Source: Enterobacteria phage WA13 | Sequence record: NC_007821.1 | Reading direction: 5' to 3' (one strand) | Length of the DNA: 6,068 nt | Shown: piece by piece, positions 1 through 6,068 of the stretch | Layout of the letters: every line of letters starts with the position of its first letter | Position numbering within the stretch: position 1 is the first letter of the stretch | Notes under the pieces: generated by a model | What the model was told of the DNA's origin: nothing | The model's input: only the letters and a program-made list of their open reading frames with translations | Database searches by the model: none | Made by a program: the position numbers and the translations under genes

Positions 1-27
1 TTGTTGACATTCCCTAAACCCTTATGA

Positions 28-64
28 GACTCTTGCTTCAACGAATGAAGTAGGAGTCTTTATT
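28..64 (+). terminator. Terminator-like hairpin with U-rich tail just downstream of gene H (across the circular junction); candidate TH
   Basis: Arms 28-40 (gactcttgcttca) and 46-58 (tgaagtaggagtc) pair over 13 positions, two of them G-U wobbles in RNA, with loop acgaa (41-45), followed by TTTATT (59-64). The 3' arm contains the TAGGAG Shine-Dalgarno (51-56) of the ORF starting at 65. Hand-folded, no energy calculation. Confidence 0.45.
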
Positions 65-433
65 ATGAAACCCGCTTACCGCTTGACTCATCCGATTCTC
101 GGCTCTTGGTTGTTTAAGTGCCCCGTTTATATCCGTTATGAGCACCTTCATCACGGTCGTCTTATCAAGGTTCGCGCTGTTCGTGATTTGTCCCCGCGTC
201 AGCAGCTTATTGCTAACCCTAAAAACTGCTTTGACGTTGTTATTGCTGAGATTGACGTTACTTATTGTTCTGTCACTTATTTTGATTATGAGGCTGAGGA
301 ATATACCGAGTGTGATTCAGAAACTATGGATAATATCCTTGCTTATATTAACTCTCCTCATTCCCTTCGCTCTGAGGAGGATTCATCCGTTGATGTTGAC
401 GATATGGCGTGGCTTTATGAAATTGCGGAGTAA
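65..433 (+). CDS. Hypothetical protein (122 aa) in the H-A spacer; not one of the 11 canonical microvirus genes
   Basis: ATG at 65 preceded by TAGGAG (51-56) with 8-nt spacing, TAA at 431-433. By hand count about half of codons end in T versus about a quarter of first positions, the same bias seen in genes D, F, G and H here. The overlapping alternative frame (138..509) gives a Leu-rich product typical of off-frame translation. Acidic C-terminus; I recognise no homologue. Confidence 0.45.
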   Translation: MKPAYRLTHPILGSWLFKCPVYIRYEHLHHGRLIKVRAVRDLSPRQQLIANPKNCFDVVIAEIDVTYCSVTYFDYEAEEYTECDSETMDNILAYINSPHSLRSEEDSSVDVDDMAWLYEIAE

Positions 434-436
434 GTT

Positions 437-526
437 ATGGAAACTGTTGTCGGAAAATTTATTGCTTTGGCTGTTGTTGCTCTTATGCTGTATGGAATTG
501 CCCGCTTAATTCGGAGGTTCCCGTGA
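437..526 (+). CDS. Hypothetical small hydrophobic peptide (29 aa, METVVGKFIALAVVALMLYGIARLIRRFP)
   Basis: ATG at 437 with GGAG (427-430) 6 nt upstream, TGA at 524-526. Single predicted membrane-spanning stretch followed by a basic RLIRR tail. Codons mostly T-ending (act gtt gga.. gct gtt gtt gct ctt). Same frame as ORF 65..433, one codon after its stop. Below the 60-aa cutoff of the supplied ORF track. Confidence 0.3.
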   Translation: METVVGKFIALAVVALMLYGIARLIRRFP

Positions 527-699
527 AGTATTTTAGTCTTGTGGATGAACATTATGCTTATTGCCCTGATACGAGGATTTTGCACATTACTCGTAGCCGT
601 GTTTCTGACCCTCGTTATGAGCGTCGCTTTCTTACTGATGAGGAACATTTTGCACTTTTGGATTGGTTGAAAAATCGCCCAACTTATATTAATTCTTGA
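523..699 (+). CDS. Hypothetical protein (58 aa), GTG start
   Basis: GTG at 523 with GGAGG (513-517) 5 nt upstream, overlapping the stop of the preceding small ORF (GTGA, 523-526). No in-frame ATG exists, so the start must be non-ATG. TGA at 697-699. Very strong third-position T bias (roughly 60% of codons by hand count). Product MKYFSLVDEHYAYCPDTRILHITRSRVSDPRYERRFLTDEEHFALLDWLKNRPTYINS. Confidence 0.35.
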   Translation: MKYFSLVDEHYAYCPDTRILHITRSRVSDPRYERRFLTDEEHFALLDWLKNRPTYINS

Positions 700-725
700 C
701 AGGCCTTTAAAATACCCTCTATATT
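696..725 (+). promoter_or_regulatory. Sigma70-type promoter upstream of gene A (PA)
   Basis: TTGACA (696-701), 18-nt spacer, TATATT (720-725). Position corresponds to the phiX174 PA promoter just upstream of gene A. Confidence 0.5.
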
Positions 726-756
726 GCCCTCATAGGTTCACTACGAGGGCTTTTTT
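726..756 (+). terminator. GC-rich hairpin plus T6 tract immediately upstream of the gene A start; intrinsic-terminator-like
   Basis: gccctc (726-731) pairs with gagggc (745-750), with an inner tag/cta helix (733-735 / 741-743), followed by TTTTTT (751-756). The 3' arm is the gene A Shine-Dalgarno GAGGG (745-749). Confidence 0.45.
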
Positions 757-758
757 GC

Positions 759-2243
759 ATGGCTTCTGAAATCTTCTCTGATGTTGTTAAGTCTGTTTGG
801 TCGCACGCTACGGCTAAGCACGCTCATCTTCGTATGGCTGTTCAGGTTGATAATCGTAGTCGCCTTCTTTCTGATTTGGTTTACCAGTTGGAAAAGCGCC
901 TTTCCGAAGAGACTCATTTGGATGATGAGACTTATGCCCTTTATGAATCTCAGACTGGCCTTTTGGAAGATCATATGGCACTGGTTCGGAAGTGTGCAGC
1001 CCAACTTGATAATAGTAACACTATAGACCACCGTACCCCTTTGGATGCCGAATGTGTTTTCCTGTTTGAAATGATTTGCCCAGGCGTTCGCTACGGTAAA
1101 ACGTTGAATTCTCTTTGGACTAAGTATGTTGCTCAATGGCCTGAGAAGTTAATTCGTCAAGAGTTAGACATGGTTAAGCCTTTATCCTTTAAGGATGAGG
1201 TTGCTAAGTACATGGAGAAGATGCAGGAAAAAACACGCAAAAATCGCATGACTCAAAAAGTAATTAATGAGATGCGTATTGCTCACCAAAAGGGCTGGTT
1301 TTTCGTATTTGATACGTTGACACTTGCTGATGATCGTTTGCAGGCTTTTAATGAAAACCCCAATGCTCTTCGTGATTATTTCAGGACTGTTGGTCGAGCT
1401 GTTCTGCGCGCTGAAGGTCGTTCGGTTAAGGATTCCTACAACGATTGCTATCGCTATCTTTGTGTGCCGGAGTTTGGAGGTCAGCACGGTCGTCTTCATT
1501 GGCATGTTGTGCATATGGTGCGGACTCTTCCTTTGGGAAGTTACGACCCTAATTTCGGTCGCAAGGTACGTAATTATCGCCAGATTAACTCGTTCCGTGG
1601 CATGTGGCCTTATGGCTTCACGCAACCGATAGCTGTACGCTATCAACATGATGCTTATTCTCGCAAAGGTTGGTTGTGGCCTGTTGACAAATCAGGTAAA
1701 GCAATGCAGAGTAAGCCCTATCAGGCGGTCGCATGGTATGTGACCAAATATGTAGCTAAGCAATCTGACCAGCGTCAGAAAGCTATTACTGAGAGACAAA
1801 AAAAATGCAAGAATCCACTTATGGCAATCTGTCTGAAAAAGGAATTCAGAGTTCGCAGCAGCCGGAAACTCGGAATGGAGTTACCGTCGATGGCGCATCT
1901 CAGCAACAAAGTGCTTCTGGAGCTGAGCCGAATCAGCTTCGATTCCAGCCCTCTGTATCAGATAGTGAAAGAGAACGCCAAAAAGCAATTGACCTTGAAC
2001 ATCGGCGCGCTGCCTTTGCACGTCATTTTGGATGTGCGCCCGGAAGTGAGAAGTATGTTGAAAAATATCCGTCGTTTGATGAAAAAGACACCCGAGTTCA
2101 ATTGGCAGAGTTCTATCGCTTCAATGACGGTCACCTTAAAAAATGGGGATATTTCTGATGAAGCACGTCAATACATTATTGATGCAGGAATTACGCCTTT
2201 TGATTTGCGAGCTAAAGCGACTCAAACTTTCGGCGGTAAGTGA
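759..2243 (+). CDS. A: Replication initiation protein A (rolling-circle HUH endonuclease)
   Basis: 494-aa ORF, ATG 759, TGA 2241-2243, SD GAGGG 745-749. C-terminal two-thirds align by eye with phiX174 protein A (GWFFVFDTLTLADDRL, NPNALRDYFR, CVPEFG, HUH-like GRLHWHVVHM, two-tyrosine motif WYVTKYVAK, C-terminal GITPFDLRAKATQTFGGK). Contains the conserved ori(+) sequence. Confidence 0.92.
   Translation: MASEIFSDVVKSVWSHATAKHAHLRMAVQVDNRSRLLSDLVYQLEKRLSEETHLDDETYALYESQTGLLEDHMALVRKCAAQLDNSNTIDHRTPLDAECVFLFEMICPGVRYGKTLNSLWTKYVAQWPEKLIRQELDMVKPLSFKDEVAKYMEKMQEKTRKNRMTQKVINEMRIAHQKGWFFVFDTLTLADDRLQAFNENPNALRDYFRTVGRAVLRAEGRSVKDSYNDCYRYLCVPEFGGQHGRLHWHVVHMVRTLPLGSYDPNFGRKVRNYRQINSFRGMWPYGFTQPIAVRYQHDAYSRKGWLWPVDKSGKAMQSKPYQAVAWYVTKYVAKQSDQRQKAITERQKKCKNPLMAICLKKEFRVRSSRKLGMELPSMAHLSNKVLLELSRISFDSSPLYQIVKENAKKQLTLNIGALPLHVILDVRPEVRSMLKNIRRLMKKTPEFNWQSSIASMTVTLKNGDISDEARQYIIDAGITPFDLRAKATQTFGGK
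1002..1031 (+). other. Viral (+) strand origin of replication, 30-nt protein A recognition and nicking sequence
   Basis: CAACTTGATAATAGTAACACTATAGACCAC differs at only about 3 positions from the phiX174 origin CAACTTGATATTAATAACACTATAGACCAC as I recall it. The expected nick is between G1008 and A1009. Lies inside gene A, as in phiX174 and G4. Confidence 0.8.
1212..2243 (+). CDS. A*: A* (in-frame internal initiation product of gene A); start uncertain
   Basis: phiX174 makes a 341-aa A* from an internal ATG shortly upstream of the conserved GWF..DTLTLADDRL block. Here the in-frame ATGs are 1212, 1221 and 1248; 1212 has AAGGATGAGG (1191-1200) upstream and gives 343 aa. The start cannot be fixed from sequence alone. 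Confidence 0.3.
   Translation: MEKMQEKTRKNRMTQKVINEMRIAHQKGWFFVFDTLTLADDRLQAFNENPNALRDYFRTVGRAVLRAEGRSVKDSYNDCYRYLCVPEFGGQHGRLHWHVVHMVRTLPLGSYDPNFGRKVRNYRQINSFRGMWPYGFTQPIAVRYQHDAYSRKGWLWPVDKSGKAMQSKPYQAVAWYVTKYVAKQSDQRQKAITERQKKCKNPLMAICLKKEFRVRSSRKLGMELPSMAHLSNKVLLELSRISFDSSPLYQIVKENAKKQLTLNIGALPLHVILDVRPEVRSMLKNIRRLMKKTPEFNWQSSIASMTVTLKNGDISDEARQYIIDAGITPFDLRAKATQTFGGK
1805..2158 (+). CDS. B: Internal scaffolding protein B (in a different frame inside gene A)
   Basis: 117-aa ORF inside A. The C-terminus LAEFYRFNDGHLKKWGYF matches the phiX174 B C-terminus (..AEFYRFHDAEVNTFGYF); the divergent N-terminal half is typical for B. Weak SD GAGAG 1791-1795. Confidence 0.85.
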   Translation: MQESTYGNLSEKGIQSSQQPETRNGVTVDGASQQQSASGAEPNQLRFQPSVSDSERERQKAIDLEHRRAAFARHFGCAPGSEKYVEKYPSFDEKDTRVQLAEFYRFNDGHLKKWGYF

Positions 2244-2319
2244 CCCGGATTTTTCTCAGGAGAAGATTCATGCTGAGCTCGACTCGTTACTACGCAAGTT
2301 ATCGCGCTACTTTGACTAA
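2158..2319 (+). CDS. K: Protein K (small non-essential protein overlapping the A/C junction)
   Basis: ATG 2158 overlaps the B stop (TGATG, 2156-2160), as in phiX174. 53 codons translated by hand without an internal stop: MKHVNTLLMQELRLLICELKRLKLSAVSDPDFSQEKIHAELDSLLRKLSRYFD, TAA 2317-2319. Resembles phiX174 K (..KQELLLLVYELNRSGLLA..). Below the ORF-track size cutoff. Confidence 0.7.
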   Translation: MKHVNTLLMQELRLLICELKRLKLSAVSDPDFSQEKIHAELDSLLRKLSRYFD

Positions 2320-2476
2320 GCAGCTGATGTTTTTGACTAAAGCTGACTTTACCAATGATGATGAAAAATGGCTTAATGCCTTTGGTAATTTGCTCCGTCA
2401 GTGGTTTCAGATTGAGGATTGGAAAGGCAATCATAAAAAATTGCTTGACGATTTAAAAAAACGTGATTACATTTGA
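2270..2476 (+). CDS. C: Protein C (DNA maturation/packaging switch protein)
   Basis: ATG 2270 with AGGAG (2258-2262) 7 nt upstream, TGA 2474-2476, 68 aa. Similar to phiX174 C (shared ..DEEKWLN.. region). An alternative GTG at 2240 overlaps the A stop (GTGA) but lacks a comparable SD. Confidence 0.75.
   Translation: MLSSTRYYASYRATLTKQLMFLTKADFTNDDEKWLNAFGNLLRQWFQIEDWKGNHKKLLDDLKKRDYI
2445..2473 (+). promoter_or_regulatory. Sigma70-type promoter PD at the end of gene C, driving D-E-J-F-G-H
   Basis: TTGACG (2445-2450), 17-nt spacer atttaaaaaaacgtgat, TACATT (2468-2473). Closely resembles the phiX174 PD region as I recall it (TTGACA-ttttaaaagagcgtgga-TTACTAT). Confidence 0.55.
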
Positions 2477-2519
2477 GCTGTTTCAAGGTTTCTTACCCAT
2501 TAAATGTTAGGAGAATGTT

Positions 2520-2978
2520 ATGTCTAATCTTGTTGCTACTGATGTTAACTTTGCTACTTCTGTTGCTGCTCTGAAGATGCTTCAGGCTTCCGCTGTTCTG
2601 GATATTACCGAGGAGGATTTTGATTTCCTGACTGGTGATAAAATTTGGATTGCTACTGACCGCAACCGTGCGCGTCGCTGTGTTGAGGCTTGTGTTTATG
2701 GAACACTGGACTTTGTGGGATACCCTCGCTTTCCTGCTCCTGTTGAGTTTATTGCTGCCGTCATTGCTTATTATGTTCATCCCGTCAACATTCAGACGGC
2801 CTGCCTCATCATGGAAGGCGCTGAGTTTACGGAAAACATTGTTAATGGCGTCGAGCGTCCGGTTAAAGCCGCTGAGCTCTTCGCGTACACCTTGCGTGTT
2901 AAGGCCGGATTCAAAGAAACGGTTCTGAGCGCTGAAGAGAATGCTCGTCAGAAACTTCGTGCAAGTGGAGTAATGTAA
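2520..2978 (+). CDS. D: External scaffolding protein D
   Basis: 152-aa ORF, AGGAG (2509-2513) 6 nt before ATG 2520. Near-identical over long stretches to phiX174 D (LQASAVLD.TE.DFDFLT, RARRCVEACVYGTLDFVGYPRFPAPVEFIAAVIAYYVHPVNIQTACLIMEGAEFTENI, C-terminal GVM). Confidence 0.95.
   Translation: MSNLVATDVNFATSVAALKMLQASAVLDITEEDFDFLTGDKIWIATDRNRARRCVEACVYGTLDFVGYPRFPAPVEFIAAVIAYYVHPVNIQTACLIMEGAEFTENIVNGVERPVKAAELFAYTLRVKAGFKETVLSAEENARQKLRASGVM
2698..2928 (+). CDS. E: Lysis protein E (MraY inhibitor), in a different frame inside gene D
   Basis: ATG 2698 with GAGG (2685-2688) upstream; 76 aa. The N-terminal transmembrane region WTLWDTLAFLLLLSLLLPSLLIMFIPSTF is essentially identical to phiX174 E, including the essential Pro in LLLPSLL. 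The supplied ORF 2635..2928 is this frame extended to an upstream GTG. Confidence 0.85.
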   Translation: MEHWTLWDTLAFLLLLSLLLPSLLIMFIPSTFRRPASSWKALSLRKTLLMASSVRLKPLSSSRTPCVLRPDSKKRF

Positions 2979-2979
2979 T

Positions 2980-3054
2980 ATGAAGAAAGCTCGTCGTTCC
3001 CCTTCTCGTAAGAAAGGCGCTCGTCTCTGGTATGTAGGCGGTTCTCAATTTTAA
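2980..3054 (+). CDS. J: DNA-binding/packaging protein J (small basic protein)
   Basis: ATG 2980, two nt after the D stop. MKKARRSPSRKKGARLWYVGGSQF (24 aa), TAA 3052-3054. The C-terminus GARLWYVGG.QF matches phiX174 J; the short length fits the G4/alpha3 type. SD GGAG 2967-2970. Confidence 0.8.
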   Translation: MKKARRSPSRKKGARLWYVGGSQF

Positions 3055-3059
3055 TTAAC

Positions 3060-3073
3060 GGGGCTTCGGCCCC
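3060..3073 (+). terminator. J-F spacer hairpin GGGGCTTCGGCCCC (UUCG tetraloop); likely weak terminator / mRNA-stabilising structure
   Basis: Perfect 5-bp G/C stem closing a C(UUCG)G tetraloop. No strong U tract follows (tataagg), so termination would be partial. The F Shine-Dalgarno AAGGA lies at 3077-3081. Confidence 0.5.
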
Positions 3074-3088
3074 TATAAGGATTCTTAA

Positions 3089-4372
3089 ATGTCAAACGTG
3101 CAAACTTCCGCTGAACGTATTCCTCACGACCTTTCTCATCTGGTTTTTGATGCAGGCAAAATTGGTCGTTTAAAGGTTGTTTCTTGGACTCCTGTTGTTG
3201 CAGGTGATTCTTTTGAGCTTGATATGATTGGCGCTATTCGCCTTTCCCCGCTTCGTCGTGGCCTTGCTGTTGACTCTCGTGTTGACCTGTTCACGTTTTA
3301 TGTCCCTCATCGTCATGTATATGGTGAGCAGTGGATTGATTTTATGAAGCAAGGTGTTGATGCTGCTCCTTTGGCCCCTGTTCAGTGCTCTCGCGGTTGG
3401 GATAGTGCTCAGTATCTTGCTACTATTCCGTCTAGTAACTTAAAGGTTCCTAAGTTTCTTCATCAAGGTTACCTGAACATTTACAATAATTACTTTAAAG
3501 CTCCGTGGATGGATGACCTGACTTATGCCAACCCGTCTAATATGGAGGGTGAAGATGTTCGTTTTGGTGTTCGTGCATGTAACTTGAAAACTATTTGGAC
3601 TGCTCCGCTTCCTCCGGATACTGAAACCTCTCATTCTATGGAGACTGAAACCAACTCCATTGACATTATGGGTTTGCAGGCCGCTTATGCTCAATTACAT
3701 ACTGAGCAGGAGCGTGATTACTTCATGACTCGTTATCGTGATATTGTTAACGAATTTGGAGGTAGTACTTCTTATGATGCGGATAATCGTCCTTTGCTTG
3801 TTATGCATTCTGAGTTCTGGGCCTCAGGCTATGATGTTGACGGCACCGACCAAAGCTCTCTCGGTCAGTTCTCCGGTCGTGTCCAGCAGACGTTTAAGCA
3901 TTCAGTACCGCGATTCTTCTGCCCTGAGCATGGCACTATGTTCACACTCGCATTGGTCCGCTTCCCGCCGACTCATGAAATGGAGATGCATTACTTAGTT
4001 GGTAAAGAAGATTTGACTTATACTGATTTGGCTTGTGACCCTGCTTTGATGGCTAACTTGCCTCCTCGTGAGGTTAATATGTCTCAGTTCTTCCATTCTG
4101 GAAGTGCTAGTGCTAAGTTTAAGATCGCTGAAGGTCAGTGGTATCGCATGCAGCCTGATCGCGTTGCATTGCCGTATAACTATCTTGATGGTTTTCCGTT
4201 CTATAGCGCGATTCCGTCTGATGATATTAAGCAGCGCGTTCTGGTTAATACTGATAACTACGATGAGGTTTTCCAGTCTATGCAGCTTGCGCACTGGAAT
4301 ATGCAGACTAAGTTTAATTGCACCATTTATCGTAATATGCCGACCACTCGCGACTCTATTATGACCTCTTGA
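3089..4372 (+). CDS. F: Major capsid protein F
   Basis: 427-aa ORF. Long stretches match phiX174 F (MSN.QT.AER.PHDLSH, FTFYVPHRHVYGEQWI, GYLNIYNNYFKAPWM, DIMGLQAAYA, LVMHS..WASGYDVDGTDQ.SLGQFSGRVQQT.KHSVPRFF.PEHGTMFTLALVRFPPT, C-terminal PTTRDSIMTS). Confidence 0.95.
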   Translation: MSNVQTSAERIPHDLSHLVFDAGKIGRLKVVSWTPVVAGDSFELDMIGAIRLSPLRRGLAVDSRVDLFTFYVPHRHVYGEQWIDFMKQGVDAAPLAPVQCSRGWDSAQYLATIPSSNLKVPKFLHQGYLNIYNNYFKAPWMDDLTYANPSNMEGEDVRFGVRACNLKTIWTAPLPPDTETSHSMETETNSIDIMGLQAAYAQLHTEQERDYFMTRYRDIVNEFGGSTSYDADNRPLLVMHSEFWASGYDVDGTDQSSLGQFSGRVQQTFKHSVPRFFCPEHGTMFTLALVRFPPTHEMEMHYLVGKEDLTYTDLACDPALMANLPPREVNMSQFFHSGSASAKFKIAEGQWYRMQPDRVALPYNYLDGFPFYSAIPSDDIKQRVLVNTDNYDEVFQSMQLAHWNMQTKFNCTIYRNMPTTRDSIMTS

Positions 4373-4378
4373 TTATGT

Positions 4379-4392
4379 GGGGCTTCGGCCCC
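4379..4392 (+). terminator. F-G spacer hairpin GGGGCTTCGGCCCC (second identical copy); likely weak terminator / mRNA-stabilising structure
   Basis: Same 14-nt sequence as 3060-3073, followed by cTTTaagg and the G Shine-Dalgarno AAGGA (4396-4400). Confidence 0.5.
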
Positions 4393-4409
4393 CTTTAAGG
4401 ATATTGATT

Positions 4410-4955
4410 ATGTTTCAAGTTTATGTATCTAAACATGTTGCTCCGTTCACCTCTGTGAATCGTGCCTTTTCTATTGCCCCTGCCGCCAATCCCGAAGTTG
4501 TTAACTCTGGTGAGATTGTTGCAGGTCGTTCTACTTTTCGCATTGCTTCTTCTATTGCTTCTGCTTCCAATGGTAGTGGTTTTGCTTTTGTTCAGATGAT
4601 GGATCCGAATTCTCCTGATTCTCAGCAGGTTTTCTCTGTTGCTGCTTCGTTGTCCTTTAGTGTTGATTCGAATTATATTCCTTGTGTTGTTCGTTTTGAG
4701 AGCACTGTTGCTCAGCCTACCAGCTTTGATATTGCAACCGCTGATTTTATTCCGGTTGAGGCTTCTGCCCTTTCTCCTCGTGCGCTTAGCGTTCGCGATT
4801 GTGTTACCGTTGATGTTAAGCCTCGTACTGAAGGCAATAATGTTTTTGTTGGTGTGGTTTTCTTCTCTGCTGCCGCTAATGCTGGTAATGTCACTGGTGT
4901 TGTTTCGATGGCTCAGGTTGACCACGAAGTTACAGCTTTGCAGCCGCTTAAATAA
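4410..4955 (+). CDS. G: Major spike protein G
   Basis: ATG 4410 (MFQVYVSKH.., compare phiX174 MFQTFISRH..) with AAGGA 9 nt upstream, TAA 4953-4955, 181 aa. Conserved CVVRFES, VRDCVTVDVKPRT.GNNVFVG and C-terminal LQPLK. The supplied ORF start at 4377 is a GTG inside the upstream hairpin and is not used. Confidence 0.9.
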   Translation: MFQVYVSKHVAPFTSVNRAFSIAPAANPEVVNSGEIVAGRSTFRIASSIASASNGSGFAFVQMMDPNSPDSQQVFSVAASLSFSVDSNYIPCVVRFESTVAQPTSFDIATADFIPVEASALSPRALSVRDCVTVDVKPRTEGNNVFVGVVFFSAAANAGNVTGVVSMAQVDHEVTALQPLK

Positions 4956-5090
4956 AAGGCTGCCGCACTCCCGGTTAGATGCCTGCCTAGTGTAGGGCAG
5001 ACCGAGCCGTACGGAGATACCCGATAAACTAGGAACGTGGAAGGCGCAAGCCGCCTTCCCTCCTGCTAAGCCCCAAAAGGAGTTACAGCG
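4956..5090 (+). other. G-H intergenic region with stable hairpins; probable complementary (-) strand origin (DnaG primase-dependent, G4-type)
   Basis: 135-nt non-coding spacer, far longer than J-F or F-G. Contains a perfect 8-bp GC-rich hairpin (ggaaggcg / caagc / cgccttcc, 5039-5059), the palindrome ccgtacgg (5007-5014) and a ctgcc/ggcag stem-loop (4984-5000). From memory, the primase-dependent origin of alpha3/St-1/phiK maps between G and H, whereas G4 has it between F and G. H Shine-Dalgarno AAGGAG at 5077-5082. Confidence 0.4.
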
Positions 5091-6068
5091 ATGTTAGGTG
5101 CCGTTGTAGGTGGTATTGCTTCAGCCTTAGCTGGTGGAGCCGCTTCTAAGCTGTTTGGTGGTAAACCTGCCGCTCAAGCCGCTACCGAGTCCTCTGGCCT
5201 TTCTAATGGTCAAGGCGTTATTGGTATGGATCAAGATGCTGGTATTCAGTCAGCTATTCAGGGCTCTAATGTTCCCAATGGTCAGATTCCTGCCCCCACG
5301 CAGACTGGTGGCGTTATGTCTGATGCTAAAAATATGATTAAGAATGCTGGTAAAGATTTGCTTGATGGCGTTATGACCGCTGGAAGTGATCGCATTAAGC
5401 AGGCATTGGTTGATAAGTTGAGTGGTAACGATGCAAAGAAACAAGGACAAGCAACCCGTGATTACTTGGCTGCGGCCTTCCCTGAGCTCAATGCATGGGA
5501 ACGTGCTGGAGCTGGTGCTTCCGGTGCCGGATTGGAGTCTTCCGGCCAGAATCAGCAAAAGGAGTTGATGCGTATGCAGCTGGATACTCAGAAGGATATT
5601 GCTAAGATGCAAATGCATAATAATTTGCAGATTGCTGGTATTCAGTCCGCTACTTCTCGCGAGAATACGAAGGATTCAGTTTATGCTCAGAATGAGATGC
5701 TTAAATTTAATCAACAGGAGTCACAGGCACGCGTTGAGTCTATCCTCGCCAACACTGACCTTACGGCTAAACAGGCTGCCCATGAAATTATGAGAATGGC
5801 CCTTACTCGTGCTCAGGAGACTGGTCAGCATTTAACTAATAGTCAGATTATGGCATTGGAGAAAAAAGTTTATGCAGAAATCGGAAAAATTCATCAAGAT
5901 ACTCAAAACGCTCGTTATGGTAGCTCTCAAGTTACTGCTGCGGCGAAAGATGTTACGAATATGATTACCGATGCCACTTCTGGTGCTGCCGATTGGGTCT
6001 CTCAACAGTGGAATTCTTTCTTTAAAGATGGCAAGTCTAATGGTATTCCCCTCAATACCAGAAAATAA
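5091..6068 (+). CDS. H: Minor spike / DNA pilot protein H
   Basis: 325-aa ORF with AAGGAG 8 nt upstream. Matches phiX174 H (M.GA..GGIASALAGGA.SKLFGG, RDYLAAAFPELNAWERAGA, IAGIQSATSR.NTKD.VYAQNEML, QNARYGSS). The stop codon TAA is the last three bases of the window. Confidence 0.92.
   Translation: MLGAVVGGIASALAGGAASKLFGGKPAAQAATESSGLSNGQGVIGMDQDAGIQSAIQGSNVPNGQIPAPTQTGGVMSDAKNMIKNAGKDLLDGVMTAGSDRIKQALVDKLSGNDAKKQGQATRDYLAAAFPELNAWERAGAGASGAGLESSGQNQQKELMRMQLDTQKDIAKMQMHNNLQIAGIQSATSRENTKDSVYAQNEMLKFNQQESQARVESILANTDLTAKQAAHEIMRMALTRAQETGQHLTNSQIMALEKKVYAEIGKIHQDTQNARYGSSQVTAAAKDVTNMITDATSGAADWVSQQWNSFFKDGKSNGIPLNTRK

Follow-up and report, generated by a model that had tools for sequence, protein, structure and literature searches.

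The closest described counterpart of the locus analyzed here is the interval between genes H and A of phage phiX174, at 3918-3980, in which the H stop codon is followed by 9 nt, TTGACA (positions 3927-3932), 17 nt, TTTCAT (3950-3955), the hairpin GCCTCCAAATCTTGGAGGC (3956-3974), TTTTTT, and the ATG of gene A. Logel and Jaschke described this phiX174 region as a combined, overlapping element, pA-T_H, with a net effect that is terminating (0.29-fold). A 2026 saturation-mutagenesis preprint on phiX174 pA reported 15 detrimental mutations in the -35 hexamer TTGACA and found TATG, which represents the TRTG motif, to be essential, with 9 of 10 mutations in it being detrimental and only A-to-G being tolerated. 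According to the same preprint, TATG, a T, and TTTCAT are functionally required, the -10 hexamer (TTTCAT) being degenerate, and the 3′ stem of T_H is sensitive to mutation because it is also the ribosome binding site (RBS) of gene A (GGAGG). In G4 and ID2 (Gequatrovirus), the TAA of gene H is followed by 3 nt, TTGAC(T/A), 18 nt, TAATAT or TATCAT, a hairpin with GGAGGC in its 3′ arm, a T-run, and ATG. Promoters of the TRTGn/TGn type recognized by σ70 have TG, one further base, and then the -10 hexamer; in them, a weak hexamer is offset by other contacts. Morons, a concept developed for lambdoid phages, consist of a promoter, one or more accessory genes, and a terminator located between conserved genes.

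Results

We analyzed the 6,068-nt sequence of Enterobacteria phage WA13 (NC_007821.1; from here on, the window), which is the complete circular genome of an alpha3-like microvirus (Bullavirinae, Alphatrevirus) and is 99.3% identical to that of coliphage WA45. The numbering is the same as in WA45, with base 1 being the first base 3′ of the gene H stop codon; because base 1 was set at the end of H, the circular junction that the original prediction had the candidate promoter straddle is merely a numbering convention. The last base of gene H is 6068 and the first of gene A is 759; the 758-nt spacer between them contains three small open reading frames (ORF1-3), which are absent from the H-A interval of ∼60 nt in phiX174- and G4-like phages. 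All features described below are on the + strand. The deposited records of alpha3-like phages annotate only ribosome binding sites and CDSs in the H-A region, and we found no transcription-start mapping for any alpha3-like phage (Alphatrevirus) in the literature searched.

The -35 hexamer anticipated at 4-9 is a perfect TTGACA (6/6 consensus positions), located 3 nt after the H stop codon. The A-rich stretch GAAAATAA reported upstream of it is also present, at 6061-6068, and consists of the last H codons (AGA AAA) and the TAA stop codon. From its location 3 nt upstream of the -35 hexamer, it could serve as a proximal UP-like element; we rejected it as an UP-element candidate because its conservation in all relatives is inseparable from the coding constraint on H. 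The proposed -10 hexamer, GAGACT, had been placed at 27-32 with a 17-nt spacer, which is off by one: positions 27-32 read AGACTC, and GAGACT is located at 26-31, 16 nt from the -35 hexamer. The locus contains a second register, in which a segment of variable sequence and constant length (10-22) leads to TATG at 23-26, a fit to the TRTG extended -10 motif with its phiX174 pA equivalent at 3945-3948, followed by a free base, A27, and the hexamer GACTCT at 28-33, so that TRTGn directly precedes the hexamer. Here the spacer is 18 nt, and A and T occupy -11 and -7. Both spacers are within the 16-18-nt range of σ70 promoters, and in both registers the second base of the hexamer is A and the sixth is T; the match to TATAAT is 2/6 for GACTCT and 3/6 for GAGACT, both below the usual scan criterion of ≥4/6. 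Further downstream, the hairpin originally given as 28-58 is real and larger than claimed, spanning 26-60 with 15 bp, a core at 28-58, and a loop at 41-45. Its 3′ arm includes the ORF1 Shine-Dalgarno (SD) sequence AGGAG (52-56), which is located 8 nt before the ATG and was annotated as an RBS in the original alpha3 record M25640, and the stem is followed on its 3′ side by the T-rich tail TTTATT (59-64). The order of parts up to position 67 is TAA, 3 nt, TTGACA, 13 nt, TATG, A, GACTCT, the T_H-like hairpin with AGGAG in its 3′ arm, TTTATT, and ATG (at 65). For simplicity, we refer to this region as the 5′ module.

The 5′ module resembles phiX174 pA/T_H in several respects. Both are located directly after the H stop codon and have a perfect TTGACA and, separated by one base from a degenerate -10 hexamer, a TRTG motif; in both, the hairpin is located at or overlaps the -10 hexamer, and its 3′ stem holds the RBS of the next gene and is followed by a T-run and ATG. 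They differ in the next gene, which is gene A in phiX174 and ORF1 in the window (where gene A, at 759, lies behind a second module), in the spacer (18 nt in the window and 17 nt in phiX174), in the distance between the stop codon and the -35 hexamer (3 nt compared with 9 nt), and in the hairpin, as GACTCT is inside a stem of 15 bp, whereas the phiX174 -10 hexamer abuts a stem of 8 bp. The pA regions of G4 and ID2 have the same H-stop offset and spacer length as the 5′ module but differ from it in having good -10 hexamers (TAATAT and TATCAT) and no TRTG. As in extended -10 promoters, TG is located one base before the hexamer of the 5′ module, with T and R before the TG; however, classical promoters of this type usually have a good -10 hexamer and may do without a -35 hexamer, whereas the window combines a perfect -35 with a very poor -10. 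When aligned, the 5′ module matches the modules of phiX174, G4, ID2, and window positions 696-758 with a z score of ∼3.4. Further, the relatives NC28 and NC29 have CTCCCAAT in common with the phiX174 pA spacer. We conclude that the element is probably a pA/T_H-type composite, so far without annotation in the alpha3-like group, and the comparison indicates that the 5′ module is probably the positional counterpart of phiX174/G4 pA, fused to a T_H-like hairpin that bears the RBS of the next gene.

When the window sequence is taken alone, the site is no better than chance. A consensus promoter scan of the window did not call it, the second hexamer being below 4/6. We built a σ70 weight matrix ourselves, with approximate compilation frequencies, and with it the site scored 9.24 bits and ranked fifth on the + strand; shuffled sequences yielded 4.6 ± 2.3 sites of equal or better score. 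By register, the matrix gave 9.2 bits for the 16-nt spacer and 6.8 bits for the 18-nt spacer without any bonus for TG. The same matrix ranked phiX174 pA and pD first and second in the phiX174 genome, and on the + strand of the window it placed first, second, and third the sites that precede gene A (696), gene D (2445), and gene B (1684). The composite pattern TTGACA-N12-14-TRTG-N-NANNNT, which was written post hoc, has one match in the window (4-33) compared with 0.01 expected. The search against Rfam revealed no family match anywhere in the window. These scores could be accommodated if a functionless TTGACA simply happened to follow the H stop codon: ∼1.7 copies are expected per strand and five are seen on the + strand, and the matrix score does not exceed that of shuffled sequences. 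What speaks against such a coincidence comes from the relatives.

We compared 27 distinct H-to-ORF1 junctions, taken from isolates, IMG/VR, metagenomes, and Logan/ENA assemblies, and, in addition, the divergent contig L045. TTGAC was invariant in all 27 junctions and in L045, with the sixth base being A in 24 and T in three. The mean π across the 27 junctions was 0.034 for the -35 hexamer, 0.24 for the spacer, 0.084 for TRTG, and 0.000 for the -10 hexamer, compared with a neutral baseline of ∼0.31 at the 4-fold sites of the last 98 H codons and ORF1, at which 2 of 35 sites were invariant. In the spacer (10-22), 11 of 13 columns were variable and 2 were invariant, and there were no indels between the -35 and -10 hexamers among the 27 sequences, although insertions or deletions are present in the hairpin loop (of 1 nt and 17 nt) and in the interval from the SD sequence to the ATG. 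Because the spacer is nearly as diverse as neutral sites, the low diversity of the hexamers does not reflect a local recent sweep. T22, T23, and T25 were invariant though located outside the hairpin and any ORF, position 24 was A or G only (A24G in five sequences), and G26 was kept in 26 of 27 sequences, the exception being phiK (TATT). Overall, L045 (as TGTG) and all but one of the 27 sequences retained TRTG, and TTGAC-N13-15-TRTG is found at the same site in every alpha3-like locus but phiK and also in phiX174. In L045, the ORF1 allele is only 55% identical in DNA, yet the intergenic module is 85% identical, with every motif intact. Control copies of TTGACA within genes (1317 and 3660) decay at synonymous positions, whereas TTGACA at 4 (apart from its sixth base, as given above), 696, and 1684 and TTGACG at 2445 are invariant (12 genomes were compared for 1684 and 2445).

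Across relatives, the site is thus clearly beyond chance, as judged by its conservation: it is invariant in 28 genomes in which neighboring neutral sites are almost saturated, TTGACA copies within genes are not conserved, and a pA -35 hexamer is present at the same position in three genera. A coincidental hexamer is therefore effectively refuted by the comparative data, and we give it next to no weight. With regard to register, the change of A27 in Lilleven affects a free base in the 18-nt register and would damage the 16-nt register, and TATT in phiK improves the 16-nt register to TAGACT. The natural variants mostly fit the 18-nt register, although the two registers are not fully separable by these sequences. 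The pattern of conserved blocks around a spacer of free sequence and constant length is a footprint that is also seen at 696-725.

All six positions of GACTCT (28-33) are invariant, as is the SD region at 53-59. Positions 28-33 form the base of the 5′ arm of the hairpin and pair with the SD region (53-58), so that their conservation is confounded, and their invariance can be fully explained by this pairing. The RNA hairpin has a ΔG of -20.8 kcal/mol (z of -6.3 compared with shuffles) and formed in all 22 variants folded, at -13 to -21 kcal/mol or better. In a covariation test, 92% of cells were paired and only one double compensatory change was seen, so that the support for the hairpin rests on invariance and energy, not on covariation. 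The stem contains 5 G-C pairs out of 15, and, with C58 taken as the end of the stem, the tail is 6/8 U; a terminator scan of the window did not call the hairpin at 26-60 and its tail. A pairing of 1-7 (UUGUUGA) with 6003-6009 (UCAACAG, in gene H), which was predicted by folding, was rejected as the cause of the conservation of TTGTTGA and is probably fortuitous, as variants on the H side, some of which mismatch, are not compensated.

These properties bear on an alternative in which 26-64 is only a T_H-type terminator and a mask for the ORF1 SD sequence, ORF1-3 are expressed by read-through, and TTGACA binds polymerase unproductively or is kept for another reason, with no transcript starting here. 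The strength of the hairpin and its retention in every relative fit this alternative, as does the invariant SD sequence in the 3′ arm, which suffices for the invariance of 28-33; the -10 hexamer is very poor, generic scans call no promoter, and even in phiX174 the net effect of pA-T_H is a terminating one. However, such a role leaves unexplained the invariance of TTGAC and of T22, T23, and T25, which are outside the hairpin, and the constant length of a spacer that drifts in sequence at a nearly neutral rate. Further, a relic -35 hexamer would decay as the TTGACA copies in coding regions do, and the changes seen in TRTG are only those that the motif tolerates. We therefore regard the absence of a start as unlikely, although it is the most substantial of the competing explanations.

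If the site is a promoter, as we prefer to think, initiation is predicted at A40 or A41 (40-41), where the hairpin has its top. The 5′ arm ends with A40, which is predicted because it is 7 nt from the -10 hexamer, which is the distance from TTTCAT to position 3962 in phiX174. A start inside the hairpin had been raised against the promoter in the original prediction; phiX174 is known to have this arrangement, with its pA start (3962 in RefSeq) inside the T_H hairpin (3956-3974), and it is by analogy with that start that the window start is placed. RNAs starting at 38 or 41 fold with a ΔG of only -4.0 or -3.5 kcal/mol, respectively, neither of which is significant. This weak folding implies that transcripts initiated at the promoter would escape the hairpin.

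The first gene downstream of the candidate promoter is ORF1 (65-433; 122 amino acids), followed by ORF2 (437-526; 29 amino acids, hydrophobic) and ORF3 (523-699; 58 amino acids), which has a GTG start overlapping the ORF2 stop codon. The annotation of phage Lilleven lists all three as hypothetical proteins, and gene calls on most related contigs include them. In ORF1, invariant columns amounted to 52%, 63%, and 11% at the first, second, and third codon positions, which is a coding signature; the corresponding values for ORF3 were 62%, 74%, and 41%, and the codon-position signal of ORF2 was weak. The predicted model of ORF1 is confident (pLDDT of 89.9), and searches of ORF1 against Pfam and PHROGs gave no match. 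All ORF1 homologues detected were on contigs ∼0.6 to 6.3 kb long, and those contigs that were examined all proved to be alpha3-like microviruses. An apparent distant relative on a 51-kb contig (L034) was spurious, as only the peptide YFDYEAEE is common to both and is located inside an unrelated 348-amino acid protein. We also rejected an overlapping ORF of 123 amino acids in another frame (138-509), which MG945254 annotates as "similar to hypothetical protein": it is not coding, as its second codon positions vary like the third positions of ORF1 and are 20% invariant.

Several records differ from the window in ORF1. The ORF is not open as a 122-amino acid frame in the alpha3 record X60322 and the St-1 record GQ149088, and it is open in all others; frameshifts or sequencing errors probably account for these two exceptions. 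A form of 154 amino acids (L035/L036 and L037/L038) has a 32-amino acid N-terminal extension together with a hairpin top that is larger by 17 nt. At 820-1209 of L045, an ORF1 allele of 129 amino acids shows the 55% DNA identity noted above, between flanks that are 79-90% identical. The exchangeable alleles of L045, L035, and L037 suggest recombination at the cassette.

A second module precedes gene A. Its promoter, TTGACA-18 nt-TATATT (696-725), matches the consensus at 11 of 12 positions, is pA-like, and was the top site in both the scan and the weight matrix. It is followed by a hairpin identified by folding (GCCCTC...GAGGGC; 726-750), TTTTTT, GC, and the gene A ATG, the hairpin and tail together occupying 726-758. 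The hairpin has a ΔG of -14.7 kcal/mol (z of -2.7) and, together with its T6, is likely the terminator of an ORF1-3 unit, carrying the RBS of gene A. The mean π of this promoter was 0.013 for the -35 hexamer, 0.29 for the spacer, and 0.067 for the -10 hexamer. Compared with the 5′ module, 696-758 has the same architecture and conservation footprint but differs in having a near-consensus -10 hexamer, TATATT, and a classical GC-rich stem with T6 and in driving gene A. The layout TTGAC(A/T), 17-18 nt, -10 hexamer, hairpin, T-run, and ATG is common to phiX174, G4, ID2, and 696-758; in the three phages it follows the H stop codon, whereas at 696-758 it follows ORF3, the TGA stop codon of which (697-699) is inside the -35 hexamer.

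The 12-nt lead-ins of the two modules, TAATTGTTGACA (6066-6068 joined to 1-9) and TAATTCTTGACA (690-701), are near-identical, and this direct repeat may have been left by a duplication of the pA region, which now flanks the ORF cassette. In alignments to G4/ID2 pA/T_H, the z score was ∼5.4 for the 3′ module and ∼3.5 for the 5′ module, and in alignments to phiX174 it was 3.35 for the 5′ module and 2.33 for the 3′ module. By these scores, the 5′ module appears nearer to phiX174 and the 3′ module nearer to G4/ID2, and we assign neither as the ancestral pA. We note that the viable isolate NC35 has a 30-nt deletion, aligned to 703-732, that removes the -10 hexamer and the 5′ stem of the 3′ module. 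Because NC35 lacks the gene A-proximal -10 hexamer, its gene A must be transcribed from upstream.

We note several other signals in the genome. TTGACA-17-CAGAGT (1684-1712) is located within a gene, 86 nt before gene B, and TTGACG-17-TACATT (2445-2473) within a gene, 47 nt before gene D; their -35 hexamers are those found invariant in 12 genomes, and the two sites are probably the counterparts of pB and pD. An identical hairpin, GGGGCTTCGGCCCC, with a UUCG-type loop and followed by TAAGGAT, is present at 3060-3073 (after gene J) and at 4379-4392 (after gene F); these hairpins are probably the terminators T_J and T_F or mRNA-stabilizing structures, with the RBSs of genes F and G. The G-H intergenic region (4956-5090; 135 nt) is GC-rich, appears to be highly structured, and has no Rfam match. 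It is presumably where St-1, phiK, and alpha3 carry a primase-dependent (G4-type) origin of the complementary strand.

Discussion

Overall, the comparative evidence backs the core of the original proposal, namely a promoter for the spacer ORFs, and corrects the coordinates and spacer of its -10 hexamer. We hold with moderate confidence that 4-33 is a functional but weak σ70 promoter of the extended -10 type that initiates in vivo. By analogy with phiX174 pA/T_H, with which the layout is shared, we prefer the register in which TRTG precedes GACTCT with an 18-nt spacer and transcription starts near A40. That the -10 hexamer is so poor would follow because 28-33 must be a -10 hexamer, one side of a terminator stem, and the complement of the SD sequence at once. 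There is, against a promoter at 4-33, a much stronger one for gene A 690 nt downstream, and read-through from H alone could express ORF1-3 without a local promoter.

We envisage that RNA polymerase would initiate near A40, at the hairpin top, and that the resulting transcripts, without the 5′ arm, would form no hairpin, would not terminate, and would have the SD sequence of ORF1 exposed. Read-through RNA from H would form the hairpin, leading to partial termination and masking of the ORF1 SD sequence. The ORF1-3 unit would stop at the second hairpin and T6 (726-756), and the promoter at 696-725 would likewise restart transcription for gene A, with a predicted start at ∼732, inside the 726-750 hairpin.

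The conserved bases might instead serve at the level of DNA, in replication or superinfection, for instance as part of the H/A "reduction" (incompatibility) sequence, which is thought to bind a host or phage factor for the conversion of single strand to replicative form. A cloned 495-base fragment of phiX174 (3705-4200) gives the reduction effect, for which DNA-protein binding has been proposed as the mechanism, and the hairpin would form also in the virion DNA, a single strand of mRNA sense. However, the active determinants studied in phiX174 map to coding changes in H and not to intergenic motifs, and the mutational data for phiX174 assign the -35 and TRTG motifs to pA. In the alpha3-like phages, the conserved bases spell exactly a -35 hexamer and TRTG at promoter spacing, and a reduction function would leave this footprint, with its spacer of constant length, unexplained; such a function would also be compatible with a promoter. 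We consider a DNA-level role improbable as the explanation of the site.

With the weak promoter as the preferred reading of 4-33, the H-A spacer invites comparison with morons: ORF1-3 are located between a promoter-like module and a hairpin with T6 and are inserted between the conserved genes H and A. Unlike morons, they are found in a microvirus with single-stranded DNA, and the flanking signals resemble duplicated native pA/T_H and not imported ones. It is conceivable, and we offer it as a tentative model that we do not expect to hold in full, that the spacer is a moron-like ORF1-3 cassette between two copies of the native pA/T_H element (promoter, terminator, and RBS) in tandem, which insulate it. 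The upstream copy would start the ORF1-3 transcript, which would be translated only from its own promoter because read-through masks the SD sequence, and the downstream copy would stop this transcript and reset transcription for gene A. The near-identical lead-ins would then be the scar of the duplication, and the swapped ORF1 alleles (L045 and the 154-amino acid forms) would identify the cassette as an accessory locus open to exchange, possibly with functions in host takeover or anti-defense.

The general principles of microvirus transcription would be unchanged by this promoter, as phiX174 pA/T_H already provides a documented case of this design. If it exists, the 5′ module would be a compact natural case in which one sequence serves as -10 hexamer, terminator stem, and anti-SD sequence, and it would be of use in understanding and refactoring model genomes of the phiX174 type. 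Among the genes it would control, ORF1 shows clear purifying selection, and the fold predicted for it with confidence has no known relative. Alpha3-like microviruses would then have four promoters, compared with the canonical three, and three unannotated, lineage-specific genes would form a transcription unit under separate control.

Follow-up and report, generated by a model that had tools for sequence, protein, structure and literature searches.

The sequence at 4-67, immediately downstream of gene H, is probably a single composite module of the pA-T_H-RBS(A) design known from phiX174 and G4, here placed before a three-gene accessory operon (ORF1-3). The window (the whole stretch of DNA that was analysed, 6068 bases) is a complete circular genome of an alpha3-group microvirus (genus Alphatrevirus), opened just past the gene H stop. 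That stop occupies 6066-6068, and the hairpin element lies 26-64 nt beyond it, across the circular junction. Here begins the long H-A 'intergenic' region, which sets the alpha3 clade apart from phiX174 and G4. At phiX174 gene A, a promoter is already known to overlap a terminator that carries the next gene's Shine-Dalgarno (SD) sequence in its 3' arm, and the ribosome-binding site (RBS) discussed here was marked in a sequence record of the 1980s; the new element is a probable second gate of this type in the alpha3 clade, with a putative -10 inside the stem, before a conserved and largely unannotated cassette. The features of the region are as follows.

4-9, + strand: putative -35 hexamer TTGACA, 3 nt past the gene H stop; TTGACA in 19/22 and TTGACT in 3/22 genomes.
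23-26, + strand: putative TRTG element (extended -10), TATG in the window; TATG in 17/22, TGTG in 4/22 and TATT in 1/22 genomes.
26-60, + strand: RNA hairpin with a 13-bp core (28-40/46-58), based on minimum free energy (MFE), conservation, covariation and strand asymmetry.
28-33, + strand: putative -10-like hexamer GACTCT, with A-11 and T-7 present, at the base of the hairpin 5' arm; invariant in 22/22 genomes.
51-56, + strand: Shine-Dalgarno TAGGAG of ORF1, in the 3' arm, 8 nt before the ATG at 65; G53-C58 invariant.
59-64, + strand: U-rich tail TTTATT; TTTTTT in the alpha3/St-1 sub-clade, missing in L036/L037 and L040.
65-433, + strand: ORF1, 122 aa, a conserved clade-specific protein, based on dN/dS and predicted fold.
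437-526, + strand: ORF2, a 29-aa hydrophobic peptide with its own SD (GGAG, 426-429).
523-699, + strand: ORF3, 58 aa; its GTG start overlaps the ORF2 stop (GTGA), and its SD is GGAGG (513-517).
696-761, + strand: ortholog, by sequence, of pA-T_H-RBS(A), with TTGACA at 696-701, TATATT at 720-725, a hairpin at 726-750, TTTTTT at 751-756 and the gene A ATG at 759.

The first 800 bases of the window are 99.6% identical to those of coliphage WA45 and 82-94% identical to those of NC28, ID62, ID21, alpha3, St-1, phiK, NC29, NC35 and ID32. Fourteen close relatives were aligned first, and divergent uncultured or metagenomic relatives were then fetched via ORF1, giving an alignment of 22 sequences; a 23rd and more divergent genome, L040 (a Logan SRR20337160 contig), was compared beside the 22 aligned. 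Searches of the literature for H-A transcription, Term-seq and 3' RACE found no transcript 5'-start or 3'-end data for alpha3-type phages, and the ST-1 evolution paper makes no mention of the H-A region.

The stem described in the earlier note, 13 bp with two G-U pairs followed by TTTATT past the H stop, is present in the sequence and can be extended to 15 bp. It runs from G28-C58 to A40-U46, includes the wobble pairs U33.G53 and G35.U51, closes on the loop ACGAA (41-45), and is lengthened at its base by A27-U59 and G26.U60. The folding energy agrees with that description, with an RNA MFE of -20.8 kcal/mol in a 56-nt context compared to -7.2 +/- 2.5 kcal/mol in dinucleotide shuffles (z = -5.5; none of 200 folds equally well). 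The segment 28-58 alone, with five G-C pairs in its stem, reaches -17.4 kcal/mol, while the antisense RNA is much weaker (-12.4 kcal/mol, z -2.3), as expected where G.U pairs matter. The Rfam 15 covariance models gave no match at E <= 1 when run against the whole window. An RNase III processing site was considered and set aside, since RNase III substrates are typically longer than this stem.

All 23 relatives examined (the 22 aligned plus L040) contain the stem, and it persists in L040 even though ORF1 of that genome is just 42% identical over the N-terminal 79 residues. Neither the SD nor the lower stem (GACTC/GAGTC) varies at all among the 14 close relatives, and changes in the upper stem are one-sided, from G.U to A-U or G-C, with some mismatches; no double compensatory changes were found among these 14 alone, and covariation becomes visible only with the divergent metagenomic carriers. 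In L034-L037, the upper stem and loop have been swapped for a longer, unrelated sequence with pairing kept (the window pairs G35.U51 and C36-G50 become U-A and G-C), and in L039 they have also been replaced with pairing kept (C36-G50 becomes G.U). The hairpin loop of L034-L037 is enlarged to about 27-35 nt and contains an inner mini-stem. Across the 22-sequence alignment, 91.8% of cells are paired compared to 41-54% with slid partners. Three pairs (7 cells) are changed on both sides, a level reached by 1/500 shuffles, and the covariation score is 0.114 compared to 0.063 in shuffles, with 0/500 equalling it, although relatedness inflates these shuffle statistics. Six of the 15 pairs are invariant and uninformative on covariation. 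The aligned sequences give positive yet modest covariation support for the stem, and the invariance of its lower part could stem from the SD plus pairing alone. Beyond the stem itself, the conserved UUAU at 22-25 can pair with AUGA at 65-68, including the ORF1 start codon, in 22/22 genomes; its only variable site, A24G, still pairs as G.U. The bases of this extra pairing also belong to the TRTG motif, and the two readings are inseparable.

These substitutions also bear on whether the element acts at the level of DNA, either as a hairpin of the packaged + strand or as a protein site in the replicative form, with a role in replication, packaging or the 'reduction' effect located in the H/A region of phiX174-type phages. 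Packaged strand and transcript share their sense, and as ssDNA the hairpin still beats its shuffles (-9.3 kcal/mol, z -4.3, DNA parameters). Intergenic hairpins of microviruses can in addition be multifunctional, as with phiX174 T_F, which is combined with ori(-)/PriA (Wei, Li and Lehner, bioRxiv 10.64898/2026.07.25.740675). A DNA-level role is nevertheless very improbable: two G.U positions pair only in RNA, the stability of the DNA fold is modest, the changes from G.U to G-C or A-U fit RNA pairing, and the element coincides exactly with an SD and a start codon.

The earlier note had further placed the TAGGAG SD of ORF 65..433 in the 3' arm and predicted a structured, partly occluded RBS in read-through RNA, and both statements hold. 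The SD lies at 51-56 (Kodaira's 1980s alpha3 record M25640 already marks an RBS at the equivalent of window 53-57), and its mean unpaired probability in the read-through context is 0.10. With opening cost defined as the free energy required to force -15..+3 open in a context of -70..+40, the ORF1 RBS costs 18.0 kcal/mol, the maximum in the genome, followed by gene A at 14.4 kcal/mol and the remaining genes at 1.1-7.9 kcal/mol. Up to 100 nt of additional upstream RNA leaves the ORF1 cost unchanged (17.6-18.3 kcal/mol), and contexts of this length contained no competing alternative structure that would relieve the ORF1 RBS. The cost drops to 6-7 kcal/mol once the RNA 5' end is placed at 38 or beyond. 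As positive controls, gene A of phiX174 goes from 12-14 to 4.0 kcal/mol when its RNA begins at the annotated pA start (position 3962, within the hairpin loop), and gene A of G4 goes from 12-13 to about 4 kcal/mol with an internal start; gene A of the window goes from 14.5-17 to 6.7 kcal/mol with a 5' end at 732.

It might be supposed from these values that the hairpin is a translational repressor and nothing else, keeping ORF1 off until a phage or host factor, temperature or an sRNA opens the stem, with no significant role as a terminator or promoter. The SD-occluding stem is indeed the only feature found in 23/23 genomes, those without a U-tract included, and the possible extension at 22-25 would pair the AUG as well in 22/22. 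This explanation is improbable, however, given the lack of any competing structure in the longer contexts at a nearly constant cost, the absence of an Rfam match, and a conserved -35/TRTG block for which it offers no account. Comparable stems are known from RNA phages. In the MS2 coat gene, the stability of an SD-containing stem reportedly sets ribosome access, according to work by de Smit and van Duin. For the Qbeta coat RBS hairpin, the published account describes an SD-sequestering stem that sets the level of translation (PMC2978339). The stem at 26-60 is like these coat hairpins in that the stability of an SD-containing stem would govern ribosome access, and unlike them in that relief is proposed to come from transcription starting inside the stem rather than from refolding or upstream translation coupling.

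Termination at 28-64, as expected by the earlier note, stands only in part. The stem is stable, but a d'Aubenton-Carafa-type index with approximate parameters gives d = -1.3 for the 28-58 hairpin with UUUAUU, a borderline value; on the same index, phiX T_H used as a control scores +27.6 and the 726-750 hairpin of the window +14.4. The index is positive in 7/22 variants (alpha3, St-1, NC3, Lilleven, ID62, NC35 and L038, of type TTTTT(T)) and negative in the other 15/22, this window included as a borderline case. Two lineages, L036/L037 (…GGAGTCTCTCATG) and L040 (…GGAGTCTCTATCATG), have no U-run, retain a stable stem and gain an extra G26-C60 pair. A generic promoter/terminator scan called neither the 28-58 hairpin nor the 726-750 hairpin, and each was scored separately; the reasons for these omissions are technical, in that the stem of the first runs into the U-run and leaves a short tail, and the loop of the second is longer than 8. 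Elsewhere in the window, identical GGGGCTTCGGCCCC tetraloop hairpins occur at 3060-3073 and 4379-4392, after genes J and F, which are the positions of T_J and T_F in phiX174. These J-F and F-G hairpins lack U-tracts and have a negative index in the window although weak phiX174 terminators occupy the same positions, and a negative index therefore does not rule out weak termination. Judged by sequence, 28-64 would act as a terminator partly, and variably by lineage, and it is the SD-occluding stem, rather than the U-tract, that all the genomes conserve.

The simplest alternative to a composite module is a plain intrinsic terminator after gene H, the T_H of the clade, which includes the SD and lacks an internal promoter, with ORF1 expressed only from read-through and at a low or conditional level. 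Such a terminator fits the positive index in the seven variants listed above and the stable hairpin, 26 nt beyond the H stop, that leads into a U-rich tail, and the terminators of phiX174 are leaky (Logel and Jaschke, bioRxiv 10.1101/2020.03.05.979765). On the other hand, a cost of 18 kcal/mol would nearly silence ORF1, yet ORF1 is under purifying selection (see below); most variants have a negative index, and L036/L037 and L040 keep the stem without the U-run; the invariant TTGAC, the fixed 18-nt spacing and the TRTG are left unexplained; and the true pA/T_H ortholog sits at 696-756. A plain terminator is consequently unlikely.

A conserved phiX-pA-like signature (-35, TRTG and A-11/T-7) in the 5' arm and upstream flank is missing from the earlier reading. 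The TTGACA at 4-9 aligns with the pA -35 of phiX174 and G4 relative to the H stop, and the spacer between the -35 and GACTCT is 18 nt in 22/22 relatives. Across the 22 genomes, positions 1-8, 20-34 and 52-61 are near-invariant, while 9-19, 35-51 and 62-64 have diverged freely; the invariant block begins 6-8 nt upstream of the stem, so that pairing alone is no explanation for it. GACTCT matches the -10 consensus at only 2/6 positions. The composite -35/18/TRTG/-10-like pattern has a single occurrence in the window and none in 200 shuffles. On a rough sigma70 matrix with approximate frequencies, the GACTCT configuration scores 9.8 bits, 8th of 30,340 + strand configurations, compared to 11.5 bits for the proven phiX pA and 15.4 bits for the window pA. 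A generic promoter scan of the window did not report the 4-33 element. Two alternative -10 hexamers were rejected, TATGAG with a 13-nt spacer on spacing and AGACTC with a 17-nt spacer on account of the missing T-7.

Mutagenesis of phiX174 provides a comparison for this arrangement. There, pA needs three elements: the -35 TTGACA, TTTCAT as a degenerate -10 and, upstream of the latter, TATG as a TRTG extension, in which 9/10 substitutions are detrimental and A->G is the sole one tolerated (Wei et al., bioRxiv 10.64898/2026.07.25.740675). Among the relatives of the window, the TRTG varies recurrently in just one way, A24G, the same change that phiX174 tolerates. Conservation thus gives good support to a putative weak promoter overlapping the hairpin. 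Its start is predicted about 7 nt past the hexamer, at about A40/A41 in the loop, and the resulting RNA would lack the 5' arm and leave the SD open. It is also possible that the conserved TTGACA serves another role.

The earlier note had called the hairpin at 28-64 the TH terminator, a name that belongs instead to the ortholog of the phiX174/G4 pA-T_H at 696-756, directly before the gene A ATG. The H-A spacer of phiX174 reads TAA-N9-TTGACA-N17-TTTCAT-GCCTCCaaatctTGGAGGC-TTTTTT-ATG(A), and that of G4 reads TTGACT-N18-TAATAT-GCCTCC...GGAGGC-TTTTC-ATG(A). In phiX174, pA and T_H overlap, and no other terminator is as effective as T_H, which halts about 70% of transcription (Logel and Jaschke, bioRxiv 10.1101/2020.03.05.979765); the T_H 3' stem also overlaps the gene A RBS (Wei, Li and Lehner, bioRxiv 10.64898/2026.07.25.740675). 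At 696-761, the promoter TTGACA-18-TATATT matches the consensus at 11/12 positions, and the 726-750 hairpin GCCCTC...GAGGGC has the gene A SD GAGG in its 3' arm, followed by TTTTTT and the ATG. This hairpin shows compensatory changes, with T-A replaced by A-T in ID32 and an A.C mismatch repaired in ID62, ID32 and St-1. By its sequence, 696-756 is the architectural and positional ortholog of the phiX174/G4 pA-T_H, and 4-67 carries that design a second time, closer to gene H.

The H-proximal copy shares several properties with the reference systems. Like the phiX174/G4 pA-T_H-RBS(A), 4-67 has a -35 hexamer a few nt past the H stop and a putative TRTG (as in phiX174) before a degenerate -10-like hexamer; its hairpin 3' arm is the next gene's SD and its U-rich tail runs into the ATG; and opening the RBS is computed to require about 12-18 kcal/mol when the RNA reads through and about 4-7 kcal/mol when it starts internally. 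Unlike in phiX174 and G4, the gene that follows is ORF1 rather than A, the stem has 13-15 bp compared to 6-8, many relatives have an interrupted U-tract or none, and the start site is predicted, not mapped. In addition, the -10-like hexamer lies inside the 5' arm and is weaker (GACTCT) compared to the TTTCAT immediately upstream of the arm in phiX174, and the spacer is 18 nt compared to 17. Within the window, 696-761 is like 4-67 in its order of parts, its leading TAATTxTTGACA and its occluded downstream SD, whereas it differs in that its -10, TATATT, is nearly consensus, TRTG is lacking, the stem is short and GC-rich, and the T6 run is uninterrupted, with d = +14.4. On this comparison, 696-761 looks like the main terminator and gene A promoter, and 4-67 like a weak promoter and variable terminator.

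NC35 (L013) has lost 29 nt at the equivalent of window 703-731, a stretch that takes in the -10 of pA together with the 5' arm of the hairpin next to gene A; as a result, its gene A SD is no longer occluded and the canonical promoter is broken. The deletion junction creates TTGACA-N17-GACTTT, which resembles the -10 GACTCT of the first module. In at least one isolate, then, gene A transcripts can originate upstream, and a working promoter at 4-33 fits NC35 without being proven by it.

An imperfect 21-nt direct repeat starting TAATTxTTGACA (TAATTGTTGACATTCCCTAAA / TAATTCTTGACAGGCCTTTAA), at 6066-18 and 690-710, brackets the ORF1-3 cassette with a score of 11 compared to a genome-wide maximum of 10, and is consistent with duplication of the pA module upon acquisition of the cassette. 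The same repeat, together with the degenerate -10 hexamer, might suggest that the H-proximal element is an evolutionary relic, a decaying pA/T_H duplicate left by the acquisition of ORF1-3 and without function beyond the SD. Of the explanations considered, this one seems the most remote, in that the neighbouring neutral positions (9-19, 35-51 and 62-64) have diverged in the 22 genomes while 1-8, 20-34 and 52-61 have remained essentially invariant, and compensatory changes uphold the stem.

The cassette itself (65-699) contains three tightly packed ORFs, each preceded by a GGAG-type SD. ORF 65..433 is well founded as a gene: ORF1 has a median pairwise dN/dS of 0.18 (compared to 1.2 and 1.8 in the other frames), its variable sites are distributed 44/34/99 over the codon positions, with the third dominating, and AlphaFold gives a confident, mostly beta model (pLDDT 89.9, pTM 0.81). 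ORF3 has a median pairwise dN/dS of 0.07, variable sites of 12/7/30 and a moderate model (pLDDT 75); it is intact in all records and restricted to the alpha3 clade. ORF1 and ORF3 are clearly genuine genes under purifying selection. ORF2 is intact in 15/15 records, as well as in L034, L039 and L040, with an ambiguous coding signature and a length too short for dN/dS. ORF1 is intact in 13/15 records; the old alpha3 record has a single-base deletion in ORF1 that is absent from resequenced alpha3. In St-1 (L009, GQ149088), a one-base deletion at about position 229 frameshifts ORF1, which is either a sequencing error or a natural laboratory-strain knockout; if natural, it would mean that ORF1 is dispensable in culture.

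No family, homolog beyond the clade or significant fold match was found for ORF1-3 in Pfam, PHROGs and NCBIfam, or in the PDB for ORF1. The curated records of alpha3, phiK, St-1, WA45, NC28, ID62, ID21, NC3, NC29, NC35 and ID32 contain no gene annotation at 65-699, and Lilleven is the sole examined record that lists three hypothetical proteins in the H-A region. The overlapping ORF 138..509 (123 aa), annotated as 'similar to hypothetical protein' in MG945254, is probably spurious, as it is open only in WA45-like genomes and MG945254 and has an out-of-frame dN/dS above 1. In L034-L037, ORF1 (1201-1665 in L034-L036 and 689-1153 in L037) carries a 32-residue acidic insertion directly after Met-Lys-Pro and reaches 154 aa. 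In L040, the 42% identity noted above belongs to an ORF1 at 820-1209 (129 aa), while the upstream module, ORF2, ORF3 and gene A are close to those of the window. The L040 sequence suggests that ORF1 is exchanged or fast-evolving, perhaps for host interaction or anti-defence.

Taken as a composite module, 4-67 would operate in two ways depending on where the RNA begins. RNA arriving from gene H would carry both arms, and the -20.8 kcal/mol hairpin, as computed in silico, would bury the ORF1 SD and possibly the AUG too through the 4-bp extension of 22-25 with 65-68. The hairpin and its U-rich tail would stop or 3'-stabilise a fraction of late transcripts, a fraction that may be moderate in alpha3/St-1, weak or borderline in the window and probably nil where there is no U-run. 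A weak sigma70 promoter (-35 at 4-9, TRTG at 23-26 and GACTCT at 28-33), suggested by conservation and by the phiX174 mutagenesis, would fire from about A40/A41, and transcripts started in the loop without the 5' arm would have an open SD (about 6 kcal/mol, like other genes), allowing translation of ORF1-3. The net effect would be that ORF1-3, like gene A, are insulated from heavy late transcription of H and set by their own weak promoter; the strong pA/T_H module at 696-761 would then repeat the gate for gene A. Computation supports the stem and its conservation, the occluded RBS, the coding status of ORF1 and ORF3 and the conserved promoter-like signature; the termination efficiency, promoter activity and start site in this scheme, and the biological role of ORF1-3, are what we infer. 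The proposal of the earlier note that expression of the spacer ORF is kept low or conditional is retained as far as the computed occlusion in read-through RNA is concerned, but the promoter signature points to loop-started transcripts rather than leaky read-through translation as its source. All rival explanations are ranked below the composite module because none accounts together for every conserved feature, namely the -35, the fixed spacing, the TRTG, the compensated stem, the loss of the U-tract with the stem kept, and the purifying selection on ORF1.

With ORF1 and ORF3 clearly under purifying selection, the 'H-A intergenic region' of the alpha3 clade, roughly 700 nt long, is coding, though left blank in the curated records examined. 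Work on genome design, complete annotation and deep mutational scanning uses the phiX174-group microviruses as reference systems. Should the model hold, a 6-kb phage would have added a cassette with its expression programme undisturbed by reusing the promoter-in-terminator-with-RBS gate of gene A. The regulatory principle is known from phiX174, and the conceptual gain is accordingly modest. In a wider and more speculative picture, which we put forward only tentatively, alpha3-type microviruses might have 14 genome elements where textbooks count 11 genes, with the extra three-gene operon (ORF1, for which no fold relatives were found, ORF2 as a 29-aa membrane peptide and ORF3 under very strong constraint) gated by a duplicated pA/T_H-type module whose -10 lies within the terminator 5' arm, a 35-nt stem serving as terminator, translational lock and promoter, and ORF1 acting as a fast-evolving host-interaction or anti-defence factor, in view of its 42% identity in L040 between flanks that are nearly identical. 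Apart from the H-A region, the G-H intergenic region of the window (4956-5090) is also long (135 nt) and GC-rich, with several stem-loops, and is presumably the site of the primase-dependent complementary-strand origin of alpha3, St-1 and phiK.

Follow-up and report, generated by a model that had tools for sequence, protein, structure and literature searches.

The window analysed here, 6,068 nt in length, is the complete genome of the Alphatrevirus WA13 and is 99.6% identical to that of WA45. Gene H ends at position 6068 and gene A starts at 759, which leaves an H-A interval of 758 nt; the same interval measures 63 nt in phiX174 (H end 3917, A start 3981) and 58 nt in G4. A first-pass annotation of this DNA had already remarked on the long spacer (758 nt against about 60 nt in phiX174) and had proposed that it contains a 122-codon gene outside the canonical set of 11 microvirus genes. 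The reading frame, ORF1, is found where it was placed, and two smaller frames, ORF2 and ORF3, follow it (Table 1). Together the three cover 635 of the 758 nt, a coding share of ~84%. The ten annotated genes of WA13 all map outside ORF1 (gene K at 2158-2319), and the Pfam microvirus families gave no match to it, in line with its proposed position outside the canonical set.

Table 1. Features of the H-A interval of WA13 (positions refer to the window)
Feature	Position	Strand	Description
TTGACA box	4..9	+	immediately downstream of the stop codon of H; direct repeat of the -35 box of pA (696-701)
15-bp hairpin	26..60	+	terminator-like; U-rich tract at 61-64 and beyond; 3' arm holds the ORF1 Shine-Dalgarno
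ORF1 Shine-Dalgarno, AGGAG	52-56 (TAGGAG 51-56)	+	8 nt before ATG 65
ORF1	65..433	+	ATG start, 122 codons, stop TAA 431-433; soluble protein of 122 aa, 14.3 kDa, pI 4.8
Out-of-frame ORF	138..509	+	123 codons; not a gene
ORF2	437..526	+	29-aa hydrophobic membrane peptide with basic C-terminus, METVVGKFIALAVVALMLYGIARLIRRFP; Shine-Dalgarno GGAG 427-430
ORF3	523..699	+	58 aa, GTG start; Shine-Dalgarno GGAGG 513-517; stop TGA 697-699
Promoter pA (gene A)	696..725	+	TTGACA, 18 nt, TATATT; 11/12 consensus positions
T_H-type terminator hairpin	726..756	+	GCCCUC...GAGGGC (726-750), then U6; 3' arm is the gene A Shine-Dalgarno

Judged by the way its sequence varies, ORF1 is almost certainly a real, selected protein-coding gene of alpha3-like microviruses (Alphatrevirus). 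The first-pass annotation had named frame-breaking changes in relatives as evidence to the contrary; instead, ORF1 is uninterrupted in 13 of 14 GenBank relatives and in 27 of the 29 distinct sequences obtained from 52 loci. The two exceptions are St-1, which carries a 1-nt deletion at about position 229, and an old alpha3 sequence that proved intact when resequenced. Every indel in the intact copies is a multiple of three; they comprise a deletion of 6 nt, an insertion of 102 nt behind codon 3 (L015-L017) and the indels of the 129-codon form in L018. The loci fetched via ORF3 are free of selection for an intact ORF1, since retrieval went through the other gene, and every one of them contained an ORF1 of 120-122 codons. 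The family comprises about 226 distinct member sequences in 19 clusters, and those members whose sequence was read are all 122 aa long.

The substitutions are concentrated at third codon positions (128/73/371 parsimony changes at positions 1/2/3, p about 5e-58). The pN/pS ratio is 0.27 in frame as opposed to 1.21 and 1.65 in the other two frames, so that the synonymous bias which had been proposed as a check is seen in the ORF1 frame only. This value falls inside the range of the canonical genes in the same ten genomes (A 0.06, D 0.13, H 0.17, F 0.25, G 0.52). The T enrichment at third positions, said to resemble that of genes D, F, G and H, could likewise be reproduced: the frequency is 0.53 in ORF1 compared with 0.48 in D, 0.51 in F, 0.65 in G and 0.47 in H, and none of 20,000 shuffles equalled the ORF1 value. 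Codon-usage log-likelihoods, trained on A, F, G and H, amount to +0.38 bits per codon for the ORF1 frame versus -0.76 and -1.31 for the others. The composition is phage-like as well, with a GC content of 0.42 against 0.45 in the surrounding genome and with codon usage and third-position T matching the phage genes. The suggestion of an accessory gene or conserved ORF of the alpha3-like phages thus agrees with both the open frame and the low pN/pS.

ORF1 is very probably the first member of a three-gene cassette, ORF1-ORF2-ORF3, which occupies the site of the roughly 60-nt H-A spacer of phiX174 and G4. ORF2 starts only 3 nt beyond the ORF1 stop, and the start of ORF3 overlaps the ORF2 stop (GTGA in WA13, ATGA in L018); the short gap and the overlap suggest joint translation of all three frames. 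ORF2 and ORF3 are conserved at all loci and both are called by metagenome gene finders. In each of the 52 loci ORF2 begins with ATG and runs for 28-30 codons, and its product is a single-pass peptide with a GRAVY score of 1.27 and a pI of 10.9. Its changes by codon position are 46/16/34 (p 8e-4), and in the protein hydrophobic residues are replaced by hydrophobic residues. The comparison makes coding by ORF2 well supported, although less decisively so than for ORF1 and ORF3. In ORF3 the changes are distributed 57/30/135 (p 4e-18), and pN/pS is 0.09-0.10 in frame but 1.0 and 1.8 in the two alternative frames. Its stop codon falls within the -35 box of pA. AlphaFold2 predicts four strands and one helix for this protein (pLDDT 83). 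Protein searches with ORF3 found no homologues outside the alpha3-like group, and a DNA-pattern scan with a conserved stretch of the gene returned only one metagenome contig and eight IMG/VR contigs.

Could the interval be conserved for other reasons, with ORF1 open by chance? Elements that act in cis at the DNA or RNA level might be responsible, for example an origin, a packaging signal or determinants of mRNA stability; the classical alpha3-group GenBank records leave the region intergenic, and conserved hairpins stand at both ends of the cassette. We consider this extremely improbable, and the tests at codon level refute it: the threefold periodicity of the substitutions, the restriction of pN/pS values below 1 to a single frame and the exclusively in-frame indels all speak against it, as do the confident fold model of ORF1 described below and the large part of the interval that the three ORFs take up. 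The complementary-strand origin is placed elsewhere by comparison with G4. We rejected the H-A region as its site, as it is the spacer between G and H (4956-5090) that shares 85% identity with the G4 spacer bearing the annotated origin. An Rfam search gave zero matches.

A still smaller chance, close to nil, attaches to the idea that the overlapping out-of-frame ORF is the true gene instead of ORF1. It is open in WA13, WA45 and MG945254, and the last of these records labels it 'similar to hypothetical protein'. However, stops split it in 11 of 14 relatives, its pN/pS is 0.97, and its composition is that of ORF1 shifted by one base, the T enrichment falling on codon position 2. These comparative data refute the reading, and we rejected this frame as a gene.

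The first-pass annotation knew of no named gene at this position. This is correct for the classical alpha3-group GenBank records, none of which has a CDS at ORF1, but other entries do mark the frame. The 1989 alpha3 record M25640 annotates ribosome-binding sites for ORF1, ORF2 and ORF3, the one for ORF1 being its Shine-Dalgarno sequence; MG945254 marks ORF1 together with the out-of-frame ORF; and the record of phage Lilleven calls ORF1, ORF2 and ORF3 hypothetical proteins. The paper describing Lilleven leaves the ORF1 orthologue undiscussed. In the literature that could be searched we found no paper on these ORFs and no report of ORF1 expression; an older mention may exist. The 'hypothetical protein' call in one record, the linkage to ORF2 and ORF3, the hairpin that holds the Shine-Dalgarno sequence and the duplicated module of pA/T_H type (see below) were all absent from the first-pass annotation.

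Neither a membrane segment nor a signal peptide is present in the ORF1 protein (GRAVY -0.31), which consists of two dissimilar halves. Residues 1-66 are basic (pI 9.7) and strongly conserved (pN/pS 0.10), whereas residues 67-122 contain 16 D/E against a single K/R (pI 4.05) and evolve fast (pN/pS 0.43). AlphaFold2 predicts a compact, beta-rich protein with a pLDDT of 90.6 and a pTM of 0.82, from a shallow alignment of 26 close sequences and with the five models spanning pLDDT 52-91. The acidic C-terminal tail noted in the first pass is acidic indeed, but it is not a tail: the acidity extends over the whole half from residue 67 to 122, which is modelled as beta-strands in the compact fold. A mimic of an SSB tail or other free acidic tail was rejected on the same ground, as the model places these strands inside the fold.

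Profile and structure searches on the 122-aa product, which had also been suggested, recovered a model of the Lilleven orthologue and led to no known family or solved fold. The BFVD model of the orthologue superposes on our ORF1 model at TM 0.96; the only other match in the BFVD structure search was a marginal one to a Brevibacterium phage protein (E 5.6e-3, TM 0.44). The predicted fold matched no solved structure. Sequence profiles from Pfam, PHROGs, NCBIfam, PADLOC and the PDB gave no significant match, and the sole recurrent one was PHROG 1743, 'transcriptional repressor', at E 0.08-0.19. A comparison with the eleven Bullavirinae families (A, A*, B, C, D, E, F, G, H, J and K) revealed no homology. 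An HMM was scanned against the full set of 1.84 billion representative proteins, and 5.8 billion proteins were searched through a word index. Both approaches found ORF1 homologues in alpha3-like contexts only; the single divergent member, P0020, likewise sits between H and A.

The cassette is flanked by two copies of a module made up of a -35 box, a Shine-Dalgarno-bearing hairpin, a U-tract and an ATG (window positions 1-67 and 696-761). All three genera have a module of this pA/T_H type ahead of gene A. In WA13, pA is the top promoter-like site genome-wide in our scan and is collinear with pA of phiX174 and G4. The hairpin behind it has the same layout in phiX174, where the annotated transcription start (3962) lies within the 5' arm.

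In the upstream copy, the TTGACA box aligns with the pA -35 box of phiX174 and G4. Its TTGAC is invariant in 15 sequences, and the spacer downstream varies in letters with zero indels. The arrangement TTGACA, 16 nt, GAGACT agrees with the consensus in 9 of 12 positions, A2 and T6 among them; the promoter scan left it unlisted because its second hexamer matches in only 3 of 6. From its sequence, the box may be the -35 element of a weak cassette promoter, and we regard a promoter belonging to the cassette itself as possible, but with somewhat more to be said against it than for it. The hairpin that follows is strong (dG -20.8 kcal/mol, z -4.7, with none of 200 shuffles folding as well). Its basal stem is invariant in the 15 sequences, with almost no covariation, and the structure is retained in alpha3, ID21, L018 and L015, the apex being replaced in L015. 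The sequence directly behind it is UUUAUUAU in WA13 and U6-U7 in alpha3, St-1 and Lilleven. We read the hairpin as a putative intrinsic terminator; the terminator consensus scan left it unlisted. The Shine-Dalgarno sequence of ORF1, AGGAG, shows no variation across the 15 sequences. The first-pass annotation had described it as TAGGAG at a spacing of 8 nt, and both details were borne out, but it is not a free-standing site, as it forms part of the 3' arm of the hairpin.

This layout suggests how ORF1 might be expressed. Late transcripts reading through from gene H would form the upstream hairpin, which would cause partial termination and mask the Shine-Dalgarno sequence. As this site is buried in a strong hairpin just after a terminator-like signal, late mRNA may give very little expression. 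Transcripts from the weak promoter would in contrast start near position 38 and thus be without the 5' arm, so that termination would be avoided and the Shine-Dalgarno sequence left accessible. phiX174 has this arrangement at pA/T_H, where the mapped start falls within the terminator hairpin, in its 5' arm. Wherever transcription begins, the cassette message would end at the terminator hairpin before gene A. Gating of ORF1 by the hairpin seems to us an evenly balanced proposition.

ORF1 diverges fastest among the genes of the locus. In L018, for example, protein identity is 36% for ORF1 compared with 88% for H, 93% for ORF3 and 80% for A. The C-terminal half falls into allele classes that differ by 27-37% of nucleotides, and these classes show no correlation (Spearman about 0) with the backbone genes F, H and A. 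Between alpha3 and NC35, F is 69% identical and the C-terminal half of ORF1 94%. Going by these alignments, the allele classes recombine independently of the phage backbone. The pN/pS of ORF1 nowhere rises above 1, which falls short of demonstrating positive selection, and relaxed constraint could be the cause of the fast divergence in the C-terminal half. St-1 is a viable laboratory phage in spite of its deletion, which points to ORF1 being dispensable. It could be that the frameshift is a sequencing error, in which case this evidence would fall.

For the function of ORF1 our tentative preference, held at somewhat under even odds, is a dispensable host-interaction factor, acting for example in counter-defence or exclusion. 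We favour such a role because ORF1 diverges fastest and its alleles recombine independently of the backbone. The protein would be dispensable in the laboratory and would act on the host by counter-defence or host takeover, or in exclusion together with ORF2. It would work through protein-protein binding, the conserved N-terminal half serving as an invariant core, with specificity provided by the acidic, variable half. The full proposal, a self-contained counter-defence or exclusion cassette with a novel-fold ORF1, whose several deeply diverged, freely recombining allele classes would be the trace left by an arms race against the host or against competing phages and whose expression would be gated by a hairpin of pA/T_H type, is a speculative one that we think rather unlikely to hold in every part. 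Our account in the broader sense, with the gene, the cassette and the module observed and proposals for expression and function built on them, can be held with good confidence.

Two other functions have to be weighed against this. Phage exclusion and lysis factors are commonly small membrane proteins, and the ORF2 peptide is conserved, hydrophobic and single-pass, its C-terminus being basic. It could be the effector of a superinfection-exclusion or lysis-timing module formed with ORF1, in which ORF1 and ORF3 serve as cytoplasmic partners or regulators; the tight linkage of the three genes would fit, and the promoter-like and terminator signals that bracket them suit an autonomous accessory unit. 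Yet ORF1 itself lacks a membrane segment and a signal peptide, and our searches gave no similarity to known exclusion or lysis proteins. Moreover, the free divergence of ORF1 beside a highly conserved ORF2 and ORF3 argues against a tight co-adaptation of the three. We regard this module as improbable. Less probable again is a nucleic-acid-binding regulator that uses its basic N-terminal half in transcription, translation or replication, for instance at pA/T_H or gene A. The ORF1 model contains no three-helix bundle with a recognition helix as in winged-helix proteins of the OmpR/ToxR type, and the structural matches were all below significance and covered about 45 residues only. A regulator that co-evolves with a phage target should follow the backbone, which the ORF1 alleles do not, and phiX174 and G4 control the same module without an ORF1-like protein.

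The Bullavirinae are the textbook minimal DNA phages with 11 genes. phiX174 has been used to argue that the completeness of a genome annotation can be shown (PMC6883844). In Alphatrevirus, the data indicate two further genes under selection of the strength seen in capsid genes, with ORF2 as a probable third, so the 11-gene picture is incomplete; alpha3-like phages probably carry 14 genes. Reference annotations, and resources derived from them such as PHROGs, lack the ORF1 family. Work on experimental evolution, hybrid incompatibility and genome design with WA13, NC28, ID- and alpha3-type phages takes changes in the H-A interval to be non-coding. Dispensable-looking ORFans with a confident novel-fold model, in a 6-kb genome that is readily synthesised, offer a cheap test of accessory genes, and the duplicated pA/T_H module a clean system for hairpin-gated expression. 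If the full proposal were true, alpha3-like microviruses, which are among the smallest lytic DNA phages, would bear a self-contained counter-defence or exclusion cassette.

The closest counterpart of the cassette is found in Lilleven. Its QBZ71502.1 (UniProt A0A4D6DYX2) is the ORF1 orthologue, with 78% identity and a matching location between H and A, and the trio QBZ71502.1, QBZ71503 and QBZ71504 has the same lengths as in WA13 (122, 29 and 58 aa); it differs in that the entry is an automatic annotation without analysis. Ocr and the ArdA-type DNA mimics are small acidic anti-defence proteins of phages. ORF1 resembles them in being small, net acidic, fast-evolving and without cellular homologues, but this likeness is one of style only: a comparison revealed no similarity in sequence or fold, and the elongated, helical mimics contrast with a compact, beta-rich protein whose acidity is confined to its C-terminal half.

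Gene K of phiX174 encodes a small, non-essential, membrane-associated accessory protein. It provides a precedent within the Bullavirinae for a non-essential small protein, and ORF2 is small and hydrophobic too. There is no sequence similarity, however, ORF1 is soluble and acidic, and WA13 has its own gene K. Morons are autonomous accessory transcription units between conserved genes in lambdoid phages. The cassette is moron-like in that it sits between H and A, which are adjacent in related genera, has a promoter-like box ahead of it and its own terminator behind it (726-750 plus U6, also the ancestral T_H), appears to be dispensable and undergoes exchange by recombination. It is unlike a moron in its phage-like rather than foreign composition and in its putative promoter, and its host phage is a strictly lytic ssDNA phage of 6 kb, hence a role in lysogenic conversion does not apply. 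The pA-T_H module of phiX174 and G4, finally, is like both ends of the cassette in layout and alignment. The phiX174 hairpin has 8 bp and -12.8 kcal/mol, whereas the upstream copy in WA13 has 15 bp and -20.8 kcal/mol. There, the lengthened stem takes the place of the -10 region of pA-T_H, and the copy would drive ORF1, whereas the module in phiX174 and G4 drives gene A.

The window, 6068 nt long, holds the entire circular genome of a microvirus in the genus Alphatrevirus, and the IMG/VR contig UViG_638275865 matches it base for base. We transferred the annotation of genes H and A from phage WA45, which is 99.6% identical to the window across the H-A region; the positions of these two genes set the H-A interval at 1..758. 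At 758 nt, it compares with 63 nt in phiX174 and 58 nt in G4, and 635 nt of it are covered by three ORFs, here called ORF1, ORF2 and ORF3. The H-A region was also considered as the complementary-strand origin, but this was rejected, since the G4-like origin spacer is the one between G and H (4956..5090, 135 nt). That spacer shares 85% identity with the F-G spacer of G4, in which the complementary-strand origin and an RNA primer are annotated, and a primase-type origin is therefore placed between G and H. An Rfam search of the whole window returned no RNA families. In phage NC29 (L012, 2480..2712), a different spacer is enlarged: the C-D spacer measures about 234 nt, compared with about 43 nt in the window, which accounts for the larger NC29 genome (6259 nt).

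ORF1 and its ribosome-binding site were found as the first-pass annotation, which took the ORF for an apparently genuine gene, had described them, with the correction that the Shine-Dalgarno is buried in a hairpin. Its third-position T content (0.53) matches that of genes D, F, G and H (0.47–0.65), and none of 20,000 shuffles reached the ORF1 value. With A, F, G and H as the training set, the log-likelihood of codon usage was positive in the ORF1 frame only (+0.38 bits/codon, versus -0.76 and -1.31 in the other frames). By tblastn, all 25 alpha3-group records in the phage collection have a full-length homologue (71–98% identity). We assembled 52 loci from GenBank, IMG/VR, and metagenome and SRA assemblies, and among these there are 29 distinct ORF1 sequences, 27 of them intact with 120–129 codons. 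Apart from the two broken copies, all length changes are multiples of three, and the loci retrieved via ORF3, which were unselected for ORF1 integrity, all have an ORF1 of 120–122 codons. Changes counted by parsimony on a neighbour-joining tree were distributed 128/73/371 over codon positions 1/2/3 (p about 5e-58). The Nei-Gojobori pN/pS was 0.27 in frame versus 1.21 and 1.65 in the shifted frames, with 0.10 in the N-terminal and 0.43 in the C-terminal half. Frame retention and synonymous bias in relatives had been proposed as the decisive test, and its outcome supports a real gene. The suggestion of an unannotated accessory gene or conserved ORF is likewise supported by the 27 intact copies, the third-position bias and a pN/pS below 1 in this frame only. 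When the same ten genomes were used for all genes, ORF1 (0.27) ranked between F (0.25) and G (0.52), with lower values for A (0.06), ORF3 (0.09), D (0.13) and H (0.17). Since its pN/pS was never above 1, positive selection on ORF1 is not demonstrated. On this comparative sequence evidence, ORF1 is a real accessory gene, under selection and uncharacterised, and it opens a cassette of three genes that is confined to the alpha3-like microviruses.

MG945254 labels an overlapping out-of-frame ORF (138..509, 123 codons) as 'similar to hypothetical protein'. With interruptions in most relatives and a pN/pS of 0.97, this ORF is no gene, only an unconserved by-product of ORF1 composition.

Features of the H-A interval and flanking genes (window positions)
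Feature	Position	Strand	Remarks
Gene H	5091..6068		WA45 annotation transferred
TTGACA	4-9	+	directly after H stop; direct repeat of 696-701
15-bp hairpin	26-60	+	dG -20.8 kcal/mol, z -4.7; 3' arm holds ORF1's AGGAG
ORF1	65..433		122 codons; AGGAG at 52-56, 8 nt 5' of ATG
ORF2	437..526	+	29-aa hydrophobic peptide, basic C-terminus; GGAG upstream
ORF3	523..699	+	58 aa; GTG start overlaps ORF2 stop; GGAGG upstream
Hairpin and U6 tract	726-750 (hairpin)	+	3' arm holds gene A's Shine-Dalgarno
Gene A	759..2243		WA45 annotation transferred

The remaining H-A 'spacer' is filled by ORF2 and ORF3, two further conserved ORFs linked to ORF1. ORF2 starts 3 nt past the ORF1 stop and is kept at 28–30 codons in all 52 loci. 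Its changes (46/16/34 by codon position, p 8e-4) are fewest at position 2, and the replacements are hydrophobic for hydrophobic. ORF3 shows no detectable relatedness to ORF1; A and ORF3 are the two genes with the strongest constraint among those measured. In phiK (L010, 522..734), the pA -35 box reads TTGGCA, so that the ORF3 stop is lost and ORF3 extends to 70 codons. Metagenome gene callers call all three ORFs, the Lilleven record annotates each as a hypothetical protein, and the 1989 alpha3 record M25640 has ribosome-binding sites annotated at exactly their three starts. The term 'unannotated' holds for the reference genomes, in which ORF2 and ORF3 are missing from the annotation as well, but not for the databases, where ORF1 is already listed as a hypothetical protein. 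We found no discussion of ORF1 in the searchable literature.

The sigma-70 match at 696-725 (TTGACA, 18 nt, TATATT; 11/12) is the best of the whole genome. The layout at 696-761 is that found at gene A in phiX174 and G4, and the annotated phiX174 transcription start (3962) falls within the 5' arm of the hairpin. Two copies of this phiX174-type module, at 1..64 and 696..761, bracket the cassette; its elements are, in order, a -35 box, a hairpin with the Shine-Dalgarno, a U-tract and an ATG. In the upstream copy, TTGACA is followed by a 16-nt spacer that varies in sequence and is fixed in length, and a U-rich tract separates the hairpin from the ATG at 65. The basal stem of this hairpin is invariant in 15 sequences; in locus L015 the apex is swapped for a different stem, with basal stem and Shine-Dalgarno retained. 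Because the upstream layout repeats the downstream one, the cassette looks like an insertion with a duplicated H-A control module, and the TTGACA direct repeat suggests that the duplication took place when the cassette arose. The candidate cassette promoter (TTGACA, 16 nt, GAGACT; 9/12) is absent from the promoter-scan list. Late read-through transcripts would fold the upstream hairpin, leading to partial termination and masking of the ORF1 Shine-Dalgarno, and transcripts from the weak candidate promoter would start inside the hairpin and yield a translatable ORF1.

ORF1 had been placed outside the eleven canonical gene families, and indeed it matches none; Pfam, PHROGs, NCBIfam, PADLOC and PDB sequence profiles gave no significant matches either. 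Across 5.8 billion proteins, a word-indexed search recovered only alpha3-like homologues, and so did its repeat with an alignment including P0020 (a divergent family member, also between H and A) and a full HMM scan covering 1.84 billion representatives. Of about 226 distinct family members, the sole named one is 'hypothetical protein [Escherichia phage Lilleven]'. The AlphaFold2 model, built from a 26-sequence alignment, predicts a compact fold of nine strands and two helices (pLDDT 90.6, pTM 0.82); the Lilleven orthologue, as modelled in BFVD, superposes on it with a TM of 0.96. Of the 'acidic C-terminal tail' in the first-pass annotation, the acidity stands but not the tail: the whole C-terminal half is acidic (residues 67-122, 16 D/E versus 1 K/R) and is modelled as part of the fold. 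Residues 1-66 have a pI of 9.7.

The C-terminal half (248..430; loci L005-L014) falls into at least four allele classes with pairwise nucleotide identities of 63–73%. How these classes are distributed shows no correlation with the backbone, taken as F, H and A (Spearman about 0). Alpha3 and NC35 share 69% identity in F and 94% in this half, the window and ID32 97% and 71%. In the metagenomic copy L022, stretches of two classes are combined within the gene. No other element of the locus diverges as fast as ORF1. The SRA assembly SRR20337160 (L018, 820..1209) carries a very divergent 129-codon version whose indels are multiples of three; protein identity is 36% for ORF1, versus 88% for H, 93% for ORF3 and 80% for A. 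ORF1 here forms an extremely divergent island, with the rest of the locus alpha3-like. In loci L015-L017, 102 nt are inserted in frame behind codon 3, resulting in a 154-aa protein (L015, 1927..2115). The 1980s alpha3 sequence (L004/L035) is broken near position 134 by one missing C; this is probably a sequencing error, since the base is missing from a run of Cs and the resequenced genome (DQ085810.2) does not show the deletion and has an intact ORF1. In St-1 (L009), a 1-nt deletion breaks ORF1 near window position 229 (listed also as near 228). If this frameshift is real, ORF1 is dispensable in the laboratory.

The features of ORF1 are more in keeping with an accessory factor for host interaction than with a structural or replication component: the protein is small, soluble and apparently dispensable, it evolves fast and recombines freely among backbones, its core is conserved and its acidic face variable, and it is linked to a membrane peptide (ORF2). 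Counter-defence or host takeover is the role that we favour, though tentatively. It seems rather unlikely that ORF1 and ORF2 act in exclusion or lysis timing, and a nucleic-acid-binding regulator is quite improbable. ORF1 changes the number of genes to be counted in a model phage group and makes an inexpensive system for experiments, with a function that we infer.

Small acidic anti-defence proteins are like ORF1 in style only, without sequence or fold similarity. The composition of ORF1 is fully phage-like, unlike that of a moron, and its promoter is putative; as in a moron, the cassette is inserted between genes that are otherwise adjacent, and a terminator is present.

Follow-up and report, generated by a model that had tools for sequence, protein, structure and literature searches.

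Several very small membrane proteins with a single helix are known, among them the 29-aa KdpF and TisB, the 31-aa MgtS and the 49-aa AcrZ. In bacteria and phages, stop and start codons that overlap as ATGA or GTGA are a general design for the translational coupling of neighboring cistrons. Microviruses, which transcribe one strand only, have overprinted genes, with E lying in D, and B and K lying in A. A phage example of a small membrane inhibitor is Gp11 of phiNM1 (PMC11237401). The ORF of 29 codons described here (orf29) resembles KdpF, TisB, MgtS, AcrZ and Gp11 in its size, its single predicted helix, its charged flank and its apparently operon-embedded translation, but searches of Pfam, PHROGs, NCBIfam and PADLOC revealed no family that resembles it in sequence. 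With coupled cistrons it shares a stop-start overlap, a start codon 0–3 nt past the preceding stop and a Shine-Dalgarno (SD) sequence inside the preceding cistron, the coupling being read from this layout. With the overprinted genes of the microviruses it shares the level of third-position variation.

The region between genes H and A

The window, i.e., the whole stretch of DNA analyzed (6068 nt), is circular and comprises the entire genome of a microvirus of the alpha3-like group (Bullavirinae, Alphatrevirus); it is 99.3% identical to coliphage WA45 over the full length. Upstream of gene A lies an H-A intergenic region of 758 nt, which is unannotated in the records of WA45, alpha3, St-1 and phiK. 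The phiX174- and G4-like phages lack the cassette described below, and the alpha3-like phages have ∼700 nt extra at this place. The features of the region and the genes around it are the following:

1–758, H-A intergenic region
4–9, + strand, TTGACA that immediately follows the stop codon of H and is seen in almost every aligned relative
26–60, + strand, 15-bp hairpin whose 3′ arm holds the SD (GGAG) of orf122, followed by UUUAUUAUG
65–433, + strand, orf122, first cistron, whose product is sharply bipolar, being basic over the N-terminal half and very acidic over the C-terminal one
427–430, + strand, GGAG SD of orf29, within the last codons (Ala-Glu) of orf122 and 6 nt before the ATG
437–526, + strand, orf29, 29 codons, candidate single-helix membrane peptide METVVGKFIALAVVALMLYGIARLIRRFP
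513–517, + strand, GGAGG SD of orf58, made by the Arg-Arg codons of orf29
523–699, + strand, orf58, third cistron, whose GTG start overlaps the TGA of orf29 (GTGA)
696–725, + strand, promoter-like site before gene A (TTGACA, 18 nt, TATATT), 11/12 consensus and the best in the genome
726–757, + strand, hairpin and T6 run that abut the ATG of gene A, with the gene A SD inside the 3′ arm
759–6068, genes A, B, K, C, D, E, J, F, G and H
2698–2928, gene E (lysis), separate from orf29

Parts of this region have been recorded before. The alpha3 record M25640 from the 1980s has four ribosome-binding sites here, which correspond to window positions 53–57, 406–408, 427–430 and 513–518. In phage Lilleven (MK629527) three hypothetical CDS of 122, 29 and 58 aa are annotated, and the 29-aa CDS at 5769–5858 (QBZ71503.1) is the orthologue of orf29, with 93% identity. 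Five conserved reading frames in this region of the alpha3/WA13-like phages are credited to Rokyta (2006) by Wichman and Brown (2010; PMC2935103), and both the region and the phage group agree with the location of orf29. The ST-1 genome paper (PMC3324380) makes an equivalent statement on the reading frames of the region. Where they deal with the region, the Lilleven record and the account of the 2006 frames assign no function and give no selection test. In earlier sources orf29 already appears, then, as a frame labeled hypothetical or conserved, with no function assigned. What is new here is the evidence for coupling, the conservation across the genus including a deep lineage, and the apparent constraint in two frames. 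Since the ORF had been picked out earlier and has no assigned function, the present analysis chiefly provides a well-supported annotation.

A putative cassette of three genes, orf122-orf29-orf58, fills the H-A region of all known alpha3-like microviruses. The ATG of orf29 is found 0–3 nt past the TAA of orf122 in every sequence (TAA-NNN-ATG, or TAA-ATG in the divergent contig L059). At the other end, the stop of orf29 and the start of orf58 overlap as GTGA or ATGA in all sequences except ID32, where a 1-nt deletion ends orf29 two codons early. The start codon of orf58 is GTG in half of the sequences, and its SD has a duplex energy of −10.2 kcal/mol in these and of ∼−3.9 to −6.8 kcal/mol in the ATG variants. 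With a conserved close start and a stop/start overlap, orf29 has the layout of a coupled cistron. We propose that ribosomes finishing orf122 would re-initiate on orf29 and then pass to orf58; judging from the layout, handing ribosomes on in this way would give the three products in linked amounts.

The two hairpins flanking the cassette are more stable than shuffled sequences. The one at 26–60 is a perfect 15-bp stem (−20.8 kcal/mol, z = −6.4), whose arms vary among relatives (L037, L017, L059) yet seem pairable, as judged by eye only. For the one at 726–757 (−14.7 kcal/mol, z = −3.4), apparent compensatory changes in the arms, from ATAG/CTAC to AAAG/CTTT, were read by eye from the alignment. 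The junctions at 1–64 and 692–758 are built alike: each has TTGACA, ...CCCT.TAT..., a hairpin with the next SD in its 3′ arm, a T-rich run and an ATG. They look like copies of one design, perhaps of one sequence, and the arrangement suggests that the cassette arose by insertion or duplication inside an ancestral H-A promoter/terminator. The TTGACA at 4–9 is a possible −35 element for the cassette; the promoter scan found no convincing −10 for it. The junction hairpin would fold in RNA that reads through from upstream. RNA initiated at the promoter itself would be without the 5′ arm of the hairpin, and would therefore escape termination and leave its SD accessible.

Natural variants of the region were also seen. 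NC35 (DQ079872), which was isolated viable, has lost ∼29 nt (window ∼703–735), including the −10 of the gene A promoter together with the hairpin's 5′ arm. An insertion of ∼110 nt upstream extends orf122 N-terminally to 154 aa (MKPLTSSEIAVINSAICDLDDSIEEVESLVAS...) in loci L032–L036 (ERZ17996440, ERR1302523 and others). In St-1 (GQ149088/NC_012868, locus L005) a 1-nt deletion at ∼229 (TGC to TG-) frameshifts orf122, which is intact in the close relative Lilleven. This is either a sequencing error or a gene loss in a long-propagated laboratory stock. The 1992 sequence of alpha3 (NC_001330) has a frameshifted orf122 as well, and the resequenced DQ085810.2 does not. If the deletion in St-1 is real, the cassette is dispensable in the laboratory.

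To date the cassette has been found in this phage group only. Pfam, PHROGs, NCBIfam and PADLOC returned nothing significant for orf122, orf29, orf58 or the second-frame ORF alt30 described below. A tblastn search with orf29 against 50,697 phage records (E up to 10) gave matches confined to 25 alphatrevirus records, and homologues of orf122 and orf58 were found only in microvirus contigs of ∼6 kb. In a search for a host or plasmid origin, neither the 5,426 E. coli genomes nor the plasmids examined matched the cassette. By these similarity searches the three predicted proteins have no homologue outside the genus. The profile search with orf122 against 1.84 billion representatives yielded three matches, all microviral, including the distant relative P0030 (E = 1.6e-15). 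The AlphaFold model of orf122 is beta-rich and confident (pLDDT 89.8, pTM 0.81), from only 19 close sequences, and has no structural neighbor in the PDB. The model of orf58 (pLDDT 75) gave only insignificant fold matches of a winged-helix-like (ToxR/OmpR-like) kind.

Features and conservation of orf29

The initial annotation described 437–526 as an ORF of 29 codons that follows ORF 65–433 in the same frame, and its coordinates and translation are exact. The two ORFs are separated by TAA (431–433) and one codon, GTT, as it had said. Likewise, the GGAG that it placed at good spacing is located at 427–430, 6 nt upstream of the ATG; it is conserved in 29 of the 33 sequences and weakened to GGAA or GGGG in the other four. 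The SD/anti-SD duplex has a mean energy of −5.9 kcal/mol (32 sequences). The ten known genes range from −2.9 to −8.2 kcal/mol, nine of them at −5.5 to −8.2 and gene B at −2.9, and background ATGs have a mean of −2.3 kcal/mol, which is far weaker than orf29. The codon usage, which had been called phage-like, is indeed so: 45% of the codons end in T, compared with 48% in known genes. The codon-usage log-odds are +0.25 bits per codon, a value reached by only 2% of off-frame windows.

The peptide was also predicted to be one hydrophobic helix with a basic C-terminus. This is in accordance with our analysis, in which a hydrophobic core, F8–A22, has a mean Kyte-Doolittle value of 2.6 over 15 residues, comparable with the transmembrane segment of E. 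The best windows of 15–19 residues have means of 2.3–2.6 and summed Hessa dG values of −2.0 to +0.8 kcal/mol. The net charge is +3, and three of the four basic residues are in the C-terminal seven, where R23, R26 and R27 form the flank. As in single-pass small membrane proteins, there is one hydrophobic segment with a charged flank, but K7 and R23 enclose a hydrophobic core of only 15 residues, which is short for a full membrane span.

Outside annotated gene ends, the + strand has 13 ATG ORFs of 20–70 codons. Among these, only orf29, which lies outside every annotated gene, combines an SD at or below −5.5 kcal/mol with a hydrophobic segment. The T-richness of third codon positions in this genome often makes off-frame ORFs open and hydrophobic. 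An ORF of this kind by itself could thus be expected by chance, whereas the combination of features in orf29 could not. Gene finders call orf29 in most contigs, and it is annotated in Lilleven.

For the comparison across relatives we collected the region from 14 GenBank genomes, 12 IMG/VR loci, 4 metagenome loci and ∼20 public-assembly loci, which gave 33 distinct sequences. Counts out of 34 include in addition the divergent contig L059. We found orf29 intact, with 28–30 codons, in all 33 sequences (the 14 GenBank genomes included) and in L059. The initial annotation had named the reading frame and the hydrophobic profile as what should be compared between related phages, and both are kept in 33/33 relatives and in L059. 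The ATG is present in 34/34 sequences, and its first base A is invariant although this is a synonymous third position in the +1 frame. No indel is seen at 437–509 across the 33 sequences. Residues 1–21 are nearly invariant, and the replacements observed (V/I, F/L, A/S/T) are those expected for a membrane helix. The tail exists in two types, one ending in LIRRFP before the stop (GTGA overlap) and one ending in LI(S/D/N/G)R(T/I)L(K/R) (ATGA overlap). The two are unlike in sequence, and one is 3 nt longer than the other, but each preserves the reading frame, a basic charge and the overlap of stop and start.

The deepest comparison comes from L059, the contig of P0030. In its gene A, 37% of third positions are different from those of the window, and at the nucleotide level its orf122 homologue matches none of the other loci. 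Its orf29, METVIGKFIALAIVALMLYGIYVTINRILK, has 19 of the first 21 residues in common with the window; the ATG directly abuts the upstream TAA, and the overlap with orf58 is ATGA. The stretch 820–1475 of this contig (logan SRR20337160_149276) is a mosaic, with a highly divergent orf122 and with orf29 and orf58 near-identical to those of other phages. Such a pattern suggests recombination, with breakpoints where orf122 meets orf29, or else very unequal constraint. In a separate observation, the exact 29-aa sequence of the Lilleven-type orf29 (P0032) was found on 30 contigs, the longest of which, at 12,491 nt, is twice a microvirus genome. This contig may be a concatemer assembly artefact or a larger element carrying the cassette.

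As decoys we used ORFs inside gene H that lie in other frames. Two of them, at 5872–5964 (30 aa, SD −6.4 kcal/mol) and 5683–5793 (36 aa, SD −5.5 kcal/mol), are intact in 13/13 genomes and are probably by-products of the constraint on H. Because these decoys are also intact, ORF intactness is weak evidence at this divergence. Taken together with the signals of selection described below, the interpretation of orf29 as a real gene for a small membrane peptide is supported, and we regard it as reasonably probable.

Constraint on orf29 and on a possible second reading frame

The diversity at codon positions 1, 2 and 3 is.155,.100 and.322 in orf122 and.100,.054 and.212 in orf58, which is a textbook coding pattern. 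For orf29 the values are.178,.057 and.100. Its second positions are near-invariant (.021–.057), and its ratio of nonsynonymous to synonymous rates, 0.31–0.41, is similar to those of orf122 and orf58. A first position at least as diverse as the third is seen in just 5% of 24-codon windows of real genes. Since the first position of orf29 exceeds the third (.178 vs..100), which is rare in real genes, orf29 alone is not enough to explain the conservation.

The same is seen when sites are counted. Third positions capable of synonymous change are variable (minor allele at least 2) at 5/22 in orf29 vs. 236/355 in the neighboring genes (Fisher p = 1e-4). In 13 complete genomes, the variable share of third positions is 0.32 in orf29, 0.33 in the A/B overlap, 0.43 in the D/E overlap and 0.49–0.87 in non-overlapping genes. 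The synonymous sites at 437–508 are as conserved as those in the known overlapping-gene regions of the phage. Reduced synonymous variation over the overlap, as expected of an overprinted pair, is thus found in orf29. Recent recombinational homogenization of orf29 was rejected, as many intermediate-frequency polymorphisms are present at first codon positions while the third positions are quiet.

The extra constraint over the same 73 nt has a period of three and appears best explained by a second, overprinted ORF:

417–509, + strand, +1 frame, alt30, candidate overlapping ORF of 30 aa, MKLRSKLWKLLSENLLLWLLLLLCCMELPA, with its stop at 507–509

The predicted alt30 peptide has a basic N-terminus and a Leu-rich core. 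An alternative to our interpretation is that this ORF is the selected coding sequence and that orf29 is merely held open by its constraint. Besides the scarcity of variable third positions in orf29, this would agree with the gene-like diversity of the alternative frame, which is.000/.059/.114 at its three codon positions in 13 genomes and.057/.100/.178 in 32 sequences; third positions account for a share of 0.66, the same as the real-gene median, and 0 of 1363 fake +1 windows reached this value. It would also agree with the conservation of the ATG and the stop position in 32/32 sequences, with the N-terminal basic residues, which are kept in L059 despite the turnover of the sequence, and with Kodaira's alpha3 record, where a ribosome-binding site is marked at a matching position. 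However, the SD of alt30 is weak (−3.7 kcal/mol), and T-rich third positions make +1 frames open and hydrophobic automatically. The codon usage of alt30, −0.52 bits per codon, is off-frame-like, yet near that of the overprinted gene E (−0.61), which alt30 also resembles in hydrophobicity. No gene caller has ever called alt30 in the 15-billion-protein collection. Furthermore, the ATG, the SD and the stop/start overlap of orf29 are kept at sites that alt30 leaves free.

To separate the two frames, the 27 substitution events at 437–508 were sorted by their effect in both, and relative rates per mutational opportunity were calculated:

Synonymous in orf29, synonymous in the alternative frame:.333
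Synonymous in orf29, nonsynonymous in the alternative frame:.109 (.115 and.098 in the known overlaps)
Nonsynonymous in orf29, synonymous in the alternative frame:.085
Nonsynonymous in both:.031

Conditioning each frame on the other gave p = 0.008–0.07 per comparison, with only 27 events. Among the changes that alter the alternative frame, those synonymous in orf29 exceed the nonsynonymous ones 3.4-fold (p = 0.02), compared with ∼1 or less in the eight +2 controls. The effect of a change on orf29 therefore still counts once the alternative frame is given, unlike in these controls. In seven fake +1 and eight fake +2 frames the fake frame had no effect, with a marginal exception in gene F (p = 0.014, minor allele at least 2), and the direction of the dual-frame effect at 437–508 is opposite to that in all control genes tested. 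On this evidence we consider it unlikely that alt30 is the only selected frame.

We also noted a hydrophobic +1-frame ORF of 41 aa inside orf58, at 545–670, which is intact in 12/13 genomes. It has no sign of selection of its own, the rate being.077 for changes nonsynonymous in orf58 and synonymous here vs..090 for changes nonsynonymous in both. This ORF is probably among the frames counted by earlier authors.

In our interpretation orf29 is the primary frame, and the few events are suggestive of a second product, which makes it a serious but unproven candidate. That 417–509 (73–93 nt) encodes two overlapping membrane micropeptides in different frames is a possibility we put forward tentatively, with the expectation that it will more often prove wrong than right. 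The two would then be oppositely oriented: orf29, with its cationic C-terminus, would be N-out/C-in, and alt30, with its cationic N-terminus, would have the opposite orientation. Alternatively, ribosomes might enter the second frame by shifting +1 out of orf122, which would provide orf122 with a membrane anchor. Unlike E/D and B/K/A, the orf29/alt30 overlap spans only 73–93 nt, the ribosome-binding site of alt30 is weak and both candidate products are tiny.

A functional peptide need not be assumed if orf29 is translated purely as a ribosome relay from orf122 to orf58. The tight junctions on both sides, kept genus-wide, fit such a role, as do the orf58 SD inside the orf29 tail and the GTG start of orf58 in half of the sequences. 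A relay needs no set sequence, yet residues 1–21 of orf29 are near-invariant and its second positions are frozen, and the tail is basic even after complete replacement of its sequence. We therefore find a mere relay doubtful, a little more so than selection on alt30 by itself.

We think it very unlikely that the stretch is a conserved non-coding element, be it a binding site or a structure formed by RNA or ssDNA, with both ORFs incidental. Nucleotides 451–499 are highly conserved, synonymous sites included, but the constraint has a period of 3, which points to coding. No stable structure was predicted, as the MFE (−30.1 kcal/mol) lies above that of shuffled sequences (−32.9 kcal/mol; z = +0.89). 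Of 38 pairs in the consensus fold, which is weak, 1 covaries, and the promoter scan found no promoter-like site in the stretch. RNA structure as the cause of the conservation was rejected on the basis of this z value and the single covarying pair.

Finally, readthrough of the orf122 TAA into the hydrophobic peptide to form a membrane-anchored isoform, as raised in the initial annotation, is hardly credible, since the in-frame arrangement (TAA and one codon, or TAA alone, between the ORFs in 34/34 sequences) is equally explained by the SD-to-ATG distance, orf29 has an SD and ATG of its own, the stop is TAA, the least leaky stop codon in E. coli, in 34/34 sequences and never the leakier TGA or TAG, and the next base is A, G or T, without the conserved stimulatory context that goes with a leaky UGA or UAG in programmed readthrough.

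Proposed role of orf29 and its implications

Taken together, we favor the reading of 437–526 as a genuine gene for a small membrane peptide in the middle of the cassette, translationally coupled, with an accessory role in host interaction and with additional constraint from the +1 frame; on the sequence comparisons presented here the balance tips toward this reading as a whole. The peptide would insert in the inner membrane as one helix, from approximately V4 to I25. By the positive-inside rule, its Arg/Lys-rich C-terminus should be cytoplasmic. There, the tail would most likely bind or modulate a membrane protein, or tether the partners encoded in the cassette.

Identity of orf29 with the lysis protein E, an inhibitor of MraY, was rejected: E is encoded in the +1 frame of gene D and is present separately, whereas orf29 is situated in the H-A region, and no significant match to the E family was found in Pfam or PHROG. 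The initial annotation had named lysis timing, superinfection exclusion and host-protein inhibition as frequent roles of small phage membrane peptides. We suggest that the role of orf29 would be an accessory host interaction rather than lysis, which is supplied by gene E. That the cassette is accessory follows from its absence in phiX174- and G4-like phages and from the orf122 deletion in St-1.

Dual coding is directly testable, as single-nucleotide mutants can stop one frame and be silent in the other. If alt30 is real, it would form with orf29 a very small overprinted gene pair, previously unrecognized, in the very group where overlapping genes were discovered. If the coupled three-gene cassette is real, the reference annotations of WA45, alpha3, phiK, St-1 and others are incomplete. 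The cassette is also a compact and tractable place in which accessory roles in host interaction can be sought within a model family of phages.

Follow-up and report, generated by a model that had tools for sequence, protein, structure and literature searches.

The H–A region of phiX174-group microviruses

The phiX174-group microviruses serve as model genomes, commonly called fully annotated, with 11 genes. They are also tightly packed, as seen for example in the overlapping genes A/B/K/C and D/E, and overlap between coding sequence and promoters is nothing unusual in the family; phiX174, for example, has PB within gene A and PD within gene C. In the H–A interval, the genomes of phiX174 and G4 share a fixed order of elements, namely a -35, a -10, a GC-rich hairpin, a U-run and then the ATG of gene A. 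The -35 lies 4–9 nt past the gene H stop in both, with no gene between, and the phiX174 record carries an annotated transcription start at 3962. Leaky rho-independent terminators follow genes J, F, G and H of phiX174, TH being among them (PMC3335065), and the H–A region forms part of a 'reduction sequence' that inhibits superinfecting phage when it is cloned (PMC8310164).

Genomes of the alpha3 clade are ~700 nt bigger, and their extra DNA is mostly recorded as intergenic spacer. The window analysed here, 6068 nucleotides in length, is a complete alpha3-like microvirus genome, with a spacer 99.6% identical and a gene H 99.9% identical to those of the coliphage WA45. In this genome the same order of elements precedes gene A, whereas, in contrast to phiX174 and G4, ~690 nt containing three open reading frames (ORFs) are interposed after gene H, the last of the three ending inside the -35. 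On sequence comparison this three-ORF cassette is specific to the alpha3-like microviruses (genus Alphatrevirus), in which it occupies the enlarged H–A spacer. A blastn search of 5426 complete E. coli genomes gave no match to the cassette, and therefore no host-derived source for it was found.

All features described below lie on the + strand of the window. ORF1 (65–433, 122 codons, ATG start, AGGAG at 51–55) encodes an acidic protein of pI 4.8 for which no close structural match was found. ORF2 (437–526, 29 codons, ATG start, GGAG at 427–430) encodes METVVGKFIALAVVALMLYGIARLIRRFP, a hydrophobic peptide with a basic C-terminus, and ends with the TGA at 524–526. ORF3, the main subject of this analysis, occupies 523–699 and has 58 codons, a GTG start and a TGA stop. 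The three frames are thus separated by a 3-nt gap and then joined by a 4-nt overlap.

ORF3 as a coding sequence

The length of ORF3 is by itself not improbable, many chance ORFs of ~58 codons being present in this T-rich genome, and the significance of the frame comes via comparison among relatives. Within the window, the preliminary description had remarked on the lack of any in-frame ATG, on the GTG start at 523 and on a third-position T bias stronger than that of the other two spacer ORFs. All of these stand. Further in-frame GTG or TTG codons occur only at 541, 580, 658 and 667, and the third-position T fraction is 0.62 in ORF3, as against 0.53 in ORF1, 0.45 in ORF2, 0.51 in gene F and 0.25–0.26 when the stretch is read in either of the other two frames.

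The comparative set consisted of 28 distinct H–A spacers from relatives, over which pairwise pN/pS values and parsimony change counts were obtained; these counts represent non-independent events, because the sequences are related and probably recombinant. The ORF3 frame is open in every one of the 28, while both other + frames contain stops in all of them and the minus-strand frames contain stops in 18–28. Over this frame pS is 0.326 and pN 0.067, giving a pN/pS of 0.20, whereas the other + frames give 0.95 and 1.67. The parsimony changes fall at first, second and third codon positions in the ratio 56/31/151, and they divide into 138 synonymous and 73 nonsynonymous in the ORF3 frame, as against 50/170 and 23/194 in the others. 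Purifying selection on ORF3 is as strong as that on ORF1 (pN/pS 0.20 versus 0.26). A control is provided by the 123-codon chance ORF at 138–509, which is broken in 25 of the 28 relatives. Moreover, codon 1 of ORF3 is GTG or ATG throughout the set, and a purine-rich motif stands 5–7 nt upstream of it, again without exception.

A comparison of this kind had been proposed in the preliminary description, which looked for codon-wise conservation and had set against coding the case in which relatives carry in-frame stops while conserving the nucleotide sequence. What emerges is that substitutions are concentrated at third positions, a pattern that supports coding, and that no relative carries an in-frame stop. 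On these comparative grounds it is almost certain that ORF3 is a genuine small gene encoding a protein, with a frame under purifying selection. The fuller account, in which ORF3 is a translated gene, the third of a cassette expressed from late transcripts, probably coupled to ORF2 and supplied with its stop by the -35 of the gene A promoter, is as a whole one that we consider likely. The searchable literature was found to contain neither transcript, ribosome-profiling or protein data for any alpha3-like phage nor studies of the three spacer ORFs.

Start codon and the junction with ORF2

The start codon of ORF3 is GTG in 18 of the 28 spacers and ATG, at the same codon, in the other 10. The earlier proposal of an obligatory non-ATG start is therefore true of this genome and does not extend to the clade, since ten relatives carry ATG there. 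In the window, the Shine–Dalgarno sequence GGAGG (513–517) lies 5 nt before the GTG, within the last codons of ORF2; in the alpha3 record M25640, a ribosome-binding site is annotated at the positions corresponding to 513–518. The sequences with GTG starts have GGAGG at 5-nt spacing in 17 of 18 cases, the remaining one, phiK, having GAGG, and those with ATG starts have AGGA or AGGAG at a spacing of 6–7 nt. This pairing, in which strong Shine–Dalgarno sequences accompany GTG and weaker ones accompany ATG, is suggestive of tuning of the level of ORF3 expression.

The ORF3 start and the ORF2 stop share the 4 nt GTGA (523–526), as had been described. An NTGA overlap is present in 27 of the relatives (18 GTGA, 9 ATGA), and ID32 has a 1-nt gap in its place. 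The overlap is kept even though the junction has been remodelled by a 3-nt indel and by substitutions that change the C-terminus of ORF2, the variants among relatives being RRFP, SRTLK and SRT; the 3-nt insertion, for instance, gives ORF2 30 codons and re-creates the ATGA. ORF2 itself has 28–30 codons in all 28 relatives. Its changes by codon position are 52/10/32, with second positions the most conserved, and its pN/pS of 0.61 derives from few substitutions.

In the proposed mechanism, ribosomes would initiate at GTG 523 using the GGAGG at 513–517, probably aided by ribosomes finishing ORF2 at the overlapping TGA, that is, by termination–reinitiation coupling. Such coupling would tie the output of ORF3 to that of the membrane peptide ORF2. 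The arrangement resembles the coupled ATGA/GTGA pairs of phage and bacterial operons in its 4-nt overlap, in the placement of the Shine–Dalgarno sequence inside the upstream coding sequence and in its tight packing. It differs from them in that no masking RNA structure is found at ORF2/ORF3, and the coupling is here putative. Indeed, the 101-nt fold around the ORF3 start is not more stable than shuffled sequences (z +1.19), with a small local hairpin pairing 491–524, and the form of coupling that depends on a masked start is unsupported, because the RNA of the start region is no more stable than its shuffles.

The chief rival to coupling is that ORF3 is a real gene translated independently from its own Shine–Dalgarno sequence, in which case the GTGA overlap would be compaction only. 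It draws on the GGAGG with its ideal 5-nt spacing, on a start over which no stable masking structure was found, on ID32, which retains ORF3 despite having a gap in place of the overlap, and on the weaker protein-level constraint on ORF2 (pN/pS 0.61, on few changes). Reinitiation is, however, still possible across a 1-nt gap, and independent initiation sits less well with the retention of the overlap by 27 of 28 relatives across a rebuilt junction, including the insertion that restores ATGA, or with the packing of the three ORFs in the manner of a coupled operon (3-nt gap, 4-nt overlap). The original claim of coupling via GTGA has indirect support in the overlap and its persistence, while the part that ascribes initiation to coupling must allow for a strong GGAGG 5 nt upstream of the start that could drive initiation independently. 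We give independent initiation a real, if minority, chance.

Alternatives to a functional gene

Much less probable is the view that ORF3 is the relic of an inserted cassette, drifting or retained only through its overlap with promoter-upstream sequence. The frame has no homologue beyond the clade and no assignable function, its C-terminus is altered in phiK (70 aa) and, after a frameshift, in L026 (56 aa), and ORF1 is frameshifted in the records of the old laboratory strains St-1 and alpha3 (X60322). These points are outweighed by others. The strength of selection on ORF3 matches that on ORF1 across relatives whose proteins diverge by up to 22%, 24 of its residues are invariant among 10 cluster representatives, and its length is exactly 58 codons in 26 of the 28. 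Moreover, the ORF1 frameshift of alpha3 X60322 is probably a sequencing error, because it is absent from the resequenced alpha3 genome (DQ085810.2). Decay of this kind is, in our judgement, quite improbable.

Conservation of the stretch as a non-coding DNA or RNA element, such as a structured RNA, a signal for replication or packaging or the sequence ahead of a promoter, with an open frame that is fortuitous, might be entertained on the grounds that ORF3 immediately precedes the gene A promoter, that mean pairwise nucleotide identity is high (0.88), that the genome abounds in chance ORFs of similar length and that the H–A region of phiX174 belongs to the 'reduction sequence' (PMC8310164). An element of this type does not readily account for variation that is gathered at third positions, with substantial synonymous divergence (pS 0.33), a pN/pS of 0.20 and other frames that look unconstrained. 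Nor does it account for a frame that stays open in 28 of 28 spacers when a longer neighbouring chance ORF is broken in 25, and the exchange of GTG for ATG with a matching change in the Shine–Dalgarno sequence is hard to explain without translation. No Rfam match was obtained, and the fold of the start region does not exceed its shuffles in stability. We regard this explanation as highly improbable.

Translation from the internal GTG at 541 (codon 7), yielding a 52-aa product, is barely credible: the window does have the in-frame GTG, and one automatic call, P0008 from JGI, begins with the corresponding valine (52 aa), but many relatives have GTA or GTT at codon 7, for which reason GTG 541 is no conserved start, codons 2–6 keep their amino acids through synonymous changes (AAG/AAA, TAT/TAC, AGT/AGC, CTT/TTG/CTA), the conserved Shine–Dalgarno sequence stands 5–7 nt ahead of codon 1 with none such at codon 7, and codon 1 is ATG in 10 relatives.

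The gene A promoter and the flanks of the cassette

The cassette abuts the putative promoter of gene A, which consists of a -35 TTGACA at 696–701 and a -10 TATATT at 720–725, the latter conserved in alignments except for a deletion in NC35. With its 18-nt spacing, TTGACA-18-TATATT matches the sigma-70 consensus at 11 of 12 positions and is the sole such site found by the promoter scan in 1–900. The search for a mapped transcription start in an alpha3-like phage found none. The TGA of ORF3 (697–699) falls within the TTGACA, as the preliminary description had noted, and the consensus -35 would thereby supply the stop in the ORF3 frame. The sequence TCTTGACA is kept in 26 of 28 relatives, and with it the arrangement of a stop inside the -35. 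In this sense the coding and promoter constraints that had been described as superimposed do coincide, although translation and promoter use do not interact directly, the one taking place on mRNA and the other on duplex DNA. The position of the ORF3 stop thus appears to reflect genome compaction and not a regulatory interaction.

A hairpin with a U-run (726–756), the counterpart of the post-H terminator of phiX174, separates the -10 from the ATG of gene A (759). The hairpin is conserved, one of its pairs showing a compensatory change from UA to AU, and it stands in the same position as the hairpins of phiX174 and G4. At the other flank, just past gene H, is a 15-bp hairpin (26–60), the 3' arm of which contains the Shine–Dalgarno sequence of ORF1. 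Its folding energy is -20.8 kcal/mol (z -4.7, with 0 of 200 shuffles folding as well), and it is likewise conserved, one pair varying among GU, GC and AU. A second TTGACA (4–9), also conserved, begins 4 nt after the gene H stop; its offset from that stop equals that of the G4 -35, TTGACT, although it has no usable -10 and the promoter scan called none here.

No convincing promoter belongs to the cassette itself, which would probably be read from the long late transcripts extending beyond gene H. Such transcripts would end at the hairpin and U-run of 726–756, as those of phiX174 do at TH. Expression of ORF3 could nevertheless be very low, because the hairpin at 26–60, with the U-rich tract that follows it, may stop many transcripts upstream. 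The idea that the cassette is flanked by a duplicated promoter–leader unit was considered and rejected, the alignment of 10–64 with 702–758 being not above shuffles (p 0.30). The likeness between the two flanks is confined to the TTGACA hexamers and their overall layout.

Homology, fold and possible function

Searches of ORF3 against PHROGs, Pfam (as a single sequence and with 10 members, E<=10), NCBIfam and PADLOC gave no match. A word-indexed search of 5.8 billion proteins found no homologue beyond alpha3-like phage contigs, tblastn against 50 697 phage records found nothing beyond alpha3-like phages, and the BFVD set of viral structures returned only the protein's own family. From 1.84 billion representatives, a profile search produced one match outside the family, P0011, in which five repeats of ADEEELRLAKWLDNQATFVRSQ match ORF3 residues 37–58 with a summed E of 6e-6. 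We take these repeats to be helicase-associated (HA) domains; ORF3 itself has no significant match to that domain and no Pfam match. Two further hits were put down to chance, namely a PDB match to amicoumacin kinase (E 0.01, 30 residues) and the one match from a GTDB genome scan, an ABC-transporter ATPase that shares EHLALLDWLK. Paralogy between ORF3 and ORF1 was also rejected, the hhalign alignment covering 16 columns (E 0.048) and placing a helix against strands.

The AlphaFold2 model of ORF3, which derives from a shallow alignment and is of moderate confidence, has a mean pLDDT of 77, with strands at 2–6, 9–14, 19–22 and 34–36 and a helix at 39–50. In other words, the product is predicted to be soluble, with four beta-strands followed by a C-terminal helix and with a conserved basic loop, TRSRVSDPRYERR. 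The predicted fold weakly matches part of the OmpR/ToxR-type domains. With respect to the OmpR/PhoB/ToxR winged helix, this weak likeness would cover the N-terminal beta-sheet and helix alpha-1; the recognition helix and wing are lacking, because the 58-residue protein ends after helix 39–50. In sequence, ORF3 shows no likeness to the OmpR/PhoB-type winged helix (PF00486), with no Pfam match and an hhalign probability against ToxR of 0.2%.

As a guess held with low confidence, ORF3 could encode an accessory protein, additional to the canonical set of 11 genes, with a nucleic acid or a partner protein as its binding target. The larger proposal that the three genes form an accessory cassette in the tail of the late transcript, serving phage–phage competition, host takeover or counter-defence, and that ORF3 is a new nucleic-acid- or RNA-polymerase-binding fold, is speculative and, taken as a whole, unlikely. 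The cassette does lie in the same genome region as the superinfection-inhibiting 'reduction' effect of phiX174.

Annotation status

ORF3 is not newly seen, having already been annotated in the phage Lilleven (MK629527), where it is listed as the hypothetical protein QBZ71504.1 (UniProt A0A4D6DYU6). This is the same gene, of 58 aa and 88–90% identical, standing between a 29-aa ORF and gene A; the entry is an automatic or curator prediction that gives no function. Contigs of metagenome microviruses also have ORFs called in the same 122/29–30/58 aa layout. ORF3 is omitted from most GenBank and RefSeq records, all three ORFs being unannotated in 12 of the 13 other GenBank genomes examined. MG945254, a dog-faeces record, marks ORF1 together with the chance ORF at 138–509. 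Similarly, a 2026 paper on a new alpha3-type phage lists 11 coding sequences and leaves ORF3 out (PMC13029530).

The case of ORF3 is in itself a modest annotation gap. The non-ATG start, the 4-nt overlap and the stop within a promoter hexamer amount to ordinary genome compaction and call for no new mechanism. The spacer as a whole, on the other hand, contains three ORFs that are subject to purifying selection, with GTG as the start of one of these in many members, and the reference annotations of at least ten species need correcting. In experimental-evolution and synthetic-genome work, mutations in this spacer are not to be treated as non-coding. Moreover, the cassette offers a small and tractable set of orphan genes in which knockouts are easily built. 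The product of ORF3 has a mass of 7.2 kDa, and the tryptic peptides of the 58-aa form include ILHITR and YFSLVDEHYAYCPDTR.

Coding status of ORF3

The window is the complete genome, of 6068 bases, of an alpha3-like microvirus (genus Alphatrevirus), whose bases 1–760 and gene H are 99.6% and 99.9% identical, respectively, to those of coliphage WA45. It begins directly past the codon at which gene H (5091..6068) terminates, with position 759 as the start of gene A, such that bases 1–758 constitute the H–A spacer. This spacer is ~60 nt long in phiX174 and G4, but ~760 nt in all alpha3-like phages. In the window it carries ORF1 (65–433, +), ORF2 (437–526, +), which encodes a hydrophobic peptide, and ORF3 (523–699, +), here together termed the cassette. 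On re-checking, every sequence fact in the preliminary description of ORF3 is correct. The frame has 58 codons, the first of which is GTG, with no in-frame ATG; GTGA at 523–526 forms a stop–start overlap with the 29-codon ORF2 (METVVGKFIALAVVALMLYGIARLIRRFP), the TGA of which lies at 524–526; and the TGA of ORF3 itself (697–699) falls within TTGACA at 696–701. Third-position T is indeed highest in ORF3, at 0.62 as against 0.53 in ORF1, 0.45 in ORF2 and 0.51 in gene F, with values of 0.25–0.26 in the two other frames across the same stretch. Since chance ORFs of ~58 codons are frequent in this genome, the length of ORF3 by itself proves nothing.

Spacers were drawn from 14 GenBank genomes, from metagenome and run-assembly contigs located by way of the protein, and from IMG/VR contigs. 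The alignment comprised 28 distinct spacer sequences, all on contigs of ~6.0–6.3 kb in which gene H precedes the spacer and gene A follows it. A common layout of three ORFs, of 120–129 (or 154), 28–30 and 58 codons, runs through the set. The ORF3 frame is open in all 28, none having an in-frame stop despite conserved nucleotides, and both other plus-strand frames contain stops in all 28. Pairwise averages for ORF3 are 0.326 for pS and 0.067 for pN, a ratio of 0.20, as compared with 0.95 and 1.67 in the two other frames of the stretch and 0.26 in the neighbouring ORF1 (122 codons). Parsimony on a neighbour-joining tree assigns 56 changes to the first codon position, 31 to the second and 151 to the third, and counts 138 synonymous against 73 nonsynonymous codon changes (50/170 and 23/194 in the shifted frames); the sequences are related and probably recombinant, so that neither these nor the pairwise counts represent independent events, but the contrast between frames is still large. 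An internal control is provided by ORF 138–509 (+, 123 codons, ATG start), which overlaps ORF1 and ORF2 in a different frame. Open in the window, it is interrupted by stop codons in 25 of the 28 relatives, which marks it as a chance ORF and its annotation in MG945254 as ‘similar to hypothetical protein’ as spurious. By every comparative test available ORF3 is coding, as had been proposed, and the sequence comparisons support its reading as a real, uncharacterised orphan gene in an overlooked three-gene cassette.

Previous annotation

The gene had already been predicted, hypothetical proteins being entered for all three ORFs in the record of phage Lilleven. A viral structure library also holds a predicted structure for a 58-aa, 90%-identical protein (UniProt A0A4D6DYU6), which we take to be that of Lilleven. 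Moreover, the alpha3 record M25640 marks ribosome-binding sites ahead of all three ORFs, including one at 513–518. All three are unannotated in 12 of the 13 other GenBank genomes; in the remaining one, MG945254, ORF1 and the chance ORF are marked and ORF3 is not. Only the 11 classical coding sequences are listed in a paper of 2026 that describes a new alpha3-type phage (PMC13029530), and no studies of the spacer ORFs were found in the searchable literature; Rokyta et al. 2006 and Kodaira et al. 1992 may comment on them. The GTG start, the GTGA overlap and the stop within a promoter are ordinary consequences of genome compaction. The gene matters as an amendment to existing annotation and as an easy target for knockout; no new mechanism is revealed.

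Start codon and overlap with ORF2

The non-ATG start, described at first as obligatory, is so for the window genome, but not for the gene family, since 10 of the 28 distinct sequences (NC29, ID32 and the L015–L023 group) have ATG at exactly the same codon, the other 18 having GTG. In the codons that follow (2–6, KYFSL) the amino acids are constant and the codons vary synonymously. An internal GTG at 541, taken as the start in one automatic gene call (protein P0008), is GTA or GTT in many relatives and was rejected. A purine-rich motif lies 5–7 nt 5′ of the start in all 28 sequences. It is GGAGG at 5-nt spacing in 17 of the 18 GTG-start sequences (GAGG in phiK), and AGGA at 6–7 nt or AGGAG at 6 nt in those with ATG. 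The pairing of a weak start codon with a strong Shine–Dalgarno sequence, and the reverse, suggests that ORF3 output is tuned. Across 513–525 and its equivalents in the 28 relatives, where this co-variation occurs, the C-terminus of ORF2 is altered as a by-product, from RRFP to SRTLK, or to SRT in ID32, its length passing from 29 to 30 or 28 codons.

The overlap, as GTGA or ATGA, is present in 27 of 28 sequences, ID32 having a 1-nt gap. In the ATG group the junction contains a 3-nt insertion and several substitutions, and the 4-nt overlap is nonetheless recreated, which argues that the overlap, or at minimum very close spacing, is under selection. Upstream, the ORF1–ORF2 gap is 3 nt, with the ORF2 Shine–Dalgarno sequence inside the final ORF1 codons. 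With regard to the translational coupling first suggested from the overlap, 491–524 can pair into a small hairpin, yet the fold of the region is no more stable than that of shuffled sequences (z +1.19). Given a conserved overlap and a masked-start arrangement without support from folding, coupling of ORF2 and ORF3 is likely; that ORF3 initiates independently of ORF2, from GGAGG, is a serious alternative. In a separate case, protein P0003 from a 761-nt ENA contig, 78 aa long, joins the ORF2 N-terminus (METVIGKFIALAVVALMLYGISH) in frame to residue 5 onwards of ORF3, the junction having been lost by a short deletion; the alternatives are an artefact of assembly and a natural variant that tethers ORF3 to the membrane peptide.

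The ORF3 protein

The predicted product is of 7.2 kDa with a near-neutral computed pI. Its AlphaFold2 model, from a shallow 10-sequence alignment, has a mean pLDDT of 77 and consists of four short strands (2–6, 9–14, 19–22 and 34–36) and a C-terminal helix (39–50). Its 24 invariant residues take in a good part of the basic stretch TRSRVSDPRYERR, as well as the EEH-AL-DWL motif of the helix. The model gives a weak match to part of the OmpR/PhoB/ToxR-type winged-helix DNA-binding fold; sequence methods gave no link, and ORF3 is not placed in that family. The sole non-family match among 1.84 billion representatives, a protein with five ADEEELRLAKWLDNQATFVRSQ repeats aligning to residues 37–58, is taken as a common helix motif instead of homology. 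PHROGs, PADLOC, NCBIfam, PDB sequences, E. coli genomes and GTDB genomes yielded no match, and viral predicted structures only the Lilleven orthologue. As a tentative guess, the ORF3 product could be a small protein with an accessory role, additional to those of the 11 canonical genes, and bind either a nucleic acid or a protein partner; equally tentatively, it might be made together with the membrane peptide ORF2.

The stop codon within the putative gene A promoter

TTGACA (696–701), an 18-nt spacer and TATATT (720–725) score 11/12 as a sigma-70 match, with no other such site in 1–900, and TCTTGACA with its in-frame TGA is conserved in 26 of 28 sequences. The superimposition of coding and promoter constraints claimed for this site stands as an arrangement. 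As a double constraint it is light, in that the last four residues of ORF3 are those of lowest conservation and lowest model confidence; nor is any direct interplay expected, since translation takes place on mRNA and promoter recognition on duplex DNA. Coding over promoters is in any case usual in phiX174-type phages, with PB in gene A and PD in gene C of phiX174.

In phiX174 and G4, gene A is preceded by a −35, a −10, a GC-rich hairpin right past the −10, a U-run and the ATG, and the same holds for window 696–761. The hairpin, which in phiX174 contains the annotated transcription start, is there a leaky rho-independent terminator after gene H, ending long late transcripts (PMC3335065); its counterpart in the window (726–750) is conserved, with one compensatory pair. 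The simplest reading would place a cassette of ~690 nt between the gene H stop and this −35/−10/hairpin/U-run/ATG unit, with ORF3 running on until the consensus −35 hexamer supplies its TGA.

Individual relatives differ here. phiK (L010, X60323) has TTGGCA at 693–698, equivalent to window 696–701, such that the −35 is weakened and the ORF3 stop lost, giving an ORF of 70 codons that ends in the hairpin; either genuine variation or a mistake in an early-1990s sequence could explain this. A late frameshift in contig L026 leaves ORF3 with 56 codons. NC35 (L014, DQ079872) has a ~30-nt deletion at ~703 (window equivalent 703–732), which takes out the −10 TATATT, the spacer between it and the −35, and the terminator hairpin's 5′ arm, and retains TTGACA and the ORF3 stop.

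Expression and the 5′ end of the cassette

Apart from the putative gene A promoter, the spacer contains no good promoter match, so that late transcripts running on past gene H, and ending at 726–756, are the probable source of cassette expression. Just past gene H and upstream of the cassette lies a very stable conserved hairpin (26–60; 15 bp, −20.8 kcal/mol, z −4.7), the 3′ arm of which carries the ORF1 Shine–Dalgarno sequence AGGAG (51–55), and after which comes the U-rich tract UCUUUAUUAUG. A terminator, an attenuator or a translational gate for the whole cassette are possible roles; both read-through and the translation of ORF1 may be restricted by it, which points to low expression.

A second TTGACA, with no usable −10, lies at 4–9, 4 nt past the gene H stop, the same offset as that of the G4 gene A −35 (TTGACT, 4–9 of G4). 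Both TTGACA copies (4–9 and 696–701) are followed ~60 nt on by a hairpin, a U-rich tract and an ATG (ORF1 at 65, gene A at 759), which suggests that insertion of the cassette took place at the −35 or duplicated it; similarity between the interiors, 10–64 and 702–758, is not above that of shuffles (p 0.30).

ORF1 itself varies. In P0028 and P0029, encoded on contigs of 6193 and 6303 nt, ORF1 is lengthened at its N-terminus by ~32 residues to 154 aa, such that the cassette start differs in those genomes and the 26–60 hairpin region may be coding. In St-1 (L009), ORF1 is frameshifted by a 1-nt deletion at ~230, giving 94 aa, and in the old alpha3 record X60322 it appears in two tblastn pieces, being intact in the resequenced alpha3 (DQ085810.2). 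Sequencing errors, or else decay during laboratory propagation, could account for these breaks, which may explain why early papers did not call ORF1 a gene.

Follow-up and report, generated by a model that had tools for sequence, protein, structure and literature searches.

A probable alpha3-clade orthologue of the phiX174 pA-TH promoter-terminator overlap in front of gene A of phage WA13

A sigma-70 promoter, a Rho-independent terminator and the ribosome-binding site of gene A probably share 60 bases in the genome of phage WA13, forming the alpha3-clade orthologue of the phiX174 pA-TH element; we put the probability of this reading at about 80%. An earlier note on this DNA had proposed that a hairpin at this position insulates gene A from transcription arriving from upstream. 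Support for that model comes from homology and computation, not from WA13 data, and the model restates the understood working of phiX174 pA-TH, so that the element as such is already known. In WA13 itself, the reading is supported by the sequence anatomy, by statistics that set the hairpin apart, by conservation and covariation, and by predicted folding energies; the position of the transcript start and the drop in transcription come from phiX174 only, and are presumed to be the same in WA13.

The window analyzed here is the whole stretch NC_007821.1 (6,068 bases), a complete circular microvirus genome of the Bullavirinae (Alphatrevirus, the alpha3-like clade). It is 99.3% identical over its full length to that of Escherichia phage WA45, and its layout matches that of the GenBank records. 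Gene A, encoding the replication initiation protein, is the plus-strand open reading frame at 759-2243 (ATG at 759-761), and it is annotated at the same place in WA45, alpha3 and other phages. Gene H ends at 6068, and positions 1-758 make up the long H-A region (758 nt) that is typical of the alpha3-like clade. The hairpin-promoter element (696-758) lies roughly 700-750 nt from gene H, with three small ORFs and a second hairpin (26-60) in between; the parts of the element and the three ORFs are on the plus strand.

The hairpin had been described as GCCCTC/GAGGGC with a T6 tract ending 2 nt before the gene A ATG, and direct reading confirmed this to the base. Its 5’ arm (726-731) is a GC-rich stretch between the -10 element and the predicted transcription start, and pairs with the 3’ arm (745-750) in an outer stem of 6 bp, 5 of which are G-C. 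RNA folding added an inner 3-bp stem absent from the earlier description (UAG at 733-735 with CUA at 741-743), which is separated from the outer stem by an A732/C744 mismatch and closes a 5-nt loop (736-740). The T6 tract (751-756), the sole T6 on the plus strand, begins directly after C750 and would serve both as the U-tract of the terminator and as the spacer between the Shine-Dalgarno (SD) sequence and the AUG; the dinucleotide GC (757-758) then leads into the ATG at 759. The 3’ arm had also been rightly identified as the gene A ribosome-binding site: it holds the SD sequence GAGG (745-748), 10 nt before the AUG, and the ribosome-binding site of phiX174 likewise lies in the 3’ stem. When positions 720-765 were folded as RNA, the predicted structure was exactly the 726-750 hairpin, with -14.7 kcal/mol (z = -3.07; matched by 1 of 200 shuffles), and its stability ranged from -13.5 to -14.7 kcal/mol.

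These features are those of an intrinsic terminator, namely a GC-rich stem-loop, an immediate U-tract and a site outside translated sequence, between the end of an upstream conserved ORF (699) and the start of gene A (759). The stop codon of that ORF precedes the stem by 27 nt, so ribosomes terminating there should leave the stem intact. A scan of the whole genome for runs of at least five T residues found six on the plus strand, and the hairpin at T6 (-13.5 kcal/mol, versus -6.2 for the next best) was the sole strong candidate terminator on the coding strand. Among 200 dinucleotide shuffles of the complete genome, only 4 had a hairpin of this strength at any T-run. By a d'Aubenton-Carafa-type score, the gene A hairpin scored +14.4 and was the sole positive site in the genome, as compared with +27.6 for phiX174 TH; the three hairpins after genes H, J and F had negative scores, which for J and F agrees with TJ and TF being weak in phiX174. 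The element resembles E. coli Rho-independent terminators in its GC-rich stem-loop, its immediate U-tract and its location downstream of a translated ORF, and differs from generic ones in that the hairpin lies in the stretch that a promoter transcribes first and has a ribosome-binding site for its 3’ arm.

A preset terminator scan gave no call at the gene A hairpin, because it limited loops to 8 nt and allowed no internal mismatch; it was replaced by the examination of every T-run of at least five residues, together with the shuffles. A search of both strands of the whole genome with Rfam covariance models gave no hit at E <= 1. We also considered a terminator on the minus strand, where the RNA hairpin reaches -17.5 kcal/mol, and rejected it, the homopolymer run there preceding the hairpin rather than following it. 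In the longest read-through segment folded (560-830), long-range pairs replaced the local hairpin in the minimum-energy structure, with the SD sequence still paired; we discounted this fold because termination depends on co-transcriptional local folding. Two further observations concern the genome at large. Runs of at least five T residues are depleted on the plus strand (6 observed, versus a mean of 15.3 in dinucleotide-preserving shuffles), and the hairpins after gene J (3060-3073) and gene F (4379-4392) have the identical sequence GGGGCTTCGGCCCC, with no real T-run following either.

Immediately upstream of the hairpin is the best sigma-70 match in the genome, the promoter PA, which combines TTGACA (696-701) and TATATT (720-725) across an 18-nt spacer and matches the consensus at 11 of 12 positions, all other candidates reaching 9 of 12. 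The -10 element, which the earlier note had placed at these same positions, directly abuts the 5’ arm, and the -35 element contains the TGA stop codon (697-699) of the upstream 58-aa ORF. The -35 is conserved in alpha3-like genomes, with the variant TTGGCA in phiK. An alternative -10-like sequence, TAAAAT at 708-713, would yield transcripts containing the whole stem; it was rejected as the main start, having no acceptable -35 element 16-18 nt upstream and being unlisted in the promoter scan.

The start of PA transcripts can be predicted by analogy. In the phiX174 RefSeq record a transcription start is annotated at 3962, immediately past the last base of the 5’ arm GCCTCC (3956-3961), and the same spacing in WA13 points to A732, 7 nt after the -10. 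A start at A732 lies past the 5’ arm, so that PA transcripts would lack this arm; the earlier note had them probably beginning inside or just past it and so missing the full stem. In 13 genomes a purine follows the 5’ arm directly. We take the phiX174 A mRNA to begin AAAUCUUGG, which agrees with the RefSeq start at 3962. Both the start at 732 and termination at the T-run are thus points that we infer from homology to phiX174.

In phiX174, the element has been characterized in several studies. The saturation mutagenesis study of this phage places the pA -10 element, TTTCAT, at 3950-3955 and the gene A ribosome-binding site, GGAGG, at 3969-3973 within the 3’ stem. In that study 3 of 23 mutations in the 5’ stem were detrimental, versus 17 of 27 in the 3’ stem and ribosome-binding site; since 5’-stem mutations were mostly tolerated, the phiX174 stem as such is not needed for fitness in that laboratory assay. 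The phiX174 RNA-seq study describes a ‘pA-TH promoter-terminator overlap’ with a net 0.29-fold change in transcription (about a 70% block), the strongest of the four terminators, and states that pA-TH ‘resets’ transcription before gene A; this result supports, by analogy, the earlier proposal that transcripts reading in from upstream terminate here and that gene A is insulated from them. Zhao et al. (2012) found that TH has the best hairpin score of the four phiX174 terminators, and noted the scarcity of PA transcripts, which they put down largely to instability.

The two elements are alike in having TTGACA, a -10 abutting a 6-nt GC-rich arm, an SD sequence in the 3’ arm, a T6 tract and the gene A ATG, and the phiX174 layout can be written TTTCAT|GCCTCCAAATCTTGGAGGC|TTTTTT|ATG. 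They differ in the sequence of the arms (GCCCTC/GAGGGC in WA13, GCCTCC/GGAGGC in phiX174), in the stem (6 + 3 bp interrupted by a mismatch and closed by a 5-nt loop, as compared with 8 bp and a 3-nt loop) and in the -10, which is the near-consensus TATATT behind an 18-nt spacer in WA13 and TTTCAT with a TRTG extension in phiX174. They also differ in position, the WA13 element being separated from the upstream gene H by about 700 nt that include three small ORFs, and that of phiX174 by 40 nt. The short spacer directly after gene H, from which TH takes its name, is absent from WA13, and this alters the context of the WA13 element, not its mechanism. By this comparison, the classical phiX174 arrangement, a promoter firing inside a terminator that has the ribosome-binding site as its 3’ arm, appears to have been kept in the alpha3 clade. 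Two chemostat-evolved phiX174 sequences, L104 (HM753708) and L105 (HM753684), carry small insertions (TG, or A) in the TH loop or inner stem within region 3950-3970, with the outer GCCTCC/GGAGGC stem intact, and in one chemostat-evolved line the -10 is changed from TTTCAT to TCTCAT.

According to the proposed model, polymerases coming from upstream, from the late genes and the three small ORFs (65-699), would transcribe both arms of the hairpin, which would form ahead of U6, and most of them would terminate at about 752-758. The hairpin would also cap and protect the 3’ ends of the upstream mRNAs, and any RNA reading through would keep the SD sequence GAGG locked in the stem. PA-initiated RNA, by starting at about A732 past the 5’ arm, would have an accessible SD sequence; since the stem cannot form without the 5’ arm, this RNA would escape termination and be translatable.

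The earlier note named late transcription as what gene A is shielded from, and this stands as a source of incoming polymerases but is incomplete, because gene H lies about 750 nt away and three conserved ORFs and a second hairpin intervene. That hairpin belongs to a second module of the same design, located directly after the gene H stop codon (1-67) and conserved in all alpha3-like genomes. The module has a TTGACA (4-9) and a TATG (23-26) resembling the TRTG extension of phiX174 pA, and its 15-bp hairpin (26-40/46-60; -20.8 kcal/mol, z = -5.0) holds AGGAG (51-55) in the 3’ arm; a T-rich tail follows (T4-T6 in 8 of 12 aligned relatives), and then the ATG (65) of a 122-codon ORF. By position, it is this second module (1-67), and not 696-758, that corresponds to the pA -35 of phiX174 and G4. 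The second hairpin may already stop part of late transcription. The gene A hairpin would therefore also be the terminator of the three-ORF cassette, late transcripts meeting two hairpins before gene A.

To examine conservation, the 45-80 bases before gene A were taken from the alpha3-like references, from additional alpha3-like contigs found in viral, metagenome and read-archive assemblies, from phiX174, S13, NC5 and WA4, and from five G4-like sequences. Searching metagenomes for relatives of gene A brought up mostly phiX174 spike-in concatemers, with only five upstream variants that were new, and a scan of viral contigs returned mostly the reference genomes again. Two of the database entries encountered are likely artefacts: FUFK010037421.1, a 328-kb metagenome contig made up of concatenated phiX174 units, and MZ417522.1, ‘Mycolicibacterium phage J1’ (24,953 nt), which contains a segment 100% identical to phiX174.

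The hairpin occurred in every alpha3-like, phiX174-like and G4-like sequence examined, NC35 excepted, and the same layout precedes gene A in three genera (Alphatrevirus, Sinsheimervirus and Gequatrovirus). The common order begins with TTGACA or a sequence one base away from it and continues with a -10, a 6-nt GC-rich arm and, after a loop, a purine-rich SD arm, T4-T6, 0-4 further bases and the ATG. The -10 abuts the 5’ arm in WA13, in phiX174 and in the G4-like phages ID2 and ID18, with 1-2 nt extra in ID52 and in the sequences L032 and L108-L112. The G4-like ID2, ID18 and ID52 share the composite layout (GCCTCC...GGAGGC, T-run, ATG) and differ from WA13 in having an 8-nt loop, an interrupted T-run (TTTCTT, TTTTCT) and an element located directly after gene H.

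Pairing was retained far more often than in slid controls. In the alpha3-like alignment 95% of stem cells were paired, as compared with 34-58% in the controls, and two pairs had changes on both sides; across 16 distinct sequences from the three genera the outer 6 bp were paired in 100%, versus at most 67% in the controls. Two adjacent outer pairs are swapped between clades, being C-G,U-A in the alpha3 clade and U-A,C-G in phiX174 and G4, and the inner stems of other alpha3-like phages show compensatory changes from UA to AU and from a mismatch to GC. The remaining outer-stem changes among alpha3-like phages are all C-to-T; as these leave G-U wobbles, they fit a plus-strand RNA better than DNA or the minus strand. 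The 3’ arm GAGGGC is invariant in 10 aligned alpha3-like sequences, and elsewhere in the clade it reads GAGGGT in L107 and GAGGAC in NC35. Most stem positions never vary, and the swap between genera may be a single historical event, so that the covariation evidence is modest. Judged from this alignment, the evidence for selection on pairing, drawn from few independent compensatory events, appears solid but not overwhelming, and conservation, as far as sequence comparison can tell, excludes chance as the origin of the hairpin.

The exception, NC35 (L011, positions 690-732, aligned to WA13 702-731), carries a 29-nt deletion that begins immediately past the -35 and takes out the PA spacer, the -10 and the 5’ arm up to its last base; a G-to-A change is found in its 3’ arm. 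The deletion puts GACTTT (with A at position 2 and T at position 6) 17 nt after the kept TTGACA, and the gene A ATG follows 5 nt on. A consensus scan of the first 800 bases of NC35 found no consensus-like promoter left, and the SD sequence is predicted to be open on read-through RNA (3.5 kcal/mol). NC35 may have a rebuilt weak promoter or a near-leaderless start, or may need read-through to express gene A. NC35 was nonetheless isolated as a phage, and the hairpin element, as seen from NC35 and from the phiX174 mutagenesis, is conserved but dispensable; its benefit is probably quantitative.

The earlier note had asked that both versions of the transcript be folded, and the result was as the model predicts. 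The computed cost of opening the SD sequence was 2.5-5.7 kcal/mol in RNAs starting at 730-733, which have no significant structure (z = +0.9), versus 11-12 kcal/mol in read-through RNA. Across 13 genomes, phiX174 included, read-through RNA was predicted to be costlier to open than PA-initiated RNA by 4.5-9.1 kcal/mol. Masking of the SD sequence is thus predicted to be selective for read-through transcripts, and we infer that read-through RNA is poorly translated for protein A. The same logic is found in the ‘fold-back inhibition’ of the IS10 and IS50 transposase genes, in which transcripts from outside include the two arms of a stem and so have their ribosome-binding site sequestered, and the element's own promoter starts inside the stem and yields a translatable mRNA. 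There the effect was shown by experiment and the stem is not known to be an intrinsic terminator as well, whereas the effect in WA13 is a predicted one.

It is possible, and we put it forward tentatively, that the stem acts as a switch between transcript isoforms, protein A being made only from PA-initiated mRNAs while the SD sequence of read-through RNA is sequestered. Were this true, synthesis of the cis-acting initiator would be tied to a single promoter irrespective of how strong late transcription is; the alpha3-like phages would use the design twice, the other instance being the module at 1-64 before the three-ORF cassette; and NC35 would be a natural counter-example, in which one deletion removed the -10 and the masking arm together and left gene A on read-through. 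If read-through mRNA is untranslatable for protein A, gene A levels obtained by qPCR or RNA-seq overestimate the translatable message. Current models of microvirus expression treat pA and TH as separate parts and leave masking of the ribosome-binding site out; such masking, if true, would be a modest addition to the classical system. As a compact design, the element could be useful in synthetic biology and in modelling how microviruses express their genes, and genome annotations could record PA, the terminator and the ribosome-binding site before gene A.

Another reading is that the main selected role of the stem is translational, keeping gene A untranslated on read-through mRNA, and that termination is a by-product of the U-rich spacer between the SD sequence and the AUG. 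The costlier opening of read-through RNA in 13 genomes speaks for it, as does the NC35 deletion, which takes the -10 and the 5’ arm together and leaves the SD sequence open. The phiX174 RNA-seq data, on the other hand, record a real loss of RNA across the element, the 5’-stem mutations of phiX174 that should unmask the SD sequence are mostly neutral, and NC35 is a single event; we regard this reading as unlikely.

It has also been suggested for phiX174 that the H-A region acts at the level of replication. The hairpin might then function mainly as DNA in the single-stranded genome, as a site for a limiting host factor in complementary-strand synthesis (the H/A ‘reduction’ or incompatibility sequence of phiX174 and G4), its terminator features being secondary. 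Brown et al. (2013), citing van der Avoort (1982, 1984), propose that the phiX174 H-A region may interact with a limiting component of host replication, and they found more parallel substitutions in this region than expected in chemostats. The insertions in the hairpin loop and inner stem of evolved phiX174 lines point the same way, and the WA13 hairpin does fold as DNA (-7.2 kcal/mol, z = -3.48). Against such a role, the C-to-T changes in the outer stem of alpha3-like phages are tolerated wobbles in RNA but G-T mismatches in DNA; the T-run 3’ of the stem, the abutting -10 and the SD sequence in the arm are left unexplained; and the alpha3-like element is about 700 nt from gene H, with another hairpin in between. 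The primase-type complementary-strand origin of these phages (alpha3, St-1 and phiK) is presumably in the G-H spacer, which also counts against it, and we consider a mainly DNA-level function rather improbable, noting that DNA-level and RNA-level roles are not mutually exclusive and could coexist. In WA13 the G-H spacer (4956-5090) is long (135 nt), GC-rich and visibly self-complementary.

We give still less credence to the hairpin being chiefly a stabilizer that protects the 3’ ends of upstream mRNAs from 3’ exonucleases, rather than an insulator of gene A. The terminators of phiX174 do double as mRNA-stabilizing signals, and disruption of TJ speeds decay (Hayashi et al., as cited at second hand). 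Stabilization would leave the -10 abutting the stem in all three genera unexplained, however, and since it depends on termination at the hairpin it is an added consequence rather than an alternative. The stabilizing and the translational readings are both variants of the same structure-based model. That there is no selected structure at all, the 3’ arm being just a ribosome-binding site and the 5’ arm just a GC-rich discriminator complementary to it by accident, is hardly credible: a nearly invariant 3’ arm is what a ribosome-binding site would give, most stem pairs never vary and phiX174 tolerates 5’-stem mutations, but the change of SD arm between genera (GAGGGC versus GGAGGC) is matched by a complementary change in the 5’ arm (GCCCTC versus GCCTCC), compensatory changes also occur in inner-stem pairs, pairing stands at 95-100% as compared with 30-67% in slid controls, and only 2% of genome shuffles give such a hairpin beside any T-run.

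The three small ORFs that separate the two modules are all on the plus strand. ORF1 (65-433; 122 aa), ORF2 (437-526; a 29-aa hydrophobic peptide) and ORF3 (523-699; 58 aa, with a GTG start) are conserved in all alpha3-like genomes, and ORF3 ends with the stop codon located inside the PA -35. Variable columns are in excess at third codon positions, the counts for the three positions being 44/34/98 in ORF1 and 11/6/30 in ORF3. The three ORFs had no match in PHROGs, Pfam, NCBIfam or PDB, and homologues of ORF3 were found only on alphatrevirus contigs of about 6.1 kb. Most records leave the three ORFs unannotated; they appear as hypothetical proteins only in phage Lilleven, and ORF1 is a misc_feature in MG945254. 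An overlapping 123-aa ORF (138-509) looks spurious and was set aside. ORF1 is broken by a 1-nt frameshift (at about 200-215) in the old alpha3 record (L001; NC_001330/X60322) and in St-1 (L007), and every other relative, like the resequenced alpha3 genome (DQ085810.2), has it intact; the frameshift is probably a sequencing error in the reference, at least in the case of alpha3.

Follow-up and report, generated by a model that had tools for sequence, protein, structure and literature searches.

Protein C of Enterobacteria phage WA13 starts, we are fairly confident, at AUG 2270 through ordinary Shine-Dalgarno-led initiation; an AGGAG seven nt upstream would direct ribosomes to this codon, 26 nt past the termination of A translation and essentially independently of the ribosomes that finish A. 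The GTG that overlaps the stop codon of A is very probably a relic that goes unused, not a C start in this phage, and protein-level constraint in the C frame, as judged from substitutions among related phages, starts at ATG 2270 and not at this GTG. We infer the start site actually used, the loss of A-to-C coupling and the direction of evolutionary change from comparisons between genomes. The initial annotation had suggested that the A-C coupling seen in phiX174 (ATGA) may here be loosened or replaced by GTG initiation, and these two halves of the suggestion fared differently. Loosening agrees with the position at which constraint begins, the invariance of AGGAG and ATG, the strength and spacing of the Shine-Dalgarno (SD) sequence and the curated records, all of which put the start of C at the SD-ATG set apart from the A stop, not at an ATGA overlap. 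Replacement by GTG initiation finds no support in the nine codons after the GTG, which evolve like non-coding sequence while the K frame is conserved, or in the only nearby SD-like element, GGCGGU, which ends 1-3 nt away.

Gene arrangement at the A/B/K/C junction

The stretch of DNA analyzed here, 6068 nt and called the window below, is by its sequence a complete Alphatrevirus (alpha3-like Bullavirinae) genome with the gene order A-B-K-C-D-E-J-F-G-H, in which B lies within A, E within D, and K across the end of A and the start of C. Its open reading frames match the annotated coordinates of WA45 and alpha3 (Table 1). Nucleotide identity is 99.3% with WA45 (across 6068/6068 nt), 92-94% with NC3, ID32, NC35, ID21, NC28 and ID62, and 85% with alpha3. 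In the junction itself (2050-2480) the window and WA45 are 100% identical, and all 41 positions at which they differ fall elsewhere. The same TGATG, GTGA and AGGAG are present in alpha3, WA45, WA13, St-1, phiK, NC3, ID21, ID32, ID62, NC28, NC29, NC35 and Lilleven, except that G2157A in ID21 and NC28 leaves a stop (TAA) and the K ATG intact; in these phages, as in the window, an ATG lies 26 nt past the A stop and C is annotated from there as a 68-aa protein. Elsewhere in the window, the open reading frame that would begin with the GTG of a GTGA at 523-526 has a coding-type substitution pattern.

Table 1. Features of the A/B/K/C junction in the window
Feature	Position	Strand	Basis
Gene A (replication initiator, 494 aa, ends AAG TGA)	759..2243	+	ORF; identical coordinates in WA45 and alpha3; Pfam Phage_GPA, 201 bits
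Gene B (internal scaffolding protein, 117 aa; lies inside A, read in a different frame)	1805..2158	+	ORF; WA45 annotation; Pfam Phage_B, 163 bits
TGATG (B stop TGA 2156-2158 overlapping K ATG 2158-2160)	2156..2160	+	Read from the sequence
Gene K (53 aa)	2158..2319	+	Annotated in WA45, alpha3 and other alphatreviruses
GTGA (GTG 2240-2242 over A stop TGA 2241-2243)	2240..2243	+	Read from the sequence; invariant in 24/24
18 nt in alphatreviruses, absent from phiX174, G4, ID18 and Lilleput	2244..2261	+	MAFFT alignment of 7 genomes
Shine-Dalgarno AGGAG for gene C	2258..2262	+	-7.4 kcal/mol with the 16S 3' end; 6-7 nt spacing
Gene C (68 aa, start ATG 2270)	2270..2476	+	12 records; Pfam Phage_C, 38.5 bits

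The TGATG at which B stops and K starts is correctly placed in the initial annotation, which had noted its likeness to phiX174. The 14-mer GGATATTTCTGATG at this point is common to the window, phiX174, G4, ID18 and the distant phage Mimer, and we regard the likeness as deep homology rather than chance. From the ATG of TGATG, K is read in frame A+1 through the A stop, a geometry found also in phiX174, G4 and ID18, and in all four the K ATG precedes the A stop by 83 nt; C is in frame A+2 in both the window and phiX174. K overlaps the end of A (2158-2243) and the start of C (2270-2319). By BLASTP it has 11/20 identities with phiX174 K (55% over 20 aa, E 0.003), but this similarity may be a by-product because the conserved end of A is encoded in the same stretch; Pfam gave nothing for K at E <= 0.01. 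An alternative K start given in the St-1 record, ATG 2143, was rejected, as it is without an SD (-2.5 kcal/mol) and without a phiX174 counterpart. The RefSeq note for ID18 describes K as non-essential in that phage's own genome.

Onset of C-frame constraint and the ribosome-binding site

Constraint was counted in 17 distinct alphatrevirus sequences, and a wider pool held 24 distinct sequences. In the 17, second positions of the C frame vary in 6/9 codons at 2243-2269, in 0/16 at 2273-2319 and in 2/51 at 2320-2473 (Fisher p = 1e-5), and the 24-sequence pool gives the same 6/9 and 0/16 counts for the first two intervals. The C frame is thus not constrained from the overlapping GTG onward: 6/9 second positions vary after the GTG versus 2/67 after ATG 2270. 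The nine codons after the GTG encode 11 distinct C-frame peptides versus 4 K peptides in the 17 sequences, with C-frame changes that include L>P, L>H, R>Q and T>I; C residues 1-55 have just 5 variants. Of the 11 substitution events in 2244-2269, eight change the C-frame residue, 6/9 K third positions vary there, and a TCT>ACT>AGT codon switch keeps Ser in K. This pattern indicates that 2244-2269 is constrained as K alone and that from 2270 C is the dominant frame and K drifts. The three C-frame codons 5' of the ATG read RRF (RKF in alpha3), like residues 2-4 of phiX174 C (RKF), and changes within them are conservative (R/K, F/Y); the likeness would be explained equally well by the conserved K motif EKI, which is encoded by the same bases.

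The initial annotation was right that a well-positioned SD and in-frame ATG for C lie downstream of the A stop. A 7-nt spacer separates AGGAG from ATG 2270-2272, which shares the frame of GTG 2240; between the A stop and this ATG lie 26 nt, so that the first base of the ATG is 27 positions past base 2243. The predicted pairing of the C SD (-7.4 kcal/mol) is comparable to that predicted for D (-7.3) and H (-8.2) in this phage. Both AGGAG and ATG 2270 are identical in 24/24 alphatrevirus sequences, and at sites within them where a change would be silent in K (2259, 2262 and 2271), 0/3 vary versus 6/7 neighboring K-silent sites (p = 0.03). Predicted RNA structure around the two candidate starts is not in excess of shuffled controls (start region z = +1.2), and no Rfam family was found in the window.

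Might ribosomes that finish A nevertheless remain bound to the mRNA, travel the 26 nt to AUG 2270 and reinitiate there, aided by AGGAG? This possibility concerns how ribosomes are delivered and not where C starts, so it is compatible with AUG 2270 as the start site, and under it C output would still depend on A translation. In its favor are the short distance, the absence of structure between the A stop and the ATG, and a strong SD that could catch a ribosome after termination. However, termination-reinitiation coupling in E. coli reporter pairs is almost abolished at an intergenic distance of ~20 nt (PMC10666635), so the 26-nt gap between A and C argues for independent initiation, and the SD, which matches those of the highly expressed D and H in strength, suggests de novo binding of 30S subunits. 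We therefore think such stretched coupling improbable.

The GTG over the A stop

The GTGA at 2240-2243 lies, as the initial annotation stated, over the A stop with its GTG in the C frame. By alignment, and by the equal distance between K ATG and A stop, GTG 2240 is the positional homologue of the ATGA at which C starts in phiX174 and G4: GGCGGTAAGTGA in the window aligns with GGCGGAAAATGA in phiX174, and the last Lys codon of A is AAG in the window versus AAA in phiX174-type genomes, a change that is silent in A. It is this homology, and not the GTGA pattern itself, that gives the GTG any meaning. For any TGA, 3/4 of the possible preceding bases yield ATG, GTG or TTG; a TAA (2237-2239) lies directly 5' of the GTG in the C frame; and only two single substitutions in the nine codons between GTG and ATG would make a stop (A2261T and A2264T). 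With this chance expectation, the upstream TAA and so few possible stops, GTGA on its own carries no statistical weight. Both stop-making changes are non-synonymous in K and fall inside or adjoining AGGAG, so an open C frame in 24/24 sequences is uninformative, and we rejected the open frame 5' of the ATG as a sign of translation, since K-silent substitutions cannot make a stop there. Each base of GTGA is likewise fixed by A (Lys, stop) or by K (Ser, Asp). That all 24 sequences retain the GTG and the open frame is thus forced by overlapping A and K codons and speaks neither for nor against use of the GTG. The sole SD-like match upstream of the GTG is the interrupted GGCGGU, whose end is 1-3 nt from the codon.

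Annotations and protein collections hold C in the shorter form. Twelve GenBank records, from alpha3 (X60322) through Lilleven, annotate C from the ATG, and automatic gene callers use the ATG for C and never the GTG. The exact 68-aa C is present in NCBI, Logan and ENA, and 15/15 listed members of an 81-member cluster are 68 aa long; a 78-aa, GTG-started C is absent among about 15 billion predicted proteins. The 68-aa C scores 38.5 bits against Pfam PF12025 (Phage_C; cut-off 25), its residues 8-65 falling on profile positions 8-65 of 68, and the GTG-extended form scores 38.0 bits, with no gain. The text of a 2026 preprint on complete mutagenesis of phiX174 holds no start-codon data for C.

That GTG 2240 is the principal C start, coupled to A termination as in phiX174, with ATG 2270 as an internal Met codon, is in our judgment barely tenable. 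Its positional homology with the phiX174/G4 start and the resemblance of the RRF/RKF before the ATG to phiX174 C residues 2-4 speak for it, but it does not fit the sharp switch in constraint at 2270, it does not explain why a canonical AGGAG never varies at K-silent sites, it gains nothing in the Pfam comparison (38.0 vs 38.5 bits), and no annotation or gene caller uses it. The substitution pattern described above would, however, also be expected if the GTG gave an unconstrained, dispensable N-terminal extension. Most C would then come from AUG 2270, and an occasional restart at GUG 2240 after the A/A* UGA (2241-2243) would add a minor 78-aa C with ten extra residues that selection would hardly touch, if at all. 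GTGA is a proper 4-nt overlap, placed where C starts in phiX174, G4, ID18 and Lilleput; the GGCGGU just 5' of the GTG pairs with the anti-SD at -6.3 kcal/mol; the C frame is open in 24/24 sequences; and a GTGA-overlapped GTG start is probably used elsewhere in this genome (523-526, with GGAGG five nt upstream). We nonetheless consider such dual initiation unlikely: the extension shows no selection (8/11 events in 2244-2269 change its sequence, L>P and L>H among them), an SD spacing of 1-3 nt is poor, and constraints on A and K suffice to account for the GTG, the overlap and the open frame. Nor would there be reinitiation on transcripts that start inside A past the A/A* starts, because ribosomes do not read the A frame on them; no promoter of this kind was located in the window (in the phiX174 record the pB start, at 4899, comes after the A* start, at 4497). 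If dual initiation were true, an abundant 68-aa C would be accompanied by a rare 78-aa C that tracks A translation, and the latter would be a retained trace of phiX174-type A-C coupling.

Comparison with other Bullavirinae

Probable independent initiation at AUG 2270 sets the window apart from phiX174 (C at 133-393), G4, ID18 and Lilleput, in which the C ATG overlaps the A stop as ATGA where the window has GTG. The phiX174-type C start has a weak and too close SD-like element as its only one (-4.8 kcal/mol, gap 2-3 nt), whereas the window C has a strong SD of its own. The 18 nt found only on the alphatrevirus side of this comparison, whose placement is ambiguous by 2 nt (flanking GA), add six codons to K (DPDFSQ), and their 3' end forms part of AGGAG. 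In an ungapped BLASTP comparison of the C frame, RRF-M of the window pairs with RKF-D of phiX174, which places ATG 2270 four codons downstream of the phiX174 C start position. The C bodies are homologous (41% identity, E 2e-10); at the other end of the gene, the phiX174 C stop overlaps the D start, whereas the window has 43 nt between C and D. Generic NTGA termination-reinitiation pairs have the same geometry as the window GTGA, but here the downstream frame is unconstrained until 27 nt later and there is no SD at a working distance, so that GTGA looks like such a pair in sequence and not in evolutionary behavior.

A different arrangement again is found in another of the Bullavirinae, Pectobacterium phage Mimer (gpC, ON872163.1), whose B stop has the same 14-mer and whose C body is homologous. 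In Mimer one 94-aa ORF begins at the ATG of TGATG, continues past the A stop and includes the C body; K does not exist as a separate gene, and C is linked to the B stop, not the A stop, unlike in the window. IMG/VR was scanned with C of the window, gpC of Mimer and an alignment of mixed C sequences; the matches were copies of known genomes and three new alphatrevirus contigs (a further apparently new contig, of 5883 nt, proved to be phiX174), with no relatives of Mimer among them, so a change from ATGA to SD-ATG, or the reverse, could not be polarized. A profile search with a C alignment over 5.8 billion proteins was dominated by phiX174-like matches, many of them longer than C, and gained no alphatrevirus sequence; a metagenome scan with a degenerate gene C 20-mer gave 113 matching stretches, among which only L134 matched the window junction by BLAST.

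The SD-ATG arrangement of C is already known, annotation from ATG 2270 is standard in alpha3-like phages, and the finding is in this respect an ordinary one; our analysis adds comparative support alone to the existing annotation and matters little to it. Its modest value is evolutionary, in that the three classical microvirus groups start C inside the overlapping-gene stack in two ways. The phiX174/G4 way fuses start codon and A stop and has a poor SD, and the alpha3-type way would use an independent strong SD and ATG, enabled by the 18 extra nucleotides; Mimer, with C starting at the B stop, represents a third. In refactored or recoded alpha3-type genomes, 2244-2269 could be handled as sequence that codes for K alone and carries the ribosome-binding site of C.

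The A/B/K/C junction and its initiation signals

The 6068-nt sequence is the entire circular genome of a microvirus in the genus Alphatrevirus, and WA13 (NC_007821) is cited among the alpha3-type genomes (PMC6883844). It is 99.3% identical to WA45 over its full length (100% in 2050-2480), 92-94% identical to NC3, ID32, NC35, ID21, NC28 and ID62, and about 85% identical to alpha3, phiK and St-1. Its A, B, K, C, D, E, J, F, G and H ORFs have exactly the WA45 annotation coordinates, and NCBI holds the 68-aa C protein under both WA45 and WA13. Separately, 29 of the 41 differences from WA45 are clustered in ~300 nt of gene F (3889-4195), suggesting either a patch of recombination or a surface loop that is hypervariable.

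Features of the WA13 A/B/K/C junction and H-A region, and the corresponding Mimer ORF
Feature	Coordinates	Strand	Remark
B stop TGA	2156-2158	+	read from sequence
K start ATG	2158-2160	+	overlaps B stop as TGATG
A end AAG TGA	2238-2243	+	read from sequence
GTG	2240-2242	+	overlaps A stop as GTGA
AGGAG	2258-2262	+	Shine-Dalgarno (SD) sequence of gene C
ATG	2270-2272	+	seven bases after AGGAG, in frame with GTG 2240
H-A ORF	65-433		conserved in 8 alphatreviruses
H-A ORF	437-526		conserved in 8 alphatreviruses
H-A ORF	523-699		conserved in 8 alphatreviruses
Mimer K/C ORF	ON872163.1 2199-2483	minus	94 aa; opens at ATG of GGATATTTCTGATG (B stop)

The TGATG, GTGA, AGGAG and ATG 2270 described in the initial annotation are all present on reading the sequence. 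TGATG lies in a 14-mer, GGATATTTCTGATG, that is the same in WA13, phiX174, G4, ID18 and even Pectobacterium phage Mimer, which is very distant. In the St-1 record K begins at an ATG further upstream in the same frame (2143-2145); the ATG at 2158 is the better start because the upstream one lacks both an SD (-2.5 kcal/mol) and a phiX174 counterpart.

The GTGA by itself carries no statistical weight, because three different bases before TGA give a potential start codon. Similarly, only two single substitutions could close the frame in the nine codons from GTG to ATG, and both alter K and lie in or beside AGGAG. AGGAG, ATG 2270 and GTGA are invariant in 24 of 24 distinct junction sequences. For GTGA this is uninformative on use, because A or K fixes each of its bases; for the SD and ATG it is informative, because 2259, 2262 and 2271 each occupy the third position of a K codon (CAG, GAG and CAT) and could change silently in K. 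These three never vary, whereas variation is seen at 6 of the 7 remaining third positions of K in 2244-2268 (p = 0.03).

Pairing of AGGAG with the 3' end of 16S rRNA is calculated at -7.4 kcal/mol with a gap of 6-7 nt, so the SD of gene C equals that of gene D (-7.3) in strength and is near that of gene H (-8.2). Upstream of GTG 2240 the corresponding element, GGCGGU, is interrupted and ends 1-3 nt short of the codon. The element before the ATGA of phiX174, G4 and ID18 is equally close and weaker (-4.8 to -4.9), as would be expected if that start relied on terminating ribosomes. The predicted mRNA fold around GTG 2240 and ATG 2270 is no better than that of shuffled sequence (z = +1.2), and no Rfam family matched across the window.

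Where C-frame constraint begins and how C is started

Our alignment first comprised 17 distinct sequences from alphatreviruses: 13 from GenBank genomes, three from IMG/VR contigs and one from a metagenome contig. Nine public-assembly contigs were then added to give the 24 junction sequences. In the interval from the A stop to the ATG (2243-2269), C-frame second codon positions are variable at 6 of 9 sites; all six changes are K-silent and their C-frame effects are T>I, R>Q, I>T, L>P (L>H in one further contig), R>K and F>Y. Downstream, second positions are variable at 0/16 in the K/C overlap (2273-2319) and 2/51 in the rest of C (6/9 versus 2/67, Fisher p = 1e-5), and C third positions are variable at 8/15 and 39/52, respectively. 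The nine codons before the ATG yield 11 different peptides when read in the C frame but only 4 when read as K. A K serine codon there, TCT, is AGT in one contig, a switch that restores the K serine and alters two C-frame residues, and ACT in another. From this contrast the constrained frame is K up to 2269 and C from 2270. C also dominates the overlap, because K drifts there (8 variants over 16 codons downstream of 2269) while C hardly changes: a single substitution in 2270-2319, A13T in one contig, and just 5 variants over residues 1-55. The K stop TAA (2317-2319) is GAA in ID21, MG945254 and a metagenome contig (L134), where K is longer; ID21 K is annotated at 62 aa.

The initial annotation had offered two readings, a spaced SD-ATG and GTG initiation. 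The constraint that begins at 2270 and the invariant SD uphold the former, and very probably ribosomes would bind AGGAG independently and start C at AUG 2270. The same evidence contradicts GTG 2240 as the main C start, which we regard as extremely unlikely even though its position corresponds to that of the phiX174 start (below). Initiation at the GTG to give a minor 78-aa isoform is improbable, and the extension of such a form, if it exists, would not be under selection. The 78-aa sequence was not found among about 15 billion predicted proteins, and the extension gives no gain in Pfam Phage_C score, residues 8-65 of the 68-aa protein lying on profile positions 8-65. The exact 68-aa C falls in a cluster of 81 proteins (NCBI, Logan, ENA, JGI), 15 of whose 81 members were listed, all of 68 aa. 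C is annotated from the ATG at 68 aa in WA45, alpha3, St-1, phiK, NC3, ID32, NC35, ID21, NC28, ID62, NC29 and Lilleven, and this start arrangement of the alphatreviruses is already known. Termination-reinitiation in E. coli reporter pairs is almost abolished once the gap reaches about 20 nt (PMC10666635); by analogy, with a 26-nt gap A-to-C coupling has probably been lost rather than merely loosened.

Comparison with phiX174 and Mimer

In position, GTG 2240 is the true homologue of the phiX174 C start, because 83 nt separate the K ATG from the A stop downstream of it in WA13, phiX174, G4 and ID18, and WA13 GGCGGTAAGTGA aligns to phiX174 GGCGGAAAATGA. The two differ at the third position of the final lysine codon of A, where the change is synonymous for A and replaces Asn by Ser in K. 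When seven genomes are aligned as DNA, 18 nt found in alphatreviruses only fall directly after the A stop (WA13 ...AAGTGA[CCCGGATTTTTCTCAGGA]GAAGATTCATG...; phiX174 ...AAATGA[------------------]GAAAATTCGAC...). They lengthen K by DPDFSQ, and AGGAG is made up of their 3' end and the GAG that follows. Ungapped BLASTP sets WA13 RRF-M-L-S over phiX174 R2-K3-F4-D5-L6-S7, by which the alphatrevirus ATG matches the fifth codon of phiX174 C and the alphatrevirus protein is four residues shorter there. The other end of C is uncoupled too: the C stop overlaps the D start by 4 nt in phiX174, whereas in the 2445-2519 stretch of WA13 C and D are 43 nt apart, with TAGGAG, the SD of D, preceding D and a promoter-like TTGACG-17-TACATT at the end of C (2445-2473). 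This spacer is the most indel-rich stretch of the alphatrevirus junction alignment.

In Mimer, by contrast, K and C share a single reading frame, which passes through the A stop and includes the C body; homology to protein C covers its final two thirds. A frameshift may have split one longer gene into K and C, or the two may have been fused in Mimer. Mimer is the only outgroup for polarising the C start and its own layout differs from both states; no relatives of it were found in IMG/VR. According to the review PMC8227390, a 2006 model by Pavesi regards the 5' part of C as an overlapping extension that arose de novo, and if so the alpha3 state would be older. The Mimer record also has an exact 77-nt tandem duplication (3032-3185) that breaks gene A into separately annotated pieces. 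It is probably an assembly artefact, its length and perfection suggesting an untrimmed assembler k-mer overlap; if so, the true genome is about 5802 nt with A intact.

A GTGA overlap in the H-A region

The H-A region (1-758, 758 nt) has no CDS in the full WA45, alpha3 and St-1 annotations, nor in bases 1-800 of ID21, NC28, ID62, phiK and NC35. Its three ORFs match nothing in Pfam or PHROGs and show coding-type substitution concentrated at third codon positions (first/second/third 40/25/86 of 123 variable in 65-433, and 8/6/25 of about 58 in 527-699). As read from the sequence, the 58-aa ORF (523-699) must start at GTG 523 because it has no internal Met. That GTG overlaps the TGA of a 29-aa hydrophobic ORF as GTGA, five nt downstream of GGAGG (513-517), and is likely a genuine start of the kind that is probably unused at 2240. 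ORF 65-433 is frame-broken in RefSeq alpha3 (NC_001330) and St-1 (NC_012868), and all three ORFs are annotated as hypothetical proteins in Lilleven.

Follow-up and report, generated by a model that had tools for sequence, protein, structure and literature searches.

An alpha3-type variant of the phiX174 viral-strand origin within gene A of Enterobacteria phage WA13

Genome and gene A context

The window analysed here is the whole 6068-nt sequence of WA13, which aligns end to end with coliphage WA45 (6068 nt; Alphatrevirus, Bullavirinae) at 99.3% identity (0.7% difference) and is therefore a complete circular microvirus genome. Identity to NC3, ID32, NC35, ID21, NC28, ID62, NC29, alpha3, phiK and St-1 is 85-94%. 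Gene A is annotated at 759-2243 in WA45, alpha3 and NC3 and one base earlier, at 758-2242, in St-1; the same open reading frame is present in WA13, where the gene is identical to that of WA45. The encoded protein A matches the Pfam family Phage_GPA (PF05840) with E=2.7e-59 and carries an HUH motif (HWH, residues 247-249) as well as paired tyrosines (YVTKY, residues 327-331), which align with H263/H265 and Y343/Y347 of phiX174 protein A. A minus-strand open reading frame (741-1136) overlaps this gene, related records annotate genes on the plus strand only, and sequence variation follows the codons of the plus-strand frame. An in-frame ATG is found at 1272-1274, the position at which the St-1 record starts protein A*; A* is unannotated in WA45, alpha3 and NC3.

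Two intergenic regions of the genome deserve brief description. The long H-A intergenic region upstream of gene A (1-758), unannotated in WA45 and alpha3, contains two overlapping plus-strand open reading frames at 65-433 and 138-509, encoding 122 and 123 amino acids. The equivalent of the 122-residue frame is recorded as a hypothetical protein in Lilleven, and record MG945254 marks both frames as 'similar to hypothetical protein'. The G-H intergenic region (4956-5090) aligns base for base with the F-G intergenic region of G4, in which the G4 record annotates primer RNA and the origin of complementary-strand synthesis; a three-way alignment of WA13, G4 and alpha3 gives a mean column identity of 88%, and a strong hairpin, GGAAGGCG/CGCCTTCC, is located within the WA13 region. 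By this resemblance, 4956-5090 is probably the primase-dependent complementary-strand origin, the other origin of the genome.

The features discussed below are as follows.

759-2243, plus strand: gene A, the HUH rolling-circle initiator acting on the origin (annotated in relatives; Pfam match; motifs)
1002-1031, plus strand: 30-nt viral-strand (+) rolling-circle origin of the alpha3 type (phiX174 match; clade-wide identity; invariant run)
1002-1011, plus strand: recognition/nick box CAACTTGATA (exact decamer; predicted nick between G1008 and A1009)
1012-1019, plus strand: A+T-rich spacer with both differences from phiX174 (boundaries approximate)
1020-1031, plus strand: right-hand box CTATAGACCAC plus the preceding A (same bases in phiX174 and G4)

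This three-part layout, with a recognition sequence, an A+T-rich spacer and a binding sequence, follows work of the 1980s by Baas, Jansz, Fluit, van Mansfeld, Brown and Hurwitz, with the 1020-1031 region presumably being needed for the binding of protein A to duplex replicative-form DNA.

A phiX174-like origin in codons 82-91 of gene A

Read directly from the sequence, plus-strand positions 1002-1031 of WA13 are CAACTTGATAATAGTAACACTATAGACCAC. A search of both strands with the phiX174 30-mer and a tolerance of 3 mismatches gave this segment as the sole match in WA13, agreeing at 28 of 30 positions, and no match at that threshold occurred in any of 200 dinucleotide-preserving shuffles. The phiX174 record (NC_001422) has CAACTTGATATTAATAACACTATAGACCAC at 4299-4328 and places the 'origin of viral strand synthesis' at 4306. 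The original prediction, which described 1002-1031 as a phiX174-like origin with a few substitutions, had used its own phiX174 origin sequence for comparison; that sequence matches NC_001422 4299-4328 exactly, and the few substitutions amount to two. The first is T>A at origin position 11 (WA13 1012), equivalent to phiX174 T4309A (I110N), and the second is A>G at origin position 14 (WA13 1015), equivalent to phiX174 A4312G (N111S). Alignment with phiX174, G4 and alpha3 places both within the A+T-rich middle of the element, as had been anticipated, with CAACTTGATA on one side and the right box ACTATAGACCAC on the other unchanged and with the length and spacing of the A+T-rich spacer the same as in phiX174. 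The CAACTTGATA decamer has one exact copy in the 6068 nt of WA13, at 1002-1011, and no second exact copy of the origin was found in the genome.

Within gene A, 243 nt precede the origin, which makes up codons 82-91 of the reading frame (QLDNSNTIDH), homologous to Q107-H116 of phiX174 (QLDINNTIDH), so that every base has two roles. Each substitution affects the second base of a codon and replaces a residue of protein A (Ile>Asn and Asn>Ser). The dual constraint proposed for this embedded element is therefore real, and the changes were not free.

Other signals were sought over the same segment. A hairpin or cruciform at the origin was rejected, as the minimum free energy of -4.4 kcal/mol corresponds to z=+0.26, and an equally good or better fold was obtained with 109 of 200 shuffles. 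A scan for promoters and terminators over the origin gave one weak promoter-like match on the minus strand (998-970), which is within chance expectation. No known RNA family from Rfam was detected anywhere in the 6068-nt genome.

Conservation among alpha3-like phages

The comparison set of alpha3-like phages was gathered independently of the origin, using whole-genome similarity and protein A peptide patterns located outside it. All 12 loci recovered through the peptide patterns and all six fetched phage records carry an identical 30-mer. The WA13 30-mer is likewise identical in all 16 distinct alpha3-like gene A sequences, which share 90.6-97.9% pairwise identity; every alpha3-like genome has it exactly, just as the phiX174-like and G4-like genomes have the phiX-type 30-mer exactly. 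The two substitutions thus mark the clade rather than the WA13 genome, and the altered bases at positions 11 and 14 became fixed long ago in the alpha3 lineage.

This identity stands out against the variation of the surrounding gene. Among the 16 distinct sequences, 302 of the 1485 sites of gene A vary, with none of the 30 origin sites variable compared with 6-11 in the flanking 30-nt blocks. The longest invariant run of gene A is 32 nt (1002-1033), and its first base is also that of the origin. None of the 10 third codon positions within the origin varies, compared with 172 of 348 (49%) in gene A outside its overlap with gene B, a freeze with a P of about 0.001 if sites are assumed to be independent. 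Minority codons are also used in the origin, notably ATA, which accounts for 3 of the 70 isoleucine codons of the WA13 genome. Conservation of the origin acts on the DNA itself, beyond the need to encode protein A. The second-longest invariant run of gene A in alpha3-like phages (30 nt, 1959-1988) lies within the overlap with gene B (1805-2158), where double coding is sufficient to explain it.

Relative to phiX174 and G4, conservation within gene A peaks in the 10 codons from 1002 onwards (28/30), whereas the rest of the first 146 codons shows 44-46% nucleotide identity to these phages. A blastn comparison of WA13 942-1091 with phiX174 yields an alignment confined to 1000-1033.

Origins in wider protein A homologues

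A profile built from eight protein A homologues retrieved 44 IMG/VR loci; 24 were taken forward and 22 distinct 30-mers were tabulated. Six loci (L115, L120, L133, L135, L139 and L140) were left out of the 24-locus table: four of them had a best match that was weak or on the opposite strand, or an open reading frame whose start was not captured, while L120 duplicates the 30-mer of L118 and L140 had a weak plus-strand match. For the majority of the diverged loci, the sequence closest to the origin consensus is on the gene strand. Across the 24 loci, the match is found in the same open reading frame and the same x-Leu-Asp phase, 76-131 codons upstream of a VF(D/N)(T/S)LT motif.

The 22 variants differ in a patterned way. 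Conservation is 86-100% at positions 1 and 3-10 (C-N-ACTTGATA), with the third-codon positions 3, 6 and 9 among them. For the distant candidates this apparent conservation is inflated, as they were picked as best consensus matches; their consistent frame and placement provide independent support. Positions 11-20 are the most variable across lineages, position 30 varies freely, and the second codon positions 2, 11 and 14, at which changes alter the amino acid, also vary. The A at position 11 is common, and the G at position 14 occurs only in the alpha3 clade. The right-hand box is kept only in nearer lineages and is replaced in distant protein A homologues.

Loci L117-L141 are uncultured microviruses of 5-6 kb whose protein A homologues are 27-37% identical. 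These retain an in-frame C-N-ACTTGATA within the N-terminal portion of the coding sequence (for example, L125 2648-2677 and L131 2267-2296), and their right-hand boxes differ from that of WA13, with sequences such as GTTATACACAAC or CTCTATTCCTCAC. The pattern suggests that the nick box may be ancient and that the binding box may co-evolve with the initiator. A pattern with one base more in the spacer than the origin matched an unrelated sequence, AATCAAGCAGATACTTGATAGCTTCTACATCTATAGACTTGCTCATAACGTG, which is nearly exact in about 17 viral contigs of 1-14 kb (IMG/VR L005, L006, L009, L010 and L012, together with about a dozen others).

Tolerance of the A+T-rich spacer

The original prediction had further proposed that the WA13 origin is a guide to the positions that tolerate change. 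The substitutions do lie in the spacer; however, the 30-mer is identical in every alpha3-like phage, so WA13 adds no data point on tolerance. Experimental information is provided by saturation mutagenesis of phiX174, which found detrimental synonymous mutations in Q107, L108, D109, I110, N111, N112, T113, I114 and D115 (bioRxiv 10.64898/2026.07.25.740675). Nine of the ten phiX174 origin codons are thus affected, including the spacer codons I110, N111 and N112 (bioRxiv 10.64898/2026.07.25.740675). The spacer is therefore not freely tolerant, tolerance being restricted to particular positions, and phiX174 is sensitive to change at spacer third positions 12, 15 and 18. The alpha3 type keeps the phiX174 bases at these three positions (T, T and C). 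H116 alone is absent from the list of sensitive codons; its third position is origin position 30, and its absence matches the natural free variation at that position. The alpha3 changes themselves are at second codon positions and so beyond the reach of synonymous scans.

The WA13 origin matters little beyond correct annotation, in that it sets the predicted nick at 1008/1009 and represents the standard alpha3-type origin. Better sources on tolerance are the origin mutagenesis reportedly carried out in the 1980s and the phiX174 saturation mutagenesis of 2026. The comparison of uncultured microviruses is a somewhat more useful by-product, with a nick box that is retained while the spacer and right-hand box drift.

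Alternative explanations for the conserved segment

Below, we consider other explanations for the clade-specific bases and for the conservation of the segment as a whole. One is that the spacer substitutions are adaptive, either tuning the melting of the origin or making the alpha3-type protein A favour its own origin, and hence a clade-specific specificity. Both changes are fixed in a clade whose neighbouring synonymous sites turned over extensively, they alter two residues of the initiator itself, and the G at position 14 is unique to the alpha3 clade among the 22 variants. However, a neutral or slightly deleterious ancestral change that was later frozen explains fixation equally well. Strict specificity is also difficult to reconcile with work of the 1980s in which phiX174 protein A reportedly cleaves the replicative forms of alpha3 and St-1 in vitro; classic papers are likewise said to have mapped the cleavage in alpha3 and St-1 replicative-form DNA. 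On balance, we regard an adaptive origin of the two changes as unlikely. A further idea, to which we give less credence, is that co-evolution of the alpha3-type spacer with the Asn-Ser dipeptide fitted origin and initiator to each other in a clade-specific way; it arises because the origin encodes part of its own initiator and the clade changes are at second codon positions. If true, such a match would restrict the cross-replication of alpha3-like with phiX/G4-like phages during mixed infection.

A different explanation dispenses with a DNA element and attributes conservation to protein-level constraint on residues 82-91 (QLDNSNTIDH), the resemblance to phiX174 then being a by-product of a conserved peptide. 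L83, D84, I89 and D90 are indeed invariant in eight diverse protein A homologues. However, a constraint on the peptide leaves several observations unaccounted for. Firstly, third codon positions are frozen within the origin, the invariant run begins at origin base 1, and minority codons such as ATA are kept. Secondly, the wider lineages conserve third positions 3, 6 and 9 while second positions 2, 11 and 14 vary, and the N-terminal protein sequence around the origin is barely alignable. Finally, synonymous mutations in the origin codons are harmful in phiX174 (bioRxiv 10.64898/2026.07.25.740675). Taken as a whole, a purely peptide-level explanation is very improbable. That the 30-mer is a relic and viral-strand synthesis starts elsewhere in WA13 is scarcely credible, since no support for it was found: the 13 sites in WA13 that resemble the decamer within 2 mismatches are not clearly above chance (shuffle mean 6.4, largest 15, at least 13 in 3 of 200), only one decamer is exact, and a relic is not expected to be the most conserved stretch of gene A.

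We therefore favour, with a probability of about 95%, the explanation that WA13, an alpha3-like microvirus of the genus Alphatrevirus with WA45 as its nearest relative, has its viral-strand origin at 1002-1031 and that this origin operates by a phiX174-like mechanism. Nothing in the sequence analysis contradicts a viral-strand origin at this position, and the element is an ordinary one, being a known element in a known variant that about a dozen deposited genomes carry. Sequence identity, location, reading frame, DNA-level purifying selection and the HUH/Tyr initiator come from the analysis of WA13; the nick position and the biochemical steps are carried over from phiX174. A full-text literature search for the 30-mer found no paper.

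Predicted mechanism of initiation

In phiX174, protein A cleaves the viral strand at G4305/A4306, bases 7 and 8 of the 30-nt origin (bioRxiv 10.64898/2026.07.25.740675). The enzyme binds the supercoiled replicative form, uses Tyr343 and Tyr347 together with Mg2+, becomes covalently attached to the DNA and re-ligates it after each round (bioRxiv 10.64898/2026.07.25.740675; PMC5714925). By homology, the nick in WA13 is predicted between G1008 and A1009. Protein A, encoded at 759-2243, would bind the supercoiled replicative form via the right-hand box, upon which the A+T-rich middle would melt. One catalytic tyrosine (Y327 or Y331) would then cut the plus strand at G1008/A1009 (CAACTTG|ATA) and become covalently joined to the 5' end, leaving a 3'-OH that Rep helicase and DNA polymerase III of the host would extend. 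Once a round is complete, the second tyrosine would cut the regenerated origin, and ligation would close the displaced strand into a circle.

Comparison with known origins

Within Alphatrevirus, the origins of alpha3, St-1, phiK, WA45 and others consist of the same 30-mer in the same codons (82-91) and the same frame, with no difference from that of WA13. The experimentally defined prototype is the phiX174 ori(+) at 4299-4328, with which WA13 shares the nick box, the right-hand box and 28 of 30 bases. In both phages, the origin is located in homologous codons of gene A, on the strand that carries the gene, and lacks a hairpin. They differ in that Ile-Asn of phiX174 is replaced by Asn-Ser in WA13, the WA13 spacer is one G:C pair less A+T-rich, and the gene A flanks are 44-46% identical. 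G4 (Gequatrovirus) has the phiX174-type 30-mer exactly (L004 500-529), so that WA13 is also 28/30 identical to G4; the mismatches are again at positions 11 and 14, and the flanking sequences are unrelated.

More broadly, HUH/Tyr initiators nick one strand, become covalently attached to it and prime rolling-circle replication (reviewed in PMC5714925). The nonanucleotide stem-loops of circoviruses and geminiviruses and the double-strand origins of pT181 and pC194 are served by the same HUH/Tyr chemistry as the WA13 type. In the stem-loop origins, the nick site is presented in a hairpin loop, whereas WA13 has no stem-loop and would instead rely on a linear nick box and a separate binding box. The lack of a hairpin at the WA13 origin fits the phiX174 mode, unlike the stem-loop origins of most other HUH initiators.

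Follow-up and report, generated by a model that had tools for sequence, protein, structure and literature searches.

The short-tailed lysis gene E of the alphatrevirus WA13, overprinted in the +1 frame of gene D

The 91-aa protein E of phiX174 (NC_001422, 568-843) and its relatives are described as acting on MraY. In the MraY-E-SlyD (YES) complex, E is reported to occupy the MraY active site and block the synthesis of peptidoglycan precursors (PMC12506998). The toxic, MraY-binding part of the protein has been assigned to its N-terminal region (PMC5405515; PMC11812184; PMC4825663). The bent transmembrane (TM) helix of E is reported to fit a groove adjoining MraY helix 9 (PMC11812184), and the P21A substitution is reported to abolish lysis (PMC11126076). 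According to PMC11198818, the IF domain of SlyD clamps a positively charged α-helix of E in the phiX174 complex (PDB 8G02), guarding E against degradation; this structure is described as resolving E residues 1-65 only (bioRxiv 10.64898/2026.07.25.740675). Proteins with a shorter C-terminus also appear in this literature. PDB 8G01 is reported to have been produced from pRSFDuet-EcMraY-E(ID21) plus SlyD (PMC10914600), and the 75-aa E of alpha3 is among the plasmid-borne E genes listed for lysis-curve assays (PMC11126076, Fig. 8 legend). In a preprint on saturation mutagenesis of phiX174, ~90% of E mutations are said to be excluded as multi-ORF (bioRxiv 10.64898/2026.07.25.740675).

We analyzed the 6,068-nt sequence of Enterobacteria phage WA13 (NC_007821.1), the whole of which is referred to here as the window. 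Gene D, encoding the 152-aa external scaffolding protein, spans 2520-2978 on the + strand (Pfam PF02925, 262 bits; annotated in phage WA45) and provides the host frame of E. The E coding sequence, also on the + strand, occupies 2698-2928 and comprises 76 codons and a TGA stop. It lies wholly within gene D, in the +1 frame of D, starting 178 nt into that gene (178 mod 3 = 1) and ending 50 nt before its stop. Translation yields a 76-aa protein, MEHWTLWDTLAFLLLLSLLLPSLLIMFIPSTFRRPASSWKALSLRKTLLMASSVRLKPLSSSRTPCVLRPDSKKRF, followed by the stop, and an exact-sequence comparison matched it to WA13 gpE (YP_512414.1). The WA45 record places gene E at exactly 2698-2928, within gene D at 2520-2978, and the WA45 genome is 99.3% identical to the window over all 6,068 nt, compared with 92-94% for other alphatreviruses. 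Other proteins located in the window were gpA (759-2240), which is common to WA13 and WA45, and the WA13 protein gpH (5091-6065). With a probability that we put at roughly 0.93, WA13, an Alphatrevirus (Microviridae, Bullavirinae), has at 2698-2928 its single lysis gene, gene E, overprinted on D in the +1 frame. The gene itself is already known: it is annotated in GenBank, its length is normal for the genus, and a close homolog has been structurally solved.

The translation start of E is embedded in D codons. A Shine-Dalgarno-like GAGG on the + strand (2685-2688), located 9 nt 5' of the E ATG, is built from D codons Glu56-Ala57, and both the motif and its spacing to the ATG are kept in all 10 genomes compared, phiX174 and G4 among them. 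The ATG itself (2698-2700) is assembled from D codons Tyr60 (TAT) and Gly61 (GGA) and corresponds by homology to position 568, where phiX174 E starts. An in-frame upstream GTG at 2635, which would give a 97-aa ORF, was rejected as the E start because it has no Shine-Dalgarno sequence at a suitable distance and because the ATG is the codon homologous to the phiX174 start. Two minus-strand ORFs that overlap the E region (2493-2780 and 2792-2914) were set aside as mechanical ORFs only. A promoter and terminator scan of 2200-3150 yielded nothing relevant to E above shuffles.

Three features elsewhere in the genome were recorded alongside gene E. ORFs on the + strand at 65-433, 138-509, and 523-699 (122, 123, and 58 aa, respectively) fall in an H-A intergenic block specific to alpha3/WA13-like phages; they are unannotated in the WA45 record and gave no PHROG match. 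The J-F intergenic region contains a GC-rich hairpin, GGGGCTTCGGCCCC, at 3060-3073 (about -11.5 kcal/mol with flanks), and an identical motif occurs in phiX174; presumably, it serves as a post-J terminator or stability hairpin. The gene G ORF (4377-4955) has its mechanical start at a GTG (4377), and relatives annotate an ATG at 4410, a minor start-site ambiguity.

Profile searches placed the WA13 protein in the expected family. E matched Pfam PF04517 (Microvir_lysis) over residues 35-74, with 70.9 bits against a cutoff of 25 (E = 7.8e-20), and the PHROG 1472 "lysis" profile over residues 1-75, aligned to positions 1-75 of the 91 in the profile (E = 2.2e-40). These matches, together with retention of the frame in 12 of 12 alphatreviruses, argue that the ORF at 2698-2928 is not a chance ORF. 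Among solved structures, PDB 8G01 chain B matched E over residues 1-76 (E = 4e-35) and 8G02 chain B over residues 3-70 (E = 1.1e-31); the first 76 residues of 8G01 chain B are identical to ID21 E. As a separate observation, 8G02 chain B reads SWKARNL, with Arg42, where the phiX174 E of NC_001422 has Leu42; the E proteins of ID21, alpha3, phiK, and St-1 natively carry Arg42.

Ungapped alignment of WA13 E with phiX174 E gave 59 identities in 76 residues overall. The N-terminal TM segment (residues 4-32, WTLWDTLAFLLLLSLLLPSLLIMFIPSTF, encoded by 2707-2793) is identical at 29 of 29 positions, including Pro21 (2758-2760). Identity stands at 32 of 35 over residues 1-35, at 27 of 32 (84%) over residues 36-67, and at 0 of 9 over residues 68-76. 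Residues 2 and 3 are Glu and His in WA13 E, in contrast to Val and Arg in phiX174 E. Both proteins are encoded at the same locus in D, in the +1 frame, with the same 178-nt offset and the same Shine-Dalgarno/ATG context, but phiX174 E is 15 residues longer, and its residues 68-91 show no sequence relationship to WA13 residues 68-76. The initial annotation had identified the ORF as lysis protein E, with a TM segment and proline matching phiX174 and a length of 76 aa against 91 aa. The identification is backed by PF04517, PHROG 1472, and the exact match to annotated gpE, the TM claim by the alignment, and both lengths by translation. Its description of the C-terminus as divergent is accurate for the last nine residues but overstated as a whole, given the similarity of residues 36-67 to their phiX174 counterparts.

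The predicted physical properties follow the same layout. Hydropathy (Kyte-Doolittle, 19 residues) reaches a maximum of 2.79 at residues 10-28, the hydrophobic core of the TM segment. A positively charged cytoplasmic segment follows (residues 33-67, 2794-2898); its homologous region in phiX174 and ID21 E contains the helix bound by SlyD. Residues 33-76 include 12 K/R and 1 D/E. The divergent tail, LRPDSKKRF (residues 68-76, 2899-2925), has a net charge of +3 and overlaps the variable loop of D (D codons 127-136). An AF2 model of low overall confidence (mean pLDDT 62.9) contains a helix at residues 3-27 (pLDDT 74-89), a second, low-confidence helix at residues 36-53, and a disordered tail (pLDDT < 50). 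Sequence identity to 8G01 weighs far more as evidence than this model. WA13 E therefore combines the features of Bullavirinae E proteins, namely a profile match, nesting in D, an N-terminal TM helix with Pro21, and a basic cytoplasmic domain.

The short form of E is found throughout the genus. E is 76 aa long in 9 of 12 alphatreviruses (WA13, WA45, NC3, ID32, NC35, ID21, NC28, ID62, and NC29) and 75 aa long in 3 of 12 (alpha3, phiK, and St-1). Elsewhere, the lengths are 91 aa in phiX174, ID2, and ID18, 96 aa in G4, and 103 aa in ID52. A tail of the form ...PCVL(R/K)xD(S/L)K(K/R)(RF/L), with a stop at codon 76 or 77, is present in all 12 alphatreviruses, WA13 included. Judged from these sequences, the 76-aa E is unexceptional within a family of short-tailed E proteins and is the norm for the genus. 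A homologous-protein search was discarded as a guide to natural E length: the named phage proteins were 76, 76, 91, and 75 aa, and the remainder comprised hundreds of unnamed, uninformative sequences of 100-133 aa, which we take to be phiX174-derived read translations.

Within the genus, the closest relatives differ from WA13 E in few respects. The gpE proteins of WA45, NC3, and NC35 (e.g., YP_512424.1) are 76 aa long and share the coordinates, tail, and stop of WA13 but carry Arg3 in place of His3, a difference of one nucleotide (2705, A in WA13 versus G). ID21 E is likewise 76 aa long and 86.8% identical, with the TM core, Pro21, basic cytoplasmic segment, and stop position of WA13. It departs from WA13 E by ten substitutions (E2G, W7S, D8G, T9I, S30L, L42R, R45Q, T47I, T64I, and K74R), and its stop is TAA rather than TGA at the same codon. 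The E proteins of alpha3, phiK, and St-1, from the same genus, share the short-tail architecture but terminate at a TAA one codon earlier than the WA13 stop and are more divergent over residues 33-58 (e.g., QH at 34-35 and R42).

The sequence downstream of the E stop retains what appears to be a longer E frame. The stop (TGA, 2926-2928) spans D codons CTG/AGC (Leu-Ser) and is followed on the + strand by a remnant at 2929-2973, in which 14 open codons (ALKRMLVRNFVQVE) precede a second stop. This TAA, 5 nt before the D stop, corresponds to the position where E ends in phiX174 and ID2 and would bring the frame to 91 codons in total. An open E frame of 14-15 codons followed by a second stop is found in 10 of 12 alphatreviruses; ID21 and NC29 are without the second stop, and their E frame would continue into J. 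The simplest reading is that the short E would be a 91-codon-type frame cut by nonsense codons at codon 77 (codon 76 in alpha3, phiK, and St-1), with extension of a shorter E as the opposite possibility. Where the E tail (residues 68-76) overlaps D, the D protein differs from that of phiX174 at 7 of 10 residues. The alignment of tail codons within this variable loop of D is uncertain, as a V-L motif in WA13 is shifted by one codon relative to phiX174. A GTT CTT ACT context in phiX174 could give TGA by one D-silent change. A single D-synonymous change at a homologous codon separating phiX174 from the WA13 stop was considered and rejected, given the one-codon shift in the local alignment.

The truncation had been taken to fit the view that only the N-terminal helix of E is needed. 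The literature cited above does back the N-terminal region, but WA13 E adds nothing to that case, as its cytoplasmic segment (residues 33-67) is retained. The truncation says little on the sufficiency of the TM helix because 8G02 resolves E only as far as residue 65, and the missing part is C-terminal to that point. The WA13 changes begin at residue 68 and are therefore outside the resolved interaction surface. Accordingly, E residues beyond ~67 are expendable or variable, and dispensability of the cytoplasmic domain is not implied by WA13 E. This makes WA13 E a clean natural example of the expendable extreme C-terminus of E.

Analysis of the D/E overlap indicated which frame constrains which. 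E codon positions 1, 2, and 3 correspond to D codon positions 2, 3, and 1. Between WA13 and phiX174, D residues 60-94 show 0 of 35 amino acid differences, and E codon positions 1 and 3 are therefore pinned; the D wobble position, which is free for D, is the second position of E. We counted variable D wobble columns across 17 genomes from three genera, with genomes treated as independent despite their kinship. On this kinship-blind count, wobble columns are variable at 15 of 19 codons in D41-59, a conserved D core with no E overlap, versus 1 of 20 over E codons 10-29, the TM core (Fisher p = 2e-6). Over E36-67 and after the E stop, the corresponding counts, also ignoring kinship, are 28 of 32 and 16 of 16. 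The TM core admits 46 D-synonymous single-nucleotide changes; none would be silent in E, 35 would introduce a polar, charged, or Pro residue, and 5 would create a stop.

The drop in wobble variability from the upstream D core to the TM core therefore indicates that selection on E itself freezes D silent sites. The mechanism would be the need of E for U at codon position 2, which encodes hydrophobic residues, and which would hold the D wobble positions fixed. We consider it highly probable that the invariant TM core is kept by purifying selection on E, on top of the constraint from D. The cytoplasmic part of E has no such extra constraint across genera, as its variable wobble columns attest. 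The initial annotation had stated that D constrains E; this holds insofar as D fixes two of three positions per E codon, but the freezing of D silent sites by selection on E shows that the constraint also runs in the other direction. The D/E pair illustrates how overprinting can let a younger frame (E) freeze silent sites in the older one (D).

Several alternative explanations bear on these observations. Perfect TM conservation could be a passive by-product of a highly conserved D, as the initial annotation implied, and the invariance of D60-94 between WA13 and phiX174, which leaves two thirds of the E sequence there fixed by D, fits such a view. We nevertheless regard it as improbable: D third positions are far less variable in the TM core than in D41-59, and equal D conservation over E36-67 leaves 28 of 32 wobble columns variable and tolerates many E substitutions between genera, so that D constraint alone does not yield an invariant E. 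A different proposal, compatible with purifying selection on E, is that the high similarity to phiX174 stems partly from a D/E core (~2640-2890) recombined between the phiX174 lineage and WA13-like alphatreviruses. We hold this tentatively, at somewhat short of even chances. Outside the TM region (D41-59 plus D95-126), D wobble differences between WA13 and phiX174 number 9 of 51, equal to within-genus values at the same sites (WA13-ID21, 9 of 51; WA13-alpha3, 10 of 51), and WA13-G4 differences number 27 of 51, whereas the D flanks differ at 38 of 66 sites for both WA13-phiX174 and WA13-G4. The core-versus-flank comparison gave p = 1e-5 and the phiX174 core versus the G4 core p = 4e-4, both on small counts. 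Sliding-window identity between WA13 and phiX174 is 88-100% over 2644-2883, above that between phiX174 and G4, and in gene C (2270-2470), phiX174-G4 identity is 68-80% versus 40-65% for WA13-phiX174. Rokyta et al. in 2006 reportedly described at least two inter-clade transfers. Weighing against recombination are the small counts and the strong dual constraint, which compresses the divergence of all pairs in the segment. Because G4-like phages share the invariant TM core, selection is required in any case, and the shared polymorphisms at E residues 7, 8, 9, and 30, which cut across genera, could be homoplasy at few permitted states. If the D/E core was exchanged, the lysis module would be mobile between genera, with its tail set by the D loop of the recipient. 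Separately, phiX174 shares 81-84% identity with ID2 and ID18 in the final ~96 nt of D (corresponding to window 2880-2975), and the figure for G4 is only 72-75%; a second inter-clade exchange at the 3' end of D, involving phiX174 and ID2/ID18, is possible.

Two further alternatives concern the short tail itself. Occasional readthrough of the TGA at 2926-2928 would produce a second, 91-aa isoform of phiX174 length, and the 14 open codons beyond the stop, ending at a phiX174-type stop in 10 of 12 alphatreviruses, would accommodate it. However, the stop is TAA at the same codon in ID21 and TAA one codon earlier in alpha3, phiK, and St-1, and ID21 and NC29 are without the second stop. Nor is the open stretch improbable: where conserved D residues pin the frame, 14 codons would lack a stop by chance with an estimated probability of roughly one half, and the Gly-Val-Met codons at the D C-terminus dictate the second stop (GAG TAA). 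Readthrough is thus very unlikely. More unlikely still is a crippled or dispensable short E, with the lysis of WA13-like phages depending on something else, for which the sole point in favor is a tail shorter than in the model phage. The ORF, its start context, and its stop position are kept in 12 independently isolated plaque-forming phages, and the ORFs scanned against Pfam and PHROG gave no other lysis-family match. In addition, the 76-aa ID21 E is reported to form the MraY-E-SlyD complex, and the 75-aa alpha3 E to have been cloned for lysis curves (PMC11126076). The preferred reading remains that 2698-2928 is the single lysis gene of WA13, with the short tail typical of its genus.

The one residue that separates WA13 E from its nearest relatives has a counterpart in phiX174 genetics. 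E codon 3 (2704-2706, + strand) is CAC (His), with A at nt 2705, a position silent in D Thr62. This nucleotide, G in WA45, is the sole difference between the two phages in the D/E region. Codon 3 is CGC (Arg) in WA45, NC3, NC35, and ID32, and ID21, G4, and ID2 natively have His3 as well. In phiX174, the homologous substitution, G575A (R3H), is known as Epos pos6; it offsets a slyD defect in the host and speeds plasmid-driven lysis, the latter effect being ascribed to faster E synthesis (PMC4825663, Table 1; PMC3324380, Table 2). In WA13, the segment homologous to the SlyD-bound cytoplasmic part of phiX174 E is conserved in the same allele that carries the Epos-type His3. Two readings, that the E of WA13 is a naturally occurring "Epos" allele conferring quicker E synthesis and less SlyD dependence and that the D/E core was exchanged between the phiX174 lineage and WA13-like alphatreviruses, are, taken together, rather doubtful. 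If the natural Epos reading is correct, near-identical phages would carry standing natural variation in their dependence on the chaperone or in the timing of lysis. The His3 allele and the possible D/E-core mosaic offer small leads for lysis-timing or bacterial-ghost work with E.

By analogy with the E proteins of ID21, phiX174, and alpha3, we infer that the WA13 allele would cause lysis, inhibit MraY, and depend on SlyD. The N-terminal TM helix, kinked at Pro21, would insert in the inner membrane and bind MraY, thereby stopping the synthesis of lipid I. The chaperone SlyD would hold the basic cytoplasmic helix (~residues 36-53) and protect E from degradation, and growing cells would be expected to lyse at septation. 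Such a mode of action has parallels among other small phages. Qbeta A2, which acts on MurA, and LysM of phage M, which acts on MurJ, are described as resembling E in principle, in that a small phage protein acts by blocking one of the enzymes that supply lipid II and not by degrading the wall (PMC12506998). They differ from E in sequence, target, and phage family and do not belong to its protein family.

Follow-up and report, generated by a model that had tools for sequence, protein, structure and literature searches.

Identical UUCG-tetraloop hairpins on both sides of the capsid gene F of Enterobacteria phage WA13: probable T_J-type weak terminators and mRNA stabilisers

In the genome of Enterobacteria phage WA13 (NC_007821.1), the same 14-nt sequence, GGGGCTTCGGCCCC, is found in the spacers on both sides of the gene for the major capsid protein F, and each copy is predicted to fold into a UUCG-tetraloop hairpin. 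This arrangement raises the question of what such a hairpin may do between cistrons, and whether the identity of the two copies means that one was derived from the other. The window analysed here is the whole 6,068-nt genome, which is that of a complete alpha3-like microvirus (Microviridae, Bullavirinae, Alphatrevirus). It is 99.3% identical to that of coliphage WA45 over the full length and 85-94% identical to those of NC3, ID32, NC35, ID21, NC28, ID62, NC29, alpha3, phiK and St-1. The gene coordinates were transferred coordinate for coordinate from the WA45 annotation, and the gene order is the Alphatrevirus standard. All genes lie on the + strand, which has the sense of the mRNA and is also the strand that is packaged. 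The genes (as annotated in WA45), the hairpins and the Shine-Dalgarno (SD) blocks are:

759-2243, + strand: gene A
2270-2476, + strand: gene C
2520-2978, + strand: gene D
2980-3054, + strand: gene J, with its TAA stop at 3052-3054, 5 nt upstream of hairpin 1
3060-3073, + strand: hairpin 1, J-F spacer, GGGGC-UUCG-GCCCC, predicted ortholog of phiX174 T_J
3076-3082, + strand: SD block UAAGGAU of F, in which AAGGA ends 7 nt before the AUG
3089-4372, + strand: gene F (major capsid protein), with a hairpin on either side and its TGA stop at 4370-4372
4379-4392, + strand: hairpin 2, F-G spacer, same 14-mer, located where phiX174 has T_F
4396-4402, + strand: SD block UAAGGAU of G, in which AAGGA ends 8 nt before the AUG at 4410
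4410-4955, + strand: gene G (major spike protein), the cistron downstream of hairpin 2
5091-6068, + strand: gene H

This layout is as the original prediction described it: the 14-nt UUCG hairpin is present in exact copies on both sides of F, and each copy is followed by (t)aaggat and then by the start of F or G. The two exact matches on the + strand compare with a chance expectation of 0.03, and 0 of 200 shuffles reached two; no further copy with up to 2 mismatches was found in the WA13 genome. From stop codon to hairpin there are 5 nt after J (copy 1) and 6 nt after F (copy 2), from hairpin to TAAGGAT 2 nt in the J-F spacer and 3 nt in the F-G spacer, and from TAAGGAT to the start codon 6 nt for F (ATG 3089) and 7 nt for G (ATG 4410). 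Two of the four TAAGGA sites in the whole WA13 genome adjoin the hairpins. The hairpin consists of a 5-bp all-G/C stem and a cUUCGg tetraloop, with the loop closed by a C-G pair, and as RNA the 14-mer is predicted to fold at -9.6 kcal/mol with an ensemble frequency of 97%. When 20-nt RNA windows were slid along the genome (mean -1.19 kcal/mol, sd 1.57), the two sites gave -10.1 and -9.5 kcal/mol, ranking 3rd and 5th genome-wide. The z-scores against dinucleotide shuffles are weak (-2.5 for the hairpin alone and -0.8 for the F-G spacer), which is expected because purine/pyrimidine-split CUUCGG hairpins survive dinucleotide shuffling (PMC12170181). A scan of the entire WA13 genome with Rfam covariance models gave no match at E-values up to 10, and no stem-loop or terminator is annotated at the hairpin sites in the GenBank/RefSeq entries for alpha3, WA45 or phiX174.

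For comparison, J-F and F-G spacers were drawn from phiX174, four G4-like genomes, 13 database relatives in the alpha3 group and two alpha3-like contigs of metagenomic origin. The latter two, together with one G4-like contig, came from searching metagenomes with protein F; the corresponding search with protein G gave no match, and a search of IMG/VR for more alpha3-like genomes returned only copies of the reference genomes. Among the genomes compared, the J-F hairpin was found throughout the subfamily. The identical 14-mer occupies the J-F spacer of phiX174, ID2 and ID18, and compensated variants are found in G4 (GUGGGAC-CGCG-GUCCCAC) and ID52 (GGGGGC-UACG-GCCCCC), the TACG loop of ID52 being another UNCG loop. 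In phiX174 the 14-mer spans 970-983, and A986 and C987 of phiX174 have been described as lying immediately downstream of the first termination signal, within its T-tail (PMC3606162). Given that these two positions fall exactly 3 and 4 nt past the 14-mer, the 14-mer corresponds to T_J. Judged by sequence and position, the WA13 J-F hairpin is orthologous, as well as identical in sequence, to phiX174 T_J.

The F-G copy is peculiar to one branch of the subfamily. Among the genomes compared, a short hairpin-bearing F-G spacer (33-37 nt) was found only in the 16 alpha3-like genomes, whereas the F-G spacers of phiX174 and the G4-like phages measure 92-136 nt and contain unrelated hairpins. The G4 F-G spacer carries an annotated RNA-primer site and the origin of complementary-strand synthesis. 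No homology to this origin module was detected at the hairpin spacers of WA13; the module aligns instead with the 135-nt G-H spacer (4956-5090), which matches the F-G spacers of G4 and ID52 at a mean column identity of 84% in five aligned sequences. According to this alignment, the origin module of the alpha3-like phages is located between G and H, and their F-G gap is reduced to a minimal T_J-like hairpin and a ribosome-binding site. The T_J-like hairpin would thus occupy the Alphatrevirus F-G spacer because the origin module sits elsewhere. In a further reading, which we hold to be highly improbable, the intergenic modules, i.e., the T_J-like cassette and the origin module, would have been shuffled among spacers during the evolution of the Bullavirinae.

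Comparison of the same spacers across relatives, which had been proposed along with the original prediction, revealed that the stem covaries. In a set of 18 distinct J-F and F-G hairpin sequences, aligned on the loop, standard pairing was retained in 90.7% of the cells and four of the six stem pairs had changed on both sides; at the second pair from the loop, G-C is replaced by C-G in eight sequences. The covariation score was 0.375; shuffles gave 0.116, none of 500 reached the score of the alignment, and the signal collapsed once the partner was slid by one column. The stem takes the forms GGGGC/GCCCC, GGGCC/GGCCC, GGGCCC/GGGCCU and GAGCCC/GGGCUC, and the natural hairpin variants all fold at -7 to -15 kcal/mol. 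None of the 32 alpha3-like cassettes departs from the UUCG loop or its C-G closing pair, and AAGGA is likewise kept in all 32. These comparisons, with a stem that covaries and a UUCG loop that stays constant, support selection on the RNA structure, and the invariant UNCG-type loop points to a function at the level of RNA.

What that function may be is suggested by the literature on phiX174, which describes four non-stringent Rho-independent terminators, T_J, T_F, T_G and T_H. The transcripts that end at T_J are the most stable, and disruption of the T_J structure leads to faster mRNA decay in phiX174 and G4 (Hayashi et al., 1983, J Virol 48:186, as cited in PMC3335065). Estimates of termination vary: read-through of phiX174 T_J is given as 68% at 37 C (PMC3335065), T_J, T_F and T_G are each reported to block 20-40% of transcription (bioRxiv 10.1101/2020.03.05.979765), and the strength of T_J is near zero in one model fitted to RNA-seq data (PMC11527146). 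Only 14.6% of terminator substitutions were detrimental in saturation mutagenesis of phiX174, so the contribution of the terminators to fitness may be small. In WA13, the hairpins have the G/C-rich stem-loop of a canonical intrinsic terminator, and neither is followed directly 3' of the stem by a canonical U-tract (≥5 U in 8), their tails UAUAAGGA and CUUUAAGG containing 2 U in 8 and 3 U in 8, respectively. With U-tracts this poor, termination is expected to be weak. A simple terminator scan of WA13 listed neither hairpin; since the experimentally defined phiX174 T_J likewise fails such a scan, this result argues only for weak termination.

From these comparisons, it is quite probable that both hairpins are RNA-level intercistronic elements, one between J and F and one between F and G, that act as weak terminators and mRNA stabilisers. 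We infer that the F-G copy of the alpha3-like phages does the same job as T_J, and protection from decay probably outweighs termination at both hairpins. In the mechanism we propose, the two cUUCGg elements would be part of a rightward polycistronic mRNA spanning D, J, F, G and H, and each would fold right after a ribosome clears the upstream stop codon. A minority of RNA polymerases would terminate at the hairpin, and the hairpin would also stop 3'-to-5' exonucleases, such that mRNA segments through J or through F outlast the segments downstream. The J-F hairpin would thereby affect the ratio of D/J to F and the F-G hairpin that of F to G, with mRNA dosage falling stepwise (D/J > F > G), which is consistent with capsid stoichiometry. 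The original prediction, in which the hairpins were inefficient terminators and 3' stabilisers setting the F:G:H ratios, agrees in its first part with the phiX174 T_J literature, but G:H would depend on the separate G-H spacer. It had also presented the hairpin and the ribosome-binding site as one reused cassette. Both parts do occur twice; UAAGGA would, however, simply be the ordinary ribosome-binding site of the next gene, and, given that the distance from hairpin to AAGGA ranges from 1 to 7 nt across the subfamily, their closeness is better ascribed to compaction of the spacers than to a fixed device.

That closeness could also be taken to mean that the primary role of the hairpins is translational, i.e., that they insulate or present the SD sequence, or that a mini-ORF, beginning 2-3 nt past the upstream stop and ending in the UAA of UAAGGA, relays terminating ribosomes through the hairpin to the next start by termination-reinitiation coupling. 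The hairpins (-29 to -16 and -31 to -18 relative to the start codon) would lie at the 5' edge of a 30S footprint and end 2-3 nt before the SD block, but the variable gap to AAGGA speaks against an exact geometry. In 29 of the 32 alpha3-like cassettes an ATG directly precedes the hairpin or overlaps it, and 23 of these 29 ORFs end at the TAA of TAAGGA; the F-G mini-ORF of WA13 runs from ATG 4375 to TAA 4396-4398. The J-F spacer of WA13, however, has AAC in place of this ATG, as WA45 and NC3 likewise lack it, and the mini-ORF ATG is also missing from phiX174, ID2, ID18 and ID52. Where it occurs, it has no SD upstream, in phiK, St-1 and Lilleven it is merely part of a 7-bp extended stem (ATGGGCC/GGCCCAT), and these AT-rich spacers hold stops in several frames, so that chance alone would be expected to terminate such an ORF ahead of the next gene. 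A coding explanation by the mini-ORF was rejected for the WA13 J-F spacer, where the ORF is absent, and GTG 4377, in frame with G, was rejected as a coding start since the 1-nt shorter spacer of NC3, ID21, ID62 and NC29 breaks the frame. A primarily translational role is, in our judgement, decidedly unlikely, and it is highly improbable that the spacers form a conserved relay cassette in the order stop, AUG, hairpin, UAA(GGA), AUG. If they did, a ribosome that had finished J or F would reinitiate on a mini-ORF of 6-7 codons, melt the ultra-stable hairpin, stop within the SD and pass on to the next start, and upstream translation would control both the terminator/stabiliser activity of the hairpin and downstream initiation. 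The hairpins might instead act on single-stranded viral DNA, for example as SSB-free landmarks for priming of the complementary strand, in packaging and J-protein condensation, or as secondary A/A* cleavage sites. The packaged strand is the + strand, which bears both hairpins; the 14-mer also folds as DNA (-5.1 kcal/mol), and its two sites rank 2nd and 3rd among 20-nt DNA windows. In phiX174, moreover, the F-G terminator hairpin overlaps the complementary-strand origin and the PriA site, and an extra-origin A/A* cleavage site has been placed immediately 3' of T_J in the literature. The WA13 homolog of the G4 primase origin module is, however, located in the G-H spacer, away from both hairpins, and a UUCG/UNCG loop under strict conservation is characteristic of stable RNA. 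The DNA counterpart of such a loop is not known to have the extra stability. Many larger contigs, presumably of double-stranded DNA phages, also have the 14-mer between cistrons, accompanied by a T tail or an SD site. An A/A* cleavage site adjoining the hairpins was rejected: sequences like the viral-strand origin with up to 3 mismatches occur in WA13 only at 1005-1019 (inside the origin, 1002-1031) and 3737-3751, and neither hairpin has such a match nearby. A role on single-stranded DNA is thus disfavoured, and we hold it to be very improbable.

The remaining alternative concerns the origin of the copies rather than their role: their identity could reflect gene conversion or recombination (concerted evolution) or a recent duplication, and not independent selection on each copy. 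The same stem is present at both sites in 11 of the 16 alpha3-like genomes, and in NC28 and phiK this shared stem is the alternative form, GGGCC/GGCCC; the stems differ between sites in the other five (alpha3, St-1, Lilleven, MG945254 and NC29), and within the WA45 subclade the association of stem types at the two sites is not significant (2x2 table 1/0/1/10, Fisher p ~0.17). The flanks match as well in SKEH, NC28 and phiK, in the form TTATG-hairpin-TTTAAGGA, and flank identity exceeds that of shuffles (p ~0.006-0.01) in phiK, ID32, NC28 and alpha3, although shuffling also destroys the constrained SD. In WA13, by contrast, flank identity outside the 14-mer and the 7-nt SD block is at the level of chance, with 436 of 2000 composition-matched shuffles as good, and each spacer retains its own flank signature in every genome, which limits any conversion tract to at most 14 nt. 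All-G/C 5-bp stems with a fixed closing pair have only 16 forms, and the two main stem types are connected by one-step intermediates that lose little, since a register slip lets them refold; stem types can therefore flip easily. The alternative F-G stem GGGCC/GGCCC occurs at scattered places in a tree of the F gene, namely in NC28, in MG945254 and in the alpha3 subclade. Given that five of 16 genomes differ, that the flanks are at chance and that only 16 stem forms are available, exact identity is poor evidence for duplication. We consider it unlikely that conversion or recent duplication explains the identity. Gene conversion between the copies is not supported, and a common origin of both cassettes is plausible but unproven. 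The exact identity had originally been read as a sign of duplication or strong selection, and the data side with selection on structure, as seen in the covariation, over duplication.

As weak terminators and stabilisers on mRNA, the two hairpins would belong to a widespread kind of phage element. At least 120 further viral contigs of IMG/VR contain the exact 14-mer. Among the matches listed, there are 127 occurrences; a T-rich tail comes after 55 of them, and an SD sequence with a start codon within 32 nt after 60. Most of the 14-mers in these matches lie just past a stop codon, and several of the contigs have two or three copies. By these occurrences, the series stop codon, cUUCGg hairpin, SD and start codon is a generic intercistronic design of phages. 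The WA13 hairpins are, on this sequence evidence, already accounted for by the phiX174 T_J paradigm, and the finding is an ordinary one. Its sole modest addition is that the F-G spacer, long and origin-bearing in phiX174 and G4, holds a minimal T_J-like hairpin in Alphatrevirus. In WA45-like and alpha3-like phages, homology allows T_J-type and T_F-position hairpins to be annotated in the J-F and F-G spacers, respectively, and beyond annotation the significance is small. Since their F-G spacer holds a T_J-like hairpin, the alpha3-like phages would offer a natural system in which the F-G terminator/stabiliser is not entangled with a replication element, and such a system could aid the separation of termination from mRNA stabilisation and the refactoring of microvirus genomes.

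Among known systems, hairpins with a CUUCGG loop have reportedly been described between cistrons of phage T4 by Tuerk and colleagues. As a class, CUUCGG hairpins are characterised as RNA hairpins of extraordinary stability that are connected with a variety of biochemical processes (Tuerk et al., 1988, PNAS 85:1364). They share with the WA13 hairpins a C(UUCG)G tetraloop and a short stem of G/C pairs, and what defines the class is thermodynamics rather than homology or any one function. In bacterial operons, intercistronic stem-loops such as the REP elements in malE-malF act as barriers to decay and lead to differential expression within the operon. The likeness to the WA13 hairpins is that an intercistronic stem-loop shields the upstream mRNA from 3' exonucleases; REP elements, however, are longer, imperfect palindromes that make up a dispersed repeat family of the host, whereas the WA13 element is a minimal 14-nt tetraloop hairpin. 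Hairpin 2 resembles phiX174 T_F in its position between F and G and in the presumed role of lowering G below F. It differs from T_F in that the sequences are unrelated and that the phiX174 spacer is 110 nt long, with long hairpins, AT-rich and other, compared with 37 nt in WA13; T_F also overlaps the complementary-strand origin and the PriA site, while the origin module of WA13 is found in the G-H spacer instead. Hairpin 1 corresponds to phiX174 T_J in its location after the stop of J and before the SD of F, in the downstream gene and polycistronic context, and in the identical 14-mer. The two differ in the 3' tail, which is UUACUUGAGG in phiX174 T_J and UAUAAGGAUU in WA13, with fewer U in WA13, and in the distance from hairpin to AAGGA, which is 3 nt in the WA13 J-F spacer and 7 nt in phiX174 T_J.

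The exact 14-mer GGGGCTTCGGCCCC, which forms the identical hairpins of the J-F and F-G spacers, was found in at least 120 further viral contigs (IMG/VR loci L033-L152). In the contigs listed, it is usually preceded by a stop codon and followed by a T-run or by a Shine-Dalgarno (SD) sequence and start codon; examples are the loci L109 (positions 249, 717 and 1118), L063 (917 and 1277), L114 and L125. Some of the small contigs among those listed carry two to three identical copies of the 14-mer, so the repeated use of one hairpin sequence in a single genome is common.

Two small reading frames run across the F-G hairpin of the window:

4375-4398, mini-ORF ATG TGG GGC TTC GGC CCC CTT TAA, beginning 2 nt past the F stop codon
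4377 through 4409, GTG in frame with G, which would extend the gene by 11 codons across the hairpin

The mini-ORF covers the entire hairpin, and its stop codon is the TAA of the SD sequence of G. An ATG equivalent to its start is present in 29 of the 32 J-F and F-G spacers of the alpha3-like phages; the J-F spacer of the window has no such ATG and contains AAC in its place. The GTG at 4377 was also considered as a start codon of G. It is unlikely to be used, because the spacers of NC3, ID21, ID62 and NC29 are 1 nt shorter, which breaks its frame with G.

Features related to replication were identified at two places in the window:

1002-1031, conserved viral-strand replication origin (30 nt) inside gene A
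4956-5090, G-H spacer (135 nt), whose homolog by alignment in G4 and ID52 is the F-G spacer
4982-5001 and 5040-5059, stable hairpins within the G-H spacer

The viral-strand origin differs from the phiX174 sequence by 2 mismatches. In the alignment of the G-H spacer with the G4/ID52 F-G spacer, the mean column identity over all five sequences was 84%, and the F-G spacer of G4 is annotated with the RNA-primer site and the origin of complementary-strand synthesis. The origin module thus occupies a different spacer in the alpha3-like phages than in the G4-like phages. In the neighbor-joining tree of gene F, G4 did not fall outside all of the alpha3-like phages but clustered with the WA45-like subclade, suggesting that the capsid gene is mosaic or has recombined between genera of the Bullavirinae. 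The C-D spacer varies in length, from 43 nt in the window to 73 nt in NC3 (L003, 2477-2549) and ~233 nt in NC29 (L009, 2480-2712), and the longer spacers of NC3 and NC29 mark it as an insertion site within the clade.

The 758 nt between H and A (1-758), labeled as 'H-A intergenic', contain the following features:

26-60, 15-bp hairpin ~25 nt past the H stop codon (-20.8 kcal/mol, z -6.3)
52-56, AGGAG within the 3' arm of this hairpin, 8 nt upstream of the ATG of the ORF at 65-433
65-433, ORF of 122 aa
138-509, ORF of 123 aa, overlapping the preceding ORF in a different frame
523-699, ORF of 58 aa
696-759 region, near-consensus sigma-70 promoter (TTGACA, 18 nt, TATATT; 11/12 matches)
726-750, hairpin directly 3' of the promoter, followed by TTTTTT and the start codon of gene A (ATG, 759)

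The three ORFs are without annotation in the WA45 and alpha3 records, but Lilleven and MG945254 do list them, as hypothetical proteins; no PHROG family match was found for them. The hairpin at 26-60 resembles the phiX174 terminator T_H, whose 3' stem overlaps the ribosome-binding site of gene A. The order of promoter and then terminator ahead of gene A in the window is also found in phiX174, at pA/T_H.

Follow-up and report, generated by a model that had tools for sequence, protein, structure and literature searches.

The G-H intergenic spacer of the alpha3-like microvirus WA13 as a probable G4-type complementary-strand origin

Results and Discussion

Gene boundaries and composition of the spacers

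The window analysed here is the whole 6068 nt genome of Enterobacteria phage WA13 (NC_007821.1), a complete alpha3-like microvirus (Bullavirinae, Alphatrevirus). Its full-length identity to coliphage WA45 is 99.3%, with 91-94% identity to other isolates of the Rokyta collection and ~85% to alpha3, phiK and St-1. From the list of open reading frames and the annotation of WA45, genes A (759-2243), F (3089-4372), G (4410-4955) and H (5091-6068) were delimited, with the ATG start codons of G and H at 4410 and 5091. The F-G and G-H boundaries are at identical coordinates in the WA45 annotation. The F-G spacer is 37 nt long (4373-4409, between the end of F at 4372 and the start of G at 4410) and the G-H spacer 135 nt (4956-5090, between the end of G at 4955 and the start of H at 5091), which are the lengths given in the initial annotation. 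The G-H spacer is richer in G+C than the WA13 genome as a whole (59.3% versus 44.8%). On the + strand, which is the sense strand of all genes, it holds the entire putative G4-type complementary-strand origin cassette, which fills it exactly, together with the ribosome-binding site of H (Shine-Dalgarno AAGGAG, 5077-5082, + strand, 8 nt upstream of ATG 5091). The same layout, with the cassette between G and H and a short F-G spacer, is seen in 11 isolates and three uncultivated genomes.

The F-G spacer (4373-4409, + strand) serves as the contrast case. It carries a hairpin, GGGGC-TTCG-GCCCC, with a perfect 5-bp GC stem and a TTCG loop, followed on the 3' side by TTT. This looks like a small terminator or an mRNA-stabilising hairpin after gene F, and it was not recovered by a terminator consensus scan that demands at least five T.

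The 758-nt H-A "intergenic" region (1-758) contains two open reading frames on the + strand, at 65-433 and 523-699. The longer one (122 aa, preceded by AGGAG) is uninterrupted in 11 of the 12 isolates, as well as in three IMG/VR genomes, and its diversity at the three codon positions is 0.147/0.100/0.318. The shorter one (58 aa, GTG start, GGAGG upstream) is intact in all 12, with corresponding values of 0.055/0.021/0.192. An overlapping frame at 138-509 is not conserved. Searches of the two against Pfam and PHROG gave no match, and neither frame is present in G4, ID2 or phiX174. The classic alpha3, St-1 and phiK records and those of the Rokyta isolates leave the H-A region unannotated; in Lilleven (MK629527) both frames are annotated as hypothetical proteins. 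Judging from their conservation patterns, they look like real genes.

Homology of the G-H spacer to known origins

The G-H spacer aligns end to end with that of alpha3 at 97% identity, and over its whole length with those of St-1 and phiK at 86-87%. Identity to the F-G spacers of G4, ID52 and NC19 is 71-74% overall (72% to the G4 type). The alignment with the G4 spacer consists of two blocks of 81% and 85% identity, split by a 14-column stretch at ~31%. BLASTN is too weak across the G4 and alpha3 groups, as the G4 spacer used as query does not reach the alpha3-likes at E = 1e-5, and WA13 used as query reaches only the ID52/NC6 subgroup among the G4-likes; a profile and direct alignment were therefore needed to show homology. 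The profile (nhmmer) was built from just the three G4-type F-G spacers, of G4, ID52 and NC19, and is thus independent of any alpha3-like sequence. It has a single match in WA13, at 4955-5087 on the + strand (E = 1e-20, 70 bits), and no other match in the genome on either strand. Neither this profile nor a phiX-type profile matches the F-G spacer at 4373-4409.

The initial annotation had tentatively placed the complementary-strand origin in the G-H rather than the F-G spacer and had proposed alignment with the G4, St-1, phiK and alpha3 origins as the check. That alignment does reveal the similarity (86-97% to alpha3, St-1 and phiK; E = 1e-20 with the G4-type profile), and the placement is supported by this homology and by a 37-nt F-G spacer free of any origin match. 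Three uncultivated alpha3-like genomes from IMG/VR have a visibly near-identical cassette between G and H, while their G proteins are only ~36% identical to that of WA13.

Stem-loop I and its loop motif

The three predicted hairpins of G4 were mapped onto an alignment of 15 sequences (12 alpha3-like and 3 G4-like). Stem-loop I (5039-5059, + strand) is the perfect 8-bp stem noticed in the initial annotation, with arms GGAAGGCG (5039-5046) and CGCCTTCC (5052-5059) around the 5-nt loop CAAGC, and is paired in all 15 phages. One compensatory pair is found in the stem, A-T in the alpha3-likes and C-G in the G4-likes. Folded alone as DNA, it is stable (-9.4 kcal/mol, z = -3.3). It is also the sole perfect hairpin of at least 8 bp with a 3-8 nt loop in the WA13 genome; as ~0.6 perfect hairpins of at least 8 bp are expected per dinucleotide-shuffled genome, stem I on its own is not beyond chance.

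A "mini-hairpin" motif, GCGNNAGC or GCGNAGC, has been described for the origins of G4, St-1 and alpha3 (PMC13037366). According to the same 2026 review, hairpin I of the St-1 and alpha3 origins is an 8-bp stem around GCGTTAGC, and G4 has GCGAAAGC (PMC13037366). The published hairpin I was tied to genome records by exact match: the 21-mer GGAAGGCGTTAGCCGCCTTCC occurs once each in the alpha3, St-1 and phiK genomes, within the G-H spacer. In WA13 the motif GCGNNAGC takes the form GCGCAAGC at 5044-5051, which still fits. The middle of the loop varies across the 15 phages (CA, TT, TA, AA, or a single A or T), the flanking GCG...AGC is invariant, and one or other form of the motif is retained in all sequences compared. 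A stable 8-bp stem-loop I with the characteristic loop motif, one of the features that define the G4 type, is thus present in WA13.

Stem-loop III and the missing stem-loop II

The homolog of stem-loop III lies at 4958-5003 (+ strand), ~100 nt 5' of the start, as in a G4-type origin, though it is energetically weak. Its base helix pairs 4958-4964 (GGCTGCC) with 4996-5003 (GGCAGACC), with A5001 bulged. Over the 15 phages, this helix (7 bp, one bulge) is 83% paired, with compensatory changes of C-G to T-A in four sequences including WA13, and of G-C to A-T in NC28. Neither the covariation score nor the number of sequence-by-pair cells in which both sides have changed was reached in any of 500 column shuffles, and when the register is slid the paired fraction falls to 30-47%. 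Folded in isolation, hairpin III is marginal (-7.0 kcal/mol, z = -0.26), and a local CTGCC/GGCAG hairpin is a competing fold. RNAalifold offers an alternative made of a local hairpin (columns 35-40/47-52) and a long-range closing helix, in which the local hairpin is kept only via T-G wobbles. The G4-like base helix is preferred as the probable structure, since its variation is truly compensatory and T-G wobbles are weak in DNA, although the thermodynamic support for it is not strong.

Position 4988 is T in WA13 and C in all 14 other aligned origins, with T also present in one uncultivated genome. Whichever version of hairpin III forms, one of its pairs is weakened by the change from C to T. 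The minimum-energy fold contains a pairing of CCTAGT (4986-4991) with ACTAGG that requires the uncommon T4988 and is broken in every other isolate compared; it was regarded as fortuitous, as was the pairing of 4958-4963 with 4940-4945, at the end of G. Despite 99.3% genome identity, WA45 differs from WA13 at 4 of the 135 spacer positions (at 4988, within 4999-5001 and at 5013), and two variants occur in WA45 alone: GGGCATGCC, by which the bulge of hairpin III is displaced, and TACAGAG.

For the pairs of hairpin II, 45.6% of cells are paired, all in the three G4-type sequences. Stem-loop II is missing from WA13, where the corresponding region folds at -1.5 kcal/mol, and likewise from alpha3, St-1 and phiK. 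As these three lack hairpin II and yet are reported to be primase-dependent, hairpin II appears to define G4 itself and not the class.

Taken as a whole, the G-H spacer folds with z = -1.5, a stability equalled or bettered by 16 of 200 shuffles, compared with z = -4.7 for the G4 spacer. The initial description of the spacer as packed with GC-rich hairpins is therefore correct as to GC-richness (59.3%) and as to hairpin I, which is robust, but "packed" is overstated, as hairpin III is marginal and 5004-5040 is essentially unstructured.

Conservation and the central block

In place of stem-loop II of G4, WA13 has a central block (5004-5038, + strand) that is conserved in sequence and has no structure (-1.5 kcal/mol). 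Among 12 alpha3-like genomes, pairwise diversity is 0.068 at 4956-5005, 0.038 at 5006-5038 and 0.051 at 5039-5074, and at third codon positions it is 0.296 in G and 0.254 in H, which puts variability in the spacer core 4-7 times below that of the third codon positions of these genes. The least variable part of the spacer is 5006-5038 (diversity 0.038), despite its lack of predicted structure. Variability is confined to the last 16 nt before the start codon of H (5075-5090), with a diversity of 0.294. The conservation of the unstructured stretch 5004-5038 might, though this is doubtful, reflect a sequence-specific contact or a different phasing of SSB, and not a mere spacer. It is the homology (E = 1e-20) and the conservation, and not the folding energy, that set the G-H region beyond chance.

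The predicted primer start

In the GenBank record of G4, an "RNA primer of replication" is annotated at 3970-3997 and an "origin of compl. strand synthesis" at 3998, in the F-G spacer. Alignment to this annotated start puts the template trinucleotide 5'-CTG-3', which the initial annotation had left unplaced, at 5063-5065 of WA13 (+ strand), opposite C3996-T3997-G3998 of G4 in the alignment. By sequence position, the CTG thus lies just 3' of stem-loop I, as in a G4-type origin, and the spacing between stem I and CTG is 3 nt in both WA13 and G4. CTG lies 105 nt from the base of hairpin III in WA13 and 103 nt from it in G4, and the context of CTG, CCCTCCTGCTAAGCC, is nearly invariant in the alignment. 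By analogy with G4, the first primer nucleotide (pppA) is predicted to lie opposite T5064. The template of a full-length 28-nt primer would be 5037-5064 (+ strand), read leftwards through stem-loop I, and the predicted WA13 primer would be 5'-AGGAGGGAAGGCGGCUUGCGCCUUCCAC-3', by comparison with the annotated 28-nt G4 primer, AGUAGGGACGGCGGCUUUCGCCGUCCAU.

Alternative readings of the spacer

As mRNA has the sense of the viral strand, stem-loop I forms in RNA too, and the G-H spacer ends in the ribosome-binding site of H, a protein needed in fewer copies than G in microvirus biology. These points would fit a spacer that is mainly an RNA-level element, whether a terminator, attenuator or stabiliser, or a means of lowering translation of H relative to G, with the origin absent or secondary. 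However, a promoter/terminator consensus scan of 4200-5300 found nothing in the G-H spacer, with two promoter-like matches, inside G and F, and termination as the main function was dropped from consideration on account of this empty scan. Stem I is followed by CTCCTGCTAAGCC, with no T run. A scan of the whole WA13 genome against Rfam gave no match, as would be expected of an element that works as DNA. Conservation peaks in the unstructured central block and around CTG and is lowest beside the ribosome-binding site, which is the opposite of what translation control would give, and in G4 the same cassette, there annotated as a DNA origin on experimental grounds, precedes gene G. A mainly RNA-level function is therefore highly improbable, although a secondary role of this kind, or a dual one, is possible.

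The complementary strand might alternatively start elsewhere, in the H-A region or at a PriA site of the phiX174 type, leaving the G-H module as a relic. The H-A region, at 758 nt, is very long for a 6-kb genome, and members of the subfamily such as phiX174, ID2 and ID18 use a different module in the F-G spacer. Nevertheless, a profile of the phiX174/ID2/ID18 F-G spacers has no match in WA13 (E up to 10) or in any alpha3-like genome, the G4-type profile matches WA13 exactly once, and the H-A region looks largely protein-coding. Nor would a relic be 4-7 times more conserved than synonymous sites or keep its compensatory pairs, and we regard a start elsewhere as extremely improbable. It is scarcely conceivable that the hairpin at 5039-5059 is just a chance inverted repeat in a GC-rich spacer, with no specific function. 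The count of perfect hairpins of at least 8 bp is indeed close to the shuffled level (0.6 expected), and the z-score of the whole spacer is only -1.5, but the hairpin is paired in 15 of 15 phages from two genera with an A-T/C-G compensatory exchange, and it keeps a defined loop motif at a fixed distance of 3 nt from the conserved CTG.

Identity as an origin and proposed mechanism

By its homology, position, strand, conservation and compensatory changes, the G-H spacer is very probably the G4-type complementary (minus) strand origin of this alpha3-like microvirus. All the defining features of such an origin that can be tested by sequence are present, except stem-loop II of G4. The primase-dependent negative-strand origins of St-1, phiK and alpha3 were reportedly sequenced and published by Sims, Capon and Dressler in J Biol Chem in 1979. 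The type is thus already known, having been described in that year for these three phages, of which WA13 is a close relative. The 1979 work is cited for the St-1 and alpha3 origins in the recent review (PMC13037366).

In G4, DnaG alone primes SSB-coated DNA, starting at the T of 5'-CTG-3', 3' of three stem-loops (PMC6783573). The hairpins exclude SSB and provide sites for two molecules of primase; the primer is up to 28 nt long (PMC6783573). In phiX174, PriA, PriB, PriC and DnaT load DnaB (from DnaB-DnaC) at the primosome assembly site before primase acts (PMC5778457). WA13 would use the same route as G4, but rely on two hairpins where G4 has three. Once the cell is infected, host SSB would coat the circular (+) strand of the virus, and stem-loop I (5039-5059) together with the 5' stem-loop III (4958-5003) would resist and phase SSB, leaving DNA exposed. 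DnaG primase would bind this exposed DNA together with SSB, with no involvement of DnaB, DnaC or a PriA primosome, read the CTG at 5063-5065 and start the RNA primer with pppA opposite T5064. The primer would be copied leftwards through stem-loop I, to a length of up to ~28 nt, and DNA polymerase III would extend it round the circle to give the replicative form. Both the protein requirements and the exact 5' end of the primer are carried over to WA13 from G4 and from St-1, phiK and alpha3, and so are probable by analogy. As hairpin II is missing, the SSB-phasing geometry of G4 may not carry over exactly and may differ here.

The GenBank records of alpha3-like phages, including WA45, leave the origin unmarked, and the WA13 coordinates can be transferred to them. 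The comparison of the G4 and alpha3 types also amounts to a natural experiment, which shows that hairpin II can be dispensed with, unlike the spacing, the CTG context, hairpin I and the base of hairpin III. It is possible, though doubtful, that the alpha3-type origin is a mechanistic variant and at the same time, given its occurrence ahead of gene G in G4-type phages, ahead of gene H in the alpha3 type and in plasmid records, a self-contained priming module that moves horizontally.

Comparison with known systems

The origins of alpha3, St-1 and phiK are the closest to that of WA13. They too lie in a G-H spacer, of 135-136 nt, with an 8-bp hairpin I, the CCCTCCTGCTAAGCC start region and the same central block, and without hairpin II. 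WA13 differs from them by point changes only, namely the loop GCGCAAGC in place of GCGTTAGC and T for C at 4988, along with one extra C in the C/A run ahead of the ribosome-binding site.

The origin of G4 (G4oric, NC_001420 nt 3884-4019, an F-G spacer of 136 nt) resembles that of WA13 in being a viral-strand cassette with stem-loops I and III, and the homology shared by the two extends from just past the upstream stop codon into the downstream Shine-Dalgarno. However, the cassette is between F and G in G4 and one gene further downstream, between G and H, in WA13. G4 also has a 6-bp stem-loop II, the 3' arm of which is replaced in WA13 by unrelated unpaired sequence, and its spacer folds far more stably (z = -4.7 versus -1.5).

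Outside the phages, the G4-type single-strand initiation (ssi) signals of plasmids are primase-dependent priming signals on single-stranded DNA. Four records of small E. coli plasmids, of 9.65 kb and 8.0 kb, carry a homolog of the WA13 origin over 117 nt, for example at CP057337.1 1083-1201 (minus strand, 82.6% identity over 117 nt) and NZ_CP062859.1 7025-7143 (minus strand, 74%). These homologs retain the CCCTCCTGCTAAGCC start region and the helix at the base of hairpin III, but the replicons are non-viral and their hairpin I is reshaped, with a GCGAAGC motif at its centre. The plasmid cassette is opposite in strand to all genes, in a gap of 1.7 kb that carries no annotation. Among the products of the 9.65-kb element are an AlpA-like HTH protein, a Sf6-type small-terminase-like protein and a serine recombinase, gene content that suggests a phage satellite. 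The plasmid cassettes themselves are putative priming signals, by their similarity to the phage origins.

The primosome assembly site of phiX174 (PAS, or n'/PriA site), in the F-G spacer, does the same job of starting the complementary strand on SSB-coated DNA. Like the WA13 origin, it is an intergenic hairpin region among late genes, and it also holds mini-hairpin motifs of the GCGAAGC type, but a profile search detects no sequence relationship between it and the WA13 spacer. The F-G spacers of ID2 (NC_007817, 3830-3928) and ID18 (NC_007856, 3837-3928) align with that of phiX174 and, with AAGCG(C)AAGCGCGTTAGC, are of the primosome-site type. Nowhere in the ID2 and ID18 genomes does the G4-type profile find a match. 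As both phages are classed in Gequatrovirus, two distinct kinds of minus-strand origin module thus occupy the F-G spacer within a single genus. The two modules differ in the proteins they call for: phiX174 needs PriA, PriB, PriC, DnaT and DnaB-DnaC (PMC5778457), whereas the G4 type, to which the WA13 spacer very probably belongs, needs only SSB and primase (PMC6783573).
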